This document shows, piece by piece, positions 1-64,000 of a stretch of DNA of 64,000 nucleotides. Source of the DNA: Escherichia phage vB_EcoM_FT; the sequence record MT682710.1; one strand, written 5' to 3'. The notes under the pieces are model-generated. The model was not told where the DNA came from. It saw only the letters and a list, made by a program, of their open reading frames with translations, and ran no database searches. The translations under genes and the position numbers were made by a program. The stretch's first letter is position 1. Each line of letters begins with the position of its first letter.

Positions 1-2467
1 TGTACTAGAAGTATTTGTGGCCGGTCAATTTGCTGGTACTCAGAGATATACTGTAAGATCTGGTAACGTATATGTTCGATCTTTGTCTGCTAAATGGAAC
101 GGTGTTAACGGTCCGTGGGGAGTTTGGCGTAATGTTCAAGCGTCAACTCGTCCACTTTCACAAACGATTGACCTTGATAGCTTGGGAGAATTAGAACATT
201 GCGGCTTATGGCGAAATAGTTCAAGTTCTATCGCATCGTTTGACCGTCATTATCCAGAAGAAGGATCAGCCGCACAAGGATTTTTGGAAATTTTTGAGGG
301 TGGTTTATACGCAAGAACTCAACGTTATACAACTAGATTTGGTGTTGTTTATACTCGCTGTCTTGCTGCTGCATGGGATGCATCTGCGCCTAAATGGGGA
401 CCGTGGCAACAAGTCGGTAATGTCACACCGGCGACTTTCTATGACGGAGACTTGAATGATTTTAAAGCTCCTGGGTTATATAACATTTTAGGCACTGATG
501 CCGTTATTAACTGTCCTACTGGTGAAGGTTTACCAGCCGTTATTGTTGGTTTGCTGGAAGTTAAACAGCGTGCTTCTGGTGGTGCTATTTTCCAAAAATT
601 TACTACTGCCGGAACGGGTGAAACTACTCGCGATCGTATTTTTGAGCGTGCATATACTGGTGGTGCGTGGGGTGCATGGAACGAAGTATATACATCTTAT
701 TCTCTTCCAATTACTTTGGGTATGGGTGGTATTAAAGCTCAATTAGCGGAGTTAGATTGGCAAACCTTTGATTTTGTTCCTGGTAGTATGTTTAGCGTTC
801 CTTTGAACAAAATAAAGAACATGCCAGCAAATATGGATTGGGGGACGATTGACGGAAACTTGGTTATGTTTTCCGTTGGTCCTAGCGAACACACTGGCAC
901 AGGGCGTACTGTTCAGGTTTGGCGCGGTACTGTATCCCAGACAAACTACCGTTATTTCGTTGTTCGTATCGCTGGTAATCCAGGAAGTAGGACTAATACT
1001 TGTCGCCGTGTTGTTCTTGAAGACGGATCACATACTTGGACTGCTCAACAAAACTTTAGGGGATTGCTGAATATCACTGCTGCTGTTAATCTTGGTGCTA
1101 ATCAGAAAATTTCACTTGCTCCAGGAGCATATATTCAAGCCCCTGCTAGCGGTTCTGGTTCTAATACTTACGCAAATCAGAATACTACCATTGCGCCATT
1201 ATATCAGGCTATTGACGATTCAAATAAAAACCAGTTTGCGCCAATTGTTAAACAGAAAAATACTGTAAGTAATATCACCTTTGCCACTGGTATGGCTATA
1301 GGTACATCCGAATATAAGATCATTGCTCAGGGTGATTTATCCGCTGATGGAACAGCAGATGGGTTAAAACAGTGGACTTTCATGCCGTCAGGTTATTTTA
1401 AATCTCCAGGGCGTGTATATGTCGGTGATGCGTTCCTTAATACAGATGGTAACATTGCTGGTTCAATCTGGAAGAAATACAACGATGCAACCAATTTAGA
1501 TGCTGCCTTGAATACTCGCCTAGGTAAAGGCGGTGATACGATGACAGGTCGGTTAACAATCAATGCACCTAATGATTCTATTGTATTATCAACGACTGCT
1601 AGTAATTCTTTGCATATTCGTGGTGACATAGACGGGACTGGTAACTGGTATATTGGTAAGGGTGGTGCTGATAATTCGCTAGCATTTTATAGCTATGCTT
1701 CTCAGGCGGCAGTACATATCACAAACAATGGTGAGATTGCGTTAACCCCGCAAAATACCGCAATGGTTAACGTTAACCGTGACCGTGTACACATTAACGG
1801 TTCTGGATGGATTGCTAGACAACCGGGTGATTGGGGCAACCAATGGCGAGTAGAAGCTCCATTATTCGTTGATCATGGTTATGTTTCACAGGATTGTTAT
1901 TATCCTATTCTTAAAGCAAGAAGCGTTATAACCAATCAAGGATATAGCACCGCTGTTGACTTTGGTATGCGTCGTATTCCATCACAGTGGGGGCAAGCAA
2001 TCATTCGTGTCGGATCCACGGAGGCTTCTCCTGATGCTGGACACCCACAAGCTGTGTTTGAATTCCATCATGATGGATTCTTTTATACACCAGGAAATGG
2101 TAGCTTTAGCGATGTGTATATTCGTTCTGACTCCCGTCTCAAGATTAATAAAGAAGAATTAGAATATGGAGCGGTCGAAAAAGTTTGCCGACTGAAAGTT
2201 TATATTTACGATAAAGTTAAGTCTATTAAAGACCGTAGTGTTATTAAACGTGAAGTTGGTATTATTGCTCAGGACCTTGAAAAGGAATTACCGGAAGCTG
2301 TATCTAAAGTTGAAGTTGATGGATCTGATGTTCTGACAATTTCTAACTCTGCTGTGAATGCTCTTTTAATTAAGGCTATTCAGGAAATGAGTGAAGAAAT
2401 TAAAGAATTGAAAACGCCTCTCTTTACTAAAATTGCTCGCAAAATTAGTAAATATTTTAAATTCTAA
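1..2467 (+). CDS. 37: long tail fibre distal subunit gp37, 3' part (5' end outside window), with C-terminal intramolecular chaperone-like domain
   Basis: Frame is open from the window edge to TAA at 2465-2467. Fibre-like G/S/T/N-rich sequence with two copies of a TQRYT-R-G-VY-R-L-A-W motif. The last ~113 aa, starting at SDSRLK (nt 2126), resemble the auto-cleaved chaperone domain of phage fibres. Followed by 38 and t. Confidence 0.85.
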   Translation, partial: VLEVFVAGQFAGTQRYTVRSGNVYVRSLSAKWNGVNGPWGVWRNVQASTRPLSQTIDLDSLGELEHCGLWRNSSSSIASFDRHYPEEGSAAQGFLEIFEGGLYARTQRYTTRFGVVYTRCLAAAWDASAPKWGPWQQVGNVTPATFYDGDLNDFKAPGLYNILGTDAVINCPTGEGLPAVIVGLLEVKQRASGGAIFQKFTTAGTGETTRDRIFERAYTGGAWGAWNEVYTSYSLPITLGMGGIKAQLAELDWQTFDFVPGSMFSVPLNKIKNMPANMDWGTIDGNLVMFSVGPSEHTGTGRTVQVWRGTVSQTNYRYFVVRIAGNPGSRTNTCRRVVLEDGSHTWTAQQNFRGLLNITAAVNLGANQKISLAPGAYIQAPASGSGSNTYANQNTTIAPLYQAIDDSNKNQFAPIVKQKNTVSNITFATGMAIGTSEYKIIAQGDLSADGTADGLKQWTFMPSGYFKSPGRVYVGDAFLNTDGNIAGSIWKKYNDATNLDAALNTRLGKGGDTMTGRLTINAPNDSIVLSTTASNSLHIRGDIDGTGNWYIGKGGADNSLAFYSYASQAAVHITNNGEIALTPQNTAMVNVNRDRVHINGSGWIARQPGDWGNQWRVEAPLFVDHGYVSQDCYYPILKARSVITNQGYSTAVDFGMRRIPSQWGQAIIRVGSTEASPDAGHPQAVFEFHHDGFFYTPGNGSFSDVYIRSDSRLKINKEELEYGAVEKVCRLKVYIYDKVKSIKDRSVIKREVGIIAQDLEKELPEAVSKVEVDGSDVLTISNSAVNALLIKAIQEMSEEIKELKTPLFTKIARKISKYFKF

Positions 2468-2473
2468 CAACAA

Positions 2474-2488
2474 GGGGGAAATGCCCCC
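2474..2488 (+). other. GC stem-loop (GGGGG-aaatg-CCCCC) between 37 and 38
   Basis: Perfect 5-bp G/C stem directly after the gene 37 stop; only three T follow, so more likely an RNA stability or processing hairpin than a terminator. Confidence 0.35.
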
Positions 2489-2503
2489 TTTGGAGTATAA
2501 ATT

Positions 2504-3304
2504 ATGGCAGTAGTTGGTGTTCCTGGTTGGATTGGAAGTTCAGCCGCAAATGAAACAGGACAGCGCTGGATGAGTCAAGCGGCTGGTCAATTAAGATTGG
2601 GTGTTCCTTGCTGGATGAGTCAATTTGCAGGTCGCTCACGAGAAATTATTCACACGCTTGGAGCAGACCATAACTTCAATGGTCAATGGTTCCGAGATAG
2701 ATGTTTTGAGGCAGGTAGTGCACCTATAGTGTTTAATATTACCGGAAATTTGGTATCATATTCTAGAGATGTTCCTTTATTCTTCATGTACGGAGATACA
2801 CCGAATGAATATGTTCAATTAAATATTATTGGGGGCGCTCATATGTGGGGTAGAGGTGGACAAGGTGGATGGACTCATTCCGGTGGAGATGGTAATGGAC
2901 AACAAGGCGGGCATTGTATTCAAAATGACATTGGCGGACGATTAAGAATTAACAACGGTGGAGTAATTTGCGGTGGAGGTGGAGGTGGAGGTGGTATCGC
3001 TTATCGTCCTCACTCTGGCGCAAACTGGCAAGATATTGGTGGTGGCGGTGGAAGACCATTTGGCCCAGGAGGTGGCGGCGGTTACTCGGGTGGCGCAGCT
3101 TCATACGACGGTCCAGGAGGTGGTTATCAATACGGAAATGCTCATTCTGGCCAGGGTGGCGATGCCGGAGGAAATGGACAAAATGCCTGGTCGGATGGCG
3201 GTAAAGTTCTAAAGGTTGGTGCAGGAGGAGCAGCAGGTTATGCTGTCATAGGGTCTGCTCCAACGTGGCAAAATGTTGGAGCAATATATGGTCCAAGAGT
3301 ATAA
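2504..3304 (+). CDS. 38: receptor-recognising adhesin gp38, T2-type with glycine-rich motifs
   Basis: ATG at 2504 with GGAG 8 nt upstream. 266 aa: conserved N-terminal part, then poly-Gly blocks ([22 protein letters not shown]) separating short variable segments. Lies between 37 and t. Confidence 0.85.
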
Positions 3305-3334
3305 TGTGAATAAATACCCTTAAAAGGAGGGTCT

Positions 3335-3991
3335 ATGGCAGCACCTAGAATATCATTTTCGCCCTCTGATATTCTGTTTGGTGTTCTAGATCGCTTGTTC
3401 AAAGATAACGCTACCGGGAAAGTTCTTGCTTCCCGGGTAGCTGTCGTAATTCTTTTATTTATGATGGCGATTGTTTGGTATAGGGGAGATAGTTTCTTTG
3501 AGTACTATAAGCAATCAAAGTATGAAACATACAGTGAAATTATTGAAAAGGAAAGAAATGCACGCTTTGAATCTGTCGCCCTGGAACAACTCCAGATAGT
3601 TCATATATCATCTGAGGCAGACTTTAGTGCGGTGTATTCTTTCCGCCCTAAAAACTTAAACTATTTTGTTGATATTATAGCATATGAAGGAAAATTACCT
3701 TCAACAATAAGTGAAAAATCACTTGGAGGATATCCTGTTGATAAAACTATGGATGAATATACAGTTCATTTAAATGGACGTCATTATTATTCCGACTCAA
3801 AATTTGCTTTTTTACCAACTAAAAAGCCTACTCCCGAAATAAACTACATGTACAGTTGTCCATATTTTAATTTGGATAATATCTATGCTGGAACAATAAC
3901 CATGTACTGGTATAGAAATGATCATATAAGTAATGACCGCCTTGAATCAATATGTGCTCAGGCGGCCAGAATATTAGGAAGGGCTAAATAA
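3335..3991 (+). CDS. t: holin T
   Basis: 218 aa; sequence matches the T4 holin as I recall it (MAAPRISFSPSDILFGVLDRLFKDNATGK...); AAGGAGG 5 nt upstream of the ATG; one N-terminal TM segment and a large periplasmic domain. Confidence 0.95.
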   Translation: MAAPRISFSPSDILFGVLDRLFKDNATGKVLASRVAVVILLFMMAIVWYRGDSFFEYYKQSKYETYSEIIEKERNARFESVALEQLQIVHISSEADFSAVYSFRPKNLNYFVDIIAYEGKLPSTISEKSLGGYPVDKTMDEYTVHLNGRHYYSDSKFAFLPTKKPTPEINYMYSCPYFNLDNIYAGTITMYWYRNDHISNDRLESICAQAARILGRAK

Positions 3992-4264
3992 TTATTTGTT
4001 CGTATACATCTCTAGATATCGATATACACCCTCAAAACCCTCGTTGAATTCGTCGATGAGGGTTTTCTTATCTTCTTGAGTTAATTCAGAAACAATTTTA
4101 CGAAATGAATTCTGATTTAACTTTCTATCTTCATGCGTTACTCCAATCTCATTCAGAAATGCAATAAAATTAGCACGATTCTCAACAATATCTTCTCTGG
4201 AAAATTTAATCAAAATAGACGCAACAGTAATAATTTCACGAACTGTATCAATGTTTTTATTCAT
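3992..4264 (-). CDS. asiA: anti-sigma70 factor AsiA
   Basis: 90 aa; sequence (MNKNIDTVREIITVASILIKFSREDIV...) matches T4 AsiA as recalled; convergent with t with no intergenic space. Confidence 0.9.
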   Translation of the reverse strand: MNKNIDTVREIITVASILIKFSREDIVENRANFIAFLNEIGVTHEDRKLNQNSFRKIVSELTQEDKKTLIDEFNEGFEGVYRYLEMYTNK

Positions 4265-4276
4265 TAACTATACCAC

Positions 4277-4429
4277 TCAATTAGTTGACTTTGTTATAAT
4301 ATCATCAGACGTTTGATTTGTAAACTGGTCTGTGTTATTTTCTTCAAAAATTTTTTCTACGAATTCCTTGAACGACTCACGTTCCTGAGCTACATTATGC
4401 TCGATTACCATTTCAAGATTATAACTCAT
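4277..4429 (-). CDS. small hypothetical protein (50 aa)
   Basis: ATG overlaps the arn stop (ATGA); fills the asiA-arn gap; not in the ORF track because it is under 60 aa. Confidence 0.4.
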   Translation of the reverse strand: MSYNLEMVIEHNVAQERESFKEFVEKIFEENNTDQFTNQTSDDIITKSTN

Positions 4430-4704
4430 TCGAAATAATCTTCAATTTCATAATCATGGACATAAATCATTATAGTTTTTAATACATCATCAATACTTTT
4501 TCCTGGAGCTGGAATTACGTAAAAATATCCTGCTTTTGAGAGGTCTTTATAAGTTCCAATCAAGAAATCATTATTCTCAAGATGTAGTTCTTCAACTAAT
4601 TCATTAACAATTGAGTGGTATAAATTTGGTAGAAACTTATATAGCTTTTCTAGAATATCAATTTTGATTGTATATTGAACCACAGATTGAGAATCAATAA
4701 TCAT
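4426..4704 (-). CDS. arn: Arn-like anti-restriction protein (candidate McrBC inhibitor)
   Basis: 92 aa acidic protein at the position and length of T4 Arn, directly upstream of asiA in the transcription direction. Confidence 0.6.
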   Translation of the reverse strand: MIIDSQSVVQYTIKIDILEKLYKFLPNLYHSIVNELVEELHLENNDFLIGTYKDLSKAGYFYVIPAPGKSIDDVLKTIMIYVHDYEIEDYFE

Positions 4705-4787
4705 AGACCTTCCCCTTATGTTTCTGTTTGCGATTAGATTCTTTAAACGCTTTCTTCTTATCTTTATGGACAGAAGCTTTATTAAAA

Positions 4788-5006
4788 TTATGTTTTGCGA
4801 CTAAATTGTTCATAATGCTGAATTACCTCTCTTAAACATTTGCATGTGAATGAAAACTTTTTAGCTACACCACATTCAAATATATGTTCTCTTAAATCAC
4901 GTGTATCAGTATATCCCATCTCAACAATAAAATGCCGTATTAGATTTTTATCTTTATCATTGAGAGAATTAAAATAATCAGATTTTGAATTAATTTCCCT
5001 GGCCAA
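4788..5006 (-). CDS. hypothetical protein (72 aa)
   Basis: ORF in the arn-motA accessory cluster; no recognisable motif. Confidence 0.4.
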   Translation of the reverse strand: MAREINSKSDYFNSLNDKDKNLIRHFIVEMGYTDTRDLREHIFECGVAKKFSFTCKCLREVIQHYEQFSRKT

Positions 5007-5286
5007 ATTGAATCACCTTCAGTTGACGTTTTAATTCTTTTATCATTTCTTCGTTCATCGCAATATAAAGATCGCGTAAAGCAGGTTTTAGCATTCCATT
5101 TACCGGAAAACTAAATGGGCATACATAATCTTTTCCTACGAGCTTTTTAGTGAATTCCATATCACAGAACTGAAATGCCGGTTCATTTGTATAAATTCCC
5201 CAATTAGTTGACATCATTTTATTGGCATATTCCAACGCCTGGATTTGATTCTTAATTCCATCAATTTGAAACTTTTTAATATTCAT
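4990..5286 (-). CDS. hypothetical protein (98 aa)
   Basis: ORF in the arn-motA accessory cluster, tightly packed with neighbours. Confidence 0.45.
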   Translation of the reverse strand: MNIKKFQIDGIKNQIQALEYANKMMSTNWGIYTNEPAFQFCDMEFTKKLVGKDYVCPFSFPVNGMLKPALRDLYIAMNEEMIKELKRQLKVIQFGQGN

Positions 5287-5753
5287 TAGTAAAGGTCCTC
5301 AGAGTAAAGTTCTTTTTCACTACCACCACGTTCAATACGCACTTGTCCAGCGTAAGTTGCAATAATCATTGCTTCTTCACGTGTCCAGTAATTGCTATAC
5401 TGGTCAATAAATCCTTGGTCTTCACCACAAACATGGTCTGATACAAGTTTATCACTTACCTGGTCAAGAACTTCAGCCATATCTTTAGAATAATGACGAG
5501 CACCAGGAATAACCAGAGTCCCACCATCTTTTAACTTAAAGCGGTTGGCTGCACACACAATTCGACGTTGATATTTTTCATTATTGTTCCAATGAGCTAC
5601 TTGCCAACAGATTTCAGGAACCTCTTCTAAAACATCCTCTTCCGTATATTCGGTGTAGTCGCCATAGGCCTGTAATTTAGCTGCTAGACTTTCTGGAGTT
5701 TCACGTAATAAAGCCAGGTCTAATAATTCAAGACGCTCTTTGAAGGTTTTCAT
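5286..5753 (-). CDS. hypothetical protein (155 aa)
   Basis: ATGA overlap with the upstream small ORF; acidic N-terminus; no domain I can assign. Confidence 0.5.
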
Positions 5754-5905
5754 TTGGTTTCCTCAACACTTTTAATTTTTATAGCTTGTTTAGAACTTTC
5801 AAAGCATTGACAATATACTCTTACCGCATCAAACTGGTTGGCCGCTTTAAGATGGACTACACCTTCGCCGTTATAAAATTCTACGACAATTTTAAATGTT
5901 TTCAT
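5750..5905 (-). CDS. small hypothetical protein (51 aa)
   Basis: Translated by hand as [20 protein letters not shown]...; ATGA overlaps at both ends with flanking genes. Confidence 0.4.
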
Positions 5906-6231
5906 TTAAACCATCCTTTAATACGTTGCCATAAAGTTTTCTGTTGAGCTTTGTTAACACCAATTGAGCGAATAACTGGTTGAGATTCATGGAATTCTTT
6001 ATAATCAGCAAGGTAAATTTCGTAAGCTGAATCCATAAAGGAACTTATAGCTGCCATGAAATTATTGCGAATACCTACTGGAGCATCTTTACTTTCACGA
6101 ATAATCATGTATTTGCCAGTCTTAATCTTTACGATAGTTCCAAGATAAGCTCCATGGTACCAGATGTCCCAACCCTCTTGAGTAGGTTCTACACAACGAC
6201 GAAGTTCATTGACAATTTCTAACTTGTTCAT
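5902..6231 (-). CDS. hypothetical protein (109 aa)
   Basis: ORF in the arn-motA cluster; follows motA in the transcription direction. Confidence 0.45.
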   Translation of the reverse strand: MNKLEIVNELRRCVEPTQEGWDIWYHGAYLGTIVKIKTGKYMIIRESKDAPVGIRNNFMAAISSFMDSAYEIYLADYKEFHESQPVIRSIGVNKAQQKTLWQRIKGWFK

Positions 6232-6241
6232 TATTTATTCC

Positions 6242-6877
6242 TCACAGTTCAGATGCTACAGTGATTACAGCTTCAATGTTTTCTGCCGAACGTTTAATGT
6301 CAAGATACACATTACCGTTTTTAGCGATTTTACATGACATTCCGATGTCAGTAAATTTCTGAATATGATGTTCCATCATTTTGTATCCAAAAATTCGCAT
6401 ATTTCCATTGTTGTTAATTTCAAAATTACGAATTCCGTGAGTGCGTTTTTCTAAAATAGCGAGATAGTTACTGCGGTAAGTTTCAACCTTTTTAAGAACA
6501 AATCCATTTTCATCTAAAAGTTTTAACATGAAGTCTTTATCTTCTTCCATATCAGAAGTAATTTCGCGAGCTTTACGAGTTGCTCGTTTTTTCAGCAGTT
6601 CCGGAGCGTTTTCCTGTGCGTATAAAGTTGCTGCATTTGAAATAATATCCTGAGCTTCACCAGTAATGATTAATCCATCACCAGATTTCTCCACCAGGCC
6701 TTTTTTAATCAATACCCCAATATTACTATTAACTACTGCATTGCCTAAATCTGGATGCACCTCACGAACTTCTGCAGCTGTAATGAAATCTTTCTTAGCA
6801 ATGGTAATTAAAATCGCAGCAGTTTTTTCATTCAGAATATCGTTAGAAGCTTTGATGATGTAAGTTACTTTAGACAT
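6242..6877 (-). CDS. motA: middle-transcription activator MotA
   Basis: 211 aa; sequence (MSKVTYIIKASNDILNEKTAAILITIAKKDFITAAEV...) matches T4 MotA as recalled. Confidence 0.9.
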   Translation of the reverse strand: MSKVTYIIKASNDILNEKTAAILITIAKKDFITAAEVREVHPDLGNAVVNSNIGVLIKKGLVEKSGDGLIITGEAQDIISNAATLYAQENAPELLKKRATRKAREITSDMEEDKDFMLKLLDENGFVLKKVETYRSNYLAILEKRTHGIRNFEINNNGNMRIFGYKMMEHHIQKFTDIGMSCKIAKNGNVYLDIKRSAENIEAVITVASEL

Positions 6878-6907
6878 TTTAATCTCCGTTTCAGTTCATT
6901 TATTTGA

Positions 6908-6945
6908 TAGGTCTATAGTATCATGTTTAAAGCAGAAGTAAACAC
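6908..6945 (-). promoter_or_regulatory. early (sigma70-type) promoter upstream of motA
   Basis: On the minus strand: GTTTAC -35, about 17 nt spacer, TACTAT(A) -10, then a GGAGA Shine-Dalgarno and the motA ATG. Confidence 0.55.
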
Positions 6946-6982
6946 TTTTTTGCACTCTTTTTCAAGAGCTCTAATAAAGTAC

Positions 6983-7210
6983 TTACTTAATGTTCAGATT
7001 ACGAACTTCGATTTCGTCTTCATGGGCAAAATCAAACTGTTTGAATTCTGTGTCACCTTTAAATTTAAAAATCATTGTGAAGAAAGTCAGAACACCAGGT
7101 TTTTCTTCACGAACTCCACAGATATCATATTCAATACCATCTACAACCAGTTTGTTAGCAGTCAGAGCATTTTTAGCTTTAACGATTTCGTTTTCGATTT
7201 TAAATTTCAT
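6983..7210 (-). CDS. hypothetical protein (75 aa)
   Basis: ORF preceded by a conserved early promoter cassette and a GGAG RBS. Confidence 0.5.
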   Translation of the reverse strand: MKFKIENEIVKAKNALTANKLVVDGIEYDICGVREEKPGVLTFFTMIFKFKGDTEFKQFDFAHEDEIEVRNLNIK

Positions 7211-7254
7211 TTTTTGTATCTCCGGGTTGTTTGTTTCAGTTCATTTATTTGATA

Positions 7255-7292
7255 GTTGTATAGTACCACAGTATGCTTTGGTTGTAAACCGT
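7255..7292 (-). promoter_or_regulatory. early promoter cassette (member of dispersed repeat family)
   Basis: Minus strand TGTTTACAACC...(18)...TACTATACAACTATCAAATAAATGAACTGAAAC; the same core recurs at about 10905, 38695 and 63412. Confidence 0.55.
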
Positions 7293-7310
7293 TTTGTGAA
7301 AAAATTTTTG

Positions 7311-7340
7311 AAATAAAAAAGGGAGAGCCGAGGCTCTCCC
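7311..7340 (-). terminator. rho-independent terminator after the gene 52 operon
   Basis: Perfect 9-bp stem GGGAGAGCC/GGCTCTCCC followed on the minus strand by a U6 run. Confidence 0.75.
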
Positions 7341-7345
7341 TAAAA

Positions 7346-7495
7346 TTACTGCATGACTGTGATAACTGTCATGATAACACGTTGAATTCCGAACGCAAGA
7401 AGACCTCCTGCTACGGCAGGAACAACACCTAAACCCGCCAGTAAAATGCCACCAGATACTAATGCAGCGCTTGTGATACCAATGAATGGACTCAT
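7346..7495 (-). CDS. small hydrophobic Gly/Ala-rich membrane peptide (49 aa)
   Basis: ATG overlaps the gene 52 stop (ATGA); product MSPFIGITSAALVSGGILLAGLGVVPAVAGGLLAFGIQRVIMTVITVMQ; immediately followed by a terminator. Confidence 0.45.
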   Translation of the reverse strand: MSPFIGITSAALVSGGILLAGLGVVPAVAGGLLAFGIQRVIMTVITVMQ

Positions 7496-8820
7496 TTGAT
7501 TTCCTCTAAATCTTTGGTGTATTCTGTAACTACATCAGTAGTTTTCCAATATTCGTTTTCTTCTTTTTTGGCTTTAGCTTCTTCAGCAAGTTTCTTTGCT
7601 TCGTCGGAAGTCATATGAAAAATGTTCATTCCAACTAGTTTATCAACATAAGAAGAATACATATCAATTTTAGAAAGTTCTTCGGTCAGTTCTTTGCGAG
7701 TTTTACCTTGTACAACAATTTCACCTGAAATTACTTTCTTAATGAAATGTGCCTTGGCAAAAGCTAAACGAAATGCTGATTCAGTTTCTTTGATTTTGTT
7801 ATCAATTCGTTTTTGGACATAAGTTTTACGAACTTCAACGAAGTCTTTGATTAAATCAACTACATTATCGTAAACTTGCAGCTTTCCTTTCTCATTAATG
7901 ACGGTAATATTCTGGGAACGACGCTCAATCAACCCGAAGTCTTTCATAATTTTTGCATGGCGTTCTTCTTCATTATCGCTCAAAGAGTATTCTTTTCGGA
8001 ATTTAACTTTGAAGCCAAAGCCATGCTCACCACAAGCATCATCCCATGTAATGAAGCCTTTATCTTCAAGCGGGTCTAAGATTTTACTCACATAAGTTTC
8101 ACGATCATACTTATATGGAATCTCAGTGATATGCATTTGAGTTCGTGAAGTAAACTTATATGTTCCACGAATTTCATATTGCCCATCAATTTCAACGACT
8201 TCACCACGAAATTCTGGGAATTCTACCTTCGGTTTAGTTACTTTCTTTCCTTGAAGAGCTTGCAGTACAGCTTTCTTGACAGAAGAAACACTATGAGGAA
8301 GAATGTAAGTTGCATAACCAGTTGCAATACCGGAAACGCCATTAAGAAGAACAGTAGGAATAATAGGCAAATAGAAAGCAGGCGGAATGTGTTCTTTATC
8401 TTGATGTACTGGAGCATATTCAGTATCTTTATATACGTTATAGAAATTTTTACTTACACGAGCAAAAATATAACGACTTGCTGCTGCCTTTTGGACAGTA
8501 CGAGAACCAAAGTTTCCTTGACCGTCTAACAGAGGAAAGTTATTATTCCAAGTGTTAGCCATCAAAGCACCTGCGTCTTGCGCAGAGTTTTCACCATGAT
8601 GATATCCAAGGTCCGCTACACCGCCTGCGATAGAAGCGAGTTTGTGAAACTTATCTTTATTTCCTCGTGCCAAATCAAGAGCTCGAGCAATAACAAATCG
8701 TTGAACTGGCTTAAATCCGTCAATCATATTTGGAATGGCACGATTTTCAACCGTGTACATAGCATAAGCCAATGCTTCATTATCAATGATACTTTTTAAA
8801 TCACGATTATTCAGTTGCAT
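7492..8820 (-). CDS. 52: DNA topoisomerase II medium subunit (GyrA-like)
   Basis: 442 aa, the T4 gp52 length; N-terminal type IIA topoisomerase cleavage-core sequence (...NRAIPNMIDGFKPVQRFV...). Confidence 0.9.
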   Translation of the reverse strand: MQLNNRDLKSIIDNEALAYAMYTVENRAIPNMIDGFKPVQRFVIARALDLARGNKDKFHKLASIAGGVADLGYHHGENSAQDAGALMANTWNNNFPLLDGQGNFGSRTVQKAAASRYIFARVSKNFYNVYKDTEYAPVHQDKEHIPPAFYLPIIPTVLLNGVSGIATGYATYILPHSVSSVKKAVLQALQGKKVTKPKVEFPEFRGEVVEIDGQYEIRGTYKFTSRTQMHITEIPYKYDRETYVSKILDPLEDKGFITWDDACGEHGFGFKVKFRKEYSLSDNEEERHAKIMKDFGLIERRSQNITVINEKGKLQVYDNVVDLIKDFVEVRKTYVQKRIDNKIKETESAFRLAFAKAHFIKKVISGEIVVQGKTRKELTEELSKIDMYSSYVDKLVGMNIFHMTSDEAKKLAEEAKAKKEENEYWKTTDVVTEYTKDLEEIK

Positions 8821-8824
8821 AAAT

Positions 8825-8965
8825 TTACCATACTAGTGAATGTAGTGCCATAATAACATCAGAAATGAAAAGCACGACTTGAATTAATCCGAACATTATT
8901 CCGTAATATAATGCTATCAATAAAATAGCAAGGGCTAATGAATAGCCCAAGATTTTCTTAATCAT
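8825..8965 (-). CDS. small membrane peptide (46 aa)
   Basis: Hydrophobic ORF MIKKILGYSLALAILLIALYYG... directly upstream of gene 52. Confidence 0.4.
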   Translation of the reverse strand: MIKKILGYSLALAILLIALYYGIMFGLIQVVLFISDVIMALHSLVW

Positions 8966-9116
8966 TAGTAGATAACAACACAAATGTTAAATATGCACAC
9001 ATACCCTGAGCTAAAGCTTGCGAAAACACACTGCTGGCATCAATACAGATAGTTAAAACACATGCTACTATCCAACAAATAAATGAAATAACTCCTAATA
9101 ATTTTGCGATATTCAT
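8958..9116 (-). CDS. ac: small membrane protein, ac-like (52 aa)
   Basis: Hydrophobic 52-aa ORF between stp and gene 52, the position of T4 ac (about 51 aa). Confidence 0.5.
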   Translation of the reverse strand: MNIAKLLGVISFICWIVACVLTICIDASSVFSQALAQGMCAYLTFVLLSTND

Positions 9117-9123
9117 ATTTTCC

Positions 9124-9204
9124 TCACTGGCGTCCGAAGACGCCTTTAGTTTTAAGATTATTACGATAAAACTGCATCACGTGTTCGTTGTGGAAATTAC
9201 TCAT
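9124..9204 (-). CDS. stp: Stp peptide (activator of the host PrrC anticodon nuclease)
   Basis: 26 aa, [26 protein letters not shown]; located between ndd and ac; the 3' end of the coding sequence forms a GGCGTC-UUCG-GACGCC hairpin. Confidence 0.7.
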
Positions 9205-9662
9205 TAATATGCCTGCAAAACGAATTTAAAATTATCAGCCAACATACGGTTCATTTCTTCAAGTGTTTGATACTCAGAATGATGATTACGAGTAAACGCT
9301 AAAGCTAACTGTCCTTTTCCAAATCCCGTCGTCAGAGGTTTCATCTTAGAAGCAGGCAGATAAAATACTGTGTATACCATATTGTTATTTGCAATAGTAC
9401 GTGCAAGCTGAGACCGACGTTGACGAATATGACTTAGAACTGCACTGAATCCTTGCTTAGAACGCTGATTACCTACATAAAATCGTGCAGACACACATGG
9501 ATTACTAAATGGACGACCATCTAATTTACTTACTAAAAAGTAAAATCCAGGTTTAGATAAAATATCTTTATGCGGAGTTCCCAAAAACCACTCACCACCC
9601 TTGATTGTACCAATAACAGTTGCGCCTGCATTGTTCAGATCAGTAACAGTCATGTATTTCAT
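9204..9662 (-). CDS. ndd: nucleoid disruption protein Ndd
   Basis: 152 aa at the T4 ndd position (T4 Ndd about 151 aa), upstream of stp/ac/52. Confidence 0.75.
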
Positions 9663-9721
9663 TTTAATTTCCTCTAATTATTTTCTACTCCAAGGCCGCA
9701 TGAATACACGCGGCCATTAAA

Positions 9722-9937
9722 TTAATCGTCACAGTCGACGCTCAATTCCCAAAACTCTTCTACAGTATAAGTTTCAGTATCATTTTCAATACAGAAACGT
9801 TCATTACTGTTATTTACTAAAGTAGCGTTAACTGTCATTTTCTCGCTGGTGCTCTTAAGAGGCGAAATACGAATTAACTGATCACCGTTATCTAAACAAA
9901 AAATTTCACCAACTTTTACATCTTTAAAGATTTTCAT
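9722..9937 (-). CDS. hypothetical protein (71 aa)
   Basis: ORF followed by a GGCCGC...GCGGCC hairpin before ndd. Confidence 0.4.
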   Translation of the reverse strand: MKIFKDVKVGEIFCLDNGDQLIRISPLKSTSEKMTVNATLVNNSNERFCIENDTETYTVEEFWELSVDCDD

Positions 9938-10256
9938 AATTCACCTCAAGGAGTATAAAATCCGAATGCAGTTGTTGACCATCCCATCCAATATGGAAAA
10001 TTTGCACCAATGTAAAACATAAGAATATAAAACCAACCGCTCAACAAATTCATCATTTTACACCATTCCAAATTGTTTCAACTACGGATTTTAAGCCATT
10101 TTGATGAATATCCATTCCGACTACCGCCATCAAATAGATTCCAACTACAACTGAACCTAAGGCAAAAATCAGCATAAAAATGAATAAAGCCGGAAAATAT
10201 TATCGAAAAACCATTCAATAAATGTAAAAGCACTGCGTTTACGCTTCATATTTTCC

Positions 10257-10370
10257 TCACATAAATCCAAAGTAAACGTTTAATACATCAATCATTAAAA
10301 CGATTGGGAATATACTCAAAACTATTAGTATTATAACTACATTCCATATAGCTTTAACAATCTTTTTCAT
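10257..10370 (-). CDS. small membrane peptide (37 aa)
   Basis: Internal ATG with GGAGG about 8 nt upstream, directly downstream of an early promoter cassette; the longer 82-aa track ORF would include the promoter. Confidence 0.4.
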   Translation of the reverse strand: MKKIVKAIWNVVIILIVLSIFPIVLMIDVLNVYFGFM

Positions 10371-10382
10371 TTTCTGTTCCTC

Positions 10383-10428
10383 CGTAGTTGATAGGGTAAT
10401 AGTACCACGGAAGAACAGTCTTGTAAAC
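10383..10428 (-). promoter_or_regulatory. early promoter cassette
   Basis: Minus strand GTTTAC...(17-18)...TACTATT, followed by the ...CTATCAACTACGGAGGAAC leader shared with other copies. Confidence 0.5.
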
Positions 10429-10613
10429 AACTTTTTTAAAAATATTCGTAATAAATGTGAATACCAACTACTACCGCTGAAACCTGTGCAACCCACCACG
10501 CACAAGCAATAAGTACAGAATTCATAATTTTCATAATAACCTCATTACAAAAGTAAATGTTAAACAAATTACTGGAATACTAATTAACCAAACAAAACAC
10601 CACCATAGTGAAC

Positions 10614-10877
10614 TCATAGCTCAATCTCAGCGATTTTCATTTCATTACTATTAATAGCCGCTTTAAGACTATCTGAAAGAATTACATTCCAATGGTCATT
10701 CATATGACCACTAACTAAGCGTGTAATTTCTTCGGGAGTTGAAAAATAAGGCGTATCAGACTCCCAATGCGATAATCCTAAGCGAGTATAAATCATACCT
10801 TCATCATCGCTAGAATATTCAACTGACACAAACTCATCAGTTATTTTATGTTTAGCGTAATAAAATTTAAATTTCAT
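10614..10877 (-). CDS. hypothetical protein (87 aa)
   Basis: ORF with a GGAGG RBS, downstream of an early promoter cassette. Confidence 0.45.
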   Translation of the reverse strand: MKFKFYYAKHKITDEFVSVEYSSDDEGMIYTRLGLSHWESDTPYFSTPEEITRLVSGHMNDHWNVILSDSLKAAINSNEMKIAEIEL

Positions 10878-10904
10878 TTTCCGCTCCTCCGTAGTTGATA
10901 GTTG

Positions 10905-10937
10905 TATAGTACCACAGTATGCTTTGGTTGTAAACAG
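10905..10937 (-). promoter_or_regulatory. early promoter cassette
   Basis: Minus strand TGTTTACAACCAAAGCATACTGTGGTACTATACAACTATCAACTACGGAGG, nearly identical to the copy at 7255-7292. Confidence 0.55.
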
Positions 10938-10951
10938 TTTTGTGAAAATTT

Positions 10952-11509
10952 TTAAATGGAAAGATACCAGCCGTTGTAATTGCTTTTTCTTACAACCTTA
11001 CGAAGGTCTTCTCTATCACCGATGAACTTCGGAGTGTACTGGATGACACCTGGATGAATTTCTTTAGTGTTGAATATAATTATACAGTCAGCGACTTGAT
11101 GATTTAGAATGGGCCCTAGATTTATTCCAGAACCATATGGATACTCTCCGCTGCATCCCGTTGTTACCGAAATCCAACGCGAGTCAGTTTGATGTGTCTT
11201 AACTTCTACACGGAGCCCACAGTATTTTGGATGTGCCAAAACATCCCATGCATATGTGTACGGATCATCGACATCTTCTTGACCTTTGTTAACATATCCA
11301 CTCAACCAATCTGCTACCACATACTCGGCATACACAGCAATACGGCATCTTTCGATAACTTCTGCCTTATCCTGATTTGGGTTTTGTTTTAAAGAGTATC
11401 TTGCAGTATCAGCAATTTTGGCCTTCATTTCACTAGTCAAGTCACTGTTAGATAGTGTAAATGACGGAATCTGAAATAGTCTCTGCAAACCCGGATTCGT
11501 TTTCTGCAT
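10952..11509 (-). CDS. denB: endonuclease IV (cytosine-DNA specific) DenB
   Basis: 185 aa, the T4 DenB length, at the conserved position between ndd and rIIB. Confidence 0.75.
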   Translation of the reverse strand: MQKTNPGLQRLFQIPSFTLSNSDLTSEMKAKIADTARYSLKQNPNQDKAEVIERCRIAVYAEYVVADWLSGYVNKGQEDVDDPYTYAWDVLAHPKYCGLRVEVKTHQTDSRWISVTTGCSGEYPYGSGINLGPILNHQVADCIIIFNTKEIHPGVIQYTPKFIGDREDLRKVVRKSNYNGWYLSI

Positions 11510-11546
11510 TTAAACTTTCCTTTATGTCGGAATCATAATTTCTCTT

Positions 11547-11567
11547 AAAACAAAAGGGCCGAAGCCC
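11547..11567 (-). terminator. CUUCGG tetraloop hairpin with flanking U-run
   Basis: GGGCUUCGGCCC followed on the minus strand by UUUUGUUUU; lies downstream of the 64-aa ORF and upstream of denB. Confidence 0.6.
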
Positions 11568-11572
11568 TTATT

Positions 11573-11767
11573 TTATTTGAATTGTGCAATTCTTTTCTCT
11601 AGACATTCAGCATAAGATTTCATTGAGATGAATTGTGAAAGCAGCAGTTCTTGCTCAACTGCACTAACCGTTAGAAACTTTGTGCTTTCTAAAAATTTGC
11701 TCAGTGCATTAATTTTGAGCATTAATTGATCGTATTCTTCTTTTACTCGTGCTTGATAACCTAACAT
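11573..11767 (-). CDS. hypothetical protein (64 aa)
   Basis: ORF between rIIB and denB. Confidence 0.45.
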   Translation of the reverse strand: MLGYQARVKEEYDQLMLKINALSKFLESTKFLTVSAVEQELLLSQFISMKSYAECLEKRIAQFK

Positions 11768-11783
11768 AATTTTCCTTAGTTAA

Positions 11784-11795
11784 GGGCCGAAGCCC
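11784..11795 (-). other. CUUCGG tetraloop hairpin (GGGCCGAAGCCC element)
   Basis: Identical 12-mer recurs at 11556, 43774, 48484 and 52122; sits directly after the rIIB stop. Confidence 0.5.
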
Positions 11796-12734
11796 TTATT
11801 TAAATTGCTCAGTAACGTCTTCAACTACTTCGTATTGGCAGGTACGCATTTTAGCATCGTTGTAATCAATCGGAATTGATACTACATCACGCGGATGTAC
11901 TTTAACTTTTACAACTCGGCTAGTTGAACTACCAAAGTGACGAATATAAGATTTAGAACACACATGCAGACCACGAGAACAAGTTTGTGTATCATCGTCA
12001 TTCACACGAGTACGTGGCATTTTAACTACTTTACCAGGACTGTTATCAAAGGTGTTTGAGTGACAGTCAAAGTAATTGCTGCGAACTACTTTCCAAGCAT
12101 AGAAGTAACCATCTTCTGTAATTTCAATATCGTTTGCTACCAAGAAATCAAAGAGTCGAGATACCGCTTTCTGGCTTGGGTTTTCCAGCAGATTTTCCAA
12201 GAACGGAAAATAAAATTCAAAGTTTTCGCCTTTTTCCATCGAGTCAAGAATACGATCAACCAAACCAGACCGCAATTCAATATTTTGATAGAATAAGCTT
12301 CCACCTTCAATTCGAACATCGCCGGAAATATATTTTTCAACAGCGCGACGAACATTAATTTTTTGTGCCGCTTCTTCTAACTTATCTGCTACGAGCAGAT
12401 TAAGAATTTCCTGGAAGTTTGAATGTGTATTAGGAGTTGCGTTATAAGTTACACCGTCAACAGTAATTGAAATGAATTTTTTAGAAGCATTCCAAATAAT
12501 GTCAGATTTAGCAACTGGAGCAATAATTGCATCGCTATTAACTTTAACTGTAATATCACCGCTAATAGTAACTTTAGAGCGTTTAGCTTCTTCAGCATTT
12601 TTCAAAACACGACGGATTGTGTCAACCGATACACCTTGCCAATCAGCCAATTCCTGTTGGGTGTAATTACCACTTGAATACAATTTAACAATTTCAGCTT
12701 GTTCGTTTTTGGTCAGGCATTTAATATTGTACAT
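11796..12734 (-). CDS. rIIB: rIIB membrane-associated protein
   Basis: 312 aa, the T4 rIIB length; N-terminus MYNIKCLTKNEQAEIVKLYSSGNYTQQELADWQGVS matches as recalled; directly downstream of rIIA. Confidence 0.9.
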   Translation of the reverse strand: MYNIKCLTKNEQAEIVKLYSSGNYTQQELADWQGVSVDTIRRVLKNAEEAKRSKVTISGDITVKVNSDAIIAPVAKSDIIWNASKKFISITVDGVTYNATPNTHSNFQEILNLLVADKLEEAAQKINVRRAVEKYISGDVRIEGGSLFYQNIELRSGLVDRILDSMEKGENFEFYFPFLENLLENPSQKAVSRLFDFLVANDIEITEDGYFYAWKVVRSNYFDCHSNTFDNSPGKVVKMPRTRVNDDDTQTCSRGLHVCSKSYIRHFGSSTSRVVKVKVHPRDVVSIPIDYNDAKMRTCQYEVVEDVTEQFK

Positions 12735-12745
12735 AATTTTCCTTA

Positions 12746-14923
12746 TTAGGCCGCAAGGGCCTTCATAGTTTTAGCGATTTGGGAAACTTCATCATCACTT
12801 AAAGAGTTGCGATAACCGATGAAGTCGGAAACAATACGGAATTTCTTGGTAAACTCAGCAACCATTTTATCACTGTTTTTTGAAGCATTATTTGATAATA
12901 CATCAAAAAGATTAGTTACTGTCCAGATGTCATGACCGATGGTATCTTTTCCACCATTAAAATATACACCGCGCAATGAACTAACTATATTAGCGAGTCG
13001 TGTATATTCTTCAGAAACTTCATCTGTACTGAAGTACTTCATCATAAAATCTAGTTCAGGATACTTGATAATTTTATCAATATATCGTTGAGCTGAACTT
13101 GAATAACCTACATACTTATCATAATCTACATCATCAAAAGCATCTACATATAAATCACGCAAAGCTTCAAAAATACATTGGCACTGACCGAGCTCTTTTA
13201 CCTTTTTCTGCAAAAGCGGACGAATAACATAAAATTCATTAATGCCAATAAGATTAGCCATACGAATCAAAATATTCATAGATGGATGACAAAGTGATGT
13301 AGTACCATCCATAGAGAAAATATCAGAACGATGCATATACGCTACATAACCAGTAATTTCATCTGCTTCTGACGTAAGTGTAAATAGTTCCTCTTTTTCC
13401 CATCGCCCATCTTTAATTTCAAATTTAAATGCTGTAGCAGCTTTAGGACGAGGAGCTTTACTTTTAACTACCTTTGGAATATAGCTTTTAACCAAAGCTT
13501 CAATTTCTGACAAATAATGAATGTTAACTTCATCACTTTCAAACATTGCCATAATATCAGGTAGTAAATCAATCTGCGATTCTACTTCCGGATTAATAAA
13601 CAGAAGACGCTCATTGTGATGAATATTTAAAGTGTTATTAAATTCACTATCATCTAACGCATGTGCTAATCCACGGACAATATTAACACGATTTTTAATA
13701 TTATCAATAACGATATTAATTTTTGCTGTATTAATACCAAACAGACGATAACTTGATGCAACAGCTGAAGTTTCATGACTTTGCTTAATGCGTTTCAGTC
13801 GAGGGTCAAGATTTACTTCATACACAACCCCTGCATTGCATAACTTACTGTCAGGTTCAAACATGCTCTGCATCTTCTTATATGACAGATTTTTAGTCGT
13901 GAATTTGACTGAATTACTAATCATATAATCTCGAGCAGAATACCCCATCTTCATCAATTCACGATATGTGTGACGAGGAGACGTAGATTCTTTAAATCGT
14001 TTTACATCTTCATTAAATGCCTTTTCACTGAGTTCTTTAACACGCTCAATAATATTTTTACGAGTACGATCGTCTAATGAAAGAGCTTCGCGTGATGGAG
14101 CAATATCAAGCGAACCCATTGGAAATTTAATGTAATTCACTTCATTGCGAATGCTTAACCAGTTACGGTCTCTAATAACACCATCGATAGGATAAACGAT
14201 ACCGCCGTAGATAGCATATAATCCACCACGATCAGGCCAGTATCTTTCTGGATTTACACCGTAATAGTCATCAAAATCCGGAAAATAATCAATTTCGCGG
14301 TCAAGACCATTAATGATAGCCAAATCTTTGAATGGTCGCATGATATAAGAAACTTCATAAGCAAAGTTTCTAAAGTCTTTTTCTTCAACTGGAACTACGA
14401 TTTCAATACCAGTTTTATCATCTGGACCCATTTCTTTTACGAATGTAGGTTTAATTTGTGGACCATCGCCATCCATGTAAGCTACATAACCACGAATTTC
14501 ACCTTTATGGTATGAAGTAATACTAAACGTATCAGTATAACTAAACGGAGATTTAGAACCTAAACCAAATCCACCAATGAAATCATTAGATTCAGCCTTA
14601 GATGAACTGAAGTATGAATTATACAGCCCAGGAGAATTATCATCACCCTGAATATCAAAATCGCTCATACCCGGACCAAAATCTCGGCAAACAAATCGCG
14701 GATCTAATCGTCCTGGAACTTGAATGATAAATTTTTCAGGATTTCCATTGAGAGCATGGGCATCAATCATGTTGGTAATCAATTCACGGACTACTGCACG
14801 AATCTTGTTTGTATACAAATCAGATGACAGAATTTTAAATACTTTAGGAGATGCTGTGATGCTAAATGCTTTTGATTTAGAACCATTACCAAGAATTGTT
14901 TCTTTTTCAGTGGTGATAATCAT
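12746..14923 (-). CDS. rIIA: rIIA protein (GHKL ATPase-like N-terminus)
   Basis: 725 aa, the T4 rIIA length; N-terminal ATPase-like motif ([17 protein letters not shown]). Confidence 0.9.
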
Positions 14924-14933
14924 AATTTCCTCA

Positions 14934-15137
14934 TTAATTTATATTACGCTTAATAACTTCAGCAACTTCTAGTAGTTCATCTTTAGTTGCGGTGTCGGAT
15001 TGAATTTTATCTCTAATATCCTTAAAGCGGTTTTTAAATTCTTCGGCTTCTCCCATATCGAAAAAGCGTTGAATGATTCTATATTCTCGATGAACTGCTT
15101 TATCAAAAAGTTCTAAATTTACTTTATATGATTTCAT
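14934..15137 (-). CDS. hypothetical protein (67 aa)
   Basis: ORF between gene 39 and rIIA with its own early promoter. Confidence 0.5.
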
Positions 15138-15161
15138 TCCAATATCCTCATTTGCCCAATT

Positions 15162-15193
15162 AATTATACCACATCCTTGTGGTAAAGTAAACT
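15162..15193 (-). promoter_or_regulatory. early promoter (GTTTAC -35 / TATAAT -10)
   Basis: Shares a 30-nt core (TTATACCACATCCTTGTGG.AAAGTAAAC) with the copy at 60435-60469. Confidence 0.55.
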
Positions 15194-17009
15194 ACTGGCT
15201 CATCCATTCTTTACGAAGGTCAGCATTATCTCCCATGAGCATTTCAAAAAGCTCTTTCCAGTTCTCAGGAAGTTTAACAACATCATATACTGGGTTTTGA
15301 ATCATCTCACGATATTCAGATTTTTCCAAAGAGCCAAGTCCCTTAATATAACGGATGCTATGTTTAGGTAGAGCATCTTTAGCACTCTCATATTCAGCGA
15401 CTGTATAAAACCATTCTTGTTTTTTACCGACCTGAGCGATGATTACAGGAGTTTTGACAAAACGAATTCGTCCTTGCTCAAACAATTCTGGCCAATTACT
15501 AAAAAATCCGAGCAGAGAAGGATAAATGCTTCCTAGACCATCATGGTCAGCATCAGTCATAATAGCAATATTATGATAATTCAAGTTTTCAGCTTTTTCA
15601 CCAAGAACTAATCCAGTGATTGCGCAAATATCAAATAGTTCTTTGTTTTTAAGCATATCAGCATATGACATACCCCAACTGTTGAGAACTTTACCACGTA
15701 ATGGATAACCACCATGAAGTTCTTTATCACGAACATCAATAAGATATCCGATAGCCGAATCACCCTCAGTCAAGAAAAGAGTAGTGTCAGCATCTTTACC
15801 ACAAAGATTCGCTTTGATATGTTTATGAACCTTAGCTTTAGAAGCCTTTTTAGCTGCTTTAGTTTCTGCTGCTTTTTCTGCCGCCAATTTACGAGCTAAT
15901 GCTGCTTCAATAATCGGCATTAAAATTGCTTCATTATTCAAAATAGCACGTGAAATCTTTTTAGCATCAAGTTGAATATGACTACGGATTTCACCAAATG
16001 GAGAAGTCAAACGCTCTTTAGTTTGAGAATCAAATCGCATGTTTTTCATATCACGAACAAACATAACGATAGTCAAACATTCTTTAACGCGTGCTTTAGT
16101 TACATCAATTTTGAACTTGCGTTTGATTTGTGGAATAAGGTCTTCACAAATATCATCCATAACACAGTCAATGTGATGGCCACCATTCTTAGTGTGAATG
16201 TTATTCACATAAGTTAATTGACGAAAACCGTCGGGTGAACGACCAACCGCAATAGAACAATTTTCTTGTTCTTGAACGATAGCATGTTCATCATACTGTC
16301 GTGCATATTTCTTAAAATTGCCCTGAACCTTTTTACCATTAAAGGTAAATTGAATATCAGGATAAACTACTGCAAGTGTCTGGAGACGATCTAGTGTAAT
16401 GTCAAGATAAACTTGGGACAGTTCATTAGTTTCAAATGACATAAAATCAGGAATGAAAGTAACACGTGTTCCTTTCCATTTTCCAGGAATAGTTTCCCAT
16501 GATTTATTTTCCATGCCATTTGAACAACGAACTACAATATTATTTTGACCGTCGCCAGTTTCACCGACAAACATCACAGAAAAAATGTTTGTCAAACTAG
16601 AACCAACACCGTTCATACCGCCAGTGACGCGTTCTTTATCATCACCGAAGTTACCACCTGCTTTTGGAATAGTCCATGCAGCAACAGGACCAGGAATTTC
16701 TTCACCTGTAGGTGTTTTAACCATCGCCTGTGGAATACCACGACCGTTATCTTCAACTGTTACTTGATTGTTTTTAATAGTAACATTAATTTTATTTGCG
16801 AATTTAAACTTAGTACGAATACCTTCATCTACTGAGTTATCGATAATTTCATCAATAAGCTTAACAAGACCAGGTACATACTGAACACTTTCCCATTTAC
16901 CAAACAGAAAGCGCTCATGCATTTCATTAGCAGAAGAGCCAATATACATGCCGCTACGCTTTTTGATATGTTCAATATCGCTCAGAATTTTAATTTCATT
17001 CTTAATCAT
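15192..17009 (-). CDS. 39: DNA topoisomerase II large subunit (GyrB-like ATPase plus TOPRIM), single uninterrupted ORF
   Basis: About 605 aa from the ATG at 17009 with a GAGGA RBS. GHKL motifs (EIIDNSVDE, DNGRGIP, GGMNGVGSS) and TOPRIM motifs (LTEGDSA, DADHDG) are in one frame, with no split or bypass. Confidence 0.9.
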   Translation of the reverse strand: MIKNEIKILSDIEHIKKRSGMYIGSSANEMHERFLFGKWESVQYVPGLVKLIDEIIDNSVDEGIRTKFKFANKINVTIKNNQVTVEDNGRGIPQAMVKTPTGEEIPGPVAAWTIPKAGGNFGDDKERVTGGMNGVGSSLTNIFSVMFVGETGDGQNNIVVRCSNGMENKSWETIPGKWKGTRVTFIPDFMSFETNELSQVYLDITLDRLQTLAVVYPDIQFTFNGKKVQGNFKKYARQYDEHAIVQEQENCSIAVGRSPDGFRQLTYVNNIHTKNGGHHIDCVMDDICEDLIPQIKRKFKIDVTKARVKECLTIVMFVRDMKNMRFDSQTKERLTSPFGEIRSHIQLDAKKISRAILNNEAILMPIIEAALARKLAAEKAAETKAAKKASKAKVHKHIKANLCGKDADTTLFLTEGDSAIGYLIDVRDKELHGGYPLRGKVLNSWGMSYADMLKNKELFDICAITGLVLGEKAENLNYHNIAIMTDADHDGLGSIYPSLLGFFSNWPELFEQGRIRFVKTPVIIAQVGKKQEWFYTVAEYESAKDALPKHSIRYIKGLGSLEKSEYREMIQNPVYDVVKLPENWKELFEMLMGDNADLRKEWMSQ

Positions 17010-17029
17010 CACTTATCCTCGTTTGGTTT

Positions 17030-17062
17030 CGGGAATATTATACTCCAATAATCATAAAGCTA
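17030..17062 (-). promoter_or_regulatory. candidate MotA-dependent middle promoter for gene 39
   Basis: Minus strand tAGCTTTAt box, 12 nt, then TATAAT; overlaps a GGCC-UUCG-GGCC hairpin. Confidence 0.5.
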
Positions 17063-17078
17063 AAGGCCCGAAGGCCTT

Positions 17079-17348
17079 TTATTTAAAACGAATAGTCGAA
17101 TCCTTGAAGAATAGACCAGAACATACTGTTCCTTCTACTTTCTGCCCAGTAGGTCCAATAGCACGAAATCCAGTATGCTGGAAATCATTTTCAGAGCAAC
17201 CAAACCAATTGTATCCAGTGATTTCAATATTAGTAAAACCACTTGAAGACAAAACTTTGGTTGCATTATCAGCATCAGTACATCCTACTAAAGATACTGC
17301 TAATACTAATGCTGCAATAGAACGATTAATATATTTCATAATTTTCAC
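17079..17348 (-). CDS. putative lipoprotein (89 aa)
   Basis: N-terminal signal peptide with a lipobox (LVGCTD). Confidence 0.5.
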   Translation of the reverse strand: MKIMKYINRSIAALVLAVSLVGCTDADNATKVLSSSGFTNIEITGYNWFGCSENDFQHTGFRAIGPTGQKVEGTVCSGLFFKDSTIRFK

Positions 17349-17716
17349 TTAAATTTAATGGCTTGAAGAAGACTAATAATTCTCAAACGGCTTCTTTCAT
17401 CTTTAACTGTAAAAGAAAGAGGGTCGCCAGATTTCATAGTAATAGTGCATTCAAAATCAAAATCTTCTGTGACTTCTTCGAAGAAGTCAAATTCTTCATC
17501 ATAAATTAGAACATTACTCTGAAAACTGTGAAGAATTTTTCCATCATTTCCAGATGCTGTACCAATCATTGTAACATTATTACCTTTCATATCTTCAACG
17601 ATAAATTCGTTTGTCAATATTACAGCATTAATAGAACCATTCCTATAAATAGCAGAAAATAGATATTTCTTTTCTTCACCTTCGCGAATACGATACTTCT
17701 TACCGATTTTAAACAT
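17345..17716 (-). CDS. hypothetical protein (123 aa)
   Basis: ORF with ATGA coupling to the downstream gene. Confidence 0.5.
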   Translation of the reverse strand: MFKIGKKYRIREGEEKKYLFSAIYRNGSINAVILTNEFIVEDMKGNNVTMIGTASGNDGKILHSFQSNVLIYDEEFDFFEEVTEDFDFECTITMKSGDPLSFTVKDERSRLRIISLLQAIKFK

Positions 17717-17718
17717 AA

Positions 17719-17895
17719 TTATCCCTTAAGTAAGTCGTAAAATCCACCATTCACATGCTTAGGGGCAGAGACTAACCGAATAGCAATCCGATGACAATCA
17801 GGACATACATCAGTATCTCTTTCAGAAATTTTCTTGATTTTTTCGTATTCTTTTGCGCAGTCTTTGGATTGACATTTATAATCATAAAGCGGCAT
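17719..17895 (-). CDS. small zinc-ribbon protein (58 aa, CxxC...CxxC)
   Basis: Hand-translated MPLYDYKCQSKDCAKEYEKIKKISERDTDVCPDCHRIAIRLVSAPKHVNGGFYDLLKG; fills the gap between two track ORFs; under 60 aa so absent from the track. Confidence 0.5.
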   Translation of the reverse strand: MPLYDYKCQSKDCAKEYEKIKKISERDTDVCPDCHRIAIRLVSAPKHVNGGFYDLLKG

Positions 17896-17897
17896 AA

Positions 17898-18329
17898 TTA
17901 TTCCTTAAAGTGAGCTTTCAACATCTGATACAAGGACCATGCCTGTTCATTATTTTCAATAGTAACTTTCATGATCGGGAATTCAGATGGTTCAGTTACT
18001 GGTGCAGGGTCTTCCTGCTCTTCAGCAGCCTGATATGGATTTTCCACTTCATTAAAGAACCCAGCTTCGTTAGTAGAGAGCCAGATAAAGTTTTCGTCAA
18101 GGATATCACCACCGGCACAACGTTTGAGTACACCTATGGATGTCATAATTTTAGTAGGACGCCCAAGATAATCAGCATCTAAAATTTTAAAAGGTTCCAT
18201 ACCTAAACGCCGCGCATAGATTCCGTTATCAGTATGGTCTTTAATAAAATTTTCTTGAGCTTGTTTATTTTTAAATTGATACCATTTATTAACTTCAAAT
18301 TTAATAGCCATTAATAAATTTCCTTCCAA
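17898..18329 (-). CDS. hypothetical protein (143 aa)
   Basis: ORF with an acidic C-terminal region; in T4 this position holds goF or cef-type genes, but I cannot confirm identity. Confidence 0.5.
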
Positions 18330-18526
18330 TAAGTTGTGCCATTTTCAGTAATTTCACGAAATACACCATAAATTGGTTGTTTATCACCGACTTTCTCATA
18401 CACATAAACAGAAGTCAAGTGAGTAAACTTGCTAGTATGTTCCTTTTGAACTACTACCAAATTTGGATCAAATAATACATCTTCAAATTCATCATTAGTG
18501 CAGTTCTGAACAATTTTACGTTTCAT
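18311..18526 (-). CDS. hypothetical protein (71 aa)
   Basis: ORF downstream of motB. Confidence 0.45.
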
Positions 18527-18697
18527 TACAATTTCCTCATTAATTAAACATTGGAGCGATGCGTTTCAGAAGAGTATCAGCACCTTTAGCGAATTTCCAT
18601 TTTATTCTCCAAGTTGTTTTCTGTATCAGTAGTTGATATTGATATAGTACCATAATCAACTACTGATGTATATAGTTTTATGAAAAAATTTTAAACT

Positions 18698-19186
18698 TTA
18701 TGCATAGAGAGCATTGCTATAGTGTTTAATCCAACTTTCAGGAATGACTTTGTATGTTCCTAAAAATACCACATTGTACAGCTTAACACCATCTTCTACC
18801 CATTGATCGGTAATGTATCCACACATAGCACGAGTATAAACAACCCTTCCATCGTCTTTGATAAAGTTAAATTCACAAGGAGCAACGAACTTGATAGCTT
18901 GACCGAGTTTCCACTTAAAGTCTACACCTACATGCGAAGTATCAATCGTTTCAATTCCTTTAGCGGGAACAGCTTTCAAAAACGCAGATTCAAGAAATTT
19001 CGCGCGAACATAACCAAACTGAGGTTTAGACTTTCCATCTTTAGGAATGATACGCACTTTTACTTCAGAATCTTCATCTTTAACGCCGTGTTTAAGCTGA
19101 ATGCTTACAATTTCGACCAATTTTCCTGCTGCTTTAGAACGGGATTTATCAGACACACGAGCAATTTCACCAATATTAATAATCAT
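18698..19186 (-). CDS. motB: MotB-like protein
   Basis: 162 aa, the T4 MotB length; early promoter upstream. Confidence 0.7.
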   Translation of the reverse strand: MIINIGEIARVSDKSRSKAAGKLVEIVSIQLKHGVKDEDSEVKVRIIPKDGKSKPQFGYVRAKFLESAFLKAVPAKGIETIDTSHVGVDFKWKLGQAIKFVAPCEFNFIKDDGRVVYTRAMCGYITDQWVEDGVKLYNVVFLGTYKVIPESWIKHYSNALYA

Positions 19187-19228
19187 AGTTATCTCTCACT
19201 TGTTAAAAAGATTTTATACTCCACAGGA

Positions 19229-19260
19229 CCATTATACTCTGGTCCCAAGAGTTTGTAAAC
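19229..19260 (-). promoter_or_regulatory. early promoter upstream of motB
   Basis: Minus strand GTTTACAA, 17 nt, TATAAT; the -10 is embedded in an inverted repeat GGACCA...TGGTCC. Confidence 0.55.
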
Positions 19261-19262
19261 TA

Positions 19263-19805
19263 TTAATTCAAAATAGCTACCACTGCACTACGAGGTACTA
19301 CGCTAAAATCACCCGCATGAACAACGTTCAGAAGTTCAACACCATCTTCAATCCATTGGTCTGTTACCCAACCACAGACCGAAATAAATGGGGTCTTAAT
19401 AGCTACCGCATGAGTCAAAAGGTCAGTAGGATCAACTTCTTTGAAGAGGATAAGCTCTGCTTCAAAGACTATAGTTTTAATTACTTCATCATTATCTAAA
19501 CGGTGTACTCGAATCACGTAAGCTTTATTCTTATCATACCAGTTACTTTTTGAAAAACTTTTAACCACAAACTCGCCTTCACCAAAAGCATTAGTCAATG
19601 CTTTATAACCCAAATTTAGTTCAGTAGTTTTAATTTCAGTTTCAACCAGTTTGTAGGTTTTGCCAATTTCGATGGTCCGAGCAGTCATAAATGTTTCCTT
19701 AATTTCTAATGGTTTAACAAGAGTGCCGTACATGCTTGCTATATCCATATCAAACGGTTTAGCTACCGGATTTGGTATGTATTCAGGATTATAATTAAAT
19801 TTCAT
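19263..19805 (-). CDS. MotB paralogue (180 aa)
   Basis: C-terminal region (...CGWVTDQWIEDGVELLNVVHAGDFSVVPRS) aligns by eye with MotB (...CGYITDQWVEDGVKLYNVVFLGTYKVIPES). Confidence 0.6.
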   Translation of the reverse strand: MKFNYNPEYIPNPVAKPFDMDIASMYGTLVKPLEIKETFMTARTIEIGKTYKLVETEIKTTELNLGYKALTNAFGEGEFVVKSFSKSNWYDKNKAYVIRVHRLDNDEVIKTIVFEAELILFKEVDPTDLLTHAVAIKTPFISVCGWVTDQWIEDGVELLNVVHAGDFSVVPRSAVVAILN

Positions 19806-19807
19806 AA

Positions 19808-20347
19808 TTATCTCATTTCAATAAAATCTACGAGTTCAGCATGCGATTTGCGGAACATTACTTGGTGCCCACCAATGATAACTTCATCTTCAGGAACTTC
19901 GTATACAGCGAGATAAAATCCTTTAGAAGATAATTCTTCCCGCTCTTCTCGCGTGAACCATCTCATCATATCATATTCGCTAGCGAAAGCAAAATGATAA
20001 AGACCTATAAACCATCCTGGAATATGATATTCTACTCCAACATAATCTTTCTTGAACTTAGTATTAATTACTTTATTAGCGTTTTTAACTAATAGTTTAT
20101 CTTCGTGTGGTAAAGGAATTCTTTTATTATTATCGCTATGATGCATAAAATTAGGTCTGTCATAACCTACGTGTAATAACCACTCTTCGCTCCATGAATC
20201 TATTATACTCCTGTATGGCGTTATTTGAACACAAAGATTTCGACGTATTGTTATAGCATCTTCATAATCAAGAATACTAAACGATGATTCAACGCGATAA
20301 ATTTTCATTTTATTATCCTCAGTAGCTATGATGTTATAATACCACAA
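19808..20347 (-). CDS. hypothetical protein (about 166-179 aa)
   Basis: ORF; the true start may be the internal ATG (MKIYRVESS...) downstream of the early promoter. Confidence 0.5.
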   Translation of the reverse strand: MWYYNIIATEDNKMKIYRVESSFSILDYEDAITIRRNLCVQITPYRSIIDSWSEEWLLHVGYDRPNFMHHSDNNKRIPLPHEDKLLVKNANKVINTKFKKDYVGVEYHIPGWFIGLYHFAFASEYDMMRWFTREEREELSSKGFYLAVYEVPEDEVIIGGHQVMFRKSHAELVDFIEMR

Positions 20348-20366
20348 CTAACCGAGGAAGTAAACA
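20330..20366 (-). promoter_or_regulatory. early promoter
   Basis: Minus strand GTTTACTTCC, 17 nt, TATTAT. Confidence 0.5.
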
Positions 20367-20371
20367 ACTTT

Positions 20372-21055
20372 TTATCGTTTTGTTGGAAGAGACAGAGGAT
20401 CGCACTCTTCCTCTGACGGGGCATCTTCAAGACCCATAGCATATCGCAAAGCATACTTCATCATCAGGATGTCTTTCGCACAGTCATGAATAGAATCATG
20501 TGCAACGAATCCATCTAAGGTTCCCTTTGGAAGAGGACATGTGGTCATATCACGAACAAGCAGAAGTGCTTCAATTCTGGTACGAATATCACGCTGATTC
20601 CAGAATTTACAAGGTTCTAACTTAAATGTATCAAGCTCATTCTCGGAAACGCCGTTAAGACGTTGAATATCGCGAATGAGATCGACTAAAATTGGAAAAT
20701 CAAACGACATTCCACGGCACCAACCTTGAGATTTCCAAGGATCGATGTTATGTGCATTGATGTAATCATTAAATTTTGCAATACCATCGATAGTGCTTAC
20801 ATCTTCATCTGATGGTGCAATATTTTTTCTAGCTTCAGGTGATTGATTTTTCCACCATTCGATAGTGCTTTTAGTAAAAAGACGATGTCCTTTTTGGCTT
20901 TTTAAATCAAACTTGATTTTAATGCCACGTGAAACTAATTCATCAAATGTTTCAACGACTTCTGGATTAGGGTCAAAAGCAATTACAGCCAAATCAATAA
21001 CAGCTGCTTTTTCACCACTTCCCATTGTTTCAAAATCTATAATAAAATCAAACAT
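20372..21055 (-). CDS. dexA: 3'-5' exonuclease A (DEDD/DnaQ-like)
   Basis: 227 aa, the T4 DexA length; N-terminal exonuclease motif FIIDFETMG. Confidence 0.85.
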   Translation of the reverse strand: MFDFIIDFETMGSGEKAAVIDLAVIAFDPNPEVVETFDELVSRGIKIKFDLKSQKGHRLFTKSTIEWWKNQSPEARKNIAPSDEDVSTIDGIAKFNDYINAHNIDPWKSQGWCRGMSFDFPILVDLIRDIQRLNGVSENELDTFKLEPCKFWNQRDIRTRIEALLLVRDMTTCPLPKGTLDGFVAHDSIHDCAKDILMMKYALRYAMGLEDAPSEEECDPLSLPTKR

Positions 21056-21312
21056 TAAATTTTCCTTGCTAAATCGCGAATTTGACCTACAGTATAGTCT
21101 TGAATATAAACTTTATTAATAGGCTCATCAATAAATTTTGCCATAGATTCAATATCTTTTTGTATTTCTTCAAGACTGTATACTATCTTTAAAGCTTTTT
21201 CGCGAATAGTAATATTTTCAGGACCCTGATTTTCTTGAATGACAGCTTTAACATTTGTCATAAGAGATTTAAACTGGTACCAACTTAATTCAATCATTAA
21301 TAATCGCCTCAT
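21055..21312 (-). CDS. hypothetical protein (85 aa), paralogue of the next ORF
   Basis: Shared pattern with the 21290-21550 product (LEEI..D, V.I.DY..G.I..L). Confidence 0.5.
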   Translation of the reverse strand: MRRLLMIELSWYQFKSLMTNVKAVIQENQGPENITIREKALKIVYSLEEIQKDIESMAKFIDEPINKVYIQDYTVGQIRDLARKI

Positions 21313-21550
21313 AAAGATAGCTAATTTCGCCTAAAACGTAATCATTGATTGTAACAGTTTTCACTTCACCACAAAAGAATTCTAACGCAATTAAATCTCG
21401 TTCAATTTCTTCTAATTGAAGCATCAACTTACTAGATTCAATTTTTACAGTTTCACGATTTTTACCATGAGCAATTTCATAAATTTCGCTCACTTTATCT
21501 TGAAGCAGATAAAACTGATCTTTAGTTATTTCCACGAATAGCTTCCTCAA
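21290..21550 (-). CDS. hypothetical protein (86 aa), paralogue of the previous ORF
   Basis: Tandem duplicate of the 21055-21312 ORF. Confidence 0.5.
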   Translation of the reverse strand: MRKLFVEITKDQFYLLQDKVSEIYEIAHGKNRETVKIESSKLMLQLEEIERDLIALEFFCGEVKTVTINDYVLGEISYLYEAIIND

Positions 21551-21556
21551 ATTTAA

Positions 21557-22876
21557 TCATACATAAAATACATCATAACGACCACGGGTAACACCAACAT
21601 AAAGAAGTTGTTGAGCTAATTCAGCATCTGCATAATGAATACAAGGCGTATAAATGAAAGCACGGTCTACGGACATACCCTGAGCTTTATGGAATGTTGA
21701 TGCAGGAAGTGCTTTCACTTTACTAAACTGTGATTTAGCATCCCAAAAATCACTCCACGGGGCTTTTCCGCCTTTATTCCAATTTTTATAAGTTTCTGCC
21801 GTTTTACCTAAAAATAAATTAAACTTATATAGCTCTTCATCAGATGAAATTATTTTAATCTTTTCACGATAATATTCATCATCGCCGTAAGTTTCTACTG
21901 TTAAATCCCAATGACGAATTAAGTATTCTCCAGAAACACCACGAGCTTTAACAAAGGTTGATGTATACTCTGCTTCTATAATACGAACTAATTGTCCGTT
22001 ATTAAAAATAATTTCTGACACAGGCTTTCCATCAATTTTATATGTTTTAATTAATGGTTCCTGCATTACAATAATTTCACCGACAATAAAATCTTTATCA
22101 GTTTCAAAAATCTTTTTGCGAATAATGCTATTTAACTTGTCAACAGATTTATTCGTAAATGCCATTACGCGATTTTCAAACAAATCATCTAATGATTTTA
22201 CGATTGAAAAATAATTTACCATAAAATCGCGTAAAGCGGTATCACCAGTAAATCCACGTACTCCATGCCCGTCAACAACTTTATCATAAATCCACTTACC
22301 GTTGCGAACATCAGTAGCTACATCAATAATAGGAGCATTACTGCGTTTAACTTCAGTGAGTTCACACTGATAAAAATCTTTATGTGTAAAGAATGGACTG
22401 ATATAAGCGGTGTTTTCTCCTGGGTCAACAGGTCTAATTTGCTTATTATCGCCTATTCCAATTATAGTACACCACGGCGGGATAGTTGAAAGCAGAATTT
22501 TGAATAGCTTTCTATCATACATTGACACTTCGTCGCAGATTAATACCCTGCATTTAGCTAAATCCGGTACTTCCTTCTGTTCAAAAAGAACGTTTTCTTC
22601 ATATGTTACCGGGTTAATTTTAAGAATACTGTGAATAGTACTCGCTTCTTTCCCCGACAGTTTTGAAAGAATCTTTTTAGCTGCATGTGTAGGAGCTGCC
22701 AAAATGATACCAGTTTCACCCGTAGATATTAAAGCTTCAATGATGAACTTAGTAAGAGTAGTCTTACCGGTACCAGCAGGTCCATTAATAGTTACATGAT
22801 GTTTCTTTTCTTTAATAGCCTTCATAACAATGTTAAAGGCATTTTTCTGGCCTTCGGTCAAATCATCAAATGTCAT
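21557..22876 (-). CDS. dda: Dda DNA helicase (SF1B)
   Basis: 439 aa, the T4 Dda length; Walker A GPAGTGKT and SF1 helicase motifs. Confidence 0.9.
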   Translation of the reverse strand: MTFDDLTEGQKNAFNIVMKAIKEKKHHVTINGPAGTGKTTLTKFIIEALISTGETGIILAAPTHAAKKILSKLSGKEASTIHSILKINPVTYEENVLFEQKEVPDLAKCRVLICDEVSMYDRKLFKILLSTIPPWCTIIGIGDNKQIRPVDPGENTAYISPFFTHKDFYQCELTEVKRSNAPIIDVATDVRNGKWIYDKVVDGHGVRGFTGDTALRDFMVNYFSIVKSLDDLFENRVMAFTNKSVDKLNSIIRKKIFETDKDFIVGEIIVMQEPLIKTYKIDGKPVSEIIFNNGQLVRIIEAEYTSTFVKARGVSGEYLIRHWDLTVETYGDDEYYREKIKIISSDEELYKFNLFLGKTAETYKNWNKGGKAPWSDFWDAKSQFSKVKALPASTFHKAQGMSVDRAFIYTPCIHYADAELAQQLLYVGVTRGRYDVFYV

Positions 22877-23184
22877 CGTAAATTCCCTGCAATTGGAATA
22901 CTAACAATACGCCCAGTATCTAGAATTCGCTGATATAATCTTTGTGTGTCTACATCAGGCTTAACATGTTTAACTTCTATTTTATTAAACCAAAATTTAC
23001 GTGGAGTCTCAACTAATCTTGGAATTCCCTTGCCTAAAGCTAGTTGATACTGCTCTTTAAGAGTAGTAAATACTTTATCAGCAATATTCCATTCAAAAAA
23101 TACAGCAGGACGATGTTCATCAAGTGGAACTGGCGTTGTAAATCCGTCTTTGTCTCGGTAAACTATCGCATATACATAAACCAT
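22873..23184 (-). CDS. hypothetical protein (103 aa)
   Basis: ORF with ATGA coupling to dda. Confidence 0.5.
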   Translation of the reverse strand: MVYVYAIVYRDKDGFTTPVPLDEHRPAVFFEWNIADKVFTTLKEQYQLALGKGIPRLVETPRKFWFNKIEVKHVKPDVDTQRLYQRILDTGRIVSIPIAGNLR

Positions 23185-23185
23185 A

Positions 23186-23932
23186 TTATCCTCGGATAAG
23201 TTTAAAAATTGAACAATTTAGCGGGTATCCTCTTTTTAATTTGAGTTTATCAATAAATGACAAGTTTTGAAACCGCTCTACACCTTGAATAATTTTATCA
23301 CACATATCATATTGCATTTCTGCTTCTGACAACTTTTTCACAGTTTTCCAATCCGAGCCTTTAAGAAGAACGTTCAGTTTAACAACTTCAGCGCCTTCTG
23401 CTATGCGAGAACCATCAATACGAGCTTTAAGTGCTATAATCATCAGCTTAATGTCAGAGGTCTGTTTTGATTTAGAAAGCTGAGAAATGTGCTCAATTCG
23501 GTTTTCACGTTTTTTCTGTATAGCTTTAATTTGATTATAAGTCTTTTTGATTTTAGCCCATTTCTTTTCATCTAAATTTAGTTTATGAACTTTTTTCGCA
23601 GATGAACGACCAATTCGCAAAGCAAACAAATCACGCTTTTCAATCAACTCTTCTAAAGTATAATCAGAACGAAATGTATTATACTTTTTCTTTACTGCAA
23701 TAACATTCCCTTTAATGTATCCAACGTTATTATCAAAACGTTCTAATGATAATTTCTCTCCTTCAATACGATTATCAAAAGGTTCTCCCGAGTAAGCACA
23801 AACTTTCTGATCTAAAATGTTCTTAATGTAATTGAAGTCTAAGTTAAAATCTTTAGAACGTCTTTTTGCAGATGCCTGGGTATGCTCTAGACGACGTTTA
23901 ATTTTACGAATTTGATTATTAGACAGTTTCAT
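23186..23932 (-). CDS. srd: Srd-like protein (248 aa, basic, coiled-coil-rich)
   Basis: At the position of T4 srd between dda and modA; highly basic N-terminus. Confidence 0.55.
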   Translation of the reverse strand: MKLSNNQIRKIKRRLEHTQASAKRRSKDFNLDFNYIKNILDQKVCAYSGEPFDNRIEGEKLSLERFDNNVGYIKGNVIAVKKKYNTFRSDYTLEELIEKRDLFALRIGRSSAKKVHKLNLDEKKWAKIKKTYNQIKAIQKKRENRIEHISQLSKSKQTSDIKLMIIALKARIDGSRIAEGAEVVKLNVLLKGSDWKTVKKLSEAEMQYDMCDKIIQGVERFQNLSFIDKLKLKRGYPLNCSIFKLIRG

Positions 23933-24055
23933 ATTTTTCTCACATCTTACGGACGGTTAACTACTTATACTATAACATTTTTACCTTAACTTGTAAACAA
24001 CTTTATGTAAAAATGCTTTAAAACTTTCATGGTATAATGAATCTAAGTCCTTCCA

Positions 24056-24658
24056 TTATAGATTAAATCCTTCAAAATCAAGAGTATAGATAGTGTATGT
24101 TGAATACTTTTTGTACTCATATCTATCTGCAATTCTAAATACACTTCCAGCTGGTATCATTACTTCTTGTTCATCTGAAACTAATTCCATATTACGATAA
24201 CGATGACTATCCGGAAACTTAAAGTTTGGATTGTATTCTTTACAGCGTAGAGCTTTTATAGCATACTCCTGGAAATTGAATACCATAGGAGCTTTGAATT
24301 CAAAAATAACCTGTGTGTTATACTCTAAACCGGAAGCAAAATGTAGAGCTATATTTTTATCATATGAAGCTGATACTACTTTATCAAATGTAATAATATC
24401 AATTCCTTGATTTAACACTTGCTTAGTCTCGACTGGAACACCTCTCCAAAGAGGTTTATCGTTTGGAACCAAACGAGATTTGATTATTTCATTTAACCAA
24501 GTATGGTCATCTGGCTTATTGGTAATACAATGAATTAAAAGTTCAATTTCAGATAAATTAAACCCTTCAGAAAGCAATTCTTCACGAATAGAAGCACGCA
24601 CCGATGCATCCATTGATTTTATTTTAAAATCTTTTAGTTGCATTACTGAGTATTTCAT
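24056..24658 (-). CDS. modA: ADP-ribosyltransferase ModA
   Basis: 200 aa; R-S-E ADP-ribosyltransferase signature (LWRG, VSASY, FEF); tandem paralogue of modB. Confidence 0.8.
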   Translation of the reverse strand: MKYSVMQLKDFKIKSMDASVRASIREELLSEGFNLSEIELLIHCITNKPDDHTWLNEIIKSRLVPNDKPLWRGVPVETKQVLNQGIDIITFDKVVSASYDKNIALHFASGLEYNTQVIFEFKAPMVFNFQEYAIKALRCKEYNPNFKFPDSHRYRNMELVSDEQEVMIPAGSVFRIADRYEYKKYSTYTIYTLDFEGFNL

Positions 24659-25278
24659 TCAACTACCTCAATATCATAAACTTTAAATGTTCCAAATGAA
24701 TCGTGTAATTTTTCTTTTGAAATAGAAGTTATTCTATACTTTCCAATTGGAATCATCCATTCTTGTTCACGCACAATCATCATTAAGTTATCAGTACGCT
24801 CTGAATCTAATCCATCAGTATCTTCATACGTGTACTTAAACTCAGTATTAGGAGAAGAAAGTATAATATCGCTGATATGGTCAGAATAATTAAAAGCTTT
24901 ATTAGTTTTTAAGCGAAGTATTATTTTAGTAAAATATTCAGCGTAAGAAAAAGAACATGCTGTGAGCAAACTAGTAGTAAATGAATCTACCCTGTTCGTT
25001 GAAAACACTTCTCCAACTTGTAAATCTTTAATAAGTTCTTCTGTTGATTTTGATATACCACGATATAACTGATAAGGTGATTTAGTTAAATGCTTTTTAA
25101 TGATTTTATTCAATTGCCGATGAAGAGCTTCATTCTTTTTAGCTTCCATACATTGCCAAAGAACAGACTGCTCAAAGTCAGTAAATTTTTCACAGACCTT
25201 TTTATACATATCATATTGAAAATCAACGCTTTCAGCTTTTATAGATAACTGTTCAACATCTGCAAGATTAATAATCAT
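24655..25278 (-). CDS. modB: ADP-ribosyltransferase ModB
   Basis: 207 aa; LYRG and an E-x-E region; ATGA coupled to modA. Confidence 0.8.
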   Translation of the reverse strand: MIINLADVEQLSIKAESVDFQYDMYKKVCEKFTDFEQSVLWQCMEAKKNEALHRQLNKIIKKHLTKSPYQLYRGISKSTEELIKDLQVGEVFSTNRVDSFTTSLLTACSFSYAEYFTKIILRLKTNKAFNYSDHISDIILSSPNTEFKYTYEDTDGLDSERTDNLMMIVREQEWMIPIGKYRITSISKEKLHDSFGTFKVYDIEVVE

Positions 25279-25299
25279 GATAGCCTCCGTATACTTCAG

Positions 25300-25336
25300 A
25301 AGCTATCATATCATCGTTAGAAAGGAAAGTAAACAA
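25300..25336 (-). promoter_or_regulatory. early promoter upstream of modB
   Basis: Minus strand GTTTACTTTCC, 17-18 nt, TATGAT. Confidence 0.5.
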
Positions 25337-25345
25337 CTTTTTGAA

Positions 25346-25528
25346 TTATTTTGCCCAGGGAGCCCAGGGCGGAGGGTCAAGATGGTATGAAGCTAGTTCT
25401 TCTAGAAGAGCATCTGGGGCTTCAATTCCATAATTCTGTAATACTATACGGTACTCTTTCTTATAATCACTAGAATCATTCTGGATATTCGTAGAATGAT
25501 TATCTTCTAACATCTCAAATAAATCCAT
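25346..25528 (-). CDS. hypothetical protein (60 aa)
   Basis: ORF with a Pro/Trp-rich C-terminus. Confidence 0.4.
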   Translation of the reverse strand: MDLFEMLEDNHSTNIQNDSSDYKKEYRIVLQNYGIEAPDALLEELASYHLDPPPWAPWAK

Positions 25529-25536
25529 ATTAATTC

Positions 25537-26007
25537 CTAGCGATAAAAACCAAAATGACGATTAGCTTCAGCAATCTTTCTTTCTTCTTCGGACATTCTC
25601 CAGCGTAGTCCAACATCAAAATGAGCCCAGACCATCCTAACAAATGCATTTATATCTTTAATATCTTCAATAATGAATGTTTTACTTTTAGAAGGTTGAC
25701 TCGCTAATTTAACTTTATCGTCTTCAAACATGTCAAAAAGACCATATTCATGAGCTCTTTTATAGCCTTTAATAGTTAAAGCTTCAGAAGAAGAAAACGG
25801 TGAATCAGTATTCTGCAAAATATCTTCAGTATGCTTTATAATTAGAATAACATTTTCTGGATATTTTCTTTCTTTTATATCTTTAATTAAAATATCCGGA
25901 TTTTCTGCTAAAGGAATAATTAATGAACATTTTTTATCAAGTGTATTTACTGATTTACCTTCTTTGGACATAAATTCTATTGAATAGTGTTTTGCTACTT
26001 CAATCAT
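25537..26007 (-). CDS. hypothetical protein (156 aa)
   Basis: ORF; no assignable motif. Confidence 0.5.
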
Positions 26008-26160
26008 GTGATTTCCTTTTGCCTACTAATGGACCATCAGGAATTTTGTTTTCCTGAATGTATTTCTCATTTTCTTCCATCATTTTACTGCCAATTTTAA
26101 GAAGCAAATCCATTGCTTCATTTGCTTTAGCTTTAGCCTCTTCTAACGTCATATCTCTGT

Positions 26161-26364
26161 TCATGATTTATCCCCATAGATGTCTCTCATTAATTTAAGC
26201 GCTGAGCGTTCTAATTTCTTTTCTTTCTCAGCTTTAATCATAGATTTCATCCATTCTTCTGATTCGTTCTGCATTTCTTTATTTGCTTGTTCAACCCAAC
26301 CGTCATCAATATACATTGAGTTTGGTCTATTGAACCATTCAAGCATTTTCTTCAGAACTTTCAT
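26161..26364 (-). CDS. hypothetical protein (67 aa)
   Basis: Lys/Glu-rich small ORF. Confidence 0.4.
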
Positions 26365-26824
26365 TTATTTTACCTAAAACAACAGTAGGAGCATCATCAA
26401 ATTCATGAATTTTTAGCAAATTTGGGTTTAAATTATTCCATACATAATAAATAAAGTATGATAAAGCATCTTCACTCGCAATTATAAATTTATTTCCTTC
26501 ATTTATTTTCCAGTCATATACTGAATCGTACGAATAAAAAGATAAAGGATTACCATTATATTGTTCTGCGCTAACATTAATGTATTCGGATTTAGTAAAT
26601 GCTTCAATTGCTCTAAACGGACTATTTGGCACAGTTTCAATAATTCCGATCTTTTTAAGTTTTATTTCAACATCTTCTGGAACTGGCATTGAAACGAAAT
26701 TTTCTACGAGATACATAGGGTTACAATAACCCTTATCAATCACTACGGCTACAGTAATTGGAACATCTTTAGCAAACGACATGCTATTACTGCTAATATA
26801 CATTTCAAACAAAATCGCTTCCAT
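26339..26824 (-). CDS. hypothetical protein (161 aa from the internal ATG)
   Basis: The ATG at 26824 has a GAGGAAA RBS and lies just after the upstream stop; the longer track ORF start is unlikely. Confidence 0.5.
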
Positions 26825-26832
26825 AATTTTCC

Positions 26833-27165
26833 TCAATCGCAAGATGTAGATGAACAACCAGAATCACAAGAATTTCCGCATGAATCACCTGCCCATACAT
26901 GAACAGGGACATTTGTATCATATGAATCAGAACTAGACTGTGTATTAGATGATGTAGTAGGTACTGACCAGCGCCAAGGATTTTTATAATATTCTTGGGC
27001 TTCTTCATAAGTCATAGTAACTGCTTCTACTGTTCCATCTCCCATATAAACATATTCAACTACAGTTAAAGGGAGGTAGTCATTTGAAATAGGAACTACA
27101 CCTTCTCCGGGAGTTGTAGAGAAAAAATCCGTAAAGAAACTTTTAAACCAATTAAAGATAAACAT
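26833..27165 (-). CDS. hypothetical protein with Cys-rich C-terminus (110 aa)
   Basis: Hydrophobic N-terminus; C-terminal [18 protein letters not shown]. Confidence 0.5.
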
Positions 27166-27371
27166 TACAAAAAGCCTCTCTTGAATTCGACTTGCTTTTC
27201 GCCATAATCATATCGAATCTCTGCATTAAATTCGACAGAACCATCTGCGTACATCATAAATGAATGCACAACAACTTCTGTAGACCATGGCTGTAGTTCA
27301 TATTTCTTCATTACATGTCGTGAAATGATAATATCTAAATCTTCATTTGGTTTAATCCAGCGATTTAACAT
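27165..27371 (-). CDS. hypothetical protein (68 aa)
   Basis: ORF upstream of soc. Confidence 0.45.
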   Translation of the reverse strand: MLNRWIKPNEDLDIIISRHVMKKYELQPWSTEVVVHSFMMYADGSVEFNAEIRYDYGEKQVEFKRGFL

Positions 27372-27437
27372 AGTGCTCTCCTCTATAAGATAATTCTATT
27401 ATACCATACTCATTTTGGAAAGTAAACCATTTAAATG

Positions 27438-27460
27438 AAAAAGGACTCCCGAAGGAGTCC
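27438..27460 (-). terminator. rho-independent terminator downstream of soc
   Basis: GGACUCC-UUCG-GGAGUCC hairpin followed by U5 on the minus strand. Confidence 0.7.
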
Positions 27461-27466
27461 TTGAAT

Positions 27467-27712
27467 TTATTCACCAGTTACTTTCCACAAATCTTCATTT
27501 GCAGCAATCCATTCAGTACGTTGATTTTCTTCATATACTGTAGAATATGCTGCTTTTTCTGAAGGGAATGTCTGATAATGAGCACCAGAAATTTTGTGAA
27601 CGTCAGAATAAAGAGGGAAAGCTACAGAAATTTCCTTTCCTTCAATTTTCTTATTTCCATCTAATTTCTGCTCAAATGTTTTGATATTAACATAACCGCG
27701 AGTACTAGCCAT
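27467..27712 (-). CDS. soc: small outer capsid protein Soc
   Basis: 81 aa; sequence (MASTRGYVNIKTFEQKLDGNKKIEGKEISVAFPLY...) matches T4 Soc as recalled. Confidence 0.9.
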   Translation of the reverse strand: MASTRGYVNIKTFEQKLDGNKKIEGKEISVAFPLYSDVHKISGAHYQTFPSEKAAYSTVYEENQRTEWIAANEDLWKVTGE

Positions 27713-27728
27713 GTAATTCTCCTTTTAT

Positions 27729-27938
27729 TTAAATTACATGATTATTTATAATAAATTCTCGCGGAACGTTAAAATACCCAATTTTAGTTAATATAACAAC
27801 ATCGCCGTTAATAATTACCGGAGAATAATCTTCTGGAGCATTAAATTTCCAATGGGCTCTAATATTATATCCATCAGAACCAAATGCTCGACTAGCCGGT
27901 CTCCCGGCTTTTTGCCATGCATAAAAATCAAATTTCAT
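27729..27938 (-). CDS. hypothetical protein (69 aa)
   Basis: ORF between 56 and soc. Confidence 0.45.
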   Translation of the reverse strand: MKFDFYAWQKAGRPASRAFGSDGYNIRAHWKFNAPEDYSPVIINGDVVILTKIGYFNVPREFIINNHVI

Positions 27939-28132
27939 TTTGAATGCTCTATAATTAATTTTAAAGCTTCTTCACTGACAAAAATTTCGTCAGGACCTTC
28001 TATAACTTCAACCATATGAAGTTGATTAGTTAAGAGCTCACACACGAGCTCTTTGTTATAATCTTTAAATAGCTGGTCAATACGTTTCTTATGGGCTTTC
28101 TTGAGCTGGCGTTTATTTAAACTAGCCATCAA
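27935..28132 (-). CDS. hypothetical protein (65 aa)
   Basis: ORF with ATGA coupling to gene 56. Confidence 0.45.
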   Translation of the reverse strand: MMASLNKRQLKKAHKKRIDQLFKDYNKELVCELLTNQLHMVEVIEGPDEIFVSEEALKLIIEHSK

Positions 28133-28662
28133 TAACCTCGGTCTTGACGAGCGAAGTTTTCAGCATTTTTCAGATAATAAAGTTTAAAGATTTCTTCAGC
28201 CGACATTCCAAGAGCAATAAATTTATTCATGAAAAAGTGAAATTGATCAATCAGTTCAAATTTAATTTCAAGCTGATCTTCGGGAGATAAATCTTGAATT
28301 TTCTTGGATTGCATTTCAGAATAACGTTTCTTCCAAGGTTTCCATACAGCAGAAGCTTCTTTTTCACCATTACTCATACCACCAAGAGAAGTATATAGCT
28401 CGCGAGTTTCATCTGCGATATAATCGTCTTGGTTTCGCAACCAAGCAAGAACTTCTCCTGCAGTTTCAAGTGAATCAGGATGACGATTTGTTTCTGGCTT
28501 ATCATTAGCCAAACGAATCTGTAAATGCCGCTGCATGTCAAGCATAACCTGCAATGGGTCAATACTGTGCATAATATACTCAGCATATGCACGATTTGCT
28601 TTATCAACACCTTCGATCAAATGAGCACATTCATTAAAGTGAGCCATTATTTTTCCTTTCAA
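28129..28662 (-). CDS. 56: dCTP pyrophosphatase (MazG-like dCTPase/dUTPase)
   Basis: 177 aa at the T4 gene 56 position; MazG-type helical NTP pyrophosphatase character. Confidence 0.85.
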   Translation of the reverse strand: MKGKIMAHFNECAHLIEGVDKANRAYAEYIMHSIDPLQVMLDMQRHLQIRLANDKPETNRHPDSLETAGEVLAWLRNQDDYIADETRELYTSLGGMSNGEKEASAVWKPWKKRYSEMQSKKIQDLSPEDQLEIKFELIDQFHFFMNKFIALGMSAEEIFKLYYLKNAENFARQDRGY

Positions 28663-28707
28663 TTCATTAATAAGTTAAATAATTATATCATTTGAGTATG
28701 TAAGCAA

Positions 28708-30047
<1,340 letters not shown>

Positions 30048-30069
30048 TATATCATCCTCAGCAATTTAT

Positions 30070-30105
30070 TTTATAATACCATAACAAGCTGAGAAAGTAA
30101 ACAAA
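30070..30105 (-). promoter_or_regulatory. early promoter for the 186-aa ORF and dam
   Basis: Minus strand TTTACTTTCTC, 17 nt, TATTAT. Confidence 0.5.
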
Positions 30106-30137
30106 TTTGTGATAAATATTAATTTAAAGGAGGACAT

Positions 30138-30338
30138 ATGGTACAAAAATTAATGGCACTTGTTAATGCCATAAAAGGTAATAAAAAACGTATAGCTTTT
30201 ACTATTTCTGCTATGGTAGGAATTTTACTCTGGAACTTTATTTTATCACCAATTGCAATTGCGCATGGTGTTAATATTCCAGTAGTTACTCTTGATACAT
30301 TCGTAGATCTAGCATTTGCTTTAGTTGGGTTAATTTAA
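30138..30338 (+). CDS. small two-TM membrane protein (66 aa) on the opposite strand
   Basis: AAAGGAGG 5 nt before the ATG; GATAAATAT late-promoter-like box 18 nt upstream; two hydrophobic helices; stop overlaps the stop of gene 61 (convergent). Confidence 0.55.
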   Translation: MVQKLMALVNAIKGNKKRIAFTISAMVGILLWNFILSPIAIAHGVNIPVVTLDTFVDLAFALVGLI

Positions 30339-31363
30339 ATCTTGGCATATTTAGATAGCCGCATTTTAGCCATCAACCCCTGGGCAATATTATTTTTCAT
30401 ATATTCCATAATTTGTTCAGGGGTTGCACCTTCCTTTCTAATCATATCATTAACATCTTTTGATTTCCAGGGAGATTTATCCCAAAACATAACCCTTTCT
30501 CCTGCATCAACTAATTTAGTCATTCGTTTAATAGTGTCAGGGTGACGAGGTTCATTATCTAAAACCCACACTCGTCTATCTTTAAATGGAACAACTTCTA
30601 GGTCTAATTGACCACCCGTAATAGCTATACCATTTTCAATAAAAAGTGAATCTATAGGTCCTTCTAGAACATATACATCACCATCTTTAACTCGTTCGAC
30701 TCCATAGATTTTTGTTGCTTCAGGATAAGCTTTGATAGTGATATATTTTTGGGGAGCATCTTTCTTTAATGCACGTCCTTGAAACGACTCAGCTTTTCCA
30801 TTAGCATTATAAATTGGAATAACAAGACGAGGCTCAGAAATTTCCTTTTTATATGTTCCCGGTGCTATGCTATTAACCAATTTAGGCCATTCAGTTGTAA
30901 ACCAAAGATATTTCCATTTATCCTTTGGAATACAACGAGCTTTTACATATTTTATAATTGGATGGTCTTCCGCCAATTTATCTAATCTGATGCATGACGG
31001 AAGAGATTTAATTATTTTCTTCTCAGGTTGTTTAGGAAGTTCTTTAGGTTTTTCTACTGGACGACTTTTACCTTTTTCTTTTCTTATTTCAAAGATATAC
31101 TCACGATATAAATCAGGTTCAAACTCCTTTAAATATATTCCGATTGGTGCATGATAGTTACAGTTATAACAATGAATATTTCCTTCATTATTATCGCCAT
31201 AATACCATCCACGGGCTTTATTTTGATCGGTTTTTGAATCTCCACAAACGGGACATCTAAACCGTAATTTAAAAGTTGAACTATTATTTACTTGTGCGAA
31301 TTTAGGTAAATGAGCCAATGCACGGTATGCAAACTCATTATCAATCCAAGGTATTGATGACAT
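30335..31363 (-). CDS. 61: DNA primase
   Basis: 342 aa, the T4 gp61 length; N-terminal zinc ribbon (CPVCGD...CYNCNYH) and a TOPRIM region. Confidence 0.9.
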   Translation of the reverse strand: MSSIPWIDNEFAYRALAHLPKFAQVNNSSTFKLRFRCPVCGDSKTDQNKARGWYYGDNNEGNIHCYNCNYHAPIGIYLKEFEPDLYREYIFEIRKEKGKSRPVEKPKELPKQPEKKIIKSLPSCIRLDKLAEDHPIIKYVKARCIPKDKWKYLWFTTEWPKLVNSIAPGTYKKEISEPRLVIPIYNANGKAESFQGRALKKDAPQKYITIKAYPEATKIYGVERVKDGDVYVLEGPIDSLFIENGIAITGGQLDLEVVPFKDRRVWVLDNEPRHPDTIKRMTKLVDAGERVMFWDKSPWKSKDVNDMIRKEGATPEQIMEYMKNNIAQGLMAKMRLSKYAKI

Positions 31364-31531
31364 TTTTACTCTTCTTTTTCTTTAGATTCCTCTTTTTTCT
31401 TTTTAGGAATCTGTTCAGGACCTTTATTTACTACAGCACCTGACGTTGTTCCAGTGGAGATATTTTCAGGATTACCACCTGAATCTCCAGCTACCATATC
31501 TTCTTTAATAAATTCTTTATATGTTTTCATA

Positions 31532-32158
31532 TTAACCTCTATTCATAAAAGCATTAAAAATTTGGTCATCAATAGAAACATCTACTTTAGACTGTTTTTC
31601 TGATGGTAATTCATATCCACATATTACAATTTTGTGATCAATATCAAAATACACAGAAGCAATATGATTAATGATGTTTTCAGTAAAGTCTAAATCAACA
31701 TCAATATCTTTTTGACCACAGCCCAAAGGATAAATAATGCGAGTAATTCGATTATCTTTAACAAAGATTCCACCGACATACTCTGTGCTGCGTTTAAAGT
31801 CTACACGCCAACGAAATGAAAAATATTCAGGCTCTTTATGAGCTCTGCTCATAGGACACAACGAGTAACTAGAATAAGAGATGTCAAATCCTACGCCTTC
31901 AATATGAGCCAAAGTATCATGATTAAACCAATTATAATCGTACGCCAAATCCATTAGATTATAATATGTAAAAGGCACCGGATTAACGTCATTAATCACA
32001 AGCATGTAATTAGCAACTGCTATAATTTCATTGTTTTTAACGAATACAAACCGTGATTGATGCGAATGACCTGGACCCGCGTTTTCACGATTAATGATAT
32101 AACACTGGGCACCTTTATATTTGTATGTATCTTTGCACTTGTGCATTTGATAGAGCAT
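31532..32158 (-). CDS. hypothetical protein (208 aa)
   Basis: ORF between gene 61 and sp; Cys/His-containing, no assignable fold. Confidence 0.5.
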   Translation of the reverse strand: MLYQMHKCKDTYKYKGAQCYIINRENAGPGHSHQSRFVFVKNNEIIAVANYMLVINDVNPVPFTYYNLMDLAYDYNWFNHDTLAHIEGVGFDISYSSYSLCPMSRAHKEPEYFSFRWRVDFKRSTEYVGGIFVKDNRITRIIYPLGCGQKDIDVDLDFTENIINHIASVYFDIDHKIVICGYELPSEKQSKVDVSIDDQIFNAFMNRG

Positions 32159-32451
32159 TATTCACCTACCACTTCAGCGATGATATTTTTATTATTAAAG
32201 TTTTTATCGCAATACAGAACATAATTATACTGCATTACACCACCAGACTTAAGCTGTTTTTGCACTTCAGCTTTCATTTCGGGGCGATCGCGCTCAACGA
32301 TATTCATAATATCTGCTTCAATTTGAGTTTCAACTTCAGTCTGATCAGCAGTCATAGACCATTCGCACAAATCTTTATCATAACCTGCCATAGCAGGCTG
32401 AGCAGCACAAGAAGCTAAAGCAAAAATTGTAGCAAAGATAAATTTTTTCAT
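32158..32451 (-). CDS. sp: periplasmic Spackle-like protein
   Basis: 97 aa from the internal ATG at 32451 (GAGGAG RBS); signal peptide MKKFIFATIFALASCAAQPAMA; at the T4 sp position. Confidence 0.65.
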   Translation of the reverse strand: MKKFIFATIFALASCAAQPAMAGYDKDLCEWSMTADQTEVETQIEADIMNIVERDRPEMKAEVQKQLKSGGVMQYNYVLYCDKNFNNKNIIAEVVGE

Positions 32452-32512
32452 GATTAATCTCCTCAGTAGTTTATGTTTATATAGTATCTCAATTTCCAAT
32501 AAAAGTAAACAG

Positions 32513-32770
32513 TTATTTTAAAACTTTTGCATAATCACATGTTACAAACTGTTTCTCTAGCTTAACGATCTTACGAAAATACCTTTTACACTGACGAATC
32601 TGTCGCTTCGTAGGACGTACAGCAAACTTAATAAATTCCACTCGACCAAATGGAGGACTTTCTTCTGCTGGAATATCTAGCACCAATTCCCACGTATCTG
32701 CAATAAGTGCTTTGAATTGCGTATTTTTCCTGACGTTATACGGAGTAGGTTTAAATAAAACAATATGCAT
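32513..32770 (-). CDS. hypothetical protein (85 aa)
   Basis: Starts 1 nt after the dmd stop; basic C-terminus. Confidence 0.45.
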   Translation of the reverse strand: MHIVLFKPTPYNVRKNTQFKALIADTWELVLDIPAEESPPFGRVEFIKFAVRPTKRQIRQCKRYFRKIVKLEKQFVTCDYAKVLK

Positions 32771-32771
32771 A

Positions 32772-32954
32772 TTATCCTCGGCAATCCACTTCACACACTT
32801 TCTTGTCATCAATGAAAGCTTTAACTAATGCTTTATTAACTTCAGCATATTGAGTAGTAGCCCATTGAACGTCATCTTTCATCATTGTGGTTTCTTTAGT
32901 AAACATGCTTTCATTCTTAAACCACCCCATAAAAACTACCTTTACCAATTCCAT
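32772..32954 (-). CDS. dmd: Dmd antitoxin (inhibitor of host RnlA/LsoA RNases)
   Basis: 60 aa, MELVKVVFMGWFKNESMFTKE..., matches T4 Dmd (61.5) as recalled; adjacent to gene 41. Confidence 0.75.
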   Translation of the reverse strand: MELVKVVFMGWFKNESMFTKETTMMKDDVQWATTQYAEVNKALVKAFIDDKKVCEVDCRG

Positions 32955-33012
32955 AACAATCTCCTCATTTAACCAACAAGACTACTATACCATAGTCTTG
33001 TCAGCTTGTAAA

Positions 33013-34440
33013 CTAAAATTTTAATTCATTTGCCAAAGCATCTAACTGAGCTCGAGTCGATTCGTTTCTTTGATAGCGATTCTGCTCAGCCTGAATCTGC
33101 TGTGAACCTGCTACTTCGTTCACTTCAGTTGGAGTAGAATCTTGTTCAATTTCTACCCATTTCTGATTTCCTTTTTGAACACCCATCAAAAACTTATTCC
33201 ATTTATTCTTATCACCATATCGTGATTTGATTTGCTTAATGAGTTGTTGTTCAGCAGCTGCTAACTCCTCGGTTTCAATGACCGCAAGCATAAAATCAGC
33301 TGTTGCTGGAAGACCAGCAGATTCTGCAATATCGCTCATGTTAACATCAGAAGAATCCCAAGCCTGTTTACCAACCTGTGCTGCAGTCCAAAGAACAGTT
33401 TCAGTTTCAACAGCCAGAGCACGCAATTCTTCTGCGATGGCTTTAACAGTTGTGTAACTATTTTCTGAATAAACTCTAATGCGGCAAGATTTACAAATAC
33501 CTAGATAGTCAACAATAATGATTGTTGGAACAAAATTCTTCTTGAGCTTTAATTCATTTAAAAGCGACCGAAATGTATTAGCATCTGCTCCACCAGTAGG
33601 ATACTGTTTAACGATTAAACGACCGAGAGTAGATTTCTCACGCCATTTTTCCATTTTTCCTTTATACTCAGCGTAAGAAATATGCCCATCATCAATGTCA
33701 TCAAGAGAAACATCAAGCATATTAGCATCAATACGCTTAGCACAGACTTCTTCTGCCATTTCCATGGAAATGTAAAGAACATTATGTCCGAGCTGCAAAT
33801 AATCTGCTGCCAATGAACACAGACCTAATGACTTACCAACGTTAACGCCAGCCATTAAAACGTTCAGTGTTCCAGTTTCAGCTCCGCCTTTCGTAATTTT
33901 GTTTAGAATTCTGAGTTTAAACGGAACTTTACGAGCTTTATTCATATAAGATAGCCAGCGTGCTTCGTAGTCATCCATCCAATCATGACCAACGTAACTA
34001 TCAAATGAAATTGATAATGCTTGGCGCATGATGTCAGGAATAGCACCTACATCTGGCATTTTCTTATTTCGTTTTTCCGGAGGAAGCTCAGCATTAGTTT
34101 GAATTTCGATTATTTTAGACGTAGCATTAAACATCGCCCTTTGCTGAACATATTTTTCTGTTTCTTTTATTAACCAACTGTGGTCTTCCGGAGAATCAGC
34201 CAGTTTTGAAATAAGTGTTTTTACACCAGAATATTCTGTTTCAGTAAATGAACTATTTTCTAATGCAACATTTAACGCATTAATAGATGGAACGCTATGA
34301 TACTCATTGACATGAGATTTAATTAATTTGAATGTATTTTTAGCTGGACCACTTTCAAAATATTCTGAATCCATATATGGCCAAACTTTTGAAAAATAAG
34401 CTTGATCAAATATAAGATGAGAAAGAATAATTTCTACCAC
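33013..34440 (-). CDS. 41: replicative DNA helicase (DnaB-like)
   Basis: 475 aa, the T4 gp41 length; Walker A GVNVGKS. Confidence 0.9.
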   Translation of the reverse strand: MVEIILSHLIFDQAYFSKVWPYMDSEYFESGPAKNTFKLIKSHVNEYHSVPSINALNVALENSSFTETEYSGVKTLISKLADSPEDHSWLIKETEKYVQQRAMFNATSKIIEIQTNAELPPEKRNKKMPDVGAIPDIMRQALSISFDSYVGHDWMDDYEARWLSYMNKARKVPFKLRILNKITKGGAETGTLNVLMAGVNVGKSLGLCSLAADYLQLGHNVLYISMEMAEEVCAKRIDANMLDVSLDDIDDGHISYAEYKGKMEKWREKSTLGRLIVKQYPTGGADANTFRSLLNELKLKKNFVPTIIIVDYLGICKSCRIRVYSENSYTTVKAIAEELRALAVETETVLWTAAQVGKQAWDSSDVNMSDIAESAGLPATADFMLAVIETEELAAAEQQLIKQIKSRYGDKNKWNKFLMGVQKGNQKWVEIEQDSTPTEVNEVAGSQQIQAEQNRYQRNESTRAQLDALANELKF

Positions 34441-34449
34441 ACTTACTCC

Positions 34450-34812
34450 TTAAAAGAATTTAAACTTTTTCTTTGACCTTTTATTAAATGCATCTTGCAG
34501 TTGCATTGTAATACATTTTTCTACATGAGGAGCTAACTCAGCTTTTCTTTCTTGGTCAAGAACAGCAAAGTCCATTACAACCTTTCCATCAACCCAATCT
34601 AATTTTGTCACATACACAATGTGTGTAGAACCATCTTCTAGTTTAATGACAATCTCCTGGATAACATTTTCCATGGCAGATTTAATTATCTTAAGAGATT
34701 CATTAAAAAGACGTTCTTTTCTTTCTTCTTCCCCCTCCGAAGAGGGGGATTCATCGATAATTTCTAGATCTAAGTCTAAATCATCTTTATTCATTAAATT
34801 CTTCCATATCAC
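34450..34812 (-). CDS. 40: gp40-like protein
   Basis: About 120 aa ORF between uvsX and 41, as in T4; acidic N-terminus. Confidence 0.55.
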   Translation of the reverse strand: MIWKNLMNKDDLDLDLEIIDESPSSEGEEERKERLFNESLKIIKSAMENVIQEIVIKLEDGSTHIVYVTKLDWVDGKVVMDFAVLDQERKAELAPHVEKCITMQLQDAFNKRSKKKFKFF

Positions 34813-35968
34813 TTAACTGCTCGAGGTCAGTTTCTAAATCAGCAGCTGATTTACTTTTACTTTCTAGAGATTTAAATTTTTCAACCTTTGAGTTAATCAA
34901 TTCATCAACTTCAGCTTCAACAATTTCATTACTATCAATAGCACCTAACTGATAAGCACGTTTAATAGCATCTCGGAATGGTTGATGCTTAAATAAAGGA
35001 CCCCAGAATGTAGTGCAGTTGGTATCTTTTGCACGCCAAGATTTTTCTTCGCGAATCATCTCGCCGGTTTCTTCATCAAGAAATTCACGAGCATACCAGC
35101 CATTTTTAGGTTTTACCACGAATCCTAATTCTAGAGCCATATCTAACAATCCAGAATAAGGATCGATACCACCGTCAAATTTAACATCAATAAAGAATTT
35201 ACTTTTTTCTTTAACGGTACGAGATTTTTCTACATTTAGAACAAATTGATACCCCTGAAGATCAGAACCATCTTTAATCTGGCGCTTACCGATAATGAAT
35301 ACAGTATCAGCCGAATACATTACGCCTGTACCACCTGTCATCACGGTTTTACTAAACATTTCAATTGTTTCAATTGTGTGGTTAACCGCAACACATGGAA
35401 TGTTTTTAATACTAAAATAAGGAGTAACAATACGGAATAATGACTTCAGTGATTTAGCACGAGTCATATCTGCCACAGATTTTTCATTCAAGGCATCTTC
35501 CGTTTCTTTCTTAGAAGCCATATTACCGATTGAGTCGATGAATACAATAACTTTTTCACCGCGCTCAATAGCTTCAAGCTGATTCACCATATCAATTTTC
35601 AGCTGTTCAACTGACTGGATTGGTGTATGAATTACACGTTCCGGATCAACTCCCATGGATCGCAAATAAGCTGGAGTAATACCAAATTCGCTATCATAGA
35701 ATAAACAAACCGCATCAGGATATTTGTTCAAATACGCCGCAACCATAGTCAAAGACATATTTGATTTAAAGTGTTTAGAAGGACCTGCAAAAATGGTTAA
35801 ACCAGACTGCATTCCACCATCAATCGCACCAGAAATAGCGATATTGAGCATTGGGATTTTTGTACGGATTACATCCTTTTCATTAAAGAATTTAGATGTA
35901 GTCAGCTCAGCAGTCATTTTAGAAGTGGAAGCTTTAATCAAACGGGATTTTAAATCTGCAATAGACAT
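34787..35968 (-). CDS. uvsX: UvsX recombinase (RecA/Rad51 family)
   Basis: 393 aa; RecA-like ATPase core (GPSKHFKS Walker A). Confidence 0.9.
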   Translation of the reverse strand: MSIADLKSRLIKASTSKMTAELTTSKFFNEKDVIRTKIPMLNIAISGAIDGGMQSGLTIFAGPSKHFKSNMSLTMVAAYLNKYPDAVCLFYDSEFGITPAYLRSMGVDPERVIHTPIQSVEQLKIDMVNQLEAIERGEKVIVFIDSIGNMASKKETEDALNEKSVADMTRAKSLKSLFRIVTPYFSIKNIPCVAVNHTIETIEMFSKTVMTGGTGVMYSADTVFIIGKRQIKDGSDLQGYQFVLNVEKSRTVKEKSKFFIDVKFDGGIDPYSGLLDMALELGFVVKPKNGWYAREFLDEETGEMIREEKSWRAKDTNCTTFWGPLFKHQPFRDAIKRAYQLGAIDSNEIVEAEVDELINSKVEKFKSLESKSKSAADLETDLEQLSDMEEFNE

Positions 35969-36045
35969 TCATTTTTTCCATAGGCATCATTATATTTTCC
36001 TCACTGGTTAAAGATAGAGTAATTATAACACAATAAATTTAGGCA

Positions 36046-36894
36046 TTAATCAACTGCTATTGGATGAATAGCATTAAACTTATGAAATGCTTCTGATTTT
36101 TCTTTACGCGAAACACACATGCGAAGAACCTTTAATGGCTCATCTTCTTCACCCAACGATTTTCGTTTTTCAATATTAGAAGTTTTCCAACGAGCTTGCT
36201 CTGGAAACTCTCTATTGATTTGTTCAAGCGCTCTATTATGTTTAGAATTACTACGAATTGAACTACACCCACCGGGAGCGTGTGATTTTCCAGATACAAC
36301 TAGATATTTGAACAAGGCCAAATGCGGATAACCTTGATTAATTAAATTGAGAAATGCATACATATCTTCACATAAATCAATTTTTCCATACCCAATTTGT
36401 TCTGTCGTAAGTTTTCCGAGGTCATACCATGTATTCGTGAATCCATATGAGTTTTCACGATAATTACCCCAAGATGAAGTAATTTTAAAAATTGGTAGAC
36501 GAGCATGACCGTGATAATACCCGCAATCCATAGCATCTTCAACGTATTGAATCAATTCGTAGAATTGTTCACGGGTTAATTGATTAATTTTATCTACGCG
36601 CCGTTTATCGTCTCTCTTTCGTATTGAACTCATACGAATAGTAGTATCATCATCAATCATCCAGATTCGTTGACCTGCATACATATCAGTAATTGCTTTA
36701 CGAGTACCTGCAATTCCATTAACATCATCAGGAATAGTTACAATTTTAGCTCTAGACCCATAAGCATCATAATAAGCTTTTTCTTCGTGTTCACGCACTA
36801 CAATATGTGGTTCATAATCAGTCGGAAACATATCAAGGGCAGAAACTGCCCCTACACGTTGATAGCTTGGAATTACGAATTGAATCATTTCCAC
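36046..36894 (-). CDS. putative DNA glycosyltransferase, GT-A-like with DxD motif, at the beta-gt locus
   Basis: 282 aa with WMIDDDTTI between uvsX and 42; T4 beta-gt at this locus is longer, so this may be the T2/T6-type beta-alpha-glucosyltransferase. Confidence 0.55.
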   Translation of the reverse strand: MEMIQFVIPSYQRVGAVSALDMFPTDYEPHIVVREHEEKAYYDAYGSRAKIVTIPDDVNGIAGTRKAITDMYAGQRIWMIDDDTTIRMSSIRKRDDKRRVDKINQLTREQFYELIQYVEDAMDCGYYHGHARLPIFKITSSWGNYRENSYGFTNTWYDLGKLTTEQIGYGKIDLCEDMYAFLNLINQGYPHLALFKYLVVSGKSHAPGGCSSIRSNSKHNRALEQINREFPEQARWKTSNIEKRKSLGEEDEPLKVLRMCVSRKEKSEAFHKFNAIHPIAVD

Positions 36895-37625
36895 TCACCG
36901 TTATAATCTTTTTTCACAATATGAGTTTCGCCAGTATTCCACCAATGATCAACCAAGTAAAAATGACGAGAATATACATGAAGACTTCCAACATTCCATA
37001 TAATAGAACCTGCTTTATACTGACGAGTTGAATCGCCTGCATTCAAATCAGATACTAATTTATCTAATACGTATTTTTGCCATGCATAATCATTACGGAA
37101 TCCGAAGACCACGTCATTTGAGCGCATGCTTACTACTGCATTGACTTTCTTATCACGAATCAGGTACTGTACTGTATTCGTACACATGAAATCTGACATA
37201 CCATCTTTATTGTAGTCAAATTGCATGGATGGACGAGTATAAATCATGATACCACGTCGAGAATCAGGATTTTGACCAAGTTCAGCTAAACACATATCAT
37301 ACTGAGCATAGTTATCTTCTGACCAGATAGCCCAACCATAATTCGAGTTAATTTCGCCTTTAGAAGATGCTACCTGCTGCCAAATCTTCGGTGTTTCACC
37401 TGGAATATCTTTAACAAACAAGCTCTTAGATTTATACCATTCAAGTTCACGCTGAATGTATTCATCATTAAGAGCGCCAAAAATAAACGGTTCATCTGCT
37501 ACAAATGATGCGCCAATAATTTCAATAGTTTTAACACCAGTTTTATCAATTACGAAATCTTTTTCCTTTAATGCAAGACCCAAATCAAGACGGATTTCTT
37601 CAACTGTCATAGAGTCACTAATCAT
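36885..37625 (-). CDS. 42: dCMP hydroxymethylase
   Basis: 246 aa, the T4 gp42 length; thymidylate-synthase-like fold signature. Confidence 0.9.
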   Translation of the reverse strand: MISDSMTVEEIRLDLGLALKEKDFVIDKTGVKTIEIIGASFVADEPFIFGALNDEYIQRELEWYKSKSLFVKDIPGETPKIWQQVASSKGEINSNYGWAIWSEDNYAQYDMCLAELGQNPDSRRGIMIYTRPSMQFDYNKDGMSDFMCTNTVQYLIRDKKVNAVVSMRSNDVVFGFRNDYAWQKYVLDKLVSDLNAGDSTRQYKAGSIIWNVGSLHVYSRHFYLVDHWWNTGETHIVKKDYNGEWK

Positions 37626-37632
37626 TTAAACC

Positions 37633-37782
37633 TCAATTGATACATTCATATTTAACTTGTAACAGTAATAAACCCCAACCTAAAATAATAGTTGGAATCA
37701 TAAGAGGAACCGTTACACTATAGTATATACTTATTATAATCATCAAGATTAAAAGCAATGCTGTTATAATTTTGCTTTTCAT
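37633..37782 (-). CDS. small membrane peptide (49 aa)
   Basis: ATG overlaps the imm stop (ATGA); hydrophobic. Confidence 0.4.
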   Translation of the reverse strand: MKSKIITALLLILMIIISIYYSVTVPLMIPTIILGWGLLLLQVKYECIN

Positions 37783-38030
37783 TCCTTCTCTCTGATGATA
37801 ATTACCTGATTTGGCTGTGCAGACTTTTTAGTTTCACCCGCAATTGACCAAATAAATGTAATAAACCAACCAATAATTGACCAGTTAAACAGTAAAGATG
37901 TGAAAAAGATTCCTACTGTCGATTTTGACCCACGCATCAAGGCGATAAACCATGGAAGCATGTATATAATAATAGCCAACACACCTGAAACTAAAACCAT
38001 AAAAATTGAACCTGCTACTAAAGTTTCCAT
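37779..38030 (-). CDS. imm: superinfection immunity protein Imm
   Basis: 83 aa membrane protein with two TM helices, at the T4 imm position and length. Confidence 0.8.
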   Translation of the reverse strand: METLVAGSIFMVLVSGVLAIIIYMLPWFIALMRGSKSTVGIFFTSLLFNWSIIGWFITFIWSIAGETKKSAQPNQVIIIREKE

Positions 38031-38037
38031 GTTTTCC

Positions 38038-38418
38038 TCACTTAGTCAAATTTTTTACACATGAATTATAAGAATTCACTACATACTCCATCGGAGCATT
38101 TTTACCAGTACGCCATTGGTAATTATTAGCCCAATTAGCCCAAAGCTCGGCGCAGTAGTTTTCAATTTTTTCTTCGCGTGTAATTACATCCGAATTACGA
38201 TATGCTTGAGCAGATTCATCTGGACGAATAGCTTCGTCAAAATTCGCCTGCATTTGTTCGACTGTTTGCTTTGGAGCTTCTTTATAACACTTGACATTAG
38301 GATTATAAAATTTGCTTGAACAGTTTACAATTTTTCCTACATCAGACTGATTTACTACCGGTCCTTGAGCTACACAACCAGTAAGACCTAATGCAATAAC
38401 CAAAATAGCGATTTTCAT
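38038..38418 (-). CDS. putative lipoprotein (126 aa)
   Basis: Signal peptide with lipobox LTGCVA. Confidence 0.5.
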   Translation of the reverse strand: MKIAILVIALGLTGCVAQGPVVNQSDVGKIVNCSSKFYNPNVKCYKEAPKQTVEQMQANFDEAIRPDESAQAYRNSDVITREEKIENYCAELWANWANNYQWRTGKNAPMEYVVNSYNSCVKNLTK

Positions 38419-38428
38419 AATAATTTCC

Positions 38429-38677
38429 TCAAATGCAAGTAGTAATTACTCCAGTAGTGCTTATGCAGGTATTACCCATTTGCACACCTAAAGATCCATT
38501 TGTATTCACATGAAGATTATCATCAATTTTTGTTGATATTTTACCATTAGTGTGAATAACGGTGCTAGATTCAATCACAGGTTGAGTATCATTTTCAACA
38601 CTAACAAATGGAACTGCTGCTAATGCAACTAAACAAACTGCTAAGCATCCCATAACAATTTTCATTTTATTCTCCAA
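38429..38677 (-). CDS. secreted or membrane protein (82 aa)
   Basis: N-terminal signal-like hydrophobic segment; early promoter upstream. Confidence 0.45.
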   Translation of the reverse strand: MENKMKIVMGCLAVCLVALAAVPFVSVENDTQPVIESSTVIHTNGKISTKIDDNLHVNTNGSLGVQMGNTCISTTGVITTCI

Positions 38678-38694
38678 ATCCGTATTAGTTGATA

Positions 38695-38730
38695 GTTGTA
38701 TAGTACCATGGAAGAACAGTCTTGTAAACA
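38695..38730 (-). promoter_or_regulatory. early promoter cassette
   Basis: Minus strand TGTTTACAAGACTGTTCTTCCATGGTACTATACAACTATCAAC, member of the repeat family. Confidence 0.55.
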
Positions 38731-38811
38731 GTTTTGTGAAAATTTTTTAGGGAATTCTAAAGGTCCAGAATCATCTGTTTTTCATAAGTATAGATTTATA
38801 TTACTTGTATG

Positions 38812-38832
38812 AAAAAGGGACCCGGAGGTCCC
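38812..38832 (-). terminator. rho-independent terminator downstream of gene 43
   Basis: GGGACC-UCCG-GGUCCC hairpin followed by U5 on the minus strand. Confidence 0.7.
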
Positions 38833-38845
38833 TAGATTTATTCTA

Positions 38846-41542
38846 TCAGCCAAACAGGAAGTCTAACGAAGCTTTTTCTTCATAGTCCATACCAGCCGAT
38901 TCACACATGCCTGCAAGCGGTTTAACAAACGATTTTTGGAACAAAGTTGAGTAGTCAATCCAAGACAGTACGTCAGAACGAATTTCTTTTGGAAGTTCTG
39001 TACCCGACGGCCAAGCAATGCATTTGTCACCAAATGGATTTCCTTCACGCAATGGAAGAACCATTACTTTATTTCCATCCAAAATTGGAGCTACACCTAA
39101 ACCGCTAACAGCTCGACGATAAGTTAGCACACCACGAATATGGAACGGACATTTAAATCCTGGCCAACCTTTATCATCATATTTCGCTATATCGTTCGCA
39201 GTTTTTACTTCAGCAATAACTTTATAGTCAAGTTGACGATATTCTTTCTCGAAGTTCTTGTAATATTCTTGGACAGACTCTTCACCTTCCTGAAGAATAC
39301 GACGAATACTTTCTTCGAGAGCTTCTTGGACCGCTTTAGGCGTTGAACTCTGCTGAGTTTCCATACCCATGATTTTTAGATGTGGTTCAGCAAAACGCTT
39401 ATCTTCCATATCATAAACGTTCAGAGCATAACGCTTTTTCGCTTTCCAAAATCCACCAACGCCCTTTGAACCAAGTGGAGGGCAAGAAATAGCTTCACGG
39501 TCCATATGCATCAGATGCTCGCGGTTATTCATATAATCACATAACTCACGATATGCAACATCAATCATAGGTTCCATCTTTTTCTTACCGAACTGATTCA
39601 TGAATTCAACTAAATCGTTCTGCTCTTTGAATCGGTCAAGACCAACTTTTTCAATAACTTTATCTACACAAACATATACCGAATCAGTATCACCTGCTGC
39701 AATGAAATCTTCGCCATTAGTTCCGCATACTTTATTCAGATATTCATTAATTTTACGAGCAATCCACTGAATACCAACTTGGCCGAAAATTGTGATAGCA
39801 GTAGCATTTCGCAAATCATAGTAACGGAAATGAATATTACCAAGAGCACCATAAAGACTGTTAATAAGAATTTTACGGTTCAGCTGATTTGTGTTAGCAA
39901 GTGTAGCTGCTTTTTCACATTCCTCAATCAGACTATTGAGAACAGATTCGGTGTAATTCGATAGTTCATTTAAGAAATCATCACTGAACTTAACATATCG
40001 TTCAACTTCTGGTTTAGTTGAACAGGACCCTGCGCCTTTCATAATAATCTTTTTAATAGCTTCGGCATTCATTTCTTCAGCGAACATTTTCTTTTTCCAA
40101 TCTTTACGCTGGAAAAATACTTTAGCGATTTCCTTTGGAATGATACCTTCTTGATGCTTATCATACATCCATCCATTCGGAGAACAAGAATATTCATCGC
40201 TCGGTTTAGGAGCTGTTCCTGCGATATATTCATGAATTGGATGAACTTTAAACTGTCCACGAATAGTCTCAGGACTAATGTTAACCTGACGAATAATGCT
40301 CGGATACAGAGACGTCAAGTCAAAACTCATAATATATCGACGAGCAATTGGTTTAGGTTCAAATACAAATGCACCCGGAAAACTTTGTTTAACGTGCGAA
40401 CCTTGTTGAGGAATAACCTTATGTTCACCTTTCAATGAGTTAAAAATAATAGCATCCCAAGTTTTAATAGGACTCATTACACCGGAAAAAGGCATTTTAG
40501 CGTAATAAGACATACTTAAAACTAGATCGATAAACCCGCGAATTTTATCAATTGCTTGAACTGATTCTACGTCAATGATGTTATAACTAATGTATCGTTG
40601 ATGATTAGTCTCACGAAGTTTATTAATAGGACCGTCGTATGGTAATTTACCTTTTTTGGTTTCATGTTGAGCAACTGATTCCAAAGAGAATGACGGCAAA
40701 TTAGTAAATGCGAATTTCTTATACAAATCTAAATAATCAAGAATAGATACGCCATCAATAGAATAAATTTCTTTGCTACCGTACACATTTTGAATTAGTT
40801 TAGATTTTACTCGACCGATTGGAGAGAAACGTTTCATACTGCGTTCACCGAGAACCATTTTAACGCGATTCATGATATACGGAACGTCAAATCCCTCAAT
40901 ATTCCAACCAGTAAAAATAGCAGGTCGTTTCTGTTCCCAAAGATTGATATATTCCATGAGCATATCACGCTCATTATCGAATGGCATATAAATTACTCGG
41001 TCAAGAATTTCTTGAGGAACTTCATCACCACCTTCACAGTCAAGCTTAGCAGCTAACTTTGCATCCCATTTTGATACTGAACCGTACATTGAATTCAACA
41101 AATCAAAGACGTAAAAACGATCGTCAATTGAATCATAATGAGTGATAGCATCAATTTCATATTCAGCTTTCATTGGGTCAGGAAATTTATCACCAGTAAC
41201 CTCAATGTCACAGTTAGCTACACGAACAAATTTTCGGTCATAAACAATTTCTGAACCATATGTATCACTGATATAAGCGAGTTTAAAATCGTTCATACCG
41301 AGAGCTTCGAGACCGATGTCTTCCATTCGTTTCATCCAATCTCGAGCATCTTTCATTGATGGAAATTTTTGAGGAGCGCAGTTTTTACCATAGATGTCTT
41401 TGTACTTTGACTCTTCCTTACAATGCCTAAACATAGTTGGAAGATATTCTACTTCACGAGTACGTTCCTTTCCATTTTCATCAATATAACGTTCAACAAT
41501 ATTATTTCCGACTGTTTCAATAGAGATATAAAATTCTTTCAT
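38846..41542 (-). CDS. 43: DNA polymerase (family B)
   Basis: 898 aa, the T4 gp43 length; N-terminus MKEFYISIETVGNNIVERYIDENGKERTREVEYLPTMF; 3'-5' exonuclease and polymerase motifs. Confidence 0.95.
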   Translation of the reverse strand: MKEFYISIETVGNNIVERYIDENGKERTREVEYLPTMFRHCKEESKYKDIYGKNCAPQKFPSMKDARDWMKRMEDIGLEALGMNDFKLAYISDTYGSEIVYDRKFVRVANCDIEVTGDKFPDPMKAEYEIDAITHYDSIDDRFYVFDLLNSMYGSVSKWDAKLAAKLDCEGGDEVPQEILDRVIYMPFDNERDMLMEYINLWEQKRPAIFTGWNIEGFDVPYIMNRVKMVLGERSMKRFSPIGRVKSKLIQNVYGSKEIYSIDGVSILDYLDLYKKFAFTNLPSFSLESVAQHETKKGKLPYDGPINKLRETNHQRYISYNIIDVESVQAIDKIRGFIDLVLSMSYYAKMPFSGVMSPIKTWDAIIFNSLKGEHKVIPQQGSHVKQSFPGAFVFEPKPIARRYIMSFDLTSLYPSIIRQVNISPETIRGQFKVHPIHEYIAGTAPKPSDEYSCSPNGWMYDKHQEGIIPKEIAKVFFQRKDWKKKMFAEEMNAEAIKKIIMKGAGSCSTKPEVERYVKFSDDFLNELSNYTESVLNSLIEECEKAATLANTNQLNRKILINSLYGALGNIHFRYYDLRNATAITIFGQVGIQWIARKINEYLNKVCGTNGEDFIAAGDTDSVYVCVDKVIEKVGLDRFKEQNDLVEFMNQFGKKKMEPMIDVAYRELCDYMNNREHLMHMDREAISCPPLGSKGVGGFWKAKKRYALNVYDMEDKRFAEPHLKIMGMETQQSSTPKAVQEALEESIRRILQEGEESVQEYYKNFEKEYRQLDYKVIAEVKTANDIAKYDDKGWPGFKCPFHIRGVLTYRRAVSGLGVAPILDGNKVMVLPLREGNPFGDKCIAWPSGTELPKEIRSDVLSWIDYSTLFQKSFVKPLAGMCESAGMDYEEKASLDFLFG

Positions 41543-41545
41543 AGA

Positions 41546-41582
41546 TATTCCTTAGTTTATAGCCCGAGTTATTAGGCTCTTG
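41546..41582 (-). promoter_or_regulatory. gene 43 translational operator (hairpin plus RBS)
   Basis: Minus strand AGAGCCUAAUAACUCGGGCUAUAAACUAAGGAAUAUCUAUG resembles the T4 gp43 autoregulatory operator as recalled. Confidence 0.55.
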
Positions 41583-41602
41583 ATATATTATACTCCAAAT
41601 AA

Positions 41603-41616
41603 GGGGCCGAAGCCCC
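41603..41616 (-). other. CUUCGG tetraloop hairpin (GGGGCCGAAGCCCC)
   Basis: Perfect 5-bp stem with UUCG loop on the minus-strand transcript, upstream of a TATAAT box for gene 43. Confidence 0.5.
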
Positions 41617-41620
41617 TTGC

Positions 41621-41884
41621 TTAAATTAGTACTATTTGTCGGTGAAAAATTGTCATTCCATCTGCATTAATTGACTTAACGACTGCGGTAAAGTGTTTTT
41701 GTTCTGGATGAATTAATTTTTGAAATTCTACCTGAAATTTTAGTTGAAGGTTTTCTGGTAAATCAAAAAGTGTTTCTGTTGCAGAAAGATTATATTTTTC
41801 TTTAAGAGACGCCATGTATTCTTGCGGAGTTATAGCAGTCATATTAATTACCAATCGTATATTTAGGAACGAGCTTCCATTCAT
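41621..41884 (-). CDS. hypothetical protein (73-87 aa) between regA and 43
   Basis: ORF; the likely start is the internal ATG just after the regA stop. Confidence 0.4.
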   Translation of the reverse strand: MNGSSFLNIRLVINMTAITPQEYMASLKEKYNLSATETLFDLPENLQLKFQVEFQKLIHPEQKHFTAVVKSINADGMTIFHRQIVLI

Positions 41885-42212
41885 GTTTTTGTTTAAAAGA
41901 AATAACTCGGAAGTTATTAGTTAAATCTTTCATAAAAGTTCTTTGACCAGGAACGATTTCAATCAGTCCCCAATCTTCTAACAGCCATGCAATCGAATCA
42001 CGACGAACTTCATCTTCTTCTGTCATTTCAACTTGGCGACCATCCATACGAAGCATTTCTTTAAAATGAACGATATAGTATAGTCCTTTTTTCTGAAGAA
42101 TATGACAGGACTGATACAGAACTTTATCTTTATTATTAGCAATTCCCATACGAGTCAAAGTTTCTTTTACTTTCAGAAAATCTTCAGGTTTTTTAAGAGT
42201 AATTTCAATCAT
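41844..42212 (-). CDS. regA: translational repressor RegA
   Basis: 122 aa, the T4 RegA length, at the conserved position. Confidence 0.85.
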   Translation of the reverse strand: MIEITLKKPEDFLKVKETLTRMGIANNKDKVLYQSCHILQKKGLYYIVHFKEMLRMDGRQVEMTEEDEVRRDSIAWLLEDWGLIEIVPGQRTFMKDLTNNFRVISFKQKHEWKLVPKYTIGN

Positions 42213-42213
42213 T

Positions 42214-42798
42214 TTACCATTCCAATGCTAGTTTTTTGAGTTGTTTCTGTTCTTTTACGTTCTTAGTCACTTCTTTCAAAAAATCATCCGTGACTAAACC
42301 TTTTAGTTCTTTTAATACTAAAGGAAGTTTTCCATTTTTAGTAAGAATTGATTTATAGTTAATTGCATCATTTGTATTAACTTGATACCGTTTAGCAAGT
42401 AACTTAATAATCAATACTTCGGTGGAATCTTCAACCAGTTTTGCCCATTTACCATATCTTTTACCACGAGGAACTGCAGCCATCAGATAATTAAAATGAG
42501 CTTCATCACTTAAACCTGATCCAATTAAATTCATAGCATATACAGCTGGCATGCATTCAGGAAATTGTGATAATGCATTCTCAACCATGTATTTTGAATA
42601 ATCTTTTTGAGCAATAGAGCATTTAGTTTTATTATTAATAGCTCCAATTATTTCAAAAAATTCATTTTCAGCTTTTTCTTTAAAAGAATCAGCAGCGGAT
42701 TGGACAGCTGTCCAATCTTTTGAATACCAAGCAACTTGATGCTCGTTTAATTGAATATCATCTTCAAATAAGCTCATATCACTTCCACTGCATTTCAC
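42214..42798 (-). CDS. 62: clamp loader small subunit
   Basis: 194 aa ORF between 44 and regA. Confidence 0.8.
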
Positions 42799-43753
42799 AT
42801 GCTAACTGAATGAAAAGATAAGCTAGATGCAATTCCGTATTAGCTGCAATACCATGATACTGATTATTTTCGCCGACAATTTCGTACATACGAATAATAC
42901 TTTGCGGAGTTACGCGTGTATAGATTTCTTCGGCAAGTTTACCCACGAACCACGAATAATCAGCTGCATATTTTGGTGCTAAAGCTCTGAGTTGTTTAAC
43001 ATCTTTATTTTTGAGAGACTCAAGAACATCATCAATAGCACCACGATCGTTAGTAACCAGTGATAAAATACCAGCATCCAAAACACCTTTAGATGAATAA
43101 CTATCGAGCTCGCCAATAGTTTTACGAAAATCAGGAAAATTCTTTTTAACCAAAGCTGCTACAACTTTCATATCAGCTATAGCAATTCCTTCATGCTTAC
43201 AGATTTCAGTCAATCGACGAATCATCTGCTTCATCATTTCAATTTTATCTTCATCGGTCGGTTGACCGAATGTAATAACTCGGCAGCGTGACTGAAGCGG
43301 TTTAATAATACCATCAATATTGTTAGCAGTAATAATAATACTACAGTTTGAACTATAAGCTTCCATAAATGAACGAAGATGTCGCTGAGACTCTGCTAGC
43401 CCTGAACGGTCAAATTCATCAATAACGATTACTTTTTGACGACCATCAAATGAAGCGGCGCTGGCAAAATTAGTCAAAGGACCGCGAACGAAATCAATTT
43501 TACAGTCTGATCCATTCACAAACATCATATCAGCATTTACATCATGACACAATGCTTTTGCTACAGTTGTTTTACCTGTTCCTGGAGAAGGAGAATGAAG
43601 AATAATATGTGGAATCTTACCTTTACTTGTAATAGATTTAAAGGTTTCTTTATCAAAGGCGGGAAGAATACATTCATCGATAGTAGATGGACGATATTTC
43701 TGTTCAAGAATGTGTTCTTTTTCATTTACGGTAATCATAATTTCCTCATTCAA
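42779..43753 (-). CDS. 44: clamp loader large subunit (AAA+)
   Basis: 324 aa; Walker [11 protein letters not shown]. Confidence 0.9.
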
Positions 43754-43773
43754 GTTTTAGTGTAAATTATAAA

Positions 43774-43785
43774 GGGCCGAAGCCC
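43774..43785 (-). other. CUUCGG tetraloop hairpin (GGGCCGAAGCCC element)
   Basis: Identical 12-mer repeat in the 45-44 intergenic region. Confidence 0.5.
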
Positions 43786-43789
43786 TCTA

Positions 43790-44476
43790 TTAAAAATCGT
43801 GGGTAGAATCAGCTTCAAGAGCTACTACATAATTCGCGTGTTCACCTTCAAATTTAGCAGCACCTTGTTTACCTTTTGCCCAGAGCAGAAGTTTATAATT
43901 TCCTGGTTGCATTTTCATATTTGCCATATTGATAATGAAATTAAATGTATTTTCACCATCATAATCACCAAGAGTCAAAGAATATTTAACACGGGTCAGA
44001 GCAGAATCTTCTACTTTATTAAAACCGTTAATTACGATTTTACCTTCTTTTACCGTGATAGCAATTGTATCAATTTGCAGACCACGAGATACACGCAACA
44101 GTTGTTGAAGGTCTTCAGCTTTAATTTCAGTAACAACAGATGCTACCGGGAATGGAATTGGTTTATTAGGAGCAACTACTGTACTCGGATCGGCTGCTGG
44201 CCAAAAAATTGTTGAGCGGGCATCAGCAATTTTAATATTTCCATCTTCTGACTGGGAAATTTCTGCATCATCATTAACTAGAGACAGAATACCGAGAAAA
44301 CCGTTCAAATCGTAAATTGCTACATCAAAATCAATAACGTCAGAAATATTTGCTTCCGCGTAAGTTGTACCATTAACTGCGCGAGTCATAATAAATTGAC
44401 CGGATTTAAGCATAATACCAGAGTTAATAGTAGCGAAATTTTTGAGCAGAGCAGTAGTATCTTTAGACAGTTTCAT
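43790..44476 (-). CDS. 45: sliding clamp
   Basis: 228 aa, the T4 gp45 length and position. Confidence 0.85.
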   Translation of the reverse strand: MKLSKDTTALLKNFATINSGIMLKSGQFIMTRAVNGTTYAEANISDVIDFDVAIYDLNGFLGILSLVNDDAEISQSEDGNIKIADARSTIFWPAADPSTVVAPNKPIPFPVASVVTEIKAEDLQQLLRVSRGLQIDTIAITVKEGKIVINGFNKVEDSALTRVKYSLTLGDYDGENTFNFIINMANMKMQPGNYKLLLWAKGKQGAAKFEGEHANYVVALEADSTHDF

Positions 44477-44531
44477 GTAATTTCCTTCAATTCAAATGAG
44501 ATTTAATTTTATAACTAATTTAATAAAGCAA

Positions 44532-44921
44532 TTAACGATTAAAATCAGCCGCAATTGTTTCCGCAACAATTTGAGCAGCAACAATTAGACGTTCATCTGC
44601 ATTACCGCAATAATCATCTTCAAGACGTTCACCACATGAAGTCATAATAAATTTAGCACCGGCGTTTAGGGATTCTGTAGTATGTTTGCGCATTAGTTCA
44701 ATCCATTTATTACTTACTTCACGATCGATAGCTTCATAATACGCATGACGAGCAGGTGCAGATTTAATTTTGTTCTGAATAACTTCCATTGCGTTATCAG
44801 AAAGAGACAAAACCCATGCTCGACGAATTTTATTTTGGTTTTGTGGATTTGATTCAGAACGCACGTGTTTTGGCTGAATATCTTTTACATCAACGTTATA
44901 ATTCACAGTAATTTTAGTCAT
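44532..44921 (-). CDS. rpbA: RNA polymerase binding protein RpbA
   Basis: 129 aa at the T4 rpbA position. Confidence 0.7.
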
Positions 44922-44930
44922 AATACACCT

Positions 44931-45119
44931 TTAGTCATAATAATCAGTAACAGTCCAAGCTTCATTTCTATTGGACATTATTTTTGTATATTCTGCTTTA
45001 AATGCATTCCTAAGCATAGATTCAGTAACTATATGCTCTTCATTAGAAAAATTATTTCTCAGAATATATCGTTTTATTTCAGGAATAGTTAATAGATGCT
45101 GTCCAGTTGAATATTCCAT
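44931..45119 (-). CDS. hypothetical protein (62 aa)
   Basis: ORF with a GGAGG RBS downstream of a middle promoter. Confidence 0.4.
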   Translation of the reverse strand: MEYSTGQHLLTIPEIKRYILRNNFSNEEHIVTESMLRNAFKAEYTKIMSNRNEAWTVTDYYD

Positions 45120-45134
45120 GTTTTTCCTCCATAG

Positions 45135-45162
45135 AGATTATACTCTAATAAATTAAAGCATA
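45135..45162 (-). promoter_or_regulatory. candidate MotA-dependent middle promoter
   Basis: Minus strand tATGCTTTAA MotA box, 11 nt, TATAAT, then a GGAGG RBS. Confidence 0.55.
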
Positions 45163-45174
45163 ATCTCTTATAAA

Positions 45175-46857
45175 TTAAACCATTACAGTAAATCGACCAA
45201 CTTTCTTCATTTGAAGATGCTGACCGTATGCTTGTGGGTCATGGTCTCTATGCGAAATAACAAAAACATTAGTATTTTTTAAACTATCTAAAATAGTTGA
45301 AATAGCTTTTACACCTTCAACGTCGGTCGCTGAATCAAAAACTTCATCAAGAATTAGTGTGTTTATTTTAACACCTGAAACTTTTTCAGCAATATCACGC
45401 CAAGTAAATAAAAGAGCAATATCAATTCGTGCTTTTTCACCTTGACTGAATGAAGCATAACTAAAATCTTCACGACCACGGGATTTAATTGTCTCATTAA
45501 ATTCTTCATCTAATGTAAACACATAATCCGCTTCCATTATTTTAAGATAATAGTTAATCTGCTTATTAAATAATGGAATGTACTTTTTAATAATAGCACC
45601 TTTAATACCAGAATCTTTGAGCATATCAGTCAAAATTCCTCGGTGGTATTTTTCCATTACTAAATTAGTTTTTGTCTTAACAATTTTATCAAGTTCTTCT
45701 TGAAGCAGTGCTATTTCATCAGCATGGTCAATAAACTCAGAAGATGCTTTTTCTATAGCCGCTTTAACTTTTTTAGCTTTATCTACTGCTGCGATCAGAG
45801 ATTGCTTTTTATTGCGAATATCATTTGCCAACGACTGCTGAGTTTTAATATTATCTCGGTATTCATCAACAAGAACTTTTAAATTATCACGATGTGTTGA
45901 AAGCTGTTCAAACGAATGCGTGCATTCAGAAACTTTATCTTTAATTTTAGAAACAACTTTATCACCGGAACTCAATTGTGACAAACAGGTTGGACATAAT
46001 CCACCTTCGTGATACATATTAATGACTTTATTATACGAGTCAATTTTTGATTTAATTAAAACTGCTTCTTGACCGATTTTATTAAATGCATCAGTCGGGT
46101 CTTCATCTAAAACAATATTAACTAATCTTTCATTAGCTTCTTCTATTTCCGATTTTAGCGTTCTAGCTTCTTTTGCCAAATCATCATACATATTTTGCAG
46201 ACGAGTAAGGTTGTCACCAGTTAATTTTTTCTGGCGTTCAACATTATCATTATATATTTTAATTTGTTGGATAATACTATCTTTTTTAACATCAAGCACT
46301 TGGTTTTGTGAATTTAATTCACGTATTAGTGCTTTATTAAGCTTATCCATTTCAGCTAATGTTCCTACCTCAAGCAGGTCTTCCACAAGCTTTCTTCGTG
46401 CAGGGGTCGACAAACCCATGAAAGGGGTATACCCTGCTGTACCAAGGACAACAATCTGCTTGAAACTGGCATATGACATTCCGATAAGCTGTTCAAATTC
46501 TGCTTGGAAATCTTTACTGCTGGCAGATTCATTAAGACGTGTACCGTTAACGGTGATTTCAAAAACGTTCGGTTTTTGTCCTCTTTTGATATAGTACTTT
46601 TTCTCATCATATTCCATCCACAGTTCAACTAAAAGTTCTTTCTTATTTGTGCTGTTTATTAATTGACCTTTCTTTACATCACGAAATGGCTTGCCAAAAA
46701 GCCCAAATGTGATGGCTTCTAACATAGTAGACTTACCACCGCCATTTCGGCCAGTAATAAGAGTTTTTTGAACCTTATCTAATTGAATGTCAATCCCATT
46801 TTGACCAACTGACATTATATTTTTATATTTTACTCTATTAAGTTTAAAATTCTTCAC
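45175..46857 (-). CDS. 46: recombination nuclease subunit (Rad50/SbcC-like ATPase)
   Basis: 560 aa; Walker A GRNGGGKST, long coiled coil, C-terminal signature motif and Walker B. Confidence 0.9.
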   Translation of the reverse strand: MKNFKLNRVKYKNIMSVGQNGIDIQLDKVQKTLITGRNGGGKSTMLEAITFGLFGKPFRDVKKGQLINSTNKKELLVELWMEYDEKKYYIKRGQKPNVFEITVNGTRLNESASSKDFQAEFEQLIGMSYASFKQIVVLGTAGYTPFMGLSTPARRKLVEDLLEVGTLAEMDKLNKALIRELNSQNQVLDVKKDSIIQQIKIYNDNVERQKKLTGDNLTRLQNMYDDLAKEARTLKSEIEEANERLVNIVLDEDPTDAFNKIGQEAVLIKSKIDSYNKVINMYHEGGLCPTCLSQLSSGDKVVSKIKDKVSECTHSFEQLSTHRDNLKVLVDEYRDNIKTQQSLANDIRNKKQSLIAAVDKAKKVKAAIEKASSEFIDHADEIALLQEELDKIVKTKTNLVMEKYHRGILTDMLKDSGIKGAIIKKYIPLFNKQINYYLKIMEADYVFTLDEEFNETIKSRGREDFSYASFSQGEKARIDIALLFTWRDIAEKVSGVKINTLILDEVFDSATDVEGVKAISTILDSLKNTNVFVISHRDHDPQAYGQHLQMKKVGRFTVMV

Positions 46858-47117
46858 AAAAGATTCCTTTTAATGTATCTTTTAGACCATTCTATCATAT
46901 CATCATAATCTAAAAAGTATTCATCAAATTCAGCCATGCAAACAACACCTTGTGCTGCTTTTGATGTGATATAAATTATTCCAACATATCTAGAATCTTC
47001 TTCGGTATAATCAATATTTGCTATGAATTCATCATTAATGTCAAATGTCGAAAACTTCACAGTATGCATCCTTAATACAAGATACAGCCATATCTCGTAA
47101 TGATTTAGGCGTGTCAT
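46854..47117 (-). CDS. hypothetical protein (87 aa)
   Basis: ORF between 47 and 46. Confidence 0.45.
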   Translation of the reverse strand: MTRLNHYEIWLYLVLRMHTVKFSTFDINDEFIANIDYTEEDSRYVGIIYITSKAAQGVVCMAEFDEYFLDYDDMIEWSKRYIKRNLL

Positions 47118-47304
47118 TATCTAAAATGTTGAAGTTAAAAGATACAGCCCAGTCAGTGCAGACTGTAACCTTTTTAATACAATTATCTTCAACCTCTAGT
47201 GGTTCAAACCAATATTCAATAATTTCTTTATGACCAATATCATCTTTTACTTCACATTCAAAATGCTGACTCATCACAACATTTTTAAATTCATCAAAAG
47301 TCAT
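47041..47304 (-). CDS. hypothetical protein (87 aa)
   Basis: ORF between 47 and 46. Confidence 0.45.
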   Translation of the reverse strand: MTFDEFKNVVMSQHFECEVKDDIGHKEIIEYWFEPLEVEDNCIKKVTVCTDWAVSFNFNILDNDTPKSLRDMAVSCIKDAYCEVFDI

Positions 47305-48320
47305 TGTGTTGCCTCTACATATAGCTGATTTGCATATTGAATAAGTGCTTCACGGTCAGAATCAGTGATGTCTGGAATTGCATTAATATACTCTTCCATC
47401 AACGTCTGAAGAGATTGAACTTCAACTTCTTCACTGTCATCTGACTCGACAGAGTTATCAATTTTTGACACAACTCGTAATGAATGCACAACTTTTTCTA
47501 GTTCAGATTCGAACTTCGTCAGATTTTTGTCTACCTCAGTTACTATAACACGTACTGATAGATTTGTAAAATCTTTATAGTCAATTTTTCCTTTAAATGG
47601 ATAATGAATTCTACGATGCCAGGTAGTATTGTTTGGAATAAATTCCATTCGTTCTGTTTCTGTATCAAACATCCAGAACCCACGAGGGTCATTCTCGTCA
47701 CCTGCAGTTAGTGTCCATGGTGTCCCAATATATCTGACGTTTGCAGCCTCAGAGATAGTATGGAAGTGACCAGACCACACCTCTTTATAAGTCTTAAGGA
47801 AATCAGGTTCAAGACCGTGAGATTTCATTCCTTTATAAAAATAAAATCCATTCAGTTCCCAGTGACCAACACAAAAAGAAGCAGATGAAGTTTTGATGTG
47901 CTCAAGAATTTCACCAGTATTTTCTTCGCACATCCAAGGAATTAAATCAATCAAACATCCGTCAAAATCTACTGTAGTAGGCTTATCATATACTTTAACA
48001 TTAGGATATTTAGCCAAAAGCTCAGTAGAGGCATTTGGATGCATTACATTTTTGTAGTGAAGATCGTGATTTCCTACAATAGTATGTAATGTGATTCCAG
48101 CACCATCAAGCATTTGAACTATTTCACGGGCAAACTCCATAGTTTTATGCGTGATTGCTTTTCGCACATCAAAAATATCACCGTATTGAATCCAGGTAGT
48201 AATTCCATTTTTCTTAGAATATTCTATTGCTTGTTTAATTCCATCAATTTGAATACCGCGAATCCACTCATCATCAGCTTTAACGCCTAAATGCCAATCA
48301 CCTAAATTTAAAATTTTCAT
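47301..48320 (-). CDS. 47: recombination nuclease subunit (Mre11/SbcD-like phosphoesterase)
   Basis: 339 aa; calcineurin-like metallophosphatase motifs (GDWHLG, GNHD). Confidence 0.9.
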   Translation of the reverse strand: MKILNLGDWHLGVKADDEWIRGIQIDGIKQAIEYSKKNGITTWIQYGDIFDVRKAITHKTMEFAREIVQMLDGAGITLHTIVGNHDLHYKNVMHPNASTELLAKYPNVKVYDKPTTVDFDGCLIDLIPWMCEENTGEILEHIKTSSASFCVGHWELNGFYFYKGMKSHGLEPDFLKTYKEVWSGHFHTISEAANVRYIGTPWTLTAGDENDPRGFWMFDTETERMEFIPNNTTWHRRIHYPFKGKIDYKDFTNLSVRVIVTEVDKNLTKFESELEKVVHSLRVVSKIDNSVESDDSEEVEVQSLQTLMEEYINAIPDITDSDREALIQYANQLYVEATQ

Positions 48321-48483
48321 ATATCAAGAACCGTCATTGAAATGCAAAATAAAATTATTGAAATAAACCCATCTGGTGTGCTAAAGAACCCAATCCAACA
48401 TGCTCTAGTGAAAAGATAAAGCGCGAGAAAAAGTATCACATATCCAAGAAATATCATTATATCAAACTCCGTATAAAGCTAAA

Positions 48484-48495
48484 GGGCCGAAGCCC
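48484..48495 (-). other. CUUCGG tetraloop hairpin (GGGCCGAAGCCC element)
   Basis: Identical 12-mer repeat at the 3' end of alpha-gt. Confidence 0.5.
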
Positions 48496-48496
48496 T

Positions 48497-49699
48497 TTAT
48501 TTTGTAATAATGTCAAACTGTTCTTTAAAACAGAAGCTTGAATCTTGGTGCTGATACAAAAATTCATATGCTTTTTCTCGCTCACGGTCATAAAGAGCTC
48601 GGTCAGATGACAATTCTTTAATACGCTCGAATGTTGATTCCATGTCATTTTCATCAAACCAAATGATACCGCTATCATGTGAGGTCAAAGGAGTATTATC
48701 AACACGGAATTTTAAATTATCACCCGTTGATTTCCAGAAAACAGGAATTGTACCGCAAGCACCTAATTCAAGATGAGTATATTCGAGTGAGCGTTGTAAG
48801 TATTTCTGGTTAAGTTTACTCAACTGATATCCAAAGCCAGATTTACTCATTCGTTCAAGCATTTCACTATTAATATAACAATCTAGGATTTGTGCCGGTT
48901 GATTCGGCGTGAGATTCATTTTATCGATCTCACGATTACCGTAATATTCATACGGAATACCTTTTTCCTTAATTGCAATAAAAGCAGGGGAACGTTCAAG
49001 ACCTTCCATTACAGTGGATTTACCAGCAGGTTTTAAGAATTTTTCATGAAAATCAAACATCTGATAAAAACCTTTCCATGTAGTCGTACGACCAATCCAA
49101 CGGTTGATGTTCATGTTAATTTCAGAAACATCTTTCCAATAAGTTGACCGAACCTTCGCAATATCCATAGGAGGCTGAAAGTTATATACTGTTGGTGCTT
49201 CTTCAATATCATCAAACAGAGAAACAGTTTCTGGATACCATTCTTTCATCAGAACTTTATTAAAATCACCATTATCAGAATGGCTAAAAATAACATCAGC
49301 TCGACGAACAGTTTCTTCTAATCCCAAATTTCGACGCAAAGAAAGAACAGAATGATCATGCTGATAAACTACAACACGAATAGAAGGTTTAATATTATCT
49401 AAAAGTTTTTTATAGTTATTAATCGTGGCTTCTTGAACGGAAGTAGCAGGAACAGAATTAATAATTAGAATATCACAATCATTTACCAGCTTAAGTGCTT
49501 TATCGTATTCTTTAGCTAAAATAACTGGAATTGAAAATGATTTGTGGTCATGAGAACTTGTACGAGTAAATGATTTATCTTTAGCATAAACCAAAGTTAC
49601 TTCATGACCATTTTTAATAAACCAATCACGCTGCTCAAGAGAAAATTTAGTTACACCGCAACCTTCAAGACCTCGAGCCATAAAAATACATACTTTCAT
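48497..49699 (-). CDS. a-gt: DNA alpha-glucosyltransferase
   Basis: 400 aa, the T4 alpha-gt length, at the conserved position after gene 47. Confidence 0.8.
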   Translation of the reverse strand: MKVCIFMARGLEGCGVTKFSLEQRDWFIKNGHEVTLVYAKDKSFTRTSSHDHKSFSIPVILAKEYDKALKLVNDCDILIINSVPATSVQEATINNYKKLLDNIKPSIRVVVYQHDHSVLSLRRNLGLEETVRRADVIFSHSDNGDFNKVLMKEWYPETVSLFDDIEEAPTVYNFQPPMDIAKVRSTYWKDVSEINMNINRWIGRTTTWKGFYQMFDFHEKFLKPAGKSTVMEGLERSPAFIAIKEKGIPYEYYGNREIDKMNLTPNQPAQILDCYINSEMLERMSKSGFGYQLSKLNQKYLQRSLEYTHLELGACGTIPVFWKSTGDNLKFRVDNTPLTSHDSGIIWFDENDMESTFERIKELSSDRALYDREREKAYEFLYQHQDSSFCFKEQFDIITK

Positions 49700-49765
49700 T
49701 TAATATCCTCTTTGTTTTGGTTTATTTTACCAAAAATTTATAAAGCAATATAGGAGCCGAAGCTC

Positions 49766-49957
49766 CTATCCGCATAATACGCCATACAGAGGCTCATTAG
49801 AACTTCTAAATTTTATGCGCTTATATGTTATAGTTCCTTCTGCTTTAGCTTTATCGTAAGACTCTTGAAAGCGTCTCATCATTTCTACTTTAGAGGAACG
49901 AATTTTATTATAATCTATTTCAGAAGTCTGGTGTTCATCTTTCATAACTGCCACCAT
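49766..49957 (-). CDS. hypothetical protein (63 aa)
   Basis: ORF in the 55/alpha-gt interval. Confidence 0.4.
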   Translation of the reverse strand: MVAVMKDEHQTSEIDYNKIRSSKVEMMRRFQESYDKAKAEGTITYKRIKFRSSNEPLYGVLCG

Positions 49958-50148
49958 TTTTTAACTTGATAAGAATCAACCCACACTTTCATATTAGGGT
50001 CTGCTCTTACAATAGGAGGATTAACTTCTTTAATTGAACTATCATGGTATTCTTTTTCAGAAATTTTCACACAAAGATGACCATTCAAAGATTCAGTAAA
50101 TCCTGCATTAATTTTAAGACGCTTGAATTTTACGTGTGTAAGCATCAA
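49942..50148 (-). CDS. hypothetical protein (68 aa)
   Basis: ORF in the 55/alpha-gt interval. Confidence 0.4.
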   Translation of the reverse strand: MMLTHVKFKRLKINAGFTESLNGHLCVKISEKEYHDSSIKEVNPPIVRADPNMKVWVDSYQVKKWWQL

Positions 50149-50431
50149 TCATATCCTCAATCTGCGATCTAGTAGTCTTCCAAAGAATACTGATGAGTTC
50201 ATCGTTATATGGCTGTTTTAGAATATCCCGACTTTTCTTGATAGCATATTCGTATTGAGCAAAATTATTATTTTCAGCCGCAATCTGAGCGTGCTTATAA
50301 AGACGATTCAGTTCGCGTTTATTTTTAGACAATAACTTATTTGCTTTTCTTTCTGCTTCAAGACGGTTCTTTTCTTCAATAGAAGAAATAAGCTTTTCCA
50401 CTTCATCATTAATTTCGGGTTTATCAGTCAT
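50114..50431 (-). CDS. hypothetical protein (105 aa)
   Basis: ORF predicted helical with coiled-coil character. Confidence 0.45.
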   Translation of the reverse strand: MTDKPEINDEVEKLISSIEEKNRLEAERKANKLLSKNKRELNRLYKHAQIAAENNNFAQYEYAIKKSRDILKQPYNDELISILWKTTRSQIEDMIDAYTRKIQAS

Positions 50432-50432
50432 A

Positions 50433-50651
50433 TTATTTCTCTAATATAAAATAAAAATCATCATCTGTTAAATGATACCGATAGTTTAATTCTACACCAT
50501 TAGATTTAAAAGCGGTATCATACGGATTTTCTGGATCAATATCAATGTCAAGAGCTAAAACTTCCCTGAGATACATTTTAAGTAAATAGGGAATAGCTTC
50601 AACTTCAGGTATTTCTTCCAAGAATCCGGAGAGGTTAATCGTTAGCCTCAT
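50433..50651 (-). CDS. hypothetical protein (72 aa)
   Basis: ORF immediately downstream of gene 55. Confidence 0.45.
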
Positions 50652-51198
50652 ATAAAAAATCCAAACTAGGAGAATCGTCTACAACACTTTTCTTTTCAGC
50701 CCCTGGTGTTCTATAGGTTGATTCTTCGTAATGCGTCATTTTATCGTAGATGTCTTGAATAAAAGTTTCATCTACTAACGCAACCATATCGTCGTCACGA
50801 CTGTCATAGACATTGTGAACGAAGTAACTATATTTCTTTGCAACTTCCTTACGTTCCTTTTTAATACGTTGGACGAATGCATTAAAACAAGCTTGAGTTA
50901 TATATGCATGTGGGTTTTTATATTTCGTTTCATCAAAATTATGAAGCCCCTTAATAGAAGCTTCTATACCATCTGCAATCATTTCTTGTTTCCAAGACTG
51001 GGTGTATCCTGAAAAGTTGAAACGTTTAGATAAGCCTTCTGCAATAAGCATAATGGCTAATCCAATAGTATCATTTTGACGAACTACTTTATTTGGGTCT
51101 TTATTATTTGCTAATTCTGTTTTCCAATCAATAATAGCTTGTAAAAGCTCTTTATTGTTTACGTAATTATATTTAGGCTTAGTTTCTGACATTTTCAC
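50635..51198 (-). CDS. 55: late sigma factor gp55
   Basis: 187 aa (T4 gp55 is 185 aa) at the conserved position. Confidence 0.85.
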
Positions 51199-51270
51199 CT
51201 CTTAGCTCAATTCATAGATCTATTATATCATAATATTTGAAGATCTATCTTAAAGCACAGAGGATATCAG

Positions 51271-51540
51271 TTATCTAAGTAAACAGTATGCTTGGAATAC
51301 TTTTTCCATCATCTTTTTAAATTCATGAATATCTATATAATGACTAGTTAAATCAGCATGATATAAAAAGTCTAAAAACTTTTCATGTGTACTAACATAT
51401 TCACTTTCATTTAATTCAGAAACATGACTTTCCCAATATCCAACACCAGTTTTATTTGGGAAAAATGAAATTTTCATGTATTGGTCAACATAGAAAATGC
51501 CATAATTTTCAATAGTAATAGAAATATTAATAAATTTCAT
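51271..51540 (-). CDS. hypothetical protein (89 aa)
   Basis: ORF in the nrdH-55 interval. Confidence 0.4.
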   Translation of the reverse strand: MKFINISITIENYGIFYVDQYMKISFFPNKTGVGYWESHVSELNESEYVSTHEKFLDFLYHADLTSHYIDIHEFKKMMEKVFQAYCLLR

Positions 51541-51752
51541 ACATTCATCAACTTAGCCGCTTCAAGAGCTGCATCTAGTGAATCAAATTGGTCAACATAT
51601 TCAATCAATTCGCCATAATTGGCATATAACCACCATTGGCTAAATTCATACTCAAGGATGAATCCATTTCCTTCAATTTGAGTTAAACCATTGCCGTTTG
51701 TATTTACTTCATATCCGGCAAGACGCAAATCGTTAATAAGAGCTTCGTTCAT
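51537..51752 (-). CDS. hypothetical protein (71 aa)
   Basis: ORF with ATGA coupling. Confidence 0.4.
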   Translation of the reverse strand: MNEALINDLRLAGYEVNTNGNGLTQIEGNGFILEYEFSQWWLYANYGELIEYVDQFDSLDAALEAAKLMNV

Positions 51753-51754
51753 AA

Positions 51755-52081
51755 TTATACCTTAGTAATTTTCAGGTCTGCAAATTTTTTCTTGCGTTGA
51801 TTTTTCATGCGACGAATAGTTTTATCGGAAATTTCATGCTTTTGATAAGCTTTAGATTCTACACCAAAAGCTTTAACATCAAATTCTGACAAGATATATT
51901 GAACCAACAATTCACGGACAGTATTGCGTCCAATCTTCTGATCATTCTGTTTCATCATCTGATGAAGCTCTTTTTCCCATTTATCCAAAATTTGAGGAGT
52001 TACAATATCGCCTTTTTCTAGCAAAGAAACTACTTTATCATATGCGTAAGAATTAATGACGTTTTTAATTTGAATAGTCAT
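51755..52081 (-). CDS. hypothetical protein (108 aa)
   Basis: ORF with a basic C-terminus. Confidence 0.45.
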   Translation of the reverse strand: MTIQIKNVINSYAYDKVVSLLEKGDIVTPQILDKWEKELHQMMKQNDQKIGRNTVRELLVQYILSEFDVKAFGVESKAYQKHEISDKTIRRMKNQRKKKFADLKITKV

Positions 52082-52121
52082 ACATTATCCTCAATTACGT
52101 TAAAATTTTATTATCCAAAAA

Positions 52122-52133
52122 GGGCCGAAGCCC
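52122..52133 (-). other. CUUCGG tetraloop hairpin (GGGCCGAAGCCC element)
   Basis: Identical 12-mer repeat, intergenic. Confidence 0.5.
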
Positions 52134-52334
52134 TTAGCTAAACTGTTTGGCGCCCTTCCAGCCTTCGTACATCATTGCGGCTGATATTAATATTGCTCCT
52201 GAGCAACTTGAATATTTGTGATTCCAAAACCAGTTCAGAAAAACTTCGTCATCAATACCTTGGGCTATCATATTTTCAATGAACTGACGACGAGCTTCAG
52301 CAATTCGCTGCGATAATTTAGATTCAGGATTCAT
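52134..52334 (-). CDS. hypothetical protein (66 aa)
   Basis: ORF in the nrdH-55 interval. Confidence 0.4.
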   Translation of the reverse strand: MNPESKLSQRIAEARRQFIENMIAQGIDDEVFLNWFWNHKYSSCSGAILISAAMMYEGWKGAKQFS

Positions 52335-52550
52335 TTAAATTTCCCAATTACCATTTTCATCAATAAATTTAATCCAGTCATTTACTGACCACTTAGTTGT
52401 ATCACCTTTTGGAGTAACATTTAAAGTATATAGCCCTTGCTTAAAAAGCATTCGTTTGATATTCATAATTTCCTCAGCTGTAACGATAACACTCGTTTGA
52501 TTTACGTTTAGCAACTCGTTGAGAAGTATTATAATCAAAATCATCGTCAA
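52335..52550 (-). CDS. hypothetical protein (43-71 aa)
   Basis: ORF overlapping its upstream neighbour; the true start is probably the internal ATG. Confidence 0.35.
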   Translation of the reverse strand: MTMILIIILLNELLNVNQTSVIVTAEEIMNIKRMLFKQGLYTLNVTPKGDTTKWSVNDWIKFIDENGNWEI

Positions 52551-52812
52551 TGTAAACTGATTTTTTCAACTTTCTTACTTCACCACGCAGTTGACGATTC
52601 AATTCATTCTTAACCTCTGAATCAACACCTCGCATACGTCGCCATTTATCTGAACGAAAAATGTTTTCAACCATATCTTTATGACTTACACCATCAGGAG
52701 CTTTACGCTTTCCGAAATAGTCATAATCACGTACTTTTAAATCTTTACGACGATACGTTTTACCCATGGAGTTTAATTTCCTTAGCAACTGAACTAAATA
52801 CAGCACGGTCAC
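52474..52812 (-). CDS. highly basic small protein (about 97-112 aa), possible nucleic-acid binder
   Basis: Lys/Arg-rich (RRKDLKVRDYDYFGKRKAP..., RRMRG..., KRKSNE). Confidence 0.45.
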   Translation of the reverse strand: MTVLYLVQLLRKLNSMGKTYRRKDLKVRDYDYFGKRKAPDGVSHKDMVENIFRSDKWRRMRGVDSEVKNELNRQLRGEVRKLKKSVYIDDDFDYNTSQRVAKRKSNECYRYS

Positions 52813-52942
52813 AAATCATCTGTTTATGTAACTTAAGTATAAGATAATAAACTTCAAAACCGTTTACATAAGTAACACGAACAACATTACCATTAATAAA
52901 ATAATATTGTCCCCTTTTAATTTCTTTATCAACCACAACCAT
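52760..52942 (-). CDS. hypothetical protein (60 aa)
   Basis: ORF downstream of an early promoter. Confidence 0.4.
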   Translation of the reverse strand: MVVVDKEIKRGQYYFINGNVVRVTYVNGFEVYYLILKLHKQMICDRAVFSSVAKEIKLHG

Positions 52943-52969
52943 ATCAAATCCTCAAAGGCAATTCATATG

Positions 52970-53003
52970 TCAATAATACCACAGTTTGAACTTGTTGTAA
53001 ACA
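52970..53003 (-). promoter_or_regulatory. early promoter
   Basis: Minus strand GTTTACAACAAG, about 17 nt, TATTAT. Confidence 0.5.
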
Positions 53004-53075
53004 ACTTTGTGAAAAATATTTTAGGGAATGACAAGAAGGGAACGATAGCTTAGAATGGTAATATACAGAATGTAA

Positions 53076-53097
53076 GAAAGAAAGGCCCAGAGGGCCC
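53076..53097 (-). terminator. hairpin plus U-rich tract downstream of nrdH
   Basis: GGGCC-CUC-UGGGCC-type stem followed by UUUCUUUC. Confidence 0.45.
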
Positions 53098-53100
53098 ATC

Positions 53101-53409
53101 TTAGTCTTCTATGATATCTCTATCATATCCAAGTGAAATGAGAGTTTCTTTGAAGTGTTTAATGTTCTTTTGTCTGGAATCATTAATGAAAATGACTGGA
53201 TAACGAATGTTAAGAGATGTGAATCCAGCGCGTTTAGCAAGAGATACAATCAGTTGACGATCATACTCAATCTTACCGTTATTTGTAATAACTTTATAGA
53301 AAGTAAAAGGAGCATTGAGCTCCTTTAGAAGTTTTGTAACTGATTGACATCCAGGACAACGACCTACTTCATCTGGAATTCCATAGACTTCAATCTTATT
53401 TTGTTTCAC
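53101..53409 (-). CDS. nrdH: glutaredoxin-like protein NrdH
   Basis: 102 aa with a CPGC redox motif near the N-terminus, adjacent to nrdG/nrdD. Confidence 0.7.
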   Translation of the reverse strand: MKQNKIEVYGIPDEVGRCPGCQSVTKLLKELNAPFTFYKVITNNGKIEYDRQLIVSLAKRAGFTSLNIRYPVIFINDSRQKNIKHFKETLISLGYDRDIIED

Positions 53410-53411
53410 AA

Positions 53412-53624
53412 CTATTCCTTACTAAGAGCAGCATTCAGCTTGTTAGTAATTTTATCCAGACGCTCATTGAACTCACTAGAAGATAAGCCCTTTTCTGGAG
53501 AAATCAAACTAATCACGAAAAATATAGCAATAAAAGGAATAAGGAAAATAGCTCCAACTGCCATAAACAGAAAGAATGTTACAGTTGTAAGAAAATCAGC
53601 TAAACCTTTACGAAATTTATACAT
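53412..53624 (-). CDS. small membrane protein (70 aa)
   Basis: Central TM segment (FLFMAVGAIFLIPFIAIFFVISLI). Confidence 0.45.
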   Translation of the reverse strand: MYKFRKGLADFLTTVTFFLFMAVGAIFLIPFIAIFFVISLISPEKGLSSSEFNERLDKITNKLNAALSKE

Positions 53625-53739
53625 ATTTTACCCTTAATTGATTAACCAAGCATTGATAAGCACTAAACTATATTGGGAATAAAATTCTGGACCAAAATGA
53701 AAAATCATATCATTTATAGTATCCATAATGTAATTCAAT

Positions 53740-54210
53740 TTAATCATGTTTCCACACCCCATCGGTATTTGACCAAAGCCGCTGATTATCTGATCCTCGC
53801 CACAGCTTTTTAGTCGGAAGATTTTTCTCATACTTCCCATCAATAATAACATCAACATATTTAAGCATTTCTAGCTGTTTAATATCTTCAAACTTATATC
53901 CTGTCCACAACCAAATGCTTTTATTGGGATAAAGATTTTTTACTGTTTGAACAATGCAATGAATAACATCTCGGTTATCAGGATAGAGAGGGTCTCCTCC
54001 AGTTATAGTTAATCCTTCTATATAATCATTATTCAAACATTCAATTAATTGCTCTAGTGTCTCTCCAGTGAATGGAATACCATTTCTAGCATTCCATGTT
54101 GATTTATTATAACACCCTTCGCATTTATGCAAACAACCCGTAACGAAAAGAACGACCCTGCACCCAGGGCCATTCACAAAATCACAGGGATAAAATCTAT
54201 CGTAATTCAT
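53740..54210 (-). CDS. nrdG: anaerobic ribonucleotide reductase activating protein (radical SAM)
   Basis: 156 aa; CxxxCxxC cluster (CLHKCEGC). Confidence 0.9.
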   Translation of the reverse strand: MNYDRFYPCDFVNGPGCRVVLFVTGCLHKCEGCYNKSTWNARNGIPFTGETLEQLIECLNNDYIEGLTITGGDPLYPDNRDVIHCIVQTVKNLYPNKSIWLWTGYKFEDIKQLEMLKYVDVIIDGKYEKNLPTKKLWRGSDNQRLWSNTDGVWKHD

Positions 54211-56024
54211 TGGTGTTTAACCCTATGCATGATTTCTTTATTTTTACCGAGATTAAATCCGCGTTCATTCGGATTTCCCAAATAACCACATGTTCTTCTT
54301 ATTGTGTTCATCTTTTTAGGATCAGTTTCTCCACAGATAGAACAAACAAATCCGTTTTCAGTAGGAGTCATTTCATGGGTACTTCCGCATGTAAAACACT
54401 TATCTACTGGCATATTAACACCAAAATAATCTAAATGCTGTGCAGCATAATCCCACACGGCCTCAAGACCTTTTAAGTTATTTTTCATATCAGGAAGTTC
54501 AACATAAGAAATGTGACCACCTGTCGCAATGAAATGATATGGTGCTTCACGAGAAATCTTTTCAAACGGAGTAATATTTTCTTCTACTGAAACATGGAAA
54601 CTGTTAGTGTACCAACCTTTATCGGTAACATCCTTTACACTTCCATATTTTTCGGTATCAAGTTTACAGAAGCGATAACAAAGGTTTTCAGCAGGAGTAG
54701 AATACAAGCTAAAAGCAAAACCAGTTCTTTCAGTCCACTGCTTAAGACGAGCATTCATTTTAGTTAAAATTTCTTGTCCAATATCACGACCGACAAGAAT
54801 ATTCAATTCGTGAATACCAATGTATCCTAGGGACACTGAACTTCTACCGTTTTTAAATAACTCAATTATGTCGTCATCAGGTTTAAGACGAACCCCGAAT
54901 GCACCTTCTTGGTAAAGAATAGGAGCAACAGTTGCTTTAACTCCTTTTAAGGAACTAATTCTACACATCAAAGCTTCAAAACATAAATCCATTCGTTCAT
55001 TGAATAATTCAACAAATTTCTGTTCATTGAACTGTGTTCCAATATAAGAATCTAACGCAATACGAGGAAGATTCAGTGTTACAACACCAAGATTATTACG
55101 TCCATCAAGAATTTCATTACCAGTCGAATCTTTCCATACGCTCAAGAAACTACGGCAGCCCATTGGAGAAACAGGAACAGATGAACCAGTGATAGCTTTA
55201 TTGTTCTTAGCTGAAATAATATCAGGATACATTCTTTTGCTTGCGCACTCTAAAGCAAGCTGTTTAATATCATAGTTCGGATCGTCTTTATAAAGATTAA
55301 CACCTTCTTCAACGAACATAACAAGTTTAGGGAAAATAGGAGTTATCCCATCACGACCAAGACCTTTAATACGATTTTTCAGAATTGCTTTCTGAATCAT
55401 TCGTTCAGTCCAGTCAGTTCCCGTACCAAATGTAATTGTTACAAAAGGCGTTTGTCCGTTTGAACTAAAGAGAGTGTTTACTTCATATTCATAAGCTTGA
55501 AATGCATCGTATACGTCTTTTTCTGTTTTAGATTGAGCATAATTCAACGCATCAGCGATTTGCCATTTTTCTGCATCCTCAATATGTTTTGCATATGTGC
55601 GTTTAACATAAGGAGAAAGTACTTTATCTACATTCGCAAAAGTCGTTCCGCCATATTGATGGGAAGCAACCTGTGCAGTAATTTGTGCCATAATTGCAGT
55701 AGCAACGCCAATTGATTTAGGAGTTTCAATCTGCGCATTACCGAGCTTAAATCCGTTCTCAAGCATTCCTTTTAAATCTACTAAACAGCAATTAGTAAAT
55801 GGAAGAGCAGGGGAATAATCAATATCATGGAAATGAATAATTCCGCTTTCATGCGCTTTCATAATAAAAGACGGGACCATATTTTTGGCAATGTGTTTAG
55901 ACACAATACCAGCCATAAGGTCCCGTTGAGTTGGAAAAACACGAGAATCTTTATTAGCATTCTCGTTCAAAAGGTCTTTATTGGTTTTATGAATCAATCC
56001 TTCAATTTCTTTTTCAATTGTCAT
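54207..56024 (-). CDS. nrdD: anaerobic ribonucleoside-triphosphate reductase, uninterrupted
   Basis: 605 aa; C-terminal glycyl-radical motif RRTCGYLG and a Cys zinc site; continuous ORF with no intron. Confidence 0.9.
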   Translation of the reverse strand: MTIEKEIEGLIHKTNKDLLNENANKDSRVFPTQRDLMAGIVSKHIAKNMVPSFIMKAHESGIIHFHDIDYSPALPFTNCCLVDLKGMLENGFKLGNAQIETPKSIGVATAIMAQITAQVASHQYGGTTFANVDKVLSPYVKRTYAKHIEDAEKWQIADALNYAQSKTEKDVYDAFQAYEYEVNTLFSSNGQTPFVTITFGTGTDWTERMIQKAILKNRIKGLGRDGITPIFPKLVMFVEEGVNLYKDDPNYDIKQLALECASKRMYPDIISAKNNKAITGSSVPVSPMGCRSFLSVWKDSTGNEILDGRNNLGVVTLNLPRIALDSYIGTQFNEQKFVELFNERMDLCFEALMCRISSLKGVKATVAPILYQEGAFGVRLKPDDDIIELFKNGRSSVSLGYIGIHELNILVGRDIGQEILTKMNARLKQWTERTGFAFSLYSTPAENLCYRFCKLDTEKYGSVKDVTDKGWYTNSFHVSVEENITPFEKISREAPYHFIATGGHISYVELPDMKNNLKGLEAVWDYAAQHLDYFGVNMPVDKCFTCGSTHEMTPTENGFVCSICGETDPKKMNTIRRTCGYLGNPNERGFNLGKNKEIMHRVKHQ

Positions 56025-56494
56025 TTTAAACTCTTTCTAAGCTGCTTCTTGAATGAAGCTATTAACTGTGTTTTTGTGTCAGATTCATTATATTCAAATC
56101 CTCTTTGAAGCATCTCGGCCATCATTTCCTCTTTTCCTAAACGAGAAAATTCCTTTGATTTATCTCCAACAAAGTTAGGGTGAATATTATTTTGGGTGTA
56201 ATCGGATTTTAAATAAGTAAGTAAATTTTCTAACCATTCAAGATAATCAACACCCTGTCCCTTTAAGCCAGAACGATTAAATTTATGCTTCATTTGACCT
56301 TCTGCGGCATTGCATAGATTACAAAGCAATCCACGTACCTTTCCTGCTTTTGGTCCATTTAATTCATGGTCATGGTCGAGGTGATTAGCTTGAACATCAG
56401 GATTTAGTTCTCGTTGGCAAATTAAGCATTTACCATTTTGTGCATCATAAAATTTCTGTTTTTCTTCTTTATATAATTTGCCAGTCAATAACAT
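56021..56494 (-). CDS. 49: endonuclease VII (Holliday junction resolvase)
   Basis: 157 aa, the T4 gp49 length; zinc CxxC...CxxC and a His-rich H-N-H-like region (HLDHDHELNG). Confidence 0.85.
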   Translation of the reverse strand: MLLTGKLYKEEKQKFYDAQNGKCLICQRELNPDVQANHLDHDHELNGPKAGKVRGLLCNLCNAAEGQMKHKFNRSGLKGQGVDYLEWLENLLTYLKSDYTQNNIHPNFVGDKSKEFSRLGKEEMMAEMLQRGFEYNESDTKTQLIASFKKQLRKSLK

Positions 56495-56665
56495 AATAAA
56501 CCCTTACCTTAAATAGATAAGGGTATTTATTATTTTCAAGTATTGTAAAACATTTGATTCAATCGCTTATATTGCCGAATCTTTTGGTCAGAAAAAGAAA
56601 TTTGAGTTTCAAGCCATTCAATGTATTCTGCGGCAGCTTGCATCAGGTTACCTTCATAGCCATCG

Positions 56666-57040
56666 TTATTTTTTTTGTGCAGCTAATTTAGCTAATGCGT
56701 ATGAAATACGTTCACCTTGAAAATCGGCTTTAGGCTTCTGAACAACTTGATTAGTTCGCTCTACAACTTCTTCAATTTCGCCATTTTCAATGGATTCAGT
56801 ATTCCACAAGCACCAATACGTAATTGGCTTATCATAGATGTTAATAATCTTTCCGTCGGAAAGTTCAATTTCAATAATTCCAGTATCAGGCTCTATATCA
56901 TCTTCACATTCTTTTGCAAGTTCACGAACTTTAAAGACAGTACCTGCACTAAGTTCCGGCCAGTAATTACACAGCCCTGTATCAGCACGATTAATTCTAA
57001 ACCACTTATCTACTGTAATCATGTCCCATCTCCATATCAA
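56666..57040 (-). CDS. hypothetical protein (124 aa), apparently truncated by a frameshift at an A8 tract
   Basis: ORF ends ...AQKK-TAA inside A8; the +1 frame continues open to 56536, giving about 167 aa in total. Confidence 0.5.
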   Translation of the reverse strand: MIWRWDMITVDKWFRINRADTGLCNYWPELSAGTVFKVRELAKECEDDIEPDTGIIEIELSDGKIINIYDKPITYWCLWNTESIENGEIEEVVERTNQVVQKPKADFQGERISYALAKLAAQKK

Positions 57041-57144
57041 TTAAGTCATTTATCGTTGGTTCATTATATACTGTTTCTTCATCAGTGTAAACCGGTTCTT
57101 CCGGCTCTGGCTCTACAGTTTCCCATCTAGCCGCCCACCAAGGT

Positions 57145-57354
57145 TTAACCCCGAAGCTTATTAAGTTCTTCATAATCAATCCAGGATTCTAGTCCTGATG
57201 GCAAATCAGATTCAATTTCCCAAAGAAGCTCTTCAATTTTCTGAAGACGATCTAGTTCTTCGGCTGGAATAGTAACCATTGACGGAGTTCTTGATACACT
57301 AATATCGTAAATCATATTTACCCCAGTTTGACCATACAATCGCCATATTTCCAT
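57145..57354 (-). CDS. hypothetical protein (69 aa)
   Basis: Acidic small ORF. Confidence 0.4.
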   Translation of the reverse strand: MEIWRLYGQTGVNMIYDISVSRTPSMVTIPAEELDRLQKIEELLWEIESDLPSGLESWIDYEELNKLRG

Positions 57355-57533
57355 TTAGAAATAGACTTTTCACCGTTAGAATAATAAACTTCGAGTTTAG
57401 CACGATTATTTTTAATTTGAATAACCTTTGCTGTCATCAAAGTTCCATACCCATAATAAACTGCAACCTCATCACCTACATATACCGCGCTTCCGCGGTA
57501 GTCATGGATATAATCAGTTCCTTCGAGCATCAT
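57318..57533 (-). CDS. hypothetical protein (71 aa)
   Basis: ORF with ATGA coupling to nrdC. Confidence 0.4.
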   Translation of the reverse strand: MMLEGTDYIHDYRGSAVYVGDEVAVYYGYGTLMTAKVIQIKNNRAKLEVYYSNGEKSISKWKYGDCMVKLG

Positions 57534-57793
57534 TTAAAGTATTCCCGCAATTGGTCAAATCCACCAATATGACTTCCATCAGGAGCAAATACTTGTGGCA
57601 TTGTCAAACCAATTTGAGTATCACGACCTAGTTTAGTCAGAAGCTCAGCGATTTTCTCATCATCAAAAACACCTTTTTCCGGCATAATGTTGATAAATTC
57701 AAACGGTTGTTTCTTCACAGTCAAGAGACGTTTTGCATTATCGCAATACACACATTTATGGATGTTGCTATCATAACCATATACTTTAAACAT
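57530..57793 (-). CDS. nrdC: glutaredoxin/thioredoxin NrdC
   Basis: 87 aa with a CVYC active site near the N-terminus. Confidence 0.8.
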   Translation of the reverse strand: MFKVYGYDSNIHKCVYCDNAKRLLTVKKQPFEFINIMPEKGVFDDEKIAELLTKLGRDTQIGLTMPQVFAPDGSHIGGFDQLREYFK

Positions 57794-57794
57794 A

Positions 57795-58037
57795 TTATTC
57801 CTTAATTCCTAGTACTTGTTTAAAAGTCTCGTCGTAATCAAGACTTTGGCCCGTTTGTTCTTTATGTTTGTATATAATATCACTTACTTCTGATAGCATA
57901 TTTTTATATGAACGAGTTAAAGCAGATTTAAGCACGCTGTATCTATCAGGAAATTTACCGTGTTCATTATAATAAGCTATTGCTAATTCACGGACTGCCT
58001 TTTCAGCAGTCTCCATATATTCTTTACGCTTGGTCAT
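57795..58037 (-). CDS. hypothetical protein (80 aa)
   Basis: ORF upstream of nrdC. Confidence 0.45.
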
Positions 58038-58039
58038 TT

Positions 58040-58429
58040 TTAATCCAAAATATTATTAGGCATTGGTTGAACACTCGCAAGTTCTTTAAAGAACTCAGTA
58101 GAGTCAGGTAATTTAACCATTTCCGGAGCATGCTTACTAAATTTATGTTTGCAATGACGGCATTTATATTCAAGTTCCGGTTTACGCCAGTTAATCAATT
58201 GAACTTGTTCAGTACCGCATTCAGGACAATTAGGAACGTTTTTAGAAGCCCTTTCGCGACGTTCAACCATAACCATAATAGCATCCCAGGCTGGAGGTTT
58301 AAAATCTAAATCATCACAACCATGAATCTTTCCGCGCATTTCCAGATCGTCTTCTTCACCAGCCATAATAATTTTAATTAGACTGGAATTACTTGAAGCT
58401 GCAATATCTTCTAATAGACGCTTTTTCAT
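58040..58429 (-). CDS. zinc-ribbon protein (129 aa)
   Basis: CPEC...CRHCKH four-Cys motif. Confidence 0.5.
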
Positions 58430-59355
58430 TTCAATACCTCAATAGCATTACGTAAACCATTTGCTTTTGCATTAAGAGCTTTTAACAATTTAGTGTGTTC
58501 GGCAATCTGAGCTTCAACTTCAACTAGTCGAGATTTGAGGTATTCACGTTCTTCGCTCAAGTTATCAATCTTTTCTACTTTAGGCTCTTTTACAACTGTC
58601 TTATATGTATTAGGGTTCTTCAGTTTAATTAAAATGCGTGAACTGTATAACATTGAACCATTATCTTCGGTTTCGTCATACATTTCTACTACGTCCATGA
58701 TTTTTAACATCATGCGGAGTTTATAAGATAACGAACGAATAGTTTTGTTGTGCTTATTAATTTCTCTAGAGTTCATGGTGCCGAGATTACGTGAGTAATA
58801 ATAAGGAACCTGGATATTAATTAATACTGATGAACCACCTGGCTTGTGTGTTACTTCATCAGCAATAACCCAATCCTTAACATGAACTGTATTTGTACGG
58901 TCATCGCCCGCGGTAAATAGTTTGCGAGCATGCTTAAAAAGCATATTCACTTGGTCATTGAATTGACAAGCAAATTTATCAGCAAATTTAGTTTCAGGAA
59001 TGGTAGATAACCAATCAGCCAAATGAGTCTTTTTAACATCGTTAACAATAGTAAATTCAACCAAATCAGTTATAGATGTCTCAGATTTAATAAAGCTCGG
59101 CTTCATAAAGTTTTTAATGTTATCGCGAGCTACAGTAGAAGATAACATACGAGAACGTTTAAACCATTGAAGCAAATTGCCCAACGAATGAGAATAAGCG
59201 TTTTGAGTATCTTTACAGATATGATTTTCCTGGCCAACATATTGAAGGAAATCACGAAGAATATTATTGATTACTGCCCTGTGTCCGATCTGATAATTAC
59301 GGTGTTTAGTAATAAGACTGTCAAAATAATCAATATAATGTTTACGAGTTTTCAT
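58426..59355 (-). CDS. large hypothetical protein with C-terminal coiled coil (309 aa), paralogue family member
   Basis: N-terminus MKTRKHYIDYF...; ends in a heptad-repeat helix ([42 protein letters not shown]). Confidence 0.55.
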   Translation of the reverse strand: MKTRKHYIDYFDSLITKHRNYQIGHRAVINNILRDFLQYVGQENHICKDTQNAYSHSLGNLLQWFKRSRMLSSTVARDNIKNFMKPSFIKSETSITDLVEFTIVNDVKKTHLADWLSTIPETKFADKFACQFNDQVNMLFKHARKLFTAGDDRTNTVHVKDWVIADEVTHKPGGSSVLINIQVPYYYSRNLGTMNSREINKHNKTIRSLSYKLRMMLKIMDVVEMYDETEDNGSMLYSSRILIKLKNPNTYKTVVKEPKVEKIDNLSEEREYLKSRLVEVEAQIAEHTKLLKALNAKANGLRNAIEVLK

Positions 59356-59407
59356 GTTCTTCTCACTTGGTTAATGATTTATACTCCGAGCCATCCTTGG
59401 CTTTAAA

Positions 59408-60409
59408 TTACTTAATTAACTGTAAAGCTTGTTCCAGACGATCAAGACGATTAACAGATTCTTCCCAAATCCTTTTAGCCTGCTCATATTCTTTCTGCGC
59501 TTTATTAGAAATTTCTAGAACTTCTTTATAAGCTTTTTCTAGTGCAATAACTTCTGGACGAATTTCTACCGGTTCAGGTGAATCGTCAAGACATTCCATT
59601 AGTTCCTCAAGGGTAGTTTCTTCTTTAGGAGTATTCACAATTTCATCACATTTTTGTTGGTAAATTTCTTTATCAGTAGGTGAATAAGCACATTTCACTT
59701 CACGAAGACTAATTACAATTTTATATCCTTCCCAACCGCATATATTCTTAAAAGGATAAGTATGAATATTTTCTACTGTTTCCATACAAAGTAATGCGGT
59801 CTCTAATTGACGAGTTATAGTGCTAGCAATTGAGAAAAATTTATTAATATTCTTTTGGTTAGTTTCTGGTGTAAAAAATCCATAATTCACAAAAATAGAT
59901 ACTTTATTTTTATCAAGTTCATATTCTTTTACGATAATCATATCAGAAGCCAAAGGATGAATTTGACGATAATCGCCATAACATAATTTAGAAGCTGATT
60001 TTAGAATTTGTCCTTTGAAAAGTCTGAAATTACTAATCCAACGACGAGTAAAAATATTCTCAGGGTCTTCTTTATTATTAAGATGATAAGAATTAACATC
60101 ACCGAACCAATTATATCCTACTACATCTTTAGTTCGTTTAATTTCTTTCCCAAAATTACCAAGAATATCCCGATTAACCAAATATGAAAGAAGACGAGAC
60201 TCTTTAAAGGTTTTCTTGATAAGATCTTTATCTACACGACTAGAAATTTTACGAATTTCATGAATAAATTTAGTAGAAGAAACAATACTTGCATCAACAC
60301 TATTGAGCCATTGATTGATAATAGAAAGAACGATATTTTGACCAAACATCGGTATAGCTTTATCATCAATAACGCTATTGAATGATTTGATATATTCGTT
60401 ACGAGTCAT
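59408..60409 (-). CDS. large hypothetical protein with C-terminal coiled coil (about 333 aa), paralogue family member
   Basis: True start is the ATG at 60409 (MTRNEYIKSF...) downstream of an early promoter and GGAG; the C-terminus is a heptad helix. Confidence 0.55.
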   Translation of the reverse strand: MTRNEYIKSFNSVIDDKAIPMFGQNIVLSIINQWLNSVDASIVSSTKFIHEIRKISSRVDKDLIKKTFKESRLLSYLVNRDILGNFGKEIKRTKDVVGYNWFGDVNSYHLNNKEDPENIFTRRWISNFRLFKGQILKSASKLCYGDYRQIHPLASDMIIVKEYELDKNKVSIFVNYGFFTPETNQKNINKFFSIASTITRQLETALLCMETVENIHTYPFKNICGWEGYKIVISLREVKCAYSPTDKEIYQQKCDEIVNTPKEETTLEELMECLDDSPEPVEIRPEVIALEKAYKEVLEISNKAQKEYEQAKRIWEESVNRLDRLEQALQLIK

Positions 60410-60434
60410 ATTAATCTCCTCAGTAGAAAGTAAG

Positions 60435-60469
60435 AACATTATACCACATCCTTGTGGCAAAGTAAACTA
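60435..60469 (-). promoter_or_regulatory. early promoter (GTTTAC / TATAAT)
   Basis: Shares the 30-nt core with the promoter at 15162-15193. Confidence 0.55.
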
Positions 60470-61489
60470 GTTCAGTGCATTTAGTGCATTGTTCAGTTTA
60501 GAACGTTGCTTTGTCAGATTTTGAACCCTTGACTGAGCTTGTTCTAACGCCTTTTCAGCTTCTAGCACTTCATTGGTCGCTTTAACGAGTTCATCATCTA
60601 CTGCCTTAAGAGACTTCTCAATCGCATCCGCGTGCCATTTTTCAACAGGTTTAAGACTCGGATTTTCAACAGGAAGAAAATTCACTTTATTGAATTTCCA
60701 TGCATCTTTATTACCTGAACTATACATCCAAAATTTAGGATCGTTTGATAAGTAATTGGATAAATTTAAGTTATCTTGTACTTCTTGCTTTTTCTCTTGC
60801 GGGACTTCGTCCTTTCTCAAAAATTCATATTTAAATGAAACGATCATATCAAGTTCATATGATGTTGTATCTAACTTAAATCGTTCAAAACGAGGTAAAA
60901 TCTTAGATTGAACAGCAGCAACAACATCCATATACTTAAATGCTTCTGTCAACTGTGATTTAAGGCATTCACAAATTGAAAGAGAATTTTTTGTATTAGG
61001 TTTAAAGCTAATTCGTGCAGTTCTATTATTTTCTTTTAACGGTCTTACTTCCATCTGAAGAGTATAACCATCAAATTTCAGGTTCTTTAAGTTAATATCA
61101 GAACCTTTTAATCGACTAGCAGTAGACAAAATTTGCTTTAATTGTTTACGGAATAGAGCAATAAATCTCCATTCAAGACGATAATGATTTGGATTGAAAA
61201 ATCCAGATGATAAATCGACCTTACTCTGACCAACGCCTTGAACAAATAGAGGATTTTTATAATCAATAGTTTTACAGAAATCGGTGAGCTGCTCACGAGC
61301 AGTCATTTGTGTAATATATCCTGCTTCGCTAAAATTACGCACCCATTCGCTGCTGTTCAAATGTTTAAAGGCATGAATGGAACAATTAACTTTACCAAGG
61401 TCTAAATTATTTTCGCACAAAAATGTCATAGCATCACGAGTATAACTGGCATTACGAACCATATCTTCAATTTGAGAACGAGTTTTCAT
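60467..61489 (-). CDS. large hypothetical protein with C-terminal coiled coil (340 aa), paralogue family member
   Basis: N-terminus MKTRSQIEDMV...; C-terminal helix ...LEAEKALEQAQSRVQNLTKQRSKLNNALNALN. Confidence 0.55.
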   Translation of the reverse strand: MKTRSQIEDMVRNASYTRDAMTFLCENNLDLGKVNCSIHAFKHLNSSEWVRNFSEAGYITQMTAREQLTDFCKTIDYKNPLFVQGVGQSKVDLSSGFFNPNHYRLEWRFIALFRKQLKQILSTASRLKGSDINLKNLKFDGYTLQMEVRPLKENNRTARISFKPNTKNSLSICECLKSQLTEAFKYMDVVAAVQSKILPRFERFKLDTTSYELDMIVSFKYEFLRKDEVPQEKKQEVQDNLNLSNYLSNDPKFWMYSSGNKDAWKFNKVNFLPVENPSLKPVEKWHADAIEKSLKAVDDELVKATNEVLEAEKALEQAQSRVQNLTKQRSKLNNALNALN

Positions 61490-61497
61490 AGTGTTCC

Positions 61498-62400
61498 TTA
61501 AGATTTAAGTAAATCAACAATTTTAATTAACTTTTCACGCTCAGATTTAGCTTTACTACTCAATCCAGATAGTCTGAAAATTTCATCATCATATTGCTGA
61601 ATAGAAATATTTAGCTCTTCAATCTGCTTATTAAAATAAGCAATTTGTTCAGAATGTTTTTCATTACTGCGAACTGGTACAGGTTTTGTAGGTAATTTAG
61701 ATGAACTGGATTCATCCGGGCGATAAATTAAAATGCAATTTGAACCAATCGGACATTTAGCACCAGACACATATTCTAATGTTCCAGCTTCTTTTAAAAT
61801 TTCAAAAGCTAAACAGAGATGATGACCCATATTGGCATAATCTGTAGAGTGAGCTCTGACGTAATAATCATCTCCACGAGTGCTAAATTTAAAGCATTTA
61901 AGGTCTTCTGTATTATTGGTCTTAAAAATCATTTGTTTATCTAGACCTTTAGCTAATCGAGCACCTAATGCTAATAATCGTCGTTGATTTTCCCACAAAT
62001 CTGCGATCATTTGGTCAAATGATAATTTCGGCATTAGTCGACCATAAAGGTCGTATCCTTTATTATAATTGCGAAGGATTTCACTCGCATTAATACGAGA
62101 CAATGCTCCAATTTTATTAAGGGCTTTCATAATGCGATTAGATAAACCCATTCCAGACCCGTTTGTTCGCTGCAAATGTTTTTCTAATCCAAATCCAATA
62201 TCAACTTTAAATTTATCTAAAATTTCAGCATGAACATCTCTGTCAATAACATTCAAATCCAAAGTTGGGTTAAATCTATGAAAAAATTTATCTGGCTCTC
62301 CACGACGAAGTACAGTCCATTCATTTAATTTTTTATTAACTAAAGATTTAATTACTGCATTGACATTATTAATTACTACTGACATATTTTCCTCACTCAA
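61498..62400 (-). CDS. large hypothetical protein with Pro-rich linker and C-terminal coiled coil (300 aa)
   Basis: ...SSSSKLPTKPVPV linker followed by a heptad helix; ATGA coupled to the upstream membrane ORF. Confidence 0.5.
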   Translation of the reverse strand: MSEENMSVVINNVNAVIKSLVNKKLNEWTVLRRGEPDKFFHRFNPTLDLNVIDRDVHAEILDKFKVDIGFGLEKHLQRTNGSGMGLSNRIMKALNKIGALSRINASEILRNYNKGYDLYGRLMPKLSFDQMIADLWENQRRLLALGARLAKGLDKQMIFKTNNTEDLKCFKFSTRGDDYYVRAHSTDYANMGHHLCLAFEILKEAGTLEYVSGAKCPIGSNCILIYRPDESSSSKLPTKPVPVRSNEKHSEQIAYFNKQIEELNISIQQYDDEIFRLSGLSSKAKSEREKLIKIVDLLKS

Positions 62401-62807
62401 TTTTCAATTTTAATTTTACTAAATACGCAGAATATGATGGAAAAGACTATATAAGCACCACACACAGATTGAACTAATACCATTCCAAAGAACCAAACAA
62501 TATTATCAAACAATGTCTGTTTTACGTCGAAAGGACGTAAACTTACAGTAATATTATCACCTTTTTCTATTGAAGAATACATCTCTGGGGAAATATATTC
62601 GCTAAATCTATAACCGTCTTTGAGTTCATATACGGCAATAAACGATAAACTAGACCCTTTTCCTTGTGTTCCTGTAATGGTATTAACTACAGTAACATCA
62701 TAATCTTTATAATGCATATAATCATTAATTGCGTAATAACCATATGCAACTACTACACATAAACAACATATCAATAAATTCAATCTTTTAATTATCAACT
62801 GTTTCAT
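62397..62807 (-). CDS. membrane protein (136 aa) with N- and C-terminal TM helices
   Basis: Hydrophobic segments LLICCLCVVVAYGYYAI and IVWFFGMVLVQSVCGAYIVFSIIFCVF. Confidence 0.5.
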   Translation of the reverse strand: MKQLIIKRLNLLICCLCVVVAYGYYAINDYMHYKDYDVTVVNTITGTQGKGSSLSFIAVYELKDGYRFSEYISPEMYSSIEKGDNITVSLRPFDVKQTLFDNIVWFFGMVLVQSVCGAYIVFSIIFCVFSKIKIEN

Positions 62808-62862
62808 AATAATCTCAATTAAAAGGGCTTAGAACCATTATACCATCCTTGGTATAAAGCGG

Positions 62863-63390
62863 TTATGCGAGTACCGTCTTTAACCGTTCTTCAAACTTCC
62901 GAAGAGTATTTTGGCGTTCAGCTCTTTGCTTTTTGTAAGTTTCAATACGCTCTGAAATGAGAGTGTATCGTTCATTTACTGATTCTTTCATAAAATCAGG
63001 AATTTCACGAGAAGCTTTAATCTCGTCAAATTTATCAATAACAGCTTGCTCTTCAGCAATTAAGTTATCATACATTAAAATATCTTTCTTGATGAACTCA
63101 ATATCTTCTTGAGTTACACGAGATAATTTAGATGCTTTATCCTTTTTGTACTGTTCGTTAGTATCACGAGACCAGTGCAATGTACGATTTTTATTCGTAT
63201 TCTTGTAAATTTCTACAATACCAATCTCATCGATAATAACGATCCAATTCCAACGAGATTTGTAAATTTGTCCTCCGTCAACCGTGATTTCACCTCCGAT
63301 TGAGATGTCATTAAAGAACTTGCTTTGTGCTTCTGATTTAAATTTACCATCGTTGTAATTTACCAGGTTGAAAATATCTTTAGCGTTCAT
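62863..63390 (-). CDS. hypothetical protein with C-terminal charged helix (175 aa)
   Basis: Early promoter and GGAGG RBS upstream. Confidence 0.5.
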   Translation of the reverse strand: MNAKDIFNLVNYNDGKFKSEAQSKFFNDISIGGEITVDGGQIYKSRWNWIVIIDEIGIVEIYKNTNKNRTLHWSRDTNEQYKKDKASKLSRVTQEDIEFIKKDILMYDNLIAEEQAVIDKFDEIKASREIPDFMKESVNERYTLISERIETYKKQRAERQNTLRKFEERLKTVLA

Positions 63391-63411
63391 TTTGTGTTCC
63401 TCCGTAGTTGA

Positions 63412-63449
63412 TAGTTGTATAGTACCACAAAGGAACAGTCTTGTAAACC
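63412..63449 (-). promoter_or_regulatory. early promoter cassette
   Basis: Minus strand GGTTTACAAGACTGTTCCTTTGTGGTACTATACAACTATCAACTACGGAGGAAC, member of the repeat family. Confidence 0.55.
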
Positions 63450-63450
63450 G

Positions 63451-63765
63451 CTAAAAGAAACTTCTTTCACAATTTTTTCCACTGAACCACGCGCTCACCG
63501 CTTTCTTAGTCTCAGGAGCAGTGTTATCCATAAACCATTCAAAAGCAGCCTTTTTATGATTCTGGAGGGCTTCTCGGGCTTTAATCTGCTCACGGTCTAT
63601 TAACACTAACATATGAGCCTTTCTTGTCACCAAGGGCTTCTTATGATTCTTGGAGTATTCCCAGTCATTTGTCCAACGCATTGTCGTTGCGAACTGATGA
63701 ACCGCGTCTTTAATTTTAGTTTCGTAAATTTCACGAGCCTTTGAGTATAACATCACTACCTCCAT
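63451..63765 (-). CDS. hypothetical protein (104 aa)
   Basis: ORF near the window end. Confidence 0.45.
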   Translation of the reverse strand: MEVVMLYSKAREIYETKIKDAVHQFATTMRWTNDWEYSKNHKKPLVTRKAHMLVLIDREQIKAREALQNHKKAAFEWFMDNTAPETKKAVSAWFSGKNCERSFF

Positions 63766-64000
63766 TTACCAGTTTAATTCTAGTCATCTTTTTGATGGCA
63801 GTCCATATAATCTATTTCTGAACTGCCTTTTTGTCTTAGAAGGCCTCTTATGAATTTATTTCAGAAGAGTAACCTCAGCGATTTCTTGCCAACCATTTTT
63901 GTCGGTCATAATAAAGTCAGCAAGATAAAGTGCAGTACGCAGTGAAACATTGCGTAAACGGTTAACATTGACTTTCATCCATGATAATGCTTTATAAGTT

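Follow-up and report, generated by a model that had tools for sequence, protein, structure and literature searches.

The Lon protease inhibitor gene pin of Escherichia phage vB_EcoM_FT (FT) is interrupted by a run of eight As that breaks its reading frame. We put the probability at about 0.7 that this is a recent slippage frameshift, most likely inactivating a non-essential gene. In this interpretation the extra A arose by ordinary slippage, and no programmed frameshifting is involved. We infer slippage as the mutational route, loss of function and dispensability of the gene in FT's host.

The gene is located on the minus strand of the 64,000-nucleotide stretch of the FT genome that was analyzed (the window; Table 1). 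Its open reading frame ends with ...GCT GCA CAA AAA AAA TAA CGA TGG..., with the stop codon at 56668-56666. The A8 in the coding strand corresponds to T8 at 56669-56676 on the plus strand. Translation of the minus strand from 56670 to 56536 gives NNDGYEGNLMQAAAEYIEWLETQISFSDQKIRQYKRLNQMFYNT followed by a stop, a +1 frame of 44 codons that closes with the TGA at 56536. A sequence-only reading of this DNA had described the same ORF end (GCA CAA AAA AAA TAA), the same T8 and the same 44-codon frame, and our retranslation agrees with it exactly. It had also given lengths of 124 aa for the interrupted product and about 167 aa for the restored one, which need correction. The homologues all begin with MITVDKW..., which places the true start at the ATG at 57022. 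From this ATG, the truncated product is 118 aa long and the restored protein 161 aa. The 124-aa figure comes from a mechanical TTG-to-stop ORF, and the six codons upstream of the true ATG account for its excess length. The 118-aa product is identical to GenBank QLF81167.1, 'hypothetical protein FT_0235', in an exact-sequence look-up.

Table 1. Features of the pin locus of FT and its neighbors, in window positions.
Feature	Position	Strand	Basis
nrdC, glutaredoxin/thioredoxin, 87 aa; upstream synteny anchor	57530..57793	-	ORF and profile match
Sigma-70-like promoter match before pin, TTTACA-17-TATAAT, 11/12 matches, strong (predicted)	57063..57091	-	consensus scan only
pin 5' segment, ATG 57022 to premature TAA; 118 aa, M1-K117 plus one extra K	56666..57022	-	translation, Pfam PF10465, exact-sequence look-up
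A8 run interrupting the pin frame	56669..56676	coding strand minus	sequence and comparison with relatives
pin 3' segment, +1 frame, 44 codons (N118-T161 of intact Pin) plus TGA; conserved motif NNDGYEGNLMQAAAEYIEWLE	56536..56670	-	translation, Pfam, alignments
Internal ATG ORF, 35 aa (Met127-T161 of Pin), in the 3' frame	56536..56643	-	ORF list
Intrinsic-terminator-like hairpin and T-run between pin and gene 49, after the full-length stop (predicted)	56500..56524	-	sequence scan
Gene 49, endonuclease VII, 157 aa; downstream neighbor fixing synteny	56021..56494	-	PF02945, PF09124

The terminator-like hairpin between pin and gene 49 is the same element that is annotated as a terminator in phage G28. 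On the other side, two genes upstream of pin, a 69-aa ORF is found at 57145-57354 on the minus strand. This ORF, close to the Lon inhibitor gene, is annotated in RefSeq relatives as 'antitoxin from a toxin-antitoxin system'.

FT is a Tequatrovirus, and its disrupted gene is T4-type pin, whose intact product, PinA, inhibits the Lon protease of the host. The 5' product matches PF10465 (Inhibitor_I24, 'PinA peptidase inhibitor') with 119.6 bits at profile positions 2-111 of 136. The +1 frame segment matches the same profile at positions 112-135 with 31 bits, where the curated cut-off is 27 bits. The restored protein matches positions 2-135 with 164 bits, and is ~96% identical to the representative of the T4-type cluster. 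The gene order gene 49 - pin - nrdC in the window is also observed in slur03, vB_Eco_EL, G28 and ACG-C40, as well as in Logan contigs, and a 486-nt 'inhibitor of host Lon protease' is annotated at this place in hundreds of Tequatrovirus records. The profile matches and the synteny agree with the identity that had been suggested from the position between 49 and nrdC. Phage T4 PinA (UniProt P07068; MEROPS I24) belongs to the same PF10465 family and its gene occupies the same place. Unlike T4 pin, the FT frame is broken after residue 117, and only the N-terminal 118-aa fragment is encoded in frame. Because of this break, which splits the family motif over two frames, the FT locus is a disrupted allele of the PF10465 family and not an intact member. 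PinA binds Lon, resists degradation by it and blocks the breakdown of Lon substrates (PMC8835725, citing Hilliard et al. 1998, Skorupski et al. 1988). Reviews list PinA as a means to prevent Lon-dependent activation of toxin-antitoxin systems.

The reading frame of pin is intact in nearly all relatives. A tblastn search with the restored protein found Pin in one piece, with at least 80% query coverage, in 747 of 751 phage records from several genera of T4-type phages. All 60 tblastn rows that were sampled showed a single piece. In the relatives whose tract was read, the sequence is GCA CAA GAA AAT AAC, encoding AQENN, with AAGAAAA at the tract (Q116 E117 N118).

Compared to these relatives, the window has a G to A change and one extra A at the tract. 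When the 601-nt pin unit, which extends from promoter to terminator, was compared with that of 11 relatives, the window showed no private difference besides these two neighboring changes. An exact look-up of the hypothetical A7 product (AAQKNNDG) found one Logan contig, which is from the unrelated run SRR25400179. The pin unit in this contig is identical to that of the window at 600 of 601 positions. The sole difference is A7 in place of A8, and the gene is in frame with the substitution E117K. Removal of a single A had been predicted to restore a full-length protein, and this otherwise identical in-frame allele is a natural instance of it. The same protein with E117 is found in HP3, HP3.1 and vB_Eco_EL. 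The E117K substitution is thus a pre-existing in-frame polymorphism that made A7, and the FT allele is the A7 allele with one A added, because the SRR25400179 pin unit differs from it by run length alone.

The flanks of the pin unit in the SRR25400179 contig are 98.3% identical to the window over 10.6 kb and 97.2% identical over 6.7 kb. The A7 phage also has an extra 106-aa gene just upstream of pin (8392-8736 of the contig, L091; PF26835, Phage_T4_Y04K), which is missing in the window (57146-57158). Because the flanks are only ~97-98% identical and the extra gene is present, the source of this contig is a different phage sharing the same pin allele. The extra upstream gene, next to a pin unit that is identical apart from the run, suggests that small gene cassettes around pin have been exchanged in a mosaic fashion. 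A further variation in gene content is seen in the relatives PP355090, LR877332, MZ234027 and others. In these, the alignment of the 801-nt region around pin breaks into two pieces that together span ~1013 bp. This implies a ~210-bp insertion, with an additional 'hypothetical protein', at some point between 49 and 49.2.

Additional searches were performed for the two alleles. A 120-nt probe found no match among 367 phage records at 99% identity, so that an A7 or A8 allele within the same flanking sequence is excluded in these records. Neither A7 nor A8 was found in IMG/VR, JGI metagenomes or GTDB genomes. A pattern search with a variable gap returned mostly chance matches. It also returned four true pin matches in metagenomes, all four with GAAAA.

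The pin tract stands out in the window. It is the sole A/T run of at least 7 in the 64 kb, and elsewhere no run is longer than 6. A first-order Markov model predicts ~25 runs of at least 8 in the window, and ~111 kb of relatives' DNA contains a few runs of 7 and none of at least 8. The shortfall from this expectation and the rarity of runs of 7 in relatives indicate that these AT-rich genomes strongly avoid long homopolymers. The run in pin is far from a chance occurrence. Replication slippage of the Streisinger type at A-runs is the classical cause of the frameshift hot spots in the T4 rII and lysozyme genes, and the FT event resembles it as a single-base addition in an A-run of a T4-type genome. 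In FT, a substitution initially joined 2+4 As into A7, and expansion to A8 followed. The FT event differs from the T4 hot spots in that it is found in an accessory gene of a natural isolate and was not selected in a genetic screen.

The sequencing evidence for A8 was also analyzed. Record MT682710 (167,431 bp) was assembled with Geneious from Illumina MiSeq 2x300 reads at 134x coverage (SRR12228470; PMC7471389). A Logan contig from SRR12228470 is 100% identical to window positions 53666-60022 (6357 bp), A8 included. The Geneious and Logan assemblies were made by different assemblers from the same reads. The main rival to a real frameshift is a homopolymer miscall, in which the true allele is the in-frame A7 encoding intact PinA with E117K, and the extra A was introduced by library PCR, sequencing or consensus calling. 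Since an otherwise identical A7 allele exists in nature, an error of one base would suffice. A8 is unique to the FT genome and was seen in one isolate, and it is located in the only run of at least 7 in the window. Furthermore, a systematic stutter artefact of the library or PCR on a true A7 would appear in both assemblies, which share reads. However, MiSeq data at this coverage have a low indel rate at 8-mers, and both Geneious and the k-mer assembly of Logan give A8. A comparison with the close relative slur03 over ~42 kb of good alignment also argues against a miscall, as the pin indel is the sole indel in it that breaks a conserved reading frame. We therefore see no pattern of homopolymer errors, and consider a miscall at pin unlikely, while keeping it in view as a live alternative.

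Genome-wide homopolymer errors were considered as a separate cause and rejected, as the remaining indels relative to slur03 break no conserved frame. These single-base indels are intergenic, form compensating pairs in divergent stretches, or are located at one gene junction (~51757). The indel at ~51757 is the only other single-base indel inside a slur03 CDS, and the window has a normal two-gene arrangement there. The region at 51537-52081 in the window, with the junction near 51752-51757, contains a 108-aa gene and, next to it, a 71-aa gene. In RefSeq slur03 (NC_042129 131081-131626), the equivalent region is annotated as a single fused CDS of 181 aa, one base different from the window at the junction. 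The fusion in slur03 seems to be the exception, because the SRR25400179 contig (13800-14344) shares the two-gene layout of the window.

We next consider whether full-length PinA could be produced from A8 by recoding. To restore the frame, ribosomes would have to shift by +1 or -2, or the transcript would have to lose one A. The full-length product would then carry the junction peptide ...LAAQKNNDGYEGNLMQ... A -1 shift at the run leads to ITMAMKVT and a stop, and does not rescue the frame. The UAA is located directly after AAA. Re-pairing from AAA to AAU is imperfect at the last codon, but at the preceding codon, or with a -2 shift, the pairing is perfect. In programmed frameshifts of the prfB type, the shift site and the two-frame layout are conserved among homologues and stimulators are present, either a Shine-Dalgarno-like element, an RNA structure or both. 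In pin, the layout is not conserved. No Shine-Dalgarno-like element was found upstream of the run, in GCUAAAUUAGCUGCAC, and no stimulatory structure was indicated, with the surrounding RNA folding no better than shuffled sequences (z = +0.83). Transcriptional slippage is expected at conserved runs of sufficient length, usually at least 9 and in a few cases 8, and the FT run is A8 in one isolate. In bacteria, selection against such runs is typically evident from 9 nt (PMC1088944).

Several features could be taken to favor recoding, through a +1 or -2 shift of tRNA-Lys on A AAA AAA UAA, deletion slippage by RNA polymerase or heritable toggling between A7 and A8. A-runs are slippery for both tRNA-Lys and polymerases, the stop codon is immediately 3' of the run, the 3' frame is wholly intact, and A7 and A8 both exist on one allele background. 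Rescue at A/T runs has precedents in tssM (A11; PMC4256274), apoB (A8) and IS elements (A8/A9; PMC1088944). However, the site is not conserved, as the relatives read have an interrupted, in-frame AAGAAAA, and the sibling A7 allele is itself in frame. The lack of stimulators and the failure of a -1 shift to rescue the frame also argue against it. In reporters, deletion slippage by E. coli RNA polymerase was undetectable on poly(A) runs as long as A8, compared to ~10% on T8 (PMC6260861). An intact 3' frame is equally expected of a very recent mutation. Recoding is thus very improbable. A trace of full-length product by slippage is possible, and nothing suggests that it is used.

A related idea is that the A7/A8 run acts as a hypermutable switch or a leaky 'savior' indel. 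In such a scheme, Pin would be mostly off, with little full-length PinA made by polymerase or ribosome slippage, or the population would toggle between A7 and A8 and so tune Lon inhibition to the host and to Lon-dependent toxin-antitoxin defenses. For phase variation there are two observations only, one A7 (on) and one A8 (off) allele on a shared 601-nt background. The FT locus resembles Citrobacter rodentium tssM1 (A11), Thermus dnaX (A9), the IS elements (A8/A9) and the G7 'savior' indel of herpes virus thymidine kinase, in that an out-of-frame segment follows a homopolymer ending next to a stop. These systems have longer runs, or runs that homologues share, and their shifted products have been shown to be made. 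In contrast, the FT run is A8, is found in one isolate and requires a one-base deletion on poly(A). We regard a switch of this kind as highly doubtful.

The sequence-only reading had left three options for the broken frame. A recent pseudogenization is the best supported of these and an assembly error stays as a minority option. Programmed +1 shifting is disfavored, with the site absent from essentially all relatives, the sibling allele in frame and no stimulator.

The frameshift is located in the part of Pin that is most strongly conserved in our alignments. The stretch GERISYALAKLAxQENNDGYEGNLMQAAAEYIExLE is the best-conserved part of the protein, nearly invariant down to ~30% overall identity. 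In Pin of Serratia phage PS2, nothing outside this stretch aligns. The frame breaks mid-way in it, which deprives the product of two invariant residues, I134 and L137, and of four nearly invariant ones, E123, M127, Y133 and E138. In FT, no single continuous frame includes QENNDGYEGNLMQAAAEYIExLE.

An AlphaFold model of the protein has a mean pLDDT of 78.8, with lower values in the C-terminal part. The model contains a confident β-rich domain (residues 1-88), followed by a disordered linker, a short helix (106-114), a loop (115-121) and a long helix (122-159). The break is located in the loop. A sequence search for solved structures found none for PinA relatives. When the model was searched against the PDB with Foldseek, no match was significant (best E = 0.14), with a faint likeness of the N-terminal domain to small β-barrels. 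In our representative library, a protein of 2750 aa (P0055) is similar to Pin residues 58-112 at six distinct places (E = 2.4e-8), and may include repeated copies of a domain that resembles the N-terminal β domain of Pin.

Conservation and this medium-confidence model suggest that the 118-aa fragment is most likely inactive or much weakened as a Lon inhibitor, because the long C-terminal helix with the most conserved motif of the family is missing. It is very unlikely that a shortened or split Pin still works in FT, whether the 118-aa protein acts by itself or is joined by a 35-aa C-terminal peptide with its own start at the ATG at 56643, by possible re-initiation. The C-terminus of Pin does vary in nature. 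Pin proteins are 161 aa long, 148 aa long with the ending SFSDRAF, or 136-144 aa long in other genera. The internal ATG also has GAAGG 7 nt upstream, and begins 22 nt past the premature stop. However, all full-length variants that were aligned, including the shorter ones, retain residues 118-146, and only the tail past the conserved C-terminal motif varies. In addition, FT's own sequence is the only 118-aa form found in a collection of 15 billion proteins. The exact sequence of the 35-aa internal ORF was absent from the protein collection in a look-up, and its independent translation is speculative.

Our analysis suggests the following sequence of events for the slippage frameshift. An earlier G to A change (E117K) would have turned CAA GAA AAT into an in-frame run of seven As, giving an A7 allele that still circulates intact in another phage. 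In the FT lineage, replication slippage on A7 would have added one A to produce A8. Translation from A8 stops two codons later, giving a 118-aa product that retains the predicted N-terminal β domain and short helix and is without the long C-terminal helix. The 3' frame of FT is identical at the protein level to that of intact alleles. This argues that the event is recent, because the frame is still unchanged. In T4 genetics, pin is a non-essential accessory gene that is dispensable for laboratory growth. FT would tolerate the loss of pin because the gene is non-essential, and would stay viable without a working PinA.

The gene is known and the mutation is an ordinary one in a single isolate, which would not surprise a specialist. 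Its value is mainly practical, as 'hypothetical protein FT_0235' is better annotated as a frameshifted or disrupted pin. The allele is also a clean natural example of a substitution that makes a slippery A7, followed by expansion to A8, in a genome that otherwise avoids runs longer than 6. If FT is truly without PinA, it would be a ready-made natural pin mutant for testing how Lon inhibition serves a T4-type phage when it infects wild hosts, for instance in countering Lon-dependent toxin-antitoxin defense.
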